NCBI GenBank assembly: GCA_947494155.1
Contig: CANLTW010000013.1
Span: 1-37,304 of the forward strand
From: Chlamydiota bacterium
Lineage (GTDB): Bacteria; Chlamydiota; Chlamydiia; Chlamydiales; RGXB01
Length of the DNA stretch: 37,304 bases
Direction of reading: 5' to 3'
Shown in pieces: positions 1-37,304 of the stretch (its first letter is position 1; every line of letters begins with the position of its first letter). The notes beneath the pieces were generated by a model that was given only the letters and a program-made list of their open reading frames with translations, did no database searches and was not told the DNA's origin. A program made the position numbers and the translations under genes.

Positions 1-6
1 TGGTAA

Positions 7-70
7 ATACTCAATTTTAGGGAGATAGGTTGGAATTAGGGCTAGGATGCAAATTGTCAGCCTAGGCTAA
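7..70 (+). repeat. Direct repeat copy 1 (pairs with 405-468)
   Basis: ATACTCAATTTTAGGGAGATAGGTTGGAATTAG (33 bp) is identical at 7-39 and 405-437. GATGCAAAT and GCCTAGGCTAA follow at the same offsets; period 398 bp. Confidence 0.9.
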
Positions 71-220
71 ACCCTGTGGTGATTTGGGTTTAAAGAACAG
101 GAGCGCTAAGGTAACTGGGGAAAAGATCTAGATTTACCTTTTCGGATTTTGATCTTGGCGTGAAAGGAAATGAACAGGGAGTTTCCTAGATGGCTTATGG
201 CATGGACAATCATAAACCTA

Positions 221-313
221 TTATGGCAACGGCAATCCCCCCATGGTCTTCTTGTTATTCGATTTTTTATTGGACAATTGTTTTTTTAACCTTTTTGGGG
301 TCTTTTTTTTCAT
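221..313 (-). CDS. Small Lys-rich double-glycine peptide A, 30 aa: MKKKTPKRLKKQLSNKKSNNKKTMGG-LPLP
   Basis: Hand-translated. AAGGAGG SD upstream of ATG 313; TAA at 223-221. Same architecture as four other small ORFs in the window. Confidence 0.7.
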   Translation of the reverse strand: MKKKTPKRLKKQLSNKKSNNKKTMGGLPLP

Positions 314-393
314 ATTCTCTTTTTCCTCCTTATAATTTATAAATATACTTACTTTGTTTGCAGGTCAAGGTTTTGAGAGAACCATTTGCCTGA
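300..393. repeat. 94-bp inverted repeat, left arm (promoter + RBS + first codons of peptide A)
   Basis: Reverse complement of 567-660; 88/94 identical by manual alignment. Confidence 0.95.
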
Positions 394-404
394 GAGGATG
401 ATAC

Positions 405-468
405 ATACTCAATTTTAGGGAGATAGGTTGGAATTAGAGGTTTGATGCAAATGGTCCGCCTAGGCTAA
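405..468 (+). repeat. Direct repeat copy 2 (pairs with 7-70)
   Basis: See copy 1; it starts 12 bp after the end of the left inverted-repeat arm. Confidence 0.9.
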
Positions 469-566
469 GGCTCCGAATTTCAAAAGATTTTAGAGCCCCT
501 GATAATCACACACCGGTGTGCAATTTTCTGAATAATCAGAAGTTCCTACTATACCCCCCCCTTTTT

Positions 567-660
567 TCAGGCAAATGATTCTCTCAAAACCTTGACCTGA
601 AAATAAAGTAAATATATTTATAAATTATAAGGAGAAAAAAGAGAACATGAAAAAAAAGAC
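567..660. repeat. 94-bp inverted repeat, right arm (promoter + RBS + first codons of peptide B)
   Basis: Reverse complement of 300-393. Confidence 0.95.
592..620 (+). promoter_or_regulatory. Candidate sigma66/70 promoter of peptide B (mirror copy on - strand for peptide A)
   Basis: TTGACC-17 bp-TATTTA, conserved in both arms. The -35 overlaps an imperfect dyad TCAGGCAA...TTGACCTGA (567-600). Confidence 0.45.
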
Positions 661-730
661 GAAAAATACCAAGTTAAAGAAAAAATCATCAAAAAAAACA
701 AAAATAGTTAGCGGGGGGAAAGTTCTATAG
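647..730 (+). CDS. Small Lys-rich double-glycine peptide B, 27 aa: MKKKTKNTKLKKKSSKKTKIVSGG-KVL
   Basis: Hand-translated. AAGGAG SD at 629-634, ATG 647, TAG 728-730. Confidence 0.7.
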   Translation: MKKKTKNTKLKKKSSKKTKIVSGGKVL

Positions 731-907
731 CTTCCCCTTTGGATACAGCGGTGATTAAAAAATACTAGAGGGAATACAAGCTGAAAACAGCCTGTGCAGT
801 GATGGAGTTTTTTCAATATACACTAGGGCCTCGGTTGGTGATCTGTAGCCGGGGTGACTTATATCAAATGGGAAAAATTCAAAAGGGATCAAGATCTTAC
901 CTATAAA

Positions 908-1177
908 TTAGGGTTGGTGTTTTTCTATACAAGGGAAAAGGTGAGTAAAAAAGTTTTCTATTTTACTTTGAGTGATCCTGCTTTTCATACCGTGAGGGGC
1001 CGTTTCATCAAGAGATACGTACCCGTTCAGGTTTTGCTGTTTCGATTTTTTTCCAGGAGGTTGATAAATTGGATCGACTTCAACTTTTCTTTTAGTACGG
1101 GGAGAAAAAATCGCCTCTAAGTCCTGGGGCTTCATCACGCTATAGGCCATGAATTCTGCTGGTACGTGCAAATACAT
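908..1177 (-). CDS. Hypothetical protein (89 aa)
   Basis: ATG-initiated ORF just downstream of and co-oriented with msbA; no recognisable motif. Confidence 0.4.
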   Translation of the reverse strand: MYLHVPAEFMAYSVMKPQDLEAIFSPRTKRKVEVDPIYQPPGKKSKQQNLNGYVSLDETAPHGMKSRITQSKIENFFTHLFPCIEKHQP

Positions 1178-1209
1178 AATATTCGTTCAATTTTTCGGTT
1201 ATTTAAAAT

Positions 1210-2988
1210 TTAGGATTCTCGACACATCGAGAGGTCGTTAAGATCCCACATGGTTTTAAATTCGGGGCAGCTTTGGTACAAAGTCTCTTTTGTCCCCTCT
1301 CCTAGCTTTTTCCCCTCTTTCATCACTATGATTCGATCCGCCTTCTCTACAGTTTTTAGCCGGTGCGCAACAATGATCTGAGTGAGTTTTCCTTGCATAT
1401 TTTCCACCGCCTGTTTGACTTTCTCCTCGCTAAATGCGTCTAGCTGCGAGGTAGCCTCATCTAAAAGGAGAATCGGCGATTTTTTTGCTAAAGCTCGCGC
1501 TAAAGCCAGCCTTTGCTGTTGCCCCCCAGAGAGGTTTTTACCGGTCTCGCTTAAATGGGTATCATACCCTAATGTCAGTCGGTCAATAAACTCGTCAGCA
1601 TAGGCTTGCGAGGCGGCAAGCTTGAGCGACTCTTCGCTTAAAGGTTTGCCTAAACTAATATTTTTACGAATCGTATCAAAGAACAAAAAAGGCTTTTGAG
1701 TTACATAGGAGACAAGGTTTCGTAGAGAATCGTGCCGAATATCACGTATACTTTTTCCGTCAATACGGATATCCCCCTCCATTCCCTCATACAAACGGGG
1801 TAATAGATTCAAAATTGTCGACTTTCCCGATCCTGTAGCCCCAACAATCGCAACCGTCTCCCCCCGCTTGATCGAAAAAGAAACATCCCTTAAAACGTAC
1901 TGATCTTCATATTTGAAGCTCACCTTGTCAAACACAATAGAGTCCTCAAAAGTTTCAATCGCCACACACTCTTTATGATCTTGCTGCGGTTTTACCTCCA
2001 TTACTGAAACCATGCGCTCAAGGGCCGCAACCCCTCTTTGGATACTTGCGTTCTCCTCGGCAAATTTTTTGATAGGGTCATAGGTTAAATGCAAGATCCC
2101 GCAAAAAGCGATCAGATCGGGAACCGACATCTTTAAAGCATACAGCCCTGTAAGGATGATACCCGCAAGACATAGAGAGGTAATCGAATGGAGGATGGGT
2201 CTTGTCATGAGATCGTATTTCGCCGCTTTTTGCTCATAAAAAGCCATCCGGGCGTTCTCCTCCTTATATTTCTGTAAAGAAAAGGATTCCATTGAGAACA
2301 TCTTTACCGTCTGTATACCGGAGAGATAGTCTAAAAGGGTGCTGGAAAAAAGCTCCTGGTTTTTCATCAGCTGTCTTGTGGAAGAGCGGACTTTTTTTGT
2401 CAGGATGACCAAGGGAATCACCAGAAGGGGAAATCCCACTAGGATCACCAATGAGAGTTTCCAAGACAAGAAAAGGCAAAAACTTACCGAAGAGAGCAAC
2501 TTAAAAGGGGTTATAATCACATTCCGAAAAAACGAGTTGATCGAAATGGCGATTTGCTGTGAATCCCCAGTCACTTTTTGGGAAAGTGAGCCTATGTGGT
2601 ATTGCTGGAAAAACTTCATGGGAAGCTGTTGTAGATGGGCAAAATAATTATCTCTTAGCTCACGACTCACTTGAATCGACAGCTTTTGGACTAAAAACCT
2701 CCCCCAGAACAGCGAGGCGGCTTTGAATAAAGCTACGGGGACAGAAACGATCAAGAGCGTTTGCAACGCTGTCGATTCGTGTAAAATCGTCTTAGAAATC
2801 CACTTGGAAAAATCTCCAATCATTCCCCCCTTAAGCAATCCGAAATCTTGCCCTACAGAGGTTAGCATCGCTACCCAAAGAATTTCACACTGTTCAGCCA
2901 TGCTCATGAAAAGCATCGACAAAATTACCCAAAAACCCAGCTTGCGAAACTGCTGAATTTTTAAGCAGGTTTTGATCAAATCAAACAA
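1210..2988 (-). CDS. msbA: MsbA-like lipid ABC exporter (TMD + NBD)
   Basis: Walker A GATGSGKST, LSGGQQQR signature, LLLDEATS Walker B, N-terminal TM helices, no C39 peptidase domain. Adjacent to accA as in chlamydial genomes. Confidence 0.85.
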   Translation of the reverse strand: MFDLIKTCLKIQQFRKLGFWVILSMLFMSMAEQCEILWVAMLTSVGQDFGLLKGGMIGDFSKWISKTILHESTALQTLLIVSVPVALFKAASLFWGRFLVQKLSIQVSRELRDNYFAHLQQLPMKFFQQYHIGSLSQKVTGDSQQIAISINSFFRNVIITPFKLLSSVSFCLFLSWKLSLVILVGFPLLVIPLVILTKKVRSSTRQLMKNQELFSSTLLDYLSGIQTVKMFSMESFSLQKYKEENARMAFYEQKAAKYDLMTRPILHSITSLCLAGIILTGLYALKMSVPDLIAFCGILHLTYDPIKKFAEENASIQRGVAALERMVSVMEVKPQQDHKECVAIETFEDSIVFDKVSFKYEDQYVLRDVSFSIKRGETVAIVGATGSGKSTILNLLPRLYEGMEGDIRIDGKSIRDIRHDSLRNLVSYVTQKPFLFFDTIRKNISLGKPLSEESLKLAASQAYADEFIDRLTLGYDTHLSETGKNLSGGQQQRLALARALAKKSPILLLDEATSQLDAFSEEKVKQAVENMQGKLTQIIVAHRLKTVEKADRIIVMKEGKKLGEGTKETLYQSCPEFKTMWDLNDLSMCRES

Positions 2989-3920
2989 TCGTCCACTTCT
3001 CCCATTTGTCGGAAGAAAGTATAACGTTGTTGCATAAGATCTTCAAGCGAGAGAAGGGATAGCTCGTGAAAATGGCTCCTAATCGACTCTTGAATCCTTT
3101 CGATGGCTCCCTTGGGATCGACATGAGCAGCTCCGTAAGGCTCTTCGATCACCTCATGAATGATACCGTTTTTCAAAAGAAATGGCGCATCTAAGTGCAA
3201 GTTTTCTGCTGCAAGCGCCCTTTTAGAGGAGCATCTCCAAAGTATTGAGGCGCAAGATTCAGGGGAAATAACGCTATAAATACTATTTTCTAACATTAAA
3301 ACACGATCGGCAACACCTATTGCTAGAGCCCCGCCTGACGAACCCTCCCCCAGGATCAACGCCACCATTGGGGTGCTTATGGCAGATAAAGAGTAGATGT
3401 TTTGTGCAATCGCCATCCCCTGCCCCCTTTGCTCCGATTCCAAGTCGCTATGGGCTCCCGGAGTGTCGATAACAAAAAGAATGGGTAAGGAAAACTTCTC
3501 AGCAAGCTGCGCCATGCGCAAAGCTTTTCTATAGCCCTCCGGATGGGGCATCCCATAATTTCTTGCTACCCGATCGTGCGGATGTATCCCTTTGTGGTGA
3601 CCAATCAACATCAAACCCTTCCCCATGAAAGTACCCACCCCGGCATAGATCGCAGAGTCATCCCCAAACTGCCTATCGCCATGTAGCTCGATGAAATCTT
3701 TCAAAAGGGTTTTTTGGATCATCTCTATCTTGGGACGCTGCGGATGACGAGCTAGCTCTACCCGCTCCATGGGTGTTATCGTCTCTCGAAGAGCCTTTAG
3801 CGATGCGGTGAGTGTCTCCAGATGGGAATCTTGGCCAATTTCTGAAAGGGAATTTTCATGGGAAACTTTGAGGTGTGCGATTTCGTTAATAAGATCCGAA
3901 GCAGATTTAGCCTTTACCAT
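2976..3920 (-). CDS. accA: Acetyl-CoA carboxylase carboxyltransferase alpha subunit
   Basis: ARHPQRP, ELHGDR, GMPHPEGYRKALR, IDTPGA, GEGSSGGALA and YSVISPE motifs. Confidence 0.97.
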   Translation of the reverse strand: MVKAKSASDLINEIAHLKVSHENSLSEIGQDSHLETLTASLKALRETITPMERVELARHPQRPKIEMIQKTLLKDFIELHGDRQFGDDSAIYAGVGTFMGKGLMLIGHHKGIHPHDRVARNYGMPHPEGYRKALRMAQLAEKFSLPILFVIDTPGAHSDLESEQRGQGMAIAQNIYSLSAISTPMVALILGEGSSGGALAIGVADRVLMLENSIYSVISPESCASILWRCSSKRALAAENLHLDAPFLLKNGIIHEVIEEPYGAAHVDPKGAIERIQESIRSHFHELSLLSLEDLMQQRYTFFRQMGEVDDCLI

Positions 3921-4019
3921 AGTCCATCCAGTTTAATCAAAAAGGTCGATTCTTACAATGGTTCAAAAAGTTTTCGCCCTGGGGAGCTGTTATTTTGTCT
4001 CCCCAAACGGCGAAAAAAA

Positions 4020-4946
4020 CTACTCAGTGGTTCCGCGGATAATCTCAACAATCGTCGGTTTAGTAATCACAATAGAAAAAAGCTCTTCGATATGCTCTTT
4101 GGCCATCCTTATGCAACCGTCGCTTGAATAATCTCCGATGAGACTTTTTTCCTCTGTTGTTTGACCGCTTTGTTGATCAAAATGGCAGGGTACACCATGA
4201 ATTCCATACCCCTTGGCACCATCCGAACACCCCTCAATCTCCTCATCAAACGGAAGCCATCGAGTACCAAAAACTTCCATCATCTCAATTTTTCGGTTTT
4301 GAAAAAATCCGGTAACTCCAGGTGTATAAATGGCAACTTTTGAGCCAAGTTTAAATTTTCCAACAGGGGTCAGGCAACCCGAGGGTGAATGGGGATCCAC
4401 TCGCCCCAGACCCACCGGATAGGTCTTCAAAAGAACCTCCTCTTGAGAGTCGAGATTCTTGTAAAAAAATTGCATCTTGGCTGTAGAAAGATTGATTTTC
4501 AGATGAAATTCTAACGAAAGATTTTTCTTAAAAACATTAAATCGATCCCCGATTGAAACCTTCTGGTTTACGTAATCGTTTTTACCATTTAGGCTTCGGG
4601 CGATAAAGTGTCTTGAGGTGTTGAAATAGGAGGCGTAATCGGCTAACCAGGCAGGTCTTCCTTTAAGCCAAGCTACTCGGCTTGAATAGGTGACCGTCTC
4701 AACAATCGGGAGTTTATCCGGGCCTTTTGAGAAAAGCATCCGTACACGATCCACCTCTAATGAGGGGTCTTTTTTTGTATCCTCCAGTGCTACCTCTTCT
4801 ATCGATTGGTAGACAGCCTCTTTACTTTTGTCTTGTGTGTTTAAGGAGAGAAATGGCTTGTTTTTTACAAACCACATTGCGCCAATACCAGCAAATACAA
4901 AGAAAAACGAACGTGATAAAAACTTTGAGAATCTCAATTGACCCAC
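4020..4946 (-). CDS. Membrane-anchored L,D-transpeptidase (YkuD) family protein
   Basis: N-terminal TM segment; YPVGLG, TPVG, FGTRWL, YGIHG...SSDGCIRM catalytic His/Cys motif. Confidence 0.85.
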   Translation of the reverse strand: MGQLRFSKFLSRSFFFVFAGIGAMWFVKNKPFLSLNTQDKSKEAVYQSIEEVALEDTKKDPSLEVDRVRMLFSKGPDKLPIVETVTYSSRVAWLKGRPAWLADYASYFNTSRHFIARSLNGKNDYVNQKVSIGDRFNVFKKNLSLEFHLKINLSTAKMQFFYKNLDSQEEVLLKTYPVGLGRVDPHSPSGCLTPVGKFKLGSKVAIYTPGVTGFFQNRKIEMMEVFGTRWLPFDEEIEGCSDGAKGYGIHGVPCHFDQQSGQTTEEKSLIGDYSSDGCIRMAKEHIEELFSIVITKPTIVEIIRGTTE

Positions 4947-5136
4947 CTCTAACTGCTTAGCCTTATCTTTGAAAAAAACTCCCTCCTTTCAAAGAAGATG
5001 TGTAGCCCCTTAAAAAAATCGATTCAAAAAGTCTCATTTTAAGCGAGTGCAAAGAACACATTCTAGAAATACCCAAGAAGTTTTTATTTCTAAATAGATC
5101 CTGTAATCATACAATTATCTTGGAAGAAATCAAGCA

Positions 5137-5172
5137 TAAAAAAAGCCTTATCCGTTGCGGGAATAAGGCTTT
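5137..5172 (-). terminator. Intrinsic terminator after IHF/HU gene
   Basis: AAAGCCTTAT...ATAAGGCTTT hairpin followed by a T-run on the - strand. Confidence 0.8.
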
Positions 5173-5193
5173 GGGGAAAATTAGAAGGTAAAT

Positions 5194-5535
5194 TTATAAA
5201 GTTGCAGATCTTTGGTGTTGCTTGTGCGCGTGGTGGTCTTTAGAAACAGGCTGCTCTACGTCCTCTTTCATTTTTTTACCGGGGGTGAATTTTACCGCCT
5301 TCCTCTCTGGAATGACAATAGCAACTCCGGCATTTTTTGGATTACGCCCAATTTTTTGTTTACGAACAACAACCTCAAAAACTCCAAAGTCTCTAAACTC
5401 GTAACGATCCCCATGGGCAAGCCCCTCAATGAGGCTATCCAAAAAAGATTGAACTATACGACGGACATCGTTTGGATTAAGGTTGCACTCCGTGGCAATT
5501 TTGAAAACGAGCTCTTTCTTCGTCTTGGTCGCCAT
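5194..5535 (-). CDS. ihfA: Integration host factor / HU family DNA-binding protein
   Basis: MATKTKKELV...EFRDFGVFEV...GRNPKN...VKFTPGK; ATG at 5535 preferred over the upstream GTG. Confidence 0.9.
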   Translation of the reverse strand: MATKTKKELVFKIATECNLNPNDVRRIVQSFLDSLIEGLAHGDRYEFRDFGVFEVVVRKQKIGRNPKNAGVAIVIPERKAVKFTPGKKMKEDVEQPVSKDHHAHKQHQRSATL

Positions 5536-5614
5536 TTCGTCAACTCCCTGCACTTTTATTTCTTAACCCTCCTTTAATAAAATCAGTAATTTATGACAAA
5601 TTAAAAAAACGTAA

Positions 5615-6856
5615 TTAACTGAAACTAATTAACATTTTCTTTTTTTTGCCTTGTTGTGCAAATAAATAAACTTCGCCAATTAACTCGTTTGGATCAAATA
5701 GCGATTTTGGATCAGTTAGTACCCTGCCGTTGACTCTTAGGCCTTGACCAGTAACCAGCCTTACCCCCTCTGACTTCGAGAGAATTAGCCCTGCTTGAAC
5801 TAGTATATCCAACAAGGTTTTATCCAAAAAATCTCTTTTATCTAACCTGGCATGGGGAAAAGCCTCAAAAATCTGGTCGTAATCCTCTTTGGTTCCCAAC
5901 TGGTCGCTAAAGGCGACCTCGGTCAAGCGGATAGCCTCTTTGAGCCCTGATTCTCCATGGATGAAGCGGGTAAGTTCTGCAGCTAACGTTCTTTGGCGTT
6001 CAAGACCGCTTAAAGAGGCGATCTCTTCTACGCTCAAAAATGTAAAGCGCTTGAGGCAAATTTCCACGTCTTCGTCGGGGATATTCAAAAGATACTGGTA
6101 AAAAGCGTAAGCAGAAGTGCGCTCTTTATTCAGATAAATCGCTCCCGACTCGCTTTTGCCAAATTTTTTACCATCGGAGCGCAACATAAGAGGAATAGTC
6201 ATGACGTGGAGCTCTTTTCCCCCTTTTCGGCGAGAAAGGTCGGTCCCTGCAGTCATGTTCCCCCATTGGTCGCTTCCCCCAATTTGCACCGTCACTTCGT
6301 GATTCTCTGCAAGGTAGTAAAAATCGTACCCTTGAAGCAACTGGTAAGAGAATTCACAAAAACTGATCCCCTCCTCTGCCTCCATCCGGCTGCGGACCGA
6401 ATCTTTACCTAGCATCTGCGAAACTCTAAAAAATCGCCCTATATCCCGCAAAAATGTGGGGACAGTCATCTGATCAAACCAATCGGAATTATTCACAAAC
6501 AAAAGATCATTTCCGAGAATTCCCTCAAGATTCTGAGAAATTTTTCTCAGATTGTGAGCAATTTGTTCTAGAGATAGGAGGGGTCGATCACTCTGTTTTC
6601 CAGAGGGGTCGCCAATTTTAGTTGTCGCACCGCCGTAAAGAATTACCGGTTTGTGCCCCATCATTTTGTATCTGTATAAAGTCAGAATTACTAAAAGGTT
6701 TCCCAAATGCAAAGAGTCAGCGGTGACATCAAATCCAGCATAAACATAGCGGGGTTCTTTGAGATGTTCCTCTAAACCGGGGGTTGCATCTTGGAAAAGC
6801 CCCCTCTCTTTCAAGTGGGTTAGCACTAGTGCAGTATCGGCGCTCACAGGTTTCAT
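5615..6856 (-). CDS. tyrS: Tyrosine--tRNA ligase
   Basis: YAGFDVTADSLHLGN (HIGH), QIGGSDQWGN, GKKFGKS (KMSKS), C-terminal S4-like domain. Confidence 0.97.
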   Translation of the reverse strand: MKPVSADTALVLTHLKERGLFQDATPGLEEHLKEPRYVYAGFDVTADSLHLGNLLVILTLYRYKMMGHKPVILYGGATTKIGDPSGKQSDRPLLSLEQIAHNLRKISQNLEGILGNDLLFVNNSDWFDQMTVPTFLRDIGRFFRVSQMLGKDSVRSRMEAEEGISFCEFSYQLLQGYDFYYLAENHEVTVQIGGSDQWGNMTAGTDLSRRKGGKELHVMTIPLMLRSDGKKFGKSESGAIYLNKERTSAYAFYQYLLNIPDEDVEICLKRFTFLSVEEIASLSGLERQRTLAAELTRFIHGESGLKEAIRLTEVAFSDQLGTKEDYDQIFEAFPHARLDKRDFLDKTLLDILVQAGLILSKSEGVRLVTGQGLRVNGRVLTDPKSLFDPNELIGEVYLFAQQGKKKKMLISFS

Positions 6857-7141
6857 CTATTTGTCCTTTTCTAAACGCTCCTTCATCCCCTGAGTTTTTT
6901 TACTCAGCGGAGCGGAATTGCGATTTTGATCATAAAGACCAAGATCATCTTTTGTGACTGCATCTCTTGACCAGGAGTGGCGCGAGATCCAATCGGCTAT
7001 TTGATCTTTTTTTTGATCGATGGCATGAGATGTTACCATAGTATCGATCTTTTTTAGTCGAGATTTTAACTTTTCACGCGCTTTTTTTGTTTTTTCGCTC
7101 TCTTGCGCTACCTTTTTATCATTATCAACACGTGTTGCCAT
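6857..7141 (-). CDS. Small basic hypothetical protein, abutting tyrS
   Basis: Stop directly precedes the tyrS ATG; charged coiled-coil-like sequence. Confidence 0.65.
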   Translation of the reverse strand: MATRVDNDKKVAQESEKTKKAREKLKSRLKKIDTMVTSHAIDQKKDQIADWISRHSWSRDAVTKDDLGLYDQNRNSAPLSKKTQGMKERLEKDK

Positions 7142-7405
7142 GAATTTTGCCCTCAAAAATAGGATGGCTTTATCTTGCGGTCTTCTTAAAATTTTGTAAA
7201 CCAGGAACTTTACGCGGAAAACAGTAAATAAAAAGTTTATTTATATTTTTCTAAGATTAATATTCTGTTCTAGACCCTTTCAGATCTGTTTTTGATTAAA
7301 AAAAAGTTTTTTTCTATCCTAAGCTTTTACAAGTCTACAAACTATAATTCAATAGCATGGTTTGGTTTGAATTTTAAGAAATAAACCTGCACTAAAAGGA
7401 TTAGA

Positions 7406-8083
7406 ATGCACGAAGAGATGAAAGCCCACGCCGCCAAAAAGGCGTTTGACATTTTGCTCGAAAAAGCGAAGCTCCCTTTTAAGCTGGGTCTGGGCAGCGG
7501 ATCCACGTCGGAGGCTTTCTTAAAAATTCTTATGGCCAGACACCATGAGCTCCCCCCATTCACCTGTGCGGCTAGTTCCCAAAAAATCCATGATATGAGT
7601 GCGCACATACTCCACTTCATGAAAGAGGACTCCTTTGAATCTTTGGACTTCTACATTGATGGCGCAGATGAGGTCTCCTTAGATTATCAGTTCGCAATGA
7701 TTAAAGGTGGTGGTGGCTGCTTAACACGCGAAAAGATCCTTTTCTCTAGTGCCAAATTTCGGATGATCATGGTCGATTTGCATAAGCTGCAGCGTGGCCC
7801 AATCGGTTCGGGATTCAAAAAAATTCCCTTAGAAATTCTCCCTTTTGGGCTCCGAGCCACACTGAAGCAGATCCATTACAAGGGCAGTATACGCAAAGAT
7901 TTTCTCACCGATCAAGGAGCTGTCATTTTTGATATACAGGCTCCTTTAGGTGGTCAAAAAACACCCCCAGAAATTTGCCAGGAATTACGGCAAATACCGG
8001 GAGTAATCGAAGTGGGGGTTTTTCCCCCGCCCCAACTTTTTATCGTCGGCAAAGAGGATTCCGCTGAGGTGATCCATGTTTGA
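7406..8083 (+). CDS. rpiA: Ribose-5-phosphate isomerase A
   Basis: LGLGSGST, DGADEV, IKGGGG.LTREKI and IPGVIEVG motifs. Confidence 0.95.
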   Translation: MHEEMKAHAAKKAFDILLEKAKLPFKLGLGSGSTSEAFLKILMARHHELPPFTCAASSQKIHDMSAHILHFMKEDSFESLDFYIDGADEVSLDYQFAMIKGGGGCLTREKILFSSAKFRMIMVDLHKLQRGPIGSGFKKIPLEILPFGLRATLKQIHYKGSIRKDFLTDQGAVIFDIQAPLGGQKTPPEICQELRQIPGVIEVGVFPPPQLFIVGKEDSAEVIHV

Positions 8084-8465
8084 CGAGACCCTAATTCCTA
8101 TTGAATCTTATGAAGTCGATCCCCACCCCAGCTATACGCTATTCAAACTCCACACAAAAAAAGGGACTGTTCCCCTTTACACTTCAAGCGAGGTGAATGA
8201 GCAGCTTAGAAGGGACTATCGACGCCCGGTGACACATGATATTATTTCAGGGGTTGTTGCTGGGTTTGATCTTAAGATCATAAAGTGCGTTATTGATCAT
8301 GTCGAAGAATCGATCTATTTTGCAAATCTTTTTCTAGACCGCTCGGGCAAAGAGATCGTATCGATAGATGTAAGACCCAGCGATGTACTGATCCTTTTGA
8401 AAACCCATACATTTCCCCTTTATATATCTCAAAAAGTGCTGGATCTTACCAGAGATGATCTCTAG
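8076..8465 (+). CDS. Bifunctional nuclease / DUF151 family protein
   Basis: RRPVTHD...IYFANL...IDVRPSD pattern of DUF151. Confidence 0.8.
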   Translation: MFDETLIPIESYEVDPHPSYTLFKLHTKKGTVPLYTSSEVNEQLRRDYRRPVTHDIISGVVAGFDLKIIKCVIDHVEESIYFANLFLDRSGKEIVSIDVRPSDVLILLKTHTFPLYISQKVLDLTRDDL

Positions 8466-8752
8466 TATGTGATATAAAAACGGTTCCTGGAAAGATCCAA
8501 TAGTGATCGAACCGCCTCCTCGGCATCCTCCCCGTCCGCTTCAACACACACCTTGGATCCTTTTGCGGCAGCTAACATCAAAATCCCCAAAATGGATTTT
8601 CCATTGATAGTCAAGTCCTCAAAACGCAAGGTGATATTCGATTTAAATTGTGCAGCACAGCGGACAAATTCCGCTGCAGGGCGTGTATGCAGCCCTTTTT
8701 CATTCAATACGATGAAGTAGCCTTTGGCTTTTTGGTCTCTTTGATCGATCAT
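8462..8752 (-). CDS. ptsH: Phosphocarrier protein HPr
   Basis: GLHTRPA (His15) and NGKSILGILML (Ser46) motifs. Confidence 0.93.
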   Translation of the reverse strand: MIDQRDQKAKGYFIVLNEKGLHTRPAAEFVRCAAQFKSNITLRFEDLTINGKSILGILMLAAAKGSKVCVEADGEDAEEAVRSLLDLSRNRFYITY

Positions 8753-10536
8753 GTGTCCAATTGATCAACTAATTGTTTAAACGCATCTAATGCTTTTTGA
8801 ATCGTTAGGGGGTCCCGAACGTCCACATTAGCATCTTTTAAAATGTCGACAGGCTTTTTAGAACTTCCGGAGCTAATGAACTCTAAGTACCTTTTTTTCC
8901 CTTCAACAGGGTCTTTCAACAAGTTTGCATGTAGCGCCAAACTTGCACTCATCCCTATTGCATACTGATAGACATAAAACGAAGAGTAGAAATGGGGAAT
9001 ACGTAAAGCCTCTACACCTAACAACGGATCAATTACAAAGCTGTCTCCATAATATTTTCGATAAAGATCATTAAAAATACCACAAATATAATCTGCGGTT
9101 AACACACCTTTATTTTCGACGCAGCTATGGGCCTGTTTTTCAAAATTCGCAAACAGGGTTTGACGGTGGATTGTTGCACGTATAGCCTCAGCTTTATAGT
9201 GCAAAAAATATTTCTTAATCTTAGGATCCTGAATTTTTTTCATCAAAAGGTTGTAGAGAAGCTCCTCATGAAAGGTAGAAGCTACTTCCGCTACAAAAAT
9301 GGTGTAAGAGGCATAGGGATAGGGCTGATTTTTATTGCTGTAATAGCTGTGCATACTATGCCCTAGCTCATGAGCCAAAGTAAAAAGATCCCTGATAGAA
9401 CCGGTAAAATTCATCAGAATATAGGGGTAGGATTTATAGTAGCCCGACGAGTAGGCGCCACTTCTTTTACCCGGCCGTTCAAACCAATCGACCCAGCGCT
9501 CATTTTTAAGCCCTTTTTCGGCTATTGCTACATACTCTTCCCCCAACGGGCGAATGGACTCCAATACAAGTTCTATTGCCTCCTCGAGTGTATATTTCAC
9601 CTCGATCTCTTCATACGGTTCCGCATACATATCATATGGGTGGACGTTCTTAAGACCTAATATCTTGCCCTTCCAATCCACATAACGATGGAGCTGCTTA
9701 AGATTCTCCCCCTTTTCTACAGTGTCTAAAAGAGTTTGGTAGACAGATACGGGAATTTCGTTTCCAAATAGTGCTGCCTCCATTGACGAGTCGAATCTCC
9801 TCACCTTGCGATTGAAATCGTTTTCCAAAACCTTTTGATAATAGTTTTCGGTAAGTGTGAGCTTGACTTTCTCAAACGAAGAAAAAAGGTTGTGAAAAGA
9901 ATTTTGACGTAGAGTCCGATCGGAAGATTTGACTAAATTTTGAAATGAAGCGAGGGTTAACGGATATTTTACCCCTTTTGAGTCAACAGCATCATCAAAC
10001 TTCAATTCAACATTGTTCAGAATGCTAAACAGCGAATCACTTCGGTGCGTTACACTGCATAAAGAGAGAATCTTCTCCTCCTCCTCATTCAACGTGTGAG
10101 GACGGCTAGCTAAAATACGCTCTAAGTAACGGGCATACTTTCCCTTAGCCTCGAGATTTTGCATCTTTAGTATTTCTGAGCGCATCCAGCTGGTATTGGC
10201 GTCAAAATCGCTATAAAGGGATTTTGCCTGGTTAAGACGCATCAAATTTTGCTGATCTGCGATATTTCCATCGCTTAGAAGGTGCGCATAAGTGTAGAGC
10301 TTTTCGAGCATCTGGTTGAAATCAAAAAAGGCATCCAAAGAGGCTTCGAGATTTGTAGGGTCTTTCGCTAGTTCGCCTCGAAAACGGAGGACTGCGTCAA
10401 AACCCTGTTTTAACATTTTGTCATAGTTTTGGTCCCAAGCCCTCTCGTCATTGTAAAGCGGCTTAAGATCCCACCTTGAGACATCATCGTGATCATACAT
10501 AAAGGTCATCTTCTTAAATTCGTGAAAAAAAGACAA
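8749..10536 (-). CDS. pepF: Oligoendopeptidase F (M3B)
   Basis: RWDL N-terminus, GKRSGAYS, TLAHELGHSMH (HExxH), IFVAEVAS, RIPHFY. The true start may be a downstream ATG. Confidence 0.95.
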   Translation of the reverse strand: MSFFHEFKKMTFMYDHDDVSRWDLKPLYNDERAWDQNYDKMLKQGFDAVLRFRGELAKDPTNLEASLDAFFDFNQMLEKLYTYAHLLSDGNIADQQNLMRLNQAKSLYSDFDANTSWMRSEILKMQNLEAKGKYARYLERILASRPHTLNEEEEKILSLCSVTHRSDSLFSILNNVELKFDDAVDSKGVKYPLTLASFQNLVKSSDRTLRQNSFHNLFSSFEKVKLTLTENYYQKVLENDFNRKVRRFDSSMEAALFGNEIPVSVYQTLLDTVEKGENLKQLHRYVDWKGKILGLKNVHPYDMYAEPYEEIEVKYTLEEAIELVLESIRPLGEEYVAIAEKGLKNERWVDWFERPGKRSGAYSSGYYKSYPYILMNFTGSIRDLFTLAHELGHSMHSYYSNKNQPYPYASYTIFVAEVASTFHEELLYNLLMKKIQDPKIKKYFLHYKAEAIRATIHRQTLFANFEKQAHSCVENKGVLTADYICGIFNDLYRKYYGDSFVIDPLLGVEALRIPHFYSSFYVYQYAIGMSASLALHANLLKDPVEGKKRYLEFISSGSSKKPVDILKDANVDVRDPLTIQKALDAFKQLVDQLDT

Positions 10537-10570
10537 TCCCTAAACAAAAGATTTCCAGATATTTAAGCTG

Positions 10571-10597
10571 TTAGCAATTGAAAATAGTAACTGCTAA
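10571..10597 (+). promoter_or_regulatory. CIRCE element (HrcA operator) upstream of groESL
   Basis: TTAGCAATT-N9-AACTGCTAA, i.e. TTAGCA-N15-TGCTAA. Confidence 0.88.
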
Positions 10598-10602
10598 ATT
10601 TA

Positions 10603-10631
10603 TTGCGAAAAATTCCACCCCTTGTTAACAT
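10603..10631 (+). promoter_or_regulatory. groESL sigma66/70 promoter
   Basis: TTGCGA-17 bp-TAACAT just downstream of the CIRCE. Confidence 0.65.
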
Positions 10632-10667
10632 CTTTAACAAATTTCAAAAACACCAAGGGAAACCTTT

Positions 10668-12582
<1,915 letters not shown>

Positions 12583-12592
12583 CTTCATGATT

Positions 12593-12629
12593 AAAAAAAA
12601 GCCCCCTTAAAAAAGGGGGCTTTTTTTTT
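12593..12629. terminator. Bidirectional intrinsic terminator after groEL
   Basis: A8-GCCCCCTT-loop-AAGGGGGC-T9. Confidence 0.9.
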
Positions 12630-12672
12630 CATCAGAATGAAAATAGGACCTTCAACTTAGGGGAAACATGTC

Positions 12673-12890
12673 GTGAAAAAAGTTCTTAATCGCACCCCTT
12701 TTATTTCTTTTATCTCCAATTATGTCTTACAGAATGGGCATGTGCTGAAGAAGTTCCCTACGTCGCCGTTACATTTGATTTCGATACGCGGGCAAGGTTA
12801 GGGGATCATTTGATCTGTTATTTGCATGCAAAGTGAATCTCACATAAAAATAATATACCTCTTTTGAATAAGCCGTTTCCACACCCGTCG
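12673..12890 (+). pseudogene. N-terminal remnant of an exported protein, possibly glycosyltransferase family 11-like
   Basis: Frameshifted signal-peptide-like start, then ...VTFDFDTRARLGDHLICYLHAK*ISHKNNIPLLNKPFP with in-frame TGA at 12834. RLGD resembles the GRLGN motif of GT11; family call is tentative. Confidence 0.35.
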
Positions 12891-13110
12891 GCAGTGAAAA
12901 AGAAAACTAGTGGTCATGCAGCCCTAGGTTTCCAAGACAAACATTACGAATCTCTTCCCTTTTCAATATAACTATTTGAAAACAATTTAACCTAGCGTGA
13001 TAAGGGGATATTTCTAGGCATATGCGTCTCTTTTATATCCACGGATTTGAATAAACGGAAAAGAGCTTGACTGTCAGGGGGGCGTTTGTTAGTTATCAAA
13101 ATAAGTTTTT

Positions 13111-13926
13111 ATGATCGATTATTTCCATTTAGATTCTTTTCATCCCGAGGGTATAAAAGCCTTTCACATCGGCTCTGTTCGTGATGTTATTGAGGGATCG
13201 GTCGACATGCGTCTAAAGATTCGCCGGTTTTCAGCTCAAAAATTCCAATATGGTTTTGAGGTAGGATCTTCGCTGAATTTTGATGCGATGGGGGAAGCGA
13301 TTCTTGTAAGTGGTAAGCTTTTCTCAACGTGCACAGATCCTATGCATGAAAGGTATGGCCAGCTTGTATCGGGAGATGAATTTGTAACAAACGGCCTATT
13401 TGCTATCCCTCATAGAACACCCCCTTCATTCCGATTAAAATTGGGCTCCAAAAAAGGCCTCCCTCTGGAGCAAATATACCAGCAAGTTTACCAAAAGGTT
13501 GCAAAGCCGTTTGCTTTTTGCGGTTGGATGACATTTGCTTCTTTTCACGCAACTTTTATCGAACAATCACCCACTAAGGGGAAAAATATTTTTGAAAATA
13601 AAAATTTTTATTACTCTAACCCTCCGTTGCTCCGCGGCAAAGAGTACGGTTTTGCCAAAGGGGTTGTTGCCGATTTTAATGACACTTTAATGAGGGACGT
13701 AAACGCCTCTCTAAAGACTGTCCTATATCATAATCCTTTTGAAAAAAGTACCCAGCTTTCATCGCATGCGCATATTTTGACTTTAAACAGCTTTTGCAAA
13801 ACCGAACTTGCTATCAGCGGTGGCCATGCTAGAGAGTGCTTGCACCTTTTTTGCGAACAATCTGTTATCACACACGCGAATCTAAAAATATTCATAATTG
13901 AGAGCGTGGAGGACTATTTGGAATGA
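13111..13926 (+). CDS. alsD: Divergent alpha-acetolactate decarboxylase-like protein
   Basis: GE...G motif (AMGEAILVSG) and HxH...GGH Zn-ligand pattern (SHAHIL...SGGH); overlaps the alsS start. Confidence 0.6.
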   Translation: MIDYFHLDSFHPEGIKAFHIGSVRDVIEGSVDMRLKIRRFSAQKFQYGFEVGSSLNFDAMGEAILVSGKLFSTCTDPMHERYGQLVSGDEFVTNGLFAIPHRTPPSFRLKLGSKKGLPLEQIYQQVYQKVAKPFAFCGWMTFASFHATFIEQSPTKGKNIFENKNFYYSNPPLLRGKEYGFAKGVVADFNDTLMRDVNASLKTVLYHNPFEKSTQLSSHAHILTLNSFCKTELAISGGHARECLHLFCEQSVITHANLKIFIIESVEDYLE

Positions 13927-15572
13927 AAAATGGTGCGCAGCTAATTGTAGAAAGTATGGAATTTGAAGGGGTAGAGATCGTTTTTGGGCTACCCGGTGCT
14001 AAAATTGACCCTCTATTTAATGCACTGATCGACAGTTCTGTCCGGATGATCCTCTGTCGCCATGAGCAGCATGCCGCCTTGATGGCACAACTGTACGGCA
14101 GGATCACGGGCAAGCCGGGAGTTGTGATAACAACCTCGGGACCCGGGGTGGCCAATATGGTGACTGGGCTGTTGACAGCTACTACCGAGGGGGATCCCGT
14201 GGTTGCGATTGGAGGCAGCAATCCCCGCTCAATGAAATATAGAAAAGCGTATCAAATTTGCGACAACATATCATTGACAAAAGCTGCCACAAAGTCCAGC
14301 GTCGAGGTAGTGGACTCATCAGCGATCCCAGAAATATGCGCGCAGGCATTTAAAAAAGCTCTCGAGCCAAGAAGAGGGGCTGTATTTATTAGCGTTCCTA
14401 AAGATGTTTTATTAGAAAATGTGGATGTTGAGGGATTCGAAAAGAGGGTGCCTTTTATTCTTGGTCCTGCCGATGAGAAGGCCATAGATGAGGCGGTAGC
14501 CTTGATCGATCAGGCGCAGTCCCCAGCTTTTCTTTTAGGTATGGAAGCAAGCCAACCCAGAAATTGCGCTGCAATTAGGGATCTTTTTCGGGAATGTCCT
14601 TTGCCTGTGGCATCGACTTATCAAGGGGCCGGGGTCGTTCCACGAGAATTCGAGCACCTGTTTGCAGGGAGCGTAGGCCTTTTTAAAAATCAGATAGCCG
14701 ACAAGATGCTCGATCAGGCCGATACCATTATAGCTATCGGTTTTTCCGCCGTTGAATATGATTCTGGGATTTGGAATAAACAGCATAAAAAGAAAAGGAT
14801 CATCCATATTGACTGGGCTCCGGTAGATCTTCACTTGACCTACAACCCTTCTGTAGAACTTATTGGCGATATTGCTAAGACCGTGGAGTTGATAAAAGAA
14901 AAATTAAAAAACCGATCGAAAAAAAGAAACTTTGAGAATTCTAGAGACTACCGCCAGCAACTAGAAGAGATCATCAGCTCAGGCGCCTCAAAAAACAACA
15001 TGCCTATGCATCCATTACGATTTATCCATGACTTAAGGTCTTTACTTGATGACGAGGACATCGTTATCTGCGATATCGGTTCGGTTTACATGTGGATATC
15101 GCGCTATTTCTTAACTTACTCCCCGCGTCATTACCTCACCAGTAATGGTCAGCAAACTCTGGGTATCGCCCTACCTTGGGCGATAGCGGCAAGGCTTATT
15201 TTCCCGGAAAAAAAGATCCTATCGATTTCAGGGGACGGGGGGTTTTTGATCTCATCCCAAGAACTTGAAACCGCAGTGAGGGAAAATCTCCCTTTTGTCC
15301 ATTGCGTCTGGGTCGACGGAGCCTTCGATATGGTCAAACAACAGCAGCAGATCAATTTCAAACGGGAATGCATGGTAAAATTAGGCAAAGTAGATTTAGT
15401 GAAGTATGCAGAAAGTTTTGGTGCTCTTGGCTACCGAGTTGCTCAAGCAGCAGAACTCCTCCCCATATTAAAGAAAGCAATTGCATCCAAACGCCCTTGC
15501 ATCGTAGAAATTGCTATAGATTATTCGGAAAATAGAGCCCTTTTTGAGTCTATAAAAACAGAAATAGGGTAA
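13923..15572 (+). CDS. alsS: Catabolic acetolactate synthase (ThDP-dependent)
   Basis: FGLPGAKID, RHEQ, TSGPG, SNGQQTLGIALPWAI (catabolic AlsS type) and SGDGGF ThDP motif. Confidence 0.92.
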   Translation: MKNGAQLIVESMEFEGVEIVFGLPGAKIDPLFNALIDSSVRMILCRHEQHAALMAQLYGRITGKPGVVITTSGPGVANMVTGLLTATTEGDPVVAIGGSNPRSMKYRKAYQICDNISLTKAATKSSVEVVDSSAIPEICAQAFKKALEPRRGAVFISVPKDVLLENVDVEGFEKRVPFILGPADEKAIDEAVALIDQAQSPAFLLGMEASQPRNCAAIRDLFRECPLPVASTYQGAGVVPREFEHLFAGSVGLFKNQIADKMLDQADTIIAIGFSAVEYDSGIWNKQHKKKRIIHIDWAPVDLHLTYNPSVELIGDIAKTVELIKEKLKNRSKKRNFENSRDYRQQLEEIISSGASKNNMPMHPLRFIHDLRSLLDDEDIVICDIGSVYMWISRYFLTYSPRHYLTSNGQQTLGIALPWAIAARLIFPEKKILSISGDGGFLISSQELETAVRENLPFVHCVWVDGAFDMVKQQQQINFKRECMVKLGKVDLVKYAESFGALGYRVAQAAELLPILKKAIASKRPCIVEIAIDYSENRALFESIKTEIG

Positions 15573-15624
15573 AAAAAAGCCAAAGCACTATTAACCTTTT
15601 TCGTCTGTGACACCGAGGTGAAAT

Positions 15625-15791
15625 TTGTCATTTGGAAGGTATAGAATGTTTACACCTCGCCAGGTCGCGCGCATGCAATCTTTTCCTGAATCTTTCCAGC
15701 CGACTTCGATCAATTCAACGAACTATAGGGTGCTTGGCAATGTTGTTGCTTTGGTAGTAATCTGGCATGTGATGCGAAGCATCGTCAAAGC
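15625..15791 (+). pseudogene. C-terminal remnant of a DNA (cytosine-5) methyltransferase
   Basis: RMFTPRQVARMQSFP...YRVLGNVV matches motifs IX and X of C5-MTases; motifs I-VIII are absent. Confidence 0.8.
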
Positions 15792-16058
15792 GCTGAGAAT
15801 ACAGGTTGTGATGGCTCGATTATCGTGGCAAAAATCAAAGAGAGTAAACCGGGAACGACCTTTGATGCGCTGAATGAAGTATTTGTAGATGCTTATAAGT
15901 CTGGAATTGTCGATCCTACAAAGGTGACACGTGCTGCTTTGCAACATGGTGCATCATCAGCAAGCCTCCTATTAACGACAGAACTCACGATCACCACTCT
16001 ACCCAAAAAAGAGGCTCCTGCAGCGCCTCCGATGGGCGGAATGGGCGATATGATGTAG
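15792..16058 (+). pseudogene. groEL: Displaced groEL 3' fragment (direct repeat copy 2, attR-like)
   Basis: Encodes the last 88 GroEL residues with one amino-acid change; no convincing start of its own. Confidence 0.92.
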
Positions 16059-16064
16059 TTGGAT

Positions 16065-16098
16065 AAAAAAAAGCCCCTTTTTTTTAGAGGGGCTTTTT
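16065..16098. terminator. Bidirectional intrinsic terminator after groEL fragment
   Basis: A8-GCCCCT...AGGGGC-T5, similar to the terminator at 12593. Confidence 0.85.
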
Positions 16099-16099
16099 A

Positions 16100-16411
16100 T
16101 TAAGATTGAATAGTCTTCATTGGGATTGCTATTTCGTTAATATCCAAACGAATCATTTCTAATTTTTTGTTATTAGCCAGTTTTTCATCTATGGGGTGAT
16201 AAACATTCTTGTCATACCATGTTTCAATATCAAAAGACCATCCGAGAAGTGATATATAGCTTTAAAATTGAGCTACTGCCGCGATTACTTTTACTAAATG
16301 AAGACCAAAATTTGTAGTGTGATACTTTAAACTTTTAGAACTTACTTCGAAAGCGCAATTCTGATTATCATTAAATTCCGCATAAGCGTTTGTCAGTTGG
16401 TTAGGCATCAT
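16100..16411 (-). pseudogene. 103-codon hypothetical gene with one internal TAA
   Basis: G-rich SD, then MMPNQLTNAY...HLVKVIAAVAQF*SYISLLGWSF...IQS. Internal stop at 16264-16262; ends at the bidirectional terminator. Confidence 0.55.
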
Positions 16412-16684
16412 AATCCCCCCCTAATATACCCTTTATAATTATAAGAATTTTTTATTTTTTTTCAATACACTTACTAACTAGCTTGTATTCAGACAGATAC
16501 AACAATTCTATAGGAGGATGTATGAACAGGATGGTTATTCGGCTCTTTTTTTTGTTAACAAGTTCAGTTTCATGAGGTTAACTTGGGTCTTGTCATAGAT
16601 CTCATCATCTAAAAAGCAAAAAAAAGTTTTCTTCTAATCTTCACCTCGATAGTAAGAGATTTAAGATTGTCAAAAAGGGCGGTT

Positions 16685-17371
16685 ATGAAAAAACTTTTCG
16701 TTGTGCTTTTCTTTATAGCGATTCTGTTGGGTATAGGAGGAGCGGTGCTTTATTCCAATCGAGTTCCCCTCATAAATCGGAACCTTTCTTCGCTTTTTTC
16801 TGTGCCTGTTTTCCTAGAGAAATTCGATTTGACGTCACGGTCGATATCTATTGGAGGATTTGTGATCAAAAACCCTCCCAAATCCGTAGTTCCCAACGCT
16901 ATGACAGTCAATTCTATCCAGATCAATTCTCCTCTATGGAATTACCTTGGGTCCCACACTGAGATTGATAGCATCTTGGTTAATGGAATTGACGTAGACG
17001 TAGAGTTTTACGACCCATTATTTCAAAAAATGAATTGGGATCCTATTTTAGGCTCCTCTTCGAGTAAAACGGCTGAGGCTTCAAAAGACTCCACCTCCTC
17101 CGTTGCGGTTAAAAAATTCACTATACAGAACCTGCGGATTACCCTAAGATTACCAAATCAAGCTCCCCAGGTCTACTCGGTTAGGGGCCCGGTAGTTTAT
17201 CAAAACCTTGATTCTCGAGAGGGGGGGATAACTAAGGTAGTAGCGGACCTAATTGTGCGTATGATTATGCAACAGGTCTTCTCCGTGCAAGGGCTCACAA
17301 AATTCAGTGAATCTCTTTTTGACGATGCAGTAGCACCTCTTAAAAATTTAGTCCCGGTTCCGCTCCCCTAA
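16685..17371 (+). CDS. AsmA-like / DUF748-like membrane-anchored protein
   Basis: MKK + TM anchor, beta-rich, IKNP and I..I.V.G..V..E.....NW pattern. Confidence 0.65.
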   Translation: MKKLFVVLFFIAILLGIGGAVLYSNRVPLINRNLSSLFSVPVFLEKFDLTSRSISIGGFVIKNPPKSVVPNAMTVNSIQINSPLWNYLGSHTEIDSILVNGIDVDVEFYDPLFQKMNWDPILGSSSSKTAEASKDSTSSVAVKKFTIQNLRITLRLPNQAPQVYSVRGPVVYQNLDSREGGITKVVADLIVRMIMQQVFSVQGLTKFSESLFDDAVAPLKNLVPVPLP

Positions 17372-17387
17372 AATTTGCAACAACCCC

Positions 17388-17417
17388 TTGCAATAAATAG
17401 ACTTACCATGCTATTGT
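17388..17417 (+). promoter_or_regulatory. Candidate tRNA promoter
   Basis: TTGCAA-18 bp-TATTGT with a TG upstream of the -10, 10 bp before the tRNA. Confidence 0.5.
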
Positions 17418-17427
17418 TTTCTCATAT

Positions 17428-17499
17428 TCCTCGATAGCTCAGCGGTAGAGCAGCGGACTGTTAATCCGTTGGTCGTAAGTTCGAATCTTACTCGGGGAG
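17428..17499 (+). tRNA. tRNA-Asn (GTT)
   Basis: Acceptor TCCTCGA/TCGGGGA, D-arm AGCTCAGCGGTAGAGC, anticodon loop CTGTTAA, GTTCGAATC T-loop; CCA not encoded. Confidence 0.97.
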
Positions 17500-17613
17500 T
17501 TGAAAAAGCCCTTCTTTATGGAGGGCTTTTTACTTTCCCCTTTCTTTCGTCGGCGGTTGCCCTGTTCGGGAAAGTTCGCGTGAATACGAAAAAAGCCCTT
17601 TCTCATTCTGGAT
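17456..17613 (+). repeat. tRNA-Asn 3' half + terminator + downstream, direct repeat copy 1
   Basis: About 158 bp repeated imperfectly at 19190-19346. Confidence 0.93.
17503..17531 (+). terminator. Intrinsic terminator after tRNA-Asn
   Basis: AAAAAGCCCTTC-loop-GGAGGGCTTTTT. Confidence 0.85.
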
Positions 17614-17701
17614 AATGGGTTTGTTTTGGAAAAAAAACATAAACGAAAAATTTTTCATTACACTTTTTGCGTCCGACCTTTGCGTATTGAGTATTGAGAT
17701 C

Positions 17702-17729
17702 TTGCATTTTTGCGACTATGCTTTATAAT
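17702..17729 (+). promoter_or_regulatory. Candidate sigma66/70 promoter for the islet genes
   Basis: TTGCAT-16 bp-TATAAT. Confidence 0.55.
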
Positions 17730-17832
17730 CTCTTAACTATCCTGGAGTATCGGTGCTTTAGTAGATGAAAGATAATTTTTTAATTAGGCGGCTATTCCTG
17801 AAAAATGAGAATGGCCCAGAGGGATGTGATTT

Positions 17833-18240
17833 ATGAGCGTACCATTAAAAGCGGGAGCGGTTACAGTTACCCATGCTAATTCAGATAAGGATAACCAGAT
17901 TTTCATAGCAGCAGAGGCGATATGGGGAATAAAATCTGACAAACTTCCTCAAGAAAAGTTTGATGAATTAAAGACTGTGTTGGTAGGTAATCTCACAAGA
18001 CAATACGGACCCTATACAGTTGAGAGTAAACCTCTTGGTTCGGGAAATGTTTTTATGATTTACATGGATCCAAAAGTTCTAAAGACCTCCTACCAAAAAA
18101 GCCCATGTTCACTGGGTACATGTATGGTCACAAACGCAGCTTTTAAATGTGTCCGATGTCAAGAAGCCATGTATTGTTCAAAAGAACATCAGATTCAAGA
18201 TTGGTCACGGCATAAAGTTGAATGTATTTCAAAGAAATAG
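17833..18240 (+). CDS. MYND zinc-finger domain protein
   Basis: C-terminal CSLGTC...CVRC..AMYCSKEHQIQDWSRHKVEC matches the zf-MYND consensus. Confidence 0.85.
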   Translation: MSVPLKAGAVTVTHANSDKDNQIFIAAEAIWGIKSDKLPQEKFDELKTVLVGNLTRQYGPYTVESKPLGSGNVFMIYMDPKVLKTSYQKSPCSLGTCMVTNAAFKCVRCQEAMYCSKEHQIQDWSRHKVECISKK

Positions 18241-18288
18241 CCGCTATACAGAAAGTGGGAATTCGTTTTTATTAACAAGATAATAATT

Positions 18289-18981
18289 ATGCAGATAAGT
18301 GAAATAAAAGATAAATTAAGAAAAAAAGCTGTTGTGTTTCAAACAGGTGGCGCGCGGCCAGAAAATAATATTTTCAGGCAATCATGGATAGGTAAAGTCA
18401 AATTAGGCTACACAGAAGAGGCTTGTCCTATAGATGTGAATCAGCAGCCGATGTTTCCTCTTATGCAATTGTGTTTGGCAGATTTACCGTTTATTCCTAA
18501 AGCACTTCAAAATACAAAAGTACTGACAGTATTTATATCTTCCGATTTTCTTGACGATGAAGAAGGAAATTTTTGCATCCGTGAATATTCTAATTTAGAA
18601 GATCTTGTTGAAAAAGATTTTGGAAATAGTATTGAGGGGGTCAAGCCATTTCCACTTTTTCCACAATTGATCGAAAATGATTTTCCCGCATGGGAAGATG
18701 GTGATGATATTTCCAGTGATGTTGCTGATATCATCCTTCTTAGAGAAAAAGGCATTGAATACCGCGAAGACATTTATGAAGAGAAAGAGGCAATGCATAA
18801 GATTGGGGGTTATGCAAATTATTGCCGAGGCGACCATGCAATATTTAAAGCTGGTAACGAATTTCTCCTCCAAATAGCCACAGATTACAAAGCAGGACTA
18901 GAGATAGGGCAAGCGGGTAATATCTATTTTGCCAAAAATCTCATCACTAACGAATGGCAAGCTCTCTGGGATGCCTACTAG
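18289..18981 (+). CDS. YwqG / DUF1963 family protein
   Basis: SWIG, PMFPLMQL, HKIGGY, FLLQI, G..G.IYF, WD pattern. Confidence 0.8.
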   Translation: MQISEIKDKLRKKAVVFQTGGARPENNIFRQSWIGKVKLGYTEEACPIDVNQQPMFPLMQLCLADLPFIPKALQNTKVLTVFISSDFLDDEEGNFCIREYSNLEDLVEKDFGNSIEGVKPFPLFPQLIENDFPAWEDGDDISSDVADIILLREKGIEYREDIYEEKEAMHKIGGYANYCRGDHAIFKAGNEFLLQIATDYKAGLEIGQAGNIYFAKNLITNEWQALWDAY

Positions 18982-19189
18982 AAACATATTTCCTATGTCT
19001 TGAAATTGATTGTGAATCTGACCTGTTTTTCGAGAGCCACTTTTCTGAACTTTGCTCCAAAAATGCTCCAGTAGTCCGCAATATCTTGCCACATTTCACC
19101 AAACTTTGCCTTGAATAGAATCACCCTAATTCCTTAGAATTATTGCTGTTACACGTTTTTCAGCTGTTGTGGAGTACGGCAGCTTAGAA

Positions 19190-19346
19190 GACTGTTAATC
19201 CGTTGGTCGTAAGTTCGAATCTACCTCTGGGAGTTGAAAAACCCTTCTTTATGGAGGGCTTATTGATTTCCCCTTTCTTTCGTCGGCGATTGCCCTGTTA
19301 GGGAAAGTTCGCATGAATACGAAAAAAGCCCGTTCTCATTCTGGAT
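19190..19346 (+). repeat. Degenerate tRNA-Asn 3' fragment + downstream, direct repeat copy 2 (attR-like)
   Basis: GACTGTTAATCCGTTGGTCGTAAGTTCGAATCT is identical to the tRNA; T/acceptor stem mutated; 5' half absent. Confidence 0.93.
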
Positions 19347-19570
19347 GTAGCCGCCTTCATCCTTGAAGAATAGCCCAAAAAACAACCTCTCACCGCATCG
19401 GAGCTCTAACCGCTTTAAGCTATTTGACTGGATCAAGTGGTCATGATGCCCGTTCTTATGGACTTTCCGTTTGAGGTCTAAATGGCTTCGCCTCTTAAAA
19501 TTTTCTATCAATATCTCTGGTGTTAAATAGAAAAATGTAATAGAATCTTTCTGTTCAAGGTGTATTTTTT

Positions 19571-20389
19571 ATGGATTTTCTAGGGCTATTTGCAAAACTC
19601 AATCGCATGTGGGACGAAAGACCAACTCTAGCCAAAGAGTTGTTAGATTCTGCAACTATATATGAGGAAAGACTGCGGGCCAATAAACTTGTAGACCAAC
19701 AAATAGTTGAATCCGTTCTCCAAGAAAGAAGTCGAATTCACGCTCTTTTTCAGAAGCTCTTACCTGAATTTAAAGAACAAATTTCAGTAGTTGTGACAAA
19801 AGAAGCGCTAGTTGAACACTGCGCTATTTTTTCATGGAATAAGCATATTTATGTACTGGTTTCTGGTCCACTCATAGCTCGACCTATCGAACATCCGGAA
19901 TCCAATGCAATAAAGGCTTGGGATTGGCTTGCCCGGCATGAAATTTCCCACATTAAATCTGGTCATTTACCTTGGTTGTTTTACGTACGTAAACTATTTC
20001 GGCTTACGACCCTATTTTTTTTGATCCCCTTTATATTTTCTTATTTACTCCCTTCCAATCATCTAATTGACTCATGGTTTAACAAATCTCTTTGGCTTTT
20101 TTGGGCTAGCTGGAGCATGAAAATGATTGTCACCTTGGTTTTTGAAACCATGGCCGATCTTCAGGCCACTCGCTCTATCAAGGACCCTACAGTCTTAGAG
20201 GCTGCCGAAGAATCCATTTCTAGAATGACCTCACAAGCCATTAATAGATTAGCCCAGCCTTTTGGTTGGTTGAATTATCTACTACATTTGCTATTGTTAG
20301 ATCCCCATCCCCCTTTTATATTACGTCAATGGCTACTGCGTAAACATGCGCGATTGCTGAGAAATGGTTTTTTAAACCCTCAGCCATAA
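19571..20389 (+). CDS. Membrane zinc metalloprotease, M48/M56-like
   Basis: HEISH (HExxH) followed by TM helices, E..AD third ligand and a C-terminal HP...R motif. Confidence 0.75.
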   Translation: MDFLGLFAKLNRMWDERPTLAKELLDSATIYEERLRANKLVDQQIVESVLQERSRIHALFQKLLPEFKEQISVVVTKEALVEHCAIFSWNKHIYVLVSGPLIARPIEHPESNAIKAWDWLARHEISHIKSGHLPWLFYVRKLFRLTTLFFLIPFIFSYLLPSNHLIDSWFNKSLWLFWASWSMKMIVTLVFETMADLQATRSIKDPTVLEAAEESISRMTSQAINRLAQPFGWLNYLLHLLLLDPHPPFILRQWLLRKHARLLRNGFLNPQP

Positions 20390-20487
20390 ATGAAAGTTAT
20401 TAGTCGGGGCACAGGTTAAACCTTTTTTTAGCAACTTGCCAAAAAACTTCTTCGATTGAATGAAAGCCTTAGCTTTGTCTGTCATAA

Positions 20488-20669
20488 GGAGGAACGCTCA
20501 CTAAAACTGAAGAAACTAGAGAAACATCTGATCTCCATTTTGAGTCTGGTATGGCCTATTGGTTAACCAAAAAGACCCTCCAGGCACACTCCATAGAGAC
20601 CTCAATGAGTCAAATGAACCCATTGAGGTATTGGTCATAGAACTGAAAGCAGTGAATAGAAGAAATTGA
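20488..20669 (+). pseudogene. Frameshifted C-terminal remnant of a cupin-like protein
   Basis: GGTLTKTEETRETSDLHFESGMAYWLTK / DPPGTLHRDLNESNEPIEVLVIELK, shifted at an A-run near 20570. G...W..P...H...N....P is cupin motif 2. Confidence 0.6.
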
Positions 20670-20737
20670 GATTGCTTGCTTTTGTTGTAAGCATTAGTCT
20701 CTTCAATTTTGAAACCTCTGATGTTTTGGAAATAAAA

Positions 20738-21110
20738 ATGGAAATTTGCCACTTGGAACTATCGGATTATGTGACAATTGTCGCTACTGTCCCGAAAAAC
20801 ACATGCCGATAGAGTTAGAGAAGCAATGGGACGTGCGGGGGCTGGTAAGGTGGGAGACTACTCCTATTGCAGCTATTCAGTAAAGGGAATGGGTAAGTTC
20901 ATGCCCAATAAGGGGGCAACCCCGTATTTGGGCAAGGTAGGTATATTAGAAGAAGTAATAGAAGAACGGATTGAGACAGTCTGTTCCCGTGTGGTGCTGG
21001 CGCACGTCCTGGAAGAAATCAAAAAAGCCCATCCTTACGAAGAGACTATCATCGACATCTACCCTGTCTATGAAGTCGCACGCAAAAAAGCGAAAGGAGA
21101 ACGTTCCTGA
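20738..21110 (+). pseudogene. Stand-alone NIF3/YqfO PII-like domain protein with a +1 frameshift
   Basis: GAGKVGDYSYCS...G.F.P..GA.P..G...HPYEE. The natural N-terminus (YVTIVATVP) from ATG 20738 is out of frame by one A in the run at 20795-20799. Confidence 0.75.
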
Positions 21111-21303
21111 GTCAAGAGACTTTTACCCAATTTCTCTTTTGTAGCCCAATCGATTATCGTAGGTCTCCTTCACTCGTTACGTTCATATAAATTCCAATCG
21201 AAAGAGATGGACAAGAGTTAAGGGAGAAATGGAAGCCCTAGAGTTATAAATGATTTATTCAACACAGCCCCAATTTTTCTATCAACATTAGGTTGACGCA
21301 AAT

Positions 21304-21999
21304 CTAGTTTACTAATGTAATATCTACAGTAACTTTGTTAATTGATTTAAATTTTTCCTGTAATTGCTTTTCTAGTTTAGGTTTTAAATTTTCCCACTTT
21401 GAAAAACATAGGGGGTTTTCTTTAAAAAATTGAGTAATCTGTGCATCCATGTCTTGAAAATCGAAATAATCCTTGGGTGAAGTAGGCTCTTTAAATTCCC
21501 AAGAAACCGATAGATTCATTGATTTAAAGGTTTCATTGCAAATTGCAAAATTTTCTTTTTCATATCCAAATGTTTCTATGAATTTATGATCTGATTCATC
21601 GAAATAAACAGTCGAGAACCTAGTAAATAAGACTATTTTATCGGGTTTAAGGTAAAAGGTAGACTTAATTGTTTGGATATCAGGAAAATCTTTTGCAATC
21701 CACTTGACAATAGTTTTATTCATTATTTCCCAAAAATCTTCAAAGTTTTTATACTAACTCAAAAAAGTTTTGACGTAATTTTTTAAACATTTTGGATCTA
21801 ATTCTTCTTTATTAGGTTCAAGCTGATATTCGATAAATATGCTAAGATTTTTCCATGCATTTTGATGGCAAATTTTTAAATCTTTTAATGCGATACCAGT
21901 TGTTTCTAAGGCTTGACGCTCATCTAAAATTGATCCAAAGAGTAAATTACCAGAAAAAATCGTAAATAGACCCAATTTTGCAATCCACTTTAAGAACAT
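21304..21999 (-). pseudogene. Exported two-repeat protein interrupted by one in-frame TAG
   Basis: ORFs 21754-21999 and 21304-21723 share a frame and are joined by 10 sense codons (TFLS*YKNFEDFWEIMNK); N-terminal signal peptide. Confidence 0.75.
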
Positions 22000-22169
22000 T
22001 TTGAGTTGCCCCTTCTTCTAAACCTCTAATCGACTTACTATAAATTCCTTTTTTTTATCGCAATAGATTTTATAGATATCCTAGTATCTTTGGTTTTACA
22101 TCGATTGAGGCAGAGGTGATCATCTAAGAAATAGAATTTGACTAAAGATAGATCTATACTCCAAAAGCC

Positions 22170-22775
22170 CTATTTGTTTTTGGGGACAAATCCTTTAGTA
22201 ACACTCTTGCAGCTTGTTGCATCGCAAACAGAATATGTCGATTCAGTAGGGTTTGAGGATTTGAAGAACCGCTGAAAACCCTCTTTAAGATTTGGATCTC
22301 GTGGTTCCTCTCTAAAAACTGTCAAAAGAGGATCAACTCGTTGCAGCGGTGGATGGGATGTTTTCTTGTCGGCTTCTTTAGAAGTAGATTTTTTTTCTAT
22401 ACAGATTCTTTGAATCGCCTCAAGACCCAACCGAGACTCTTTTGCAAGGTTAGAGAAACAAGAGGGTCGTTGACTTGGCATCTCTTTTAGGGTTGGCTTT
22501 TGACCGGGTGCTTTTGCAAAAACTTCCCCTTTTTGCTCAAAACCGATAATTTTGATAACAGTTTTATCGCTTATGCTAGATTTTTTTTGATCTCTTGGGA
22601 AACCGTAGGGGGCGAATTCGATCGGCCCCTTTTCGATACGCCACTCCATGAGAGATTCAAGCCGCTCTTTGATATCCCTTTCTTCAAGGCTTCGCGATGG
22701 GGTAAAACTATCACTCCATTCCGCATCTGCAGTTGATCGTCCATCCATGTCACTTAAAGACCCAATCCCAAACAT
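22170..22775 (-). CDS. Ser/Lys/Pro-rich hypothetical protein
   Basis: About 200-codon ORF, low complexity, no domain recognised. Confidence 0.6.
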   Translation of the reverse strand: MFGIGSLSDMDGRSTADAEWSDSFTPSRSLEERDIKERLESLMEWRIEKGPIEFAPYGFPRDQKKSSISDKTVIKIIGFEQKGEVFAKAPGQKPTLKEMPSQRPSCFSNLAKESRLGLEAIQRICIEKKSTSKEADKKTSHPPLQRVDPLLTVFREEPRDPNLKEGFQRFFKSSNPTESTYSVCDATSCKSVTKGFVPKNK

Positions 22776-22831
22776 ACACAAAACTTGCCTTCACTTCTGA
22801 ATTTTTTTTTAAAATCTAACACTACTGCGAT

Positions 22832-23626
22832 TTAGTGCTTTTGAGGCTCAACTCTAAAATCAAAGGGGTATCCCTCCTCATCAGAGGAAGATTCGCATTC
22901 AGGTTTAGGTTCCATTACCGCCCCCCCCACATGGGTTTTTTGAGGTTTAAATCCGATAATTACATTTCTTGCGTTTGTCGCAGAAATAACTTGAGGCGGG
23001 GCAATTTTAGGTGGTTCTGTACACACCTTTCTAGATGGATTTGTGACCCTTTTCTTTAAGGAATCTCTCATATTGAAATATGCCCCTCGGACTAAGGCTC
23101 TTTTTGCACAACAACTGAGCTTCAAGGCTGCACCCTTTGCTTCAAGAGCCATTTCTTTTTGTACATATGAGTCGGTAGCGAATGAAACCGTTGCAAGGCC
23201 TAAAGAGGGGGGCTGTTTAGGCTCTAGTTTAGGAGGTTTGCCGTTTACAAATTCCGACCCAAAAAATAGACGATTTGATTTTGGCAACTCACCCATTTGA
23301 GCTGGTTTACTAACCGTTTCCGCACAAAACATGGATCTATAAAGTTTCTTTACATTTTCTTTCCCTTTCATCGGAGGAATTGAAACAGACGGAGGTGAGT
23401 TTTGAACTTGGTTCAAGGGGATTAAAGAGGGTGATGTGGGGAGGGAGCCGGCTGATGATTGAGTGGATTGAGAACCAAAAGAACTATTATGCGCCTGGAA
23501 TGGCCTATTTCCAAGTTTTGCCCAATCAATTTTTTCTATACTTGAGGGTAATGGGGCTAAAATTGGGGAAATTAGACCAATTCCATCCATGTTGAACATC
23601 TCTATATTATTGGGTAGGATGGCCAT
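22832..23626 (-). CDS. Pro/Ser-rich hypothetical protein
   Basis: 264-aa ORF with AAGGAG SD upstream and disorder-like composition. Confidence 0.7.
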   Translation of the reverse strand: MAILPNNIEMFNMDGIGLISPILAPLPSSIEKIDWAKLGNRPFQAHNSSFGSQSTQSSAGSLPTSPSLIPLNQVQNSPPSVSIPPMKGKENVKKLYRSMFCAETVSKPAQMGELPKSNRLFFGSEFVNGKPPKLEPKQPPSLGLATVSFATDSYVQKEMALEAKGAALKLSCCAKRALVRGAYFNMRDSLKKRVTNPSRKVCTEPPKIAPPQVISATNARNVIIGFKPQKTHVGGAVMEPKPECESSSDEEGYPFDFRVEPQKH

Positions 23627-23842
23627 TTGAAGCTCCTTAAAAGTTACTAACCAAACTATTATATTACAAAAATTTATAAAATAAATGCAAAATTTTAAGA
23701 CGTTAACCCTTTGGGGATTACAACAATCTCTTTTTTTTCGTTGATTAAGAGTTCGCTTTATTGAAAACTAAAAACGCTTTTTCTTGTCTTTATCGGATTA
23801 AAATTCCCAGAATCTTTAAGAAAGAGATTGAATAGAAATATT

Positions 23843-26800
23843 TTATTTTTTTTCCCCGTCATACATAGTGGAATAGTAAGCCGATTTTTTTAGGATTGTA
23901 CCCGCTCCTAGAAGGGCTAGGGCAAAAGTGAACCAATCATAATCGCCCTTATTTTTAGAAAAGTATTGCGAGATCAGACCATGGGTTGCCTCTTGATCTT
24001 CTGTTGAAGCCTTCTCGATAATTCTTGCCGATACTGTTGTACGCCCATCAAATCTTCCTATCAGATCGGACCAGCCGTTCAGCGAAGGTTTTTCAAATGC
24101 TATCATAGAGGTTTCCCTTGACTGCTCTCTTTTGTAAAAGTCAAAACCGAAGAGCTCAAGGTTGGTATCGTTGGCCAAACTTTTTGCAGCAATCTGAATA
24201 GACTGAAAATGGGCCGATTTTCCGTAGGGGGTTTCCAAAAACAGGGCCGGCCTACTATGGGAATCGTTCCAAATGAGCCGAACGATAGCGCGCGCCTCTA
24301 TTGAACCCTGCGTATTTTTTACAGCAAGCATCTTATTAACCCCTTCATTGGTGTAGTGCAGAAGAAAGGGATTTTTATTTGAAGTGTGCATACAACTCCC
24401 TGAAACCTCCTCTCCACACAAAAAAAGGTCTGTCGGATCATCGGTAAAAAGAACCCTTAGGCCCCCCTCAATTGGGCTAAACTCTCTGTTATTTTTCCAT
24501 TTTTCCCATACCTGACCGGTAGTTGGATTCCACATCCCCTCAAATGGTCGCGTTGCATAACGGGAGGTATGATCGCTCAAAACTATTCTATTGGTGAGTT
24601 CTAAAAATTCCGACATAAGCCCTTTTTCTAGGGCACCCGAATAGTACCTGAACCAGGCTTCTCTCAATCTTTCATTGAGGATTTTTTTGATGAACTGCTG
24701 CTTATAGTCGTTAGACATAGCCTGTAAAAAAGGGAGCGCTTTTTCCAAAAAAAGGGGTTCTGAAAAAGAATCCCCTTTTACTACTGAGAGGTTCATTTTC
24801 AATGCTATTTGCAAAACGCTCATACGGTAAATAATCTGGTTTGCAAGCTTTTGCTTTATGGGGTACTCCCCTGTTTCCTCCTTAGAAAATTGCATAACGC
24901 TCTTAAGAATGTCCATTTTAGCTAATGGGTATATGGGGGCTGAATCTAAAATCTCTAAAAAAGAGAGTAGATTATCCATAACATGGGTATCCCCGCTTTT
25001 CAATACCTCCCCGTAATGCTTCAACAATTCTCTTAAATTTTCGGCTACAGGGGTATTTTGATAACCGTCCCACTTTTGGATATAGAGCATGGGGAAAAAG
25101 AGAAAAAATTTACCCATCTTGTGGAATTCGCTCTTCATGCCCCCAACGAGTGCCCCTTTTCCCCTCACCATAGCCCTTTCAAGGGCATCGGCCCATAAAT
25201 TGGCTATAGCGGGAAAATTGCCCCTTTTTTTAAATCTTAAGAGATCTTTAAGCTTTGAAAAAAGCTTTGAGGCCTCTTCGCCTGATTGTCCTTCTTTGAA
25301 CAAAAAGGTCTCAAATTTACCCAAAAAACCCTGTAGCTGCTGGGGTTGAAAACGGGCCAAAGAAAGGACAAGCTCGCAACTTTTTCCCCTGGTTAAAAAC
25401 TCTTCAATATAGGGTGAAGCCAAAACTTTGGCCAAAATGGTTTTGAAAAGAGGGGGAAAGATAGGCTCCTCAAGAAGATTCAAGAGCTTTTTTTTCCGAT
25501 AAAGCAGCTCTAAAAAAACATCCACTTCATGAGAGCTCCAATCCGCTTCATGAGTGTAGTCCTTAGGATTTTGGAAAACTTCGCTAAATTTTTCCACCCC
25601 ATTTTCGACCAAAAGAGCGCAACGAAAAAGGTGGGAGGCTACATTTCCAGAGAGTTTTGTCCCGACATGTAAGAAGGTGCTAAATAAAAGACTTTGCAGC
25701 TCGTTTTGTAATGAGTTTAGAGGATCACCTACGGGCTCTTTTAATCCGTAAAATGCTGTTTTACCCAATTGAGGAAAAAGGGAATGGTAAACATCGATTT
25801 GGTCTTTATCTGACAAATTTTCACACTTTGAGACGAAGATCTTTTGAACCTCATCGGTACTATTTTCCCTAAGATAGCGCAAACAACCCCCGATGTTGGT
25901 AGGGGTAAGGTGCAAATTCTTCCAAAGCTCCTGTTGATTTTTTTTGGTGCACCTCTCAAAAAATGCATCCAAAATTTCACGATCCCAGTAGGGGCGAACA
26001 AGGGAAAAAGGATCTTTTTCTCTAAAAAAAATTGTATCAAGAACGGTAGTATCCGAACGGGACAAGGAAAAAAGATCCCCAACCTCCAGGTAAGAGGAAA
26101 AATTCTCCACTAATAGAGCGGCTGCCCCTGAGGGAAAGGGGTTTTGCTGATTGAGTTTAACAAGTGTTTGCATTCCCTCTAAAAAAGGCTCCTGTGGATT
26201 CTCTTTTTGGATTGTGAGCATTGTCGAGATGAAATTTTCCCAGCCCCTTTGATCTTTTCCGTAGAGCAAATAGGAACCCAAGAAAAGAGATAGCTCTTTA
26301 TGCCTCACCATTAATAAAGCTTTCGAAGATTGAAAAAGCCTTTCAACCAGGTTTTTTATCTCCATATTTCCCTTTTCACCCTCAAAACGCCTGGCTATTT
26401 GAGCTATCAAAAGGGCTTCTCTTTTTGACAAATCGGCCTCTTTAAGGGGGCTTAAGTGTGAAAAAAAGTCCTCTAAATGGTAGGACTCATTTTTCATCAT
26501 TAAAAACTTTAAAAGCTGAATACGCGTGTGAAGGCCCCCTTTTTCGCCAACATGAAAAATCCACTCAATAGGGGCCTCTTTCAGAATATTCCAATCCTGC
26601 TTGAGCAGTTCGTCCAAGAGAGTATTTTGGGAAAAAAGGGAGAATTCAACCTTGGAAACAATTGTTTCCCAGCTCTTTTGCACTTGCGTCCAAAGGAGAG
26701 AAGTGAGCTTTTTTTCTTTTCTTGTAGCCGCTAATTTAAAAAGCTGTAGCAAAAACTTGTCAGAATCTATTTTCCATGTGCCCAAATTCTCTAGTAGGAA

Positions 26801-27424
26801 AGAGGAAAGTATGGAATTTTCCGACATAAAAAGAGGCTCACCCCCTTGGGTTTGCAAGATCGAGAGCATCTCTTGGGCTGTTTCCACCCGATTATGTTTC
26901 GCTACAAGATTCCAAAAAAATGGGGAAAAAGCTGCCCTTTGACAGAGAAACTTCGAGGCAAAAGGGGCTATTAACCCCTCAAAGCGGGGCTCTTTTACGG
27001 TCAATTTCTCTAGCTCTTCGAGAAATCTTTCCTGAAAGGAGGGGGAAGTTTGATTCAAATTGAAGGTAAAACACTCAAGACGGGGTAAAAATTTCTCCAA
27101 CAGCGAGGGCTCTTTAAGCAAATCCTCAGGATCTACATAGAGGCTCGAATATCGACCCCCTATGAGAGATTTAGGAAGATGTAGGGCTAGTTTAGCCCGT
27201 AAGTCGGTTTTTGGCGGATCAAAAGAAAAAGATAGATTATGGAAACGACGCGCCCCTAAAGCTTGAAAAGCCCCCGTACACAACAAGGGTGGAAAGGGCA
27301 AGCTCCTTAAAGCACAACACTCTAATGCTTTAGGGGAAGATGCAATATGCGACGATGCCCTAAGCGAAGACCGAAAAAGCCCAGAAAAAACAACCGATCT
27401 ACCCCCTTGCCCCACCCCTAGCAT
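23843..27424 (-). CDS. Large hypothetical protein (1193 aa), effector candidate
   Basis: AAAGGA SD; Leu-rich helical body; enzyme-like C-terminal block TDDPTDLFLCG...GSCMH...EARAIVRL...LFLE; C-terminal hydrophobic segment. Confidence 0.9.
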   Translation of the reverse strand: MLGVGQGGRSVVFSGLFRSSLRASSHIASSPKALECCALRSLPFPPLLCTGAFQALGARRFHNLSFSFDPPKTDLRAKLALHLPKSLIGGRYSSLYVDPEDLLKEPSLLEKFLPRLECFTFNLNQTSPSFQERFLEELEKLTVKEPRFEGLIAPFASKFLCQRAAFSPFFWNLVAKHNRVETAQEMLSILQTQGGEPLFMSENSILSSFLLENLGTWKIDSDKFLLQLFKLAATRKEKKLTSLLWTQVQKSWETIVSKVEFSLFSQNTLLDELLKQDWNILKEAPIEWIFHVGEKGGLHTRIQLLKFLMMKNESYHLEDFFSHLSPLKEADLSKREALLIAQIARRFEGEKGNMEIKNLVERLFQSSKALLMVRHKELSLFLGSYLLYGKDQRGWENFISTMLTIQKENPQEPFLEGMQTLVKLNQQNPFPSGAAALLVENFSSYLEVGDLFSLSRSDTTVLDTIFFREKDPFSLVRPYWDREILDAFFERCTKKNQQELWKNLHLTPTNIGGCLRYLRENSTDEVQKIFVSKCENLSDKDQIDVYHSLFPQLGKTAFYGLKEPVGDPLNSLQNELQSLLFSTFLHVGTKLSGNVASHLFRCALLVENGVEKFSEVFQNPKDYTHEADWSSHEVDVFLELLYRKKKLLNLLEEPIFPPLFKTILAKVLASPYIEEFLTRGKSCELVLSLARFQPQQLQGFLGKFETFLFKEGQSGEEASKLFSKLKDLLRFKKRGNFPAIANLWADALERAMVRGKGALVGGMKSEFHKMGKFFLFFPMLYIQKWDGYQNTPVAENLRELLKHYGEVLKSGDTHVMDNLLSFLEILDSAPIYPLAKMDILKSVMQFSKEETGEYPIKQKLANQIIYRMSVLQIALKMNLSVVKGDSFSEPLFLEKALPFLQAMSNDYKQQFIKKILNERLREAWFRYYSGALEKGLMSEFLELTNRIVLSDHTSRYATRPFEGMWNPTTGQVWEKWKNNREFSPIEGGLRVLFTDDPTDLFLCGEEVSGSCMHTSNKNPFLLHYTNEGVNKMLAVKNTQGSIEARAIVRLIWNDSHSRPALFLETPYGKSAHFQSIQIAAKSLANDTNLELFGFDFYKREQSRETSMIAFEKPSLNGWSDLIGRFDGRTTVSARIIEKASTEDQEATHGLISQYFSKNKGDYDWFTFALALLGAGTILKKSAYYSTMYDGEKK

Positions 27425-27575
27425 GTCATTCCTTTAGTGAAAACCACAACTATTTTATATGTATTTTTATAAAATTTACAGTAAAAAGGGGTGGTGGACC
27501 AGCTTTTCCCTCCCGAGGTAATTCCTATTGAATAGCCATCCCCCTAGAGGGCAATAACATAACTACCAAATCGGA

Positions 27576-27999
27576 CAAAAACACATCCAAGAATGGATGC
27601 ATGGCGTTGGGCTGCAAAATACGTTAAACGGGCTGGAAAAGTTCTTCAAAAAGGAATCTATCACTAGTTATTGGATTTGTTATGATAAAGATGTCCCCTT
27701 TGCTTTCTTCATTACTTCTCCAGAAGGTGAAGATGCTACCACCTTGGATGTATTTATCTATGATGCAAATTATCTGGGAAAAGGATCATCTGCTGCTATG
27801 ATTCAGAAAATTTCTAATAGATCATTTCTCACACATAAATAAAGTGCTGATAGACCCTTAAGCAACCAACACCCGCGCAATCCATGTGTACAAAAAGATC
27901 GGCTTTAAAATAGTCGGAGAATTTATTGCAAGCTGGCATCCCGTTCCGCACTACCAAATGGAACTTAATATGAAAAAGCTTCTGGAGACAAAGAAATGA
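27576..27999 (+). pseudogene. GNAT N-acetyltransferase pseudogene (AAC(6')-Ib-like)
   Basis: YLGKG motif A, frameshift at A-run 27807-27810, then VLIDP*ATNTRAIHVYKKIGF with TAA at 27859. Confidence 0.85.
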
Positions 28000-28052
28000 A
28001 TGTCGTCCTATTCAAAGCCACTCAAGAAGACAAAAATTCCATCCAGAACCTA
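27996..28052 (+). pseudogene. N-terminal stub of a second GNAT-like gene
   Basis: ATGA overlap with the upstream stop. MNVVLFKATQEDKNSIQNL resembles a GNAT N-terminus, then runs into the antisense of peptide D. Confidence 0.45.
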
Positions 28053-28056
28053 AACC

Positions 28057-28176
28057 TCATCCCATCCTCCTGGGAGGACGAGAAATTCTTGCGGAAGTCT
28101 CAAAACAAGCGCCACCGAGCACACCCTTTAACGGGCTTTTCTTTGGTTGCTTTTTTGGCCTACTTTTTTTTTTCAT
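28057..28176 (-). CDS. Small Lys-rich double-glycine peptide D, 39 aa: MKKKSRPKKQPKKSPLKGVLGG-ACFETSARISRPPRRMG
   Basis: Hand-translated. AAGGAG SD 8 nt upstream overlaps the stop of peptide C. LKGVLGG fits the L-x-x-V/I-x-GG double-glycine leader end. Confidence 0.75.
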   Translation of the reverse strand: MKKKSRPKKQPKKSPLKGVLGGACFETSARISRPPRRMG

Positions 28177-28188
28177 AGAAAAATCTCC

Positions 28189-28323
28189 TTAACCACAAGC
28201 CCAAGTTGAGGGGGCACATTGATCTTTAGGCCTATCAATGGAATTACCTGGACTTATTCCCCCCTGGGACTTGCCCTTGTGCTTTTTTTTCTGTTGGCTC
28301 GCTTTATCGGATTTCTTTTTCAT
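28189..28323 (-). CDS. Small Lys-rich double-glycine peptide C, 44 aa: MKKKSDKASQQKKKHKGKSQGG-ISPGNSIDRPKDQCAPSTWACG
   Basis: Hand-translated. AAGGCG SD-like sequence, tandem ATG ATG (28326/28323), TAA 28191-28189. Confidence 0.72.
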   Translation of the reverse strand: MKKKSDKASQQKKKHKGKSQGGISPGNSIDRPKDQCAPSTWACG

Positions 28324-28352
28324 CATTTCGCCTTTTGAACTAATCTATTTTT

Positions 28353-28381
28353 GATATAATATTTTTACATATAGTTTTCAA
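28353..28381 (-). promoter_or_regulatory. Candidate promoter for peptides C-D
   Basis: TTGAAA-17 bp-TATATC on the - strand, about 30 bp upstream of the ATG; AT-rich, so weak evidence. Confidence 0.35.
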
Positions 28382-28554
28382 AGATTAGTTTTAACCTGTT
28401 GAAGATCATCAAGATGAGTCTCTTTTTAAAGGGCTTTAAGCTTTTTTTCTTTTTTAAAAAAATGTATTTGAGAGGATTAACGGCGACTAATTTTTTATCG
28501 ATACAGCTTGTTAACGTTCAAAAATTCTCCCTCGTGGGCGGCAGAGATTTTTAG

Positions 28555-30027
28555 TTAATTTGTGAGCTCTTTGAATAGCTCAAACTCCCCTTCGCTAAGT
28601 TGTTGTATTTCAGGGGATAAATACTGCCATCCAGCCCCAAGCTCCTTGTTAAGCTGGATAAATTCAAGAGCAAGTTGCAAACTTTGCTGGTTCTCATTCT
28701 TTATGGACTCCAAAACAGATTGTTCCACCAGCAGGGTGTCTTTTTCAGAAAAGAGCGCATTCTTTTTTAACGCGCAGCTCAACTCAAAAATTTCCCCCCT
28801 TTTTTTGGTCATATTGGCAAAAAAATCGAGTGAAAGTTTCCTGGTTTCAAAGGCGTTTAGACTTTTTTGCACATCAAATAGACCCTCCAAAACCGCTTTA
28901 AGGTAGGCAAAATAGGCCTCTTTTTGCTTATAAGTCTTGAGTCTTAGATTCCCAATTAGCTCACCACCATGAAATATTGGTGCTAAAATGGACATGCCAT
29001 AAACAGCATTTGCGTTTTTTTGATTAAAAAATGTTCTGATCAAATTCGACAACTGACCAAGATTTGAAAACAAACTGAACTCAGGTAAAAAATTACAGAT
29101 AGCTACATTTTTTTCATAGGTGGATGCGATAAGTTGTTGTTCTTTTAAGCGAATATCAGGTCGTTTTAGTAAAAGATCGGATGGAAGGCCGCAAGATATG
29201 GTCGTCGGAGGCTTAGGCATGCAGGTTTCTTTTTCAAGAAGATAGGATAGAGTATTAGGCTGTTTATCCAGCAAAAATTCTAAGCGGAAGAGATGTTTTA
29301 ACGTCTCATTTTTTTTATTGATGAGATTAGATCCCATCCGATCCAGTTCTATCCCCCGCTTGAGAACCTGTTGCTGGTCTTGAACCCCATTTTCAAAAAA
29401 CGAGCCCTCGAAGAACAAAAGCTTTTTTTCTATATCGTAAGATTTTTGTAGAAGCCTCTCCTCATCTATACTATTTTTTAGTTCTAGGTAAGCGCGCACA
29501 ACCTCTGCAATCATAGAAACCTGAACAACGTGGAGGTTTTCTCTGGCTGCTTGTATATTAGCTTTGTCCGCTAGCATCCCATTTTGTGTACGCCCAAAAA
29601 GATCGAGGTTCCATACAGCATTAAAGGCTCCGTAGAACGTATTGAAACTTGTATTAGAGAAGAGCTCGTCAAAAATAATCGGAATTGCGGAGCTTAGGTT
29701 GTTGCGATTAATGATTCCAACAAAATCGATTTGTGGCCAAAAATTCGATTGCCCTTTGATCTCGTCAGCGCGAGCCTGCCTAACTTTTGCGGCTGCTATT
29801 TCGATATCTAAGTTAGAACATACCAGCTCATCAATAAACCCATTAAGTTCAGCATCTTGAAATTGTTCCCAGTATCTTATCCAAGGTTCGCTTGGGTCTA
29901 GAATAGTCGAAGAGATGTTTTGCCAATCGGGGGGTAAATGTATTGCTACAGGTTCGTACCCGGAGCCTAGGCGACAACCTGTGGATGAAGAGAATAAGAT
30001 AACAACCAAAAATAACTTAGATTTCAT
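28555..30027 (-). CDS. NodT/OprM/TolC-family outer-membrane efflux lipoprotein
   Basis: Lipobox-like STGC after a hydrophobic stretch, WEQFQDAELN, WNLDLFGR, GLPSDLLLKRPDI, LGAGW. Confidence 0.92.
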   Translation of the reverse strand: MKSKLFLVVILFSSSTGCRLGSGYEPVAIHLPPDWQNISSTILDPSEPWIRYWEQFQDAELNGFIDELVCSNLDIEIAAAKVRQARADEIKGQSNFWPQIDFVGIINRNNLSSAIPIIFDELFSNTSFNTFYGAFNAVWNLDLFGRTQNGMLADKANIQAARENLHVVQVSMIAEVVRAYLELKNSIDEERLLQKSYDIEKKLLFFEGSFFENGVQDQQQVLKRGIELDRMGSNLINKKNETLKHLFRLEFLLDKQPNTLSYLLEKETCMPKPPTTISCGLPSDLLLKRPDIRLKEQQLIASTYEKNVAICNFLPEFSLFSNLGQLSNLIRTFFNQKNANAVYGMSILAPIFHGGELIGNLRLKTYKQKEAYFAYLKAVLEGLFDVQKSLNAFETRKLSLDFFANMTKKRGEIFELSCALKKNALFSEKDTLLVEQSVLESIKNENQQSLQLALEFIQLNKELGAGWQYLSPEIQQLSEGEFELFKELTN

Positions 30028-31591
30028 TTTCCTTACCAGTTGTTTTGTAGATATTTGGGACAAAAAAAGCCAACACTAAGGTCATAATCATCATTCCGAT
30101 GGGTATTAGATAAAAATCAATGACTGCAAGGTTGTAGCACTGATTGGTTACCATATTTTGTATCCATTTAAGCGCTCCTAAATAACTAAAACCTAGTGCC
30201 TGCAAAGTCTCTAAGGTTTCCGCAAAAGGCAAATTTTGCATGGAAAGATTTTTCTGAAAAATTTTTTCATAGAAATCATGCCTCGCCTCATAGACCCACC
30301 TTGAAACAGAAAGCGCGATTCCAGCTGTGAATATCTCCAAAAATTCATTTAAATACATTGCGCGAGCGAAATTTTCCTTATTCACAAAAACCAAAAAAAG
30401 GGTCAAACAAGGCACCGAGGATGCAGCACCTAAACCCATTAAAATTCTGGAAGGGGTGAGGTTTTCCGGTCCGACATTTAACGGGAGTTGCATAGCCCAA
30501 TACAACCCGACTAAACAAAATCCGCAAGATAAGGCAAGCATCCATCGATGCCCAATATAAGGTAAAAGAAAAAGGAAAATCCCGATTCCTAAAAAAAGGG
30601 TTAAGTTCATGTGAACAAGCGAATAGGCTGCCTGAAGCGAGGAGAAATTCAGTTGCGTTTGAGGCCAGAGAGTAAAAAATAGCACAGCCATTTTACCAGC
30701 CGCTAGAAGGAGCAAGGAAATGATGGTAAAAACTGAAAAGCCCCAATTTTTAAAAAAATGGAGCTCAAATAAGGGATTTTTTGAACGGATATTTCTATAA
30801 AAAAATAGAATTCCAGCAACTAGAGAAATTAGACCGAGCAAGCGAATATAATCCGATTTGAACCAGCCATTTACTTGACCCTCTTGTAGCATCACTTGAA
30901 AAGGGATTACAAAAAAAGGTAACAAGAGAATTAGTTTCCAGTCAACGGGGTGAAAAATTTTTTTAGTTTCCCTTTTTTTAAAGAGGAAAAGAGACGGTAA
31001 AATGCAAAAAGCTACTAAAGGTACATTGATGAAGAATACCCACCTCCATCCTAAATGAAAATTGATGTATCCGCCAATAAGAGGACCGGTCGTGCTGGCC
31101 ACAAGGCCTGCAGCAACTGCGGAATTTAGGGCTAATACTCGGATTTCTTTTTTCACATTCAATGCCACAAGCGCTGTAACAGAGGATATAATCCCACCAC
31201 CAAAAAACCCCTGAAAAAACCGAAAAATAATTAGCTGTTCAAAACTTATCGCTATTCCACACAAAAAGGAAAACAAGGTAAACCAAAAGAGAATAATCAA
31301 AAAAAATTTTACCTGACCGATACAATTGCTTACCCAATAAAAAATTGGAAGAATCAGGCTAGCTCCAATCGTGTAGACCTGGGCTACAAAAATGGAGCGT
31401 GGCATGGGAATTCCATAGGTAACTGCTATATCCGGCAATGAGATGTTTACAATAGAGATATCCATCCATGACAAAGAAATTGCCATCCCCATACAAAAAA
31501 TAAATAAATAAAGATACCCCCCCTTAAAAGGGGGAAACTCCTCAACTTCTTCGTTTAGGGATTTACCCAGATTTTGATCTTTTTCAATCAT
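30017..31591 (-). CDS. emrB: EmrB/QacA-type DHA2 MFS efflux transporter
   Basis: MDISIVNISLP, FRFFQG, GPLIGGYI, WRWVFFINVP; about 14 TM segments. Confidence 0.9.
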   Translation of the reverse strand: MIEKDQNLGKSLNEEVEEFPPFKGGYLYLFIFCMGMAISLSWMDISIVNISLPDIAVTYGIPMPRSIFVAQVYTIGASLILPIFYWVSNCIGQVKFFLIILFWFTLFSFLCGIAISFEQLIIFRFFQGFFGGGIISSVTALVALNVKKEIRVLALNSAVAAGLVASTTGPLIGGYINFHLGWRWVFFINVPLVAFCILPSLFLFKKRETKKIFHPVDWKLILLLPFFVIPFQVMLQEGQVNGWFKSDYIRLLGLISLVAGILFFYRNIRSKNPLFELHFFKNWGFSVFTIISLLLLAAGKMAVLFFTLWPQTQLNFSSLQAAYSLVHMNLTLFLGIGIFLFLLPYIGHRWMLALSCGFCLVGLYWAMQLPLNVGPENLTPSRILMGLGAASSVPCLTLFLVFVNKENFARAMYLNEFLEIFTAGIALSVSRWVYEARHDFYEKIFQKNLSMQNLPFAETLETLQALGFSYLGALKWIQNMVTNQCYNLAVIDFYLIPIGMMIMTLVLAFFVPNIYKTTGKENEI

Positions 31592-32777
31592 CGGAAACGG
31601 ACGCTGATTTTATAAGGTTTGTGGTAATAACCTCTTGAATCCAATCGTTTATTGGGTCCAGCTGATTATCATAAATCGATGTTTGTTTTATATAATTTTT
31701 GTCTACAATAGAATGAATGAATGGGCCTAATTTTGTTGTTTGTTTCTTAAAATGGACCTTCATGGACATTCCGATCATCAAGGGGTGATTGATAGTATTT
31801 TTTGAATTTAACTTTATGATGACAGGAATGCGTTGTAAAACTTTTACCCAGTTGCCCGCCGCGTTTTCGGGAGGCAAAATACTTGCGCTTGCCCCTGTAG
31901 CTAGATTTATCCCCTCAATGTAACCGGTTAAGGGCACCTTGTCTCCATAGAACTCCGAAGTAAGTTCACAGGGCTGGCCAATGTAGAAGTATCTTAAATC
32001 AGTTTCCAAAACGTTTGCTTCTATCCTTAGATCCTCGTCTATAGAAACCATTTTTAATAAAATTTTGCCCTCAGAAACCACCTCTCCTATACGAGCAGAA
32101 AGTTCCACTATATGTCCACTTTTTGGAGCTAAAATCCGTGTATTCTTTAAATTGAGAAACGATTCGCGCACCATAGACGCGGCTTCAATGATTAAAGGGT
32201 GCTCTTCAACATTTCCGTTGCCAAGTCTTATTTGCGCTTCTTGCAAATGGATAATTGCCAGCTGGTATTGTGTTTCGGAGTTTTTTAAATGGACTAAAGA
32301 TTTTTCAAGTTCTTCATTCGGAATAGCACCCAATTTTGCAAGATTTATCCGGTGCTCTGCCTCATTTTGGGCTAATTCTAATGCAGCTTTCTGGTAGATA
32401 AGGTTCTTTTCCATTTCTTGTACCTTTTTTTGGTACAAACCCACCTGTCGCACATTTTGTAGAAGCTGGGCCTGAGACTTTTCGAGTAAGACCTTAGCTC
32501 GAGTGTCATCGAGCTCAACTAGAATATCCCCTTCATTCACATCTTGGGTTTTATGGACGTGAATTTTTGTGATGGTACCCCCAACCATTGAAGAAATAGG
32601 TCTCAAATCCCCTTTGACATAGGCGTCATCCACAACAAGGTTAAACCGACCTAAAAAAAACCAGTAGATGAGGCAAATTAGAATTAAAAGTGCAAATGCA
32701 GACGCTATAAACAACATGGATTTTTTGTTGTTTTTTTCTATAGATACAGGAGCTGTCGGATTATTTTGCGTCGTCAT
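31584..32777 (-). CDS. emrA: EmrA/HlyD-family periplasmic adaptor
   Basis: N-terminal TM, DDAYV, VNEGDILVELD, ILAP..G, ATGA...ILPPENAAGNWVKVLQRIPV (EmrA signature). Confidence 0.92.
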   Translation of the reverse strand: MTTQNNPTAPVSIEKNNKKSMLFIASAFALLILICLIYWFFLGRFNLVVDDAYVKGDLRPISSMVGGTITKIHVHKTQDVNEGDILVELDDTRAKVLLEKSQAQLLQNVRQVGLYQKKVQEMEKNLIYQKAALELAQNEAEHRINLAKLGAIPNEELEKSLVHLKNSETQYQLAIIHLQEAQIRLGNGNVEEHPLIIEAASMVRESFLNLKNTRILAPKSGHIVELSARIGEVVSEGKILLKMVSIDEDLRIEANVLETDLRYFYIGQPCELTSEFYGDKVPLTGYIEGINLATGASASILPPENAAGNWVKVLQRIPVIIKLNSKNTINHPLMIGMSMKVHFKKQTTKLGPFIHSIVDKNYIKQTSIYDNQLDPINDWIQEVITTNLIKSASVSDD

Positions 32778-33113
32778 ATATCAAAGACTCTTCACATTTT
32801 GGTATTCGGAATGAAACTACTTAAGTAAACACTCCATAAGTTTTAGCCTAAAATTTAAGCAACAAAAAAATTTATTCAAAATGGATTCAAACACCAAGAG
32901 TAGATATATGAGAGCAAAGAATTTTAAACCTTTGTTCTTAGATATACTCGGTTAGTTTTTTAGTGAAAAACCCCCTCGGTTTTTTTTTATTTTGAGGCGC
33001 TCTGTTTTCTCTACATTCAAATTGCTTCTATTTCCTTTTCAGGATTATCTAGCCATAATAAATCTTTTTGAAAATCCCAAATGAATGGGTATTAGAGGTT
33101 AAATTCTGACTCA

Positions 33114-33233
33114 TCATATCAGGCCGTCCATACAATCTTGCGAAGATGGATCAACACCGCCCAATTTTTTTCCCTTTTTTTACAATTTATTTACTTGCTT
33201 TTTGGGATTACTTGTTGTCTTCTTTTTTTTCAT
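33114..33233 (-). pseudogene. Lys-rich double-glycine peptide E with internal stop: MKKKKTTSNPKKQVNKL*KKGKKLGG-VDPSSQDCMDGLI
   Basis: AAAGGA SD, ATG 33233, in-frame TAA at 33182-33180; the frame continues through GG to TGA at 33116-33114. Confidence 0.65.
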
Positions 33234-33459
33234 AAAATTCCTTTGATTACCACTAGGGTTTTGTTGGGATCAGTGACTAGCACTTCTTGGGTTTCCAGAA
33301 TAAAGCAAGTCCCTTAGCAATATATAAATTTTTTGACAATATAGGACAAATATAAATTATAACCCGCTTGCTGTCAGCAAGATCCGTCGAGATAAAAATC
33401 ATAATTTGTATTGGAAAAGGGCTTTGGGTGCAGACCCTTTTTTATTTTTGGACTCAAGG

Positions 33460-33480
33460 CGCCCCCTAAAATAGGGGGCG
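33460..33480. terminator. GC-rich hairpin downstream of the methyltransferase gene
   Basis: CGCCCCCTA-AAA-TAGGGGGCG; a second hairpin AAAAGGG...CCCTTTT lies at about 33415-33441. Confidence 0.55.
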
Positions 33481-33496
33481 AGAGAGGTTAAGAGCT

Positions 33497-35584
33497 TTAT
33501 TCGTGGATGTATTCTATTTTTTTATCCTCAGGGAGTGTTTTTATAAACTTTTGTAAGTTTTGAACACCCATCTCATAGGTTATGTATTGCCGCTTTTGTT
33601 CATCCTGCAACTTAGGCAAGGTGTATACCAGCCGAGCATTTGGGGCATCAGCTTCGAGCTCTACTGGGTCTTTTGTAAGAACATCCAAAGTGATCGACCT
33701 TTGCCCTCCTACCTTGACAAGAGAGACAGAGGGCTTTTTGGCAATGAATTGCATTATCTCTGTGAAGGGGCGGTAACGGGGTAGAAGAAGATACTTCCGT
33801 TTAGTTTCCAGTGAAAAAATCACTTCGATGTTTTTATTTGCATCGTGGGACGCTCTTTTTTCTGCCCATTCCCTTTGAATTTCTTCTATTTCGTCATTAG
33901 GATCGTCGATTTCGACCGCAACTTTATCGGGCTCGAGGTGGGCTTCGTTAGTAAAGATCGCGCGCACCGGCAAAGAAATTGCAGATTTCGCTAGCAAGGT
34001 CACAGTTCTACTGAAAGCGCCCGGGAGATGGGAAATTTTCGAAAAAATGGACTCATTTGCTCCTAGAACCGTTTTCCAAAGCTCTTTGATCTTCTCTAAA
34101 TGAGGAAACATATAAAAAGGGGTGTGGTCAATAAAAGAGGCATACTCTTTTTCTACTTTAGCATCCAATTGATCCAATGTGGAGAGCTCTACTTTACTCT
34201 CCCAGTCCTTCCCATAACGCAATCTTGCGATCAGTTTACTAGGGATCGAAATCAGGCTGGCGAGGGAGCATTGTATCGCTGTGGCAAAAAGGATGAAAAG
34301 ATTCATTGCCATATCGCTAGAAAACAACAGCTCGCCCCAGGAAATTTTATCCTTTCGACACTCTTGAACATAGGTAAAAAAGTGCTGAAAATGCTGTCGT
34401 AGATGCCCGATGTAATCGAATCCGTAACTTGGTTTATTTTGTATATACTCCGCATATTGTTTGGAAAAACGGACATTTCCCCACTCGATCCAAGTAGCTC
34501 TTGTCCCCTGTTTTGGCCGCATCGGATCGTTTCTATAAGAGATCGCCTCCTCTAACTCCTCATTTGTCTGGGGTTGACGAATGAATGCTACCATAGCATT
34601 TTTAGTGGGATCATCTTTCAAAATAAGAGCATCGGGACTTACGCGACTAAAACCATTTCTAGAGAGGGTTTCGGCATAAAAATTCATGCTTTTAAATTCT
34701 CTTATCTCTCTATTCTCTTCGTTCCAATCCACTTTTGCTGTCGCATTTACAAACGTGTGTACAGCACTTGCAATCGCTTTTACATTCTCGTCCCCTGCAT
34801 CGTGGTCTCTTAGCAAAACGACAGCGCCGGGTCTAGCAACTCTGTGAAGAGATTGGACAAAAGGCTCTACTCTCTCTGGGGGGACGTGGTGCAGGCCCCC
34901 TAAAACATTGATTAGATCCACACTTTTATCAGCTACTTCACTACCGATGGGCTTGCACGTCTTTTTAGGCTGCAAAGCCGGATTCGTACAATCCTCATCG
35001 TTTAGGTCCACATGTCGTTGATACGGAAAAAGGGATAAAAGACTCCCTGCCTCCAATTTTTCTGGAATAGTGCCCTTCGGTAAAAAATCTGCTACGGCAA
35101 TTGTAGACCCCTTCAAAGGGAGTTTAGCCACCTTTCGCATTACATCAAGGTAACGGCGATTATAAACCTCAATATAATCCTGAAATTTTTCGCTTCTAAA
35201 CCCTTTAAGGAGCTGTTTTGCTTGACTTGCCATACCAAGTTTCACAACTCTCAAAGCCCATAGTTGGCGTAAAGGGGCGAATGACCTCTTCATCAGGTCG
35301 ATTCTATCGCAGATCTCTTTATACACCTGTTCATCTGTTTTTCCCGGATCAGCCAAAATTTTTTCCATTTCCTGGATAACTTTTTTCTCGTCCAGCTGGA
35401 AGAAAATAGTTTTCAAAAATTTCACAAACTCCGCTTTCATCTCCGCAGTTGTTTGAAAAACCTGCCTCAAAGGAGATCTATTGTTGGAAGCCTGTATACA
35501 GACTAGGGGTAAAGTGGGCTCTACAAGAGCTGGATGATGCTCCCCTAAGGCCGCTAATTGGGAAGAAACTGCACCTAATACCAT
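33497..35584 (-). CDS. Class I SAM-dependent methyltransferase-like domain fused to an uncharacterised membrane-associated domain
   Basis: SVDLINVLGGLHHVP...LHRVARPGAVVLLRDHD (motifs II/III); C-terminal half contains a hydrophobic helix. Confidence 0.75.
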   Translation of the reverse strand: MVLGAVSSQLAALGEHHPALVEPTLPLVCIQASNNRSPLRQVFQTTAEMKAEFVKFLKTIFFQLDEKKVIQEMEKILADPGKTDEQVYKEICDRIDLMKRSFAPLRQLWALRVVKLGMASQAKQLLKGFRSEKFQDYIEVYNRRYLDVMRKVAKLPLKGSTIAVADFLPKGTIPEKLEAGSLLSLFPYQRHVDLNDEDCTNPALQPKKTCKPIGSEVADKSVDLINVLGGLHHVPPERVEPFVQSLHRVARPGAVVLLRDHDAGDENVKAIASAVHTFVNATAKVDWNEENREIREFKSMNFYAETLSRNGFSRVSPDALILKDDPTKNAMVAFIRQPQTNEELEEAISYRNDPMRPKQGTRATWIEWGNVRFSKQYAEYIQNKPSYGFDYIGHLRQHFQHFFTYVQECRKDKISWGELLFSSDMAMNLFILFATAIQCSLASLISIPSKLIARLRYGKDWESKVELSTLDQLDAKVEKEYASFIDHTPFYMFPHLEKIKELWKTVLGANESIFSKISHLPGAFSRTVTLLAKSAISLPVRAIFTNEAHLEPDKVAVEIDDPNDEIEEIQREWAEKRASHDANKNIEVIFSLETKRKYLLLPRYRPFTEIMQFIAKKPSVSLVKVGGQRSITLDVLTKDPVELEADAPNARLVYTLPKLQDEQKRQYITYEMGVQNLQKFIKTLPEDKKIEYIHE

Positions 35585-35587
35585 TGT

Positions 35588-37303
35588 TTACCCCTTTCGA
35601 TCGTAATATTTTTTTGTATGAGCATTTCCAAAACGGTGTTCCGGGTCGTATATCTGTTTGAGATCGCGCATTTTTTCTACCTGCTTTATCCCGTAAGACC
35701 GCTCAAAGTCTTCCCTTGAGGCGAAAGGCATGTACGCCTGATAAAAAACTCCCTTATGTTCTAGTAGGTAGGCATTCACCTCTTTGATCCATTGTTCGGT
35801 TTTTGCCATCTCTTTTTGGGTCTTCTTCTGGGCAAAACTAATCACAACAGCGAATCGGTCCTGTTCAGCATAAGGAAGAATGGAAAGCTCGTCTTTTGGT
35901 GTAGGTCGAATGGTTGCGTTGATAAGGCGCACCTGGTTGCTCTTCAATTTTTGCCCCAAGAATCTTAAGAAGGGCTCCAGCTGATCCTTTGTTAAAAAAT
36001 ACTCCTGTAACCACTGTGCGTGTAGATGGGAACGGTGCAGCATAAAAAAGGAGTTGATCGGGGGATGCAGAGCTTGGTTTCTGGTCAGCTTGCGCCCCTT
36101 GAGCATGGCAGCTTTTTCTTGGTTCCAAAAATGGCTCAAAAGCCTTTTTGTGGTGGCGTAAAAAAGGTTGGAGACCATGTTAAGAGCAATCCTTTCCATC
36201 CGTTTACCGGTCTTAGCCTCTTTATGGATTGGGGTAATGGTATTTGCCCCCCCAATCAGTGCTTCAGGATCTTTTTCAAATCGATCCATACACACTGTTC
36301 TGAGAGGATCCCCCTGTAAACAATCGAGATTCAGTCTTCCTCCAAAAAGGGGCACTTGGGCCGATTTTATTCTGGTTTCGTAGTATGGATGGAAATCCTT
36401 AATGTCGATCTCTTCACCGACCTCAACTAACGGTTCGTTTTTTACAATGTGGATTTTAGCACTTACAAGGATACCGAAATACCCCATGGTCCCGATCATA
36501 CACTTAAAATGTTCATCCTCGGGTCTAAGTGTTTTCAACTCCCCCTCAGCATCGATAATAGTCATTTCTACAACTGTTTTAGAAATCGATCCCACATCAT
36601 GCGCCCAACCGTGGCAATTGATTCCAGAGATCGATCCGCCGATGCTGAATGGGTCGGAGGCCTGTTTGACAATTACCGATCGATCACATTTATCGAGCTC
36701 CAACTGCAACTGCTCCCAAGTAGCTCCCGCACCCACAGTCACCGTCTCTAAATCGTCCGATAGCTCAATCTGATGCAAATTTTTCAAATTGATGACGATC
36801 TGATTAGGGTCAACAGGAACTGTTTGTATACCCTGACTCATTCCGGCACCAACGATAGAAATTTGCTTACTCTTTTTCTTGGCTTTTTGCACAAGTTCTT
36901 GGAGCTGCTCTACAGTCTCAGGGGTATAAATTTCTTCCACTTTTAACCCATACTGCGTTTCCACTCCAAAAGGGCGGACCGCTTTTTCTGGTAGCTGCTT
37001 GAGGTAAAAAAGGGAGAGGGCATCAGCCGAGCGCAGTCCCAAAGGGAAAAAAACAAGAGTGAGAAGCTTTTTTAAGATTTTATCCAGTCGTCGAGACACT
37101 CCTCCCGTAAAGAGGGAAATAGCAAGCTTAGGGATATCCTTAAGAACCAGCTCCAGCGCCACGACTATAGGAAAAACAATTAAACTCACGAGGCGACTAA
37201 GGACAAAAGCCGAGGCTTTACCCGTCGAGTTTTTGCTATCCTCACCATATAAAACCAAATTCTCAATTCCTCTTGCTACAGTTGCAGTCGGATGGGTTAA
37301 GGC
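35588..37303 (-). CDS. FAD-binding (PCMH/VAO-type) oxidoreductase, 5' end beyond window
   Basis: ISIVGAGMSQG, VTVGAGATW, FSIGGSI..NCHG, GTMGYFGI, C-terminal K..YDP...F.N. The frame stays open to the window edge. Confidence 0.9.
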   Translation of the reverse strand, partial: ALTHPTATVARGIENLVLYGEDSKNSTGKASAFVLSRLVSLIVFPIVVALELVLKDIPKLAISLFTGGVSRRLDKILKKLLTLVFFPLGLRSADALSLFYLKQLPEKAVRPFGVETQYGLKVEEIYTPETVEQLQELVQKAKKKSKQISIVGAGMSQGIQTVPVDPNQIVINLKNLHQIELSDDLETVTVGAGATWEQLQLELDKCDRSVIVKQASDPFSIGGSISGINCHGWAHDVGSISKTVVEMTIIDAEGELKTLRPEDEHFKCMIGTMGYFGILVSAKIHIVKNEPLVEVGEEIDIKDFHPYYETRIKSAQVPLFGGRLNLDCLQGDPLRTVCMDRFEKDPEALIGGANTITPIHKEAKTGKRMERIALNMVSNLFYATTKRLLSHFWNQEKAAMLKGRKLTRNQALHPPINSFFMLHRSHLHAQWLQEYFLTKDQLEPFLRFLGQKLKSNQVRLINATIRPTPKDELSILPYAEQDRFAVVISFAQKKTQKEMAKTEQWIKEVNAYLLEHKGVFYQAYMPFASREDFERSYGIKQVEKMRDLKQIYDPEHRFGNAHTKKYYDRKG

Positions 37304-37304
37304 G

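Follow-up and report, generated by a model that had tools for sequence, protein, structure and literature searches.

Lysine-rich double-glycine leader peptide genes around an EmrAB-like efflux operon belong to a lineage-specific family in a Chlamydiota genome

Peptide genes and efflux operon in the window

The window, a stretch of 37,304 nucleotides from the genome of a lake-water bacterium, carries five very small peptide genes (A to E) and an operon for a tripartite efflux pump (Table 1). The first-pass annotation had read the five, from the letters alone, as tiny ORFs with a Shine-Dalgarno (SD) site, an MKKK start, and a Lys-rich leader of 22-26 aa ending in GG, and had called them unannotated. 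Genes A, B, C, and D were found intact as described, and an AAGG/AGGAG-type SD sequence lies about 5-14 nt from the ATG in 5/5 genes. The word "unannotated" was too strong, since gene A is already called in the databases (Table 1) and another ENA contig has called proteins for genes C and D, that for D being identical.

Table 1 Features of the window.
Feature	Position	Strand	Description
Peptide gene A	221..313	-	ORF, 30 aa; called protein on the 37304-base contig in NCBI/ENA
Inverted duplication with promoter, SD, and start regions of A and B	300..660	.	arms 300-393 and 567-660
Peptide gene B	647..730	+	ORF, 27 aa; divergent from gene A
Peptide gene D	28057..28176	-	ORF, 39 aa; A1 profile E 1.8e-11
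Peptide gene C	28189..28326	-	ORF, 45 aa (MMKKK; MKKK start at 28323); A1 profile E 4.6e-10
NodT/TolC-type outer-membrane factor	28555..30063	-	OEP; TIGR01845 173.5 bits (cut-off 210)
DHA2/EmrB-like MFS permease	30017..31591	-	MFS_1; TIGR00711 193.6 bits (cut-off 230.2)
EmrA-like periplasmic adaptor	31584..32777	-	Pfam HlyD_3, HlyD_D23; NCBIfam EmrA 265.7 bits (cut-off 563)
Peptide gene E (broken)	33114..33233	-	translation with in-frame TAA at 33180-33182; lies upstream of the EmrA-like gene and points the same way

Genes C, D, and E are all co-oriented with the efflux operon. The Lys-rich leader of gene C has 22 aa (counted from 28323) with the GG at 28258-28263, followed by a 22-aa core with two Cys. 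Gene D has a 22-aa leader ending in VLGG, a 17-aa core with one Cys, and a run of ten A immediately after the ATG. The translation of gene E was as first read, 17 codons from 33233 on the minus strand, the TAA, and then a stretch ending in KKLGG with 13 more codons to 33114. The gene is broken in the window genome and intact in the sister genome G006, where TCG CAA stands in place of TTG TAA and the open frame was read on the overlapping ends of two contigs. In the G006 copy, the KKLGG stretch is also repeated by an in-frame duplication of 36 nt. At the other end of the window, gene A has a 26-aa leader ending in GG with a tail of 4 aa, and gene B a 24-aa leader ending in GG with a tail of 3 aa. 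The upstream region and first codons of gene A form one arm of the inverted repeat and those of gene B the second; the arms are 94 nt each, 94% complementary, and separated by 173 nt, and the 100 nt upstream of gene B are nearly identical to the same region of gene A.

The pump has the order of an EmrAB-TolC system (adaptor, DHA2 permease, outer-membrane factor), and the best NCBIfam matches of its components are of the EmrA, EmrB-type DHA2, and NodT kind, all three under the curated cut-offs. The operon is accessory, being present only in the window genome (G000) and G006. The G006 copy of the adaptor is 94% identical, and a 90% orthologue of the permease was found only in G006, the other 39 relatives searched having paralogues of at most 31% identity or nothing.

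A family of about twenty members with a conserved leader

The window genes are members of a lineage-specific family with a conserved GG leader and variable cores. The genome holds 16 intact loci and some four looser or broken copies, about twenty in all. A search of the 1.41-Mb genome for the motif M[KQ]K-x(12-26)-GG with a Lys content of 35% or more gave 17 matches, corresponding to the 16 loci (two matches are overlapping frames of one stretch), and all 17 lie within the 141 kb outside ORFs of at least 120 aa. In 12 whole-genome order-3 Markov simulations the mean was 0.17 matches per genome, and each of 100 simulations trained on intergenic DNA gave 0. The comparison with composition-matched DNA that had been proposed as a check placed the motif far above chance.

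An SD-like site precedes 15 of the 17 tabulated members. The leaders have 20-27 aa with 42% Lys and no Cys, and Asp and Glu together make up 3% of them, which agrees with the near-absence of acidic residues noted at first. The GG falls at residues 19-27 in 17/17 members and is the sole near-invariant internal column apart from the MKK start, whereas the sequences behind it are unrelated; the description of related small genes with a precursor-like layout (a basic GG leader and hypervariable cores) stands. The cores are rich in Cys, with 5.3% compared with 1.15% for long ORFs (p 3e-7) and 2.7% for random small ORFs (p 0.008), and in Gly (12.4% against 5.2%, p 5e-7), and their composition departs from that of random small ORFs in Gly, Asp, and Cys. 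Both Ser/Thr and Cys occur in 11/17 cores, and neither occurs in the tails of A and B.

The members are spread over about 12 sites beside unrelated genes. Around 9 of the 12 adjoin ankyrin, F-box, patatin, kinase, CesT, DnaA, FabI-like, or radical SAM genes, and most members have no co-oriented gene directly downstream. Besides gene E, broken copies lie at C10:31412 and C18:20568. The genome is that of an intracellular-type bacterium and has three full-length TLC nucleotide transporters as well as the F-box, ankyrin, and CesT genes beside members.

Conservation in relatives and RNA evidence

The first-pass annotation had made conservation of the GG in orthologous loci a test of its reading, and three comparisons bear on it. 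Between the C7 member and its copy on G002:C176, the leader differs at 6 of 72 nucleotides and the core at about 10 of 42 (about 24%), with an in-frame 3-nt indel at the GG run and both Cys kept. Two further alleles of gene C have an identical leader and a changed core (5-6 changes, one residue lost) that is still in frame. Together with the open copy of gene E in G006, these sequence comparisons show that, in orthologues and alleles, the cores diverge but the GG and the reading frame are retained.

The family is narrow. Within the genus, the profile search gave 16 matches in G000, 2 in G006, and 1 in G002; it gave 0 in G001, G003, G004, and G005, and these negatives are weak for short members because the same profile missed A and B in the window genome. 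A search of 1.84 billion representative proteins returned 6 matches, namely five of the own genome and one allele of gene C. None of the 16 members matched an NCBIfam or Pfam leader family, and the literature searched held no description of a poly-lysine GG leader type, in line with the earlier view that the system is undescribed.

Genes D and C (C wholly or partly) were covered by RNA-library contigs of 3/3 metatranscriptome runs from three studies; this evidence consists of contigs only, which carry no strand information and may reflect DNA carry-over. In 4/4 runs compared, the A-run of gene D is two letters shorter, so that the frame is broken after 4 codons. In view of this frameshift, the broken gene E, and the two other broken copies, some members may be decaying.

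Two C39 exporter cassettes and a maturation island

The system had been thought to lack a C39 exporter. Indeed, no C39 domain was found on the window contig; however, the search of the genome revealed two HlyD/C39-PCAT/ABC2 cassettes of the NHLP type (C5:58122-64405 and C8:45482-51756), so that the idea of a C39-less system was not supported. PF03412 matches two genes, of 737 and 740 aa. The C39 domain of the C8 cassette aligns to LahT150 (6mpz) at E 1.5e-42, and its Gln30, Cys36, His109, and Asp125 correspond to LahT Gln21, Cys27, His101, and Asp117, all four being invariant between the two paralogues. TIGR03796 (833 bits, cut-off 853.3), TIGR03797 (690.9, cut-off 709.4), and TIGR03794 (145.3, cut-off 156.2) are by far the best matches of this cassette and follow the expected order, and none quite reaches its curated cut-off.

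The C8 operon is headed by a family member (C8:54825-54941), followed by genes for proteins of 156 and 187 aa, a DUF4135 protein, HlyD, PCAT, and ABC2. This precursor has Thr and Ser but no Cys. The DUF4135 protein (535 aa) is LanM-like; apart from DUF4135, its only match is to the first ~290 positions of TIGR03897. As no LanC-like cyclase (PF05147) was found in the genome, the bifunctional LanM of class II lanthipeptide systems (dehydratase plus LanC-like cyclase) is lacking. Within the genus, DUF4135 was found only in G000 and G006, which are also the genomes with several members. The island also encodes an AhpD-like enzyme.

Other candidate substrates for the exporters were not found among the Nif11, NHLP, and canonical GG leaders searched. 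A six-frame search of the genome gave no TIGR03798 match and a sole TIGR03793 match (E 0.11) inside a 314-aa frame, and a regular expression for canonical LxxxELxxIxGG leaders gave only 4 chance-like matches.

Proposed export route and alternative explanations

We regard it as somewhat better supported than not that the C39 domains of the two NHLP-type ABC exporters cut the leaders after Gly-Gly and secrete the cores, the position around the pump being probably incidental. On this route, the Lys-rich leader would be cut by the C39 peptidase domain and the core exported through HlyD/PCAT and one of five TolC-type channels; Ser/Thr of some cores could be dehydrated, and the secreted cores may have an antagonistic, signalling, or host-directed function. 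The route is consistent with a family far above chance with SD sites, the constraint on GG and frame beside changing cores, two cassettes that retain the catalytic residues (one of them in the operon that begins with a member), the lack of other candidate substrates, the co-occurrence of DUF4135 and multiple members in G000 and G006, and the RNA-library coverage of D and C. Against it stand the broken members (D in 4/4 runs, E, and the two other copies), the minimal tails of A and B, and the fact that only 1/16 loci adjoins an exporter. C39 PCATs also occur in two genomes that gave no member in the profile search, G001 with 2 copies and G003 with 1, so the presence of a PCAT is not specific to the family.

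The fit of the leaders also counts against C39 cleavage. According to PMC6363468, the C39 domain LahT needs hydrophobic leader residues at -4, -7, and -12, and canonical leaders are acidic and amphipathic. The family has a GG at the end of an N-terminal leader within about 15-30 aa of the start; however, position -4 is V/I/L in 9/17 members, position -7 is hydrophobic in 2/17 and Lys in 8/17, and -7 and -12 are mostly Lys or polar (gene C has Ser at -4 and Lys at -7). The family therefore departs from the rule of the closest solved C39 domain.

This misfit would be expected if the products were uncleaved basic proteins that bind nucleic acid or membranes or are host-directed (NLS-like poly-Lys, perhaps type III secretion), with the GG as a flexible hinge. 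Most members lie far from any exporter, and the host is intracellular with TLC transporters and eukaryote-like effector genes, some of them (F-box, ankyrin) as well as CesT beside members. Nevertheless, the fixed spacing between start and GG, together with the unrelated sequences that follow, marks a processing site rather than a domain that folds or binds. One member stands at the head of a maturation/export operon, and A and B would be little beyond a leader. We consider this explanation unlikely.

A slightly smaller chance is given to the tie that the first-pass annotation had drawn to the MFS-type pump, in which EmrA/EmrB/outer-membrane factor would export C, D, and E (or their products) or protect the producer from them. 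The distance from the pump operon is 229 nt for C and D, on its downstream side, and about 340-460 nt for E, on its upstream side; the three genes and the pump share one strand. E, the pump, and C/D form an accessory block. Its pump and E recur as a 90-94% copy in G006 alone, and no equivalent block was found in G001, G003, or G005. According to PMC6363468, PCAT/HlyD systems of diderms require a TolC-type channel; however, the genome has five OEP genes (C4, C5, C8, C13, C15), and the one in the window is not special. A third member (C8:54825) is separated by 251 nt from a gene for an RND permease, which is explained by insertion of the island into an RND operon. Efflux genes are thus touched by 3 of about 12 sites, which exceeds a rough expectation; this enrichment was estimated after the fact and from 2 independent loci.

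The co-location test did not bear out the tie. Only the C/D and E sites touch the pump and some 9 of 12 sites have unrelated neighbours; the second EmrB-type operon of the genome (C15) has no member, same-genus genomes with only the C15-type paralogue have no credible members, and the motif gave 0 matches in 685 kb at 80 distant EmrB loci from metagenomes. Moreover, E is broken in the window genome although the pump is intact, and no search of this analysis gave evidence tying EmrAB-TolC pumps to GG-leader peptides. The position around the EmrAB-like pump is probably incidental, and the EmrA-like adaptor is probably not part of the peptide system. A functional link is possible and superfluous for explaining the data.

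Some of the same defects would suit the idea that most of the ORFs are non-functional, as young or decaying by-products of A-rich duplicated DNA in intergenic stretches that vary, with at most the island precursor in use. The nonsense codon of E, the frameshift of D in 4/4 other populations, the copies at C10 and C18, and the 3-4-residue tails of A and B point that way, as do the confinement to one narrow lineage and the ends of the G006 contigs at all three peptide sites of the window. This is improbable in our judgement, a shade more so than a tie to the pump: start, SD, GG, and open tail are kept at 16 intact loci, core indels are in frame, the Gly, Asp, and Cys content of the cores sets them apart from random small ORFs, both Cys survive in the C7/G002 pair despite the divergence of the core, and C and D are covered by RNA-library contigs.

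Finally, the A8-A10 runs directly after the ATG, a type on which ribosomes slide, and the place of E upstream of and co-oriented with emrA would allow cis-acting leader ORFs in which poly-lysine AAA runs stall or slide ribosomes and E regulates the pump, but this is very improbable. C and D come after the operon and face the following gene, A and B point away from each other, most members have no co-oriented gene directly behind them, and a conserved GG with a variable tail of 10-30 codons is superfluous for attenuation.

Beyond cleavage by the C39 exporters, we tentatively propose, as a doubtful extension, that the family is an arsenal of about twenty fast-evolving secreted peptides in an obligate intracellular bacterium of lake protists, its poly-lysine GG leader being recognized by the NHLP-type exporters, as well as by the LanM-like (cyclase-less) and AhpD-like enzymes of the island, through a new and probably electrostatic mechanism. 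On this view, the hydrophobic knobs-into-holes contacts by which C39 peptidases are known to recognize leaders would be closed to a poly-lysine leader, so that another way of reading would be required. If true, strains would turn over their peptide genes by core replacement, in-frame indels, nonsense mutations, and A-run length changes, the last switching single peptide genes on and off.

Comparison with known systems

Bacteroidota GG-leader precursors of the TIGR04149 type have an MKK start, a GG end, and many paralogues per genome, all of which the present family shares; their leaders are not known to be poly-lysine and are paired with radical-SAM enzymes, and no NCBIfam model matched any of the 16 members at E up to 10. 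The colicin V exporter CvaAB-TolC exemplifies a C39 PCAT that cuts double-glycine leaders. The family resembles such class II bacteriocin and microcin systems (LahT, ComA, PCAT1) in the GG junction, the short gene-encoded peptide, the C39 exporters with an intact Cys/His/Asp triad, and the TolC-type channel required in diderms, whereas it differs in the leader residues described above and in that neither an immunity gene nor an adjacent transporter goes with the five window genes.

Haft et al. 2010 (PMC2887384) described the NHLP export cassette and, in cyanobacteria, the multiplication of Nif11-type precursors into paralogues alongside lanthionine machinery. The present host is of the intracellular type, not a free-living cyanobacterium. 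Unlike in the prochlorosin system, the leaders here are short and Lys-rich and 0/16 match the Nif11 or NHLP models (TIGR03798, TIGR03793), and the LanM-like protein comprises the DUF4135 dehydratase part only. The layout is nevertheless alike: many precursors with similar GG leaders and dissimilar cores are scattered over a small genome, with one LanM-family enzyme and an NHLP-type HlyD/PCAT/ABC2 cassette sited elsewhere, and the mode of work would be that of the prochlorosins, in which many precursors share one maturation/export set.

Number and composition of the peptide genes

The family was defined by the motif M[KQ]K-x(12-26)-GG at a Lys content of 35% or more, which matched 17 times in G000, the genome (1.41 Mb, 24 contigs, 42% GC) whose contig C13 is the window. 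These matches represent 16 loci because two of them are overlapping frames of one stretch. All 17 fall in the 141 kb that hold no ORF reaching 120 aa. On average, 0.17 matches arose per simulated genome (12 order-3 Markov runs), and simulated intergenic DNA gave none in any of 100 runs; the count is far above chance, in agreement with the gene family proposed in the first-pass annotation. Members beyond the four intact genes of the window were found on contigs C1, C7, C8, C10 (two), C14, C17 (five within 3.3 kb), and C18. The coordinates of the main features are collected in the table.

Table. Coordinates of the peptide genes, export cassettes, and neighbouring features (positions without a prefix are those of the window).
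Feature	Position	Strand	Remarks
A	221-313	minus	divergent from B
B	647-730	plus	divergent from A
D	28057-28176	minus	39 aa
C	28189-28326	minus	45 aa
E	start 33233, end 33114	minus	upstream of adaptor gene; reading broken by TAA
Direct repeat	1-70 / 399-468		70 nt, 89% identical
Acetyltransferase-like gene beside D	27597-27999		split into 81-aa and 37-aa ORFs
ORF antisense to D	27996-28178		60 aa
A-run behind ATG of D	28164-28173		A10 in window
Large flanking ORF	23843-27424		1193 aa
Large flanking ORF	33497-35584		695 aa
HlyD, C39-PCAT, second-ABC cassette	C5:58122-64405
HlyD, C39-PCAT, second-ABC cassette	C8:45482-51756
Family member opening the C8 operon	C8:54825-54941
Island	C8:42739-58401	minus	locus with the island (minus strand) inside an RND operon (plus strand)
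Looser member	C14:6845
Broken copy (truncated C)	C10:31412-31480
Broken copy	C18:20568
Densest cluster	C17:22759-26046		five members, four tandem
E of sister genome G006	L101:1563-1694 (G006:C176)
Hairpin after C7 member	L040:1392-1491 (G000:C7)

An SD-like site precedes all five window genes and 15 of the 17 tabulated members. The leaders contain 42% Lys and no Cys. Cys makes up 5.3% of the cores, against 1.15% of long ORFs (p 3e-7) and 2.7% of random small ORFs (p 0.008), and Gly is likewise enriched (12.4% versus 5.2%); both Cys and Ser/Thr occur in 11 of the 17 cores. Two of the tandem members on C17 have nearly identical upstream and start sequences, and no exporter lies near that cluster. 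The truncated copy of C on C10 is identical to C in its first 19 residues but one, followed by a stop, and sits among ORFs without family matches.

Exporters and a putative maturation island

The first-pass annotation had reported no C39 transporter, a statement limited to the window that did not hold for the genome as a whole. PF03412 matched two genes in G000, each of them the C39-peptidase ABC exporter (PCAT) of a cassette, on C5 and C8. The best NCBIfam matches of the cassettes were the NHLP bacteriocin export set TIGR03794/03796/03797, described by Haft et al. 2010 (PMC2887384), each just below the curated cut-off. The C39 domain from C8 matched that of LahT150 (6mpz), the closest solved C39 domain, with an E value of 1.5e-42 and 58% identity in the aligned stretch. 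Gln30, Cys36, His109, and Asp125 of C8 align to Gln21, Cys27, His101, and Asp117 of LahT, and all four are invariant across both G000 paralogues.

The C8 cassette forms the tail of an operon opened by a family member, which is followed by two small proteins and then by a LanM-type dehydratase (DUF4135) of 535 aa that lacks a cyclase; a search of G000 turned up no LanC-like domain. The island lies between the adaptor and permease genes of a plus-strand RND efflux operon, as if inserted. Neither Nif11 nor NHLP leaders were found in G000, and no convincing canonical GG leader turned up either; the Lys-rich family is therefore the sole candidate substrate set found. We propose that the PCATs would cut the precursors after GG and that the cut peptides would leave via HlyD and a TolC-type channel; in some cores, dehydration by the enzyme of the island may come first. 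Such a system would work as the prochlorosins do.

On the usual view, a helix that is hydrophobic and acidic is what marks double-glycine leaders for recognition. LahT150 requires hydrophobic residues at positions -4, -7, and -12, and basic or acidic replacements fail (PMC6363468). In the present family, position -4 is V, I, or L in 9 of 17 members, and position -7 is Lys in 8 and hydrophobic in 2. D comes closest to this rule (Val-4, Leu-7) and C is furthest from it. Recognition is thus the weak point of the proposed scheme: judging from the leader sequences, either it differs in this family or many members would be poor substrates. A complex prediction with residues 1-170 of the C8 PCAT and the family alignment scored 0.01, which speaks neither for nor against binding.

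To our knowledge, hardly any secreted peptides of ribosomal origin have been described in chlamydia-like bacteria or other obligate intracellular ones. Here, a 1.4-Mb genome holds about twenty precursor-like genes whose leaders are poly-lysine, together with two intact C39 exporters. Literature searches on chlamydiae with lanthipeptides or double-glycine peptides, and on lysine-rich, basic, or cationic leader peptides, yielded no description, subscription journals being outside their scope. If the proposed cleavage takes place, the rules of leader recognition by PCATs would widen, a new short leader would become available for RiPP engineering, and an intracellular symbiont would be investing in rapidly diversifying secreted peptides against competitors or its host.

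Relation of the peptides to the efflux pump

The operon between E and C encodes an EmrA-like adaptor, a DHA2/EmrB-like MFS permease, and a NodT-type channel, named after best matches that all stay below the NCBIfam curated cut-offs. C and D are found downstream of the outer-membrane-factor gene, at a distance of 229 nt. An orthologue of the permease (90%) was found only in G006, which also holds the adaptor (94%), the channel (89%), and E. The permeases of the other relatives are paralogues of 31% identity or less and correspond to the second EmrB-type operon of G000, on C15. Of the window block, three further relatives of the same genus (G001, G003, and G005) share nothing but the small acetyltransferase-like gene next to D. 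Since the orthologous pump and E are restricted to G006, the pump block is accessory DNA of the G000/G006 lineage; its GC content (37-40%, against 41-45% in the flanks) is suggestive of the same, not decisive. The two large ORFs flanking the block belong to no Pfam or NCBIfam family, apart from a sub-threshold methyltransferase match, and the 695-aa ORF is 99% identical in G006.

The first-pass annotation had also linked the peptides to this MFS pump. A functional tie is now improbable, even though three of about twelve family sites adjoin efflux genes, namely C/D and E and, beside the RND permease, the C8 member. This count is post hoc, and the adjacency on C8 reflects the insertion of the island into the RND operon. 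The other sites adjoin ankyrin, F-box, patatin, kinase, CesT, DnaA, FabI-like, and radical-SAM genes. The EmrB-type operon on C15 has no member, and G000 carries five channel genes. All hits of a metagenome search with the MFS protein were relatives with at most 34% identity, so that no orthologous pump loci were obtained; the loci of these relatives served as a negative control, and 80 distant EmrB loci (685 kb) contained no motif match.

Conservation of leader and frame

The frame and the GG site were kept in the C7 member and its copy in a relative (G002:C176). The leaders of this pair differ at 6 of 72 nt (3 synonymous) and the upstream stretches at 10 of 100 nt; the cores differ at about 10 of 42 nt and by an in-frame 3-nt indel in a G-run, with both Cys kept. 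By eye, a perfect 12-bp hairpin and a T-rich stretch, also kept in G002, were seen after the stop of the C7 member; from its sequence, it looks like that gene's own terminator. The leader and frame of C were kept as well: a second allele, on contigs of four other lake samples, has an unchanged leader and a core with 5 substitutions and one residue lost (the second Cys) in the same frame, and protein libraries hold a third allele whose leader is the same.

E in the window consists of 17 codons, a TAA, 8 further residues of the leader up to and including the GG, and a tail of 13 residues. It is open in G006, where TCG CAA replaces TTG TAA; E is therefore a recent pseudogene in G000. The G006 copy carries a 36-nt in-frame duplication repeating the leader end, so that it has two KKLGG sites. 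The A-run of D is two letters shorter (A8) in all four lake runs compared, so that the frame ends after four codons; the intact form was found in the window and one other ENA contig. Either decay in the strain or switching on and off through homopolymer length might account for this difference. Contigs of G006 (C102, C155, C176, and C135) end at all three peptide sites of the window (about 785, 28383, and 33167-33209), and one DNA run, X2, is broken into 7 contigs over C/D; both fit several alleles per population at these sites.

RNA-library contigs covered C/D in all three metatranscriptome runs (three studies; 27400-28433 compared), at 27898-28275, 27899-28290, and 28072-28433, although they are unstranded and DNA carry-over is possible. 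No RNA contig covered 27400-27749, a gap that is no evidence against transcription.

Distribution of the family

A profile built from 16 members was run over 41 genomes of the order and gave 16 matches in G000, 1 in G002, and 2 in G006, with no credible match in the remaining genomes. Even in G000 it fails to pick up A and B, so that short members elsewhere could be overlooked. Eleven of the 41 genomes carry C39 PCATs, among them G001 and G003, both without a family member by profile. Within the genus, the DUF4135 gene is confined to G000 and G006. No Lys-rich GG ORFs were found at the DUF4135 loci of five other families (G013, G016, G017, G026, and G030) and of G037, and only two unconvincing ones near the PCATs of G001, G003, G010, G013, G014, and G016.

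Among 1.84 billion representative proteins there were just six matches, namely five G000 proteins and one C allele, and no member matched the leader families of NCBIfam and Pfam. Gene finders and family libraries thus miss the whole class. G000 encodes three full-length TLC transporters, and members have effector-like neighbours, which would fit an intracellular lifestyle as far as gene content indicates; Chlam_PMP was not found in this genome.

Further features of the window

A scan of 27800-33600 for promoters and terminators was uninformative, with 7 promoter-like sites compared with 14 expected from shuffles. Some 115 nt upstream of E there is a CTGACA-17-TATATT site. When the stretches of 76-86 nt that follow D, E, A, and B were folded, no structure beat the shuffles (z -0.9 to +0.9). 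In G001, the homologue of the acetyltransferase-like gene beside D is one uninterrupted ORF of 131 aa, and the split window copy accordingly looks broken. A truncated GNAT gene at the island border was rejected, the ORF antisense to D having no homologue in related loci. The upstream regions and first codons of A and B form an inverted duplication of 94 nt (94% complementary), which is adjoined by the direct repeat, and region 1-800 looks like a recently rearranged patch.
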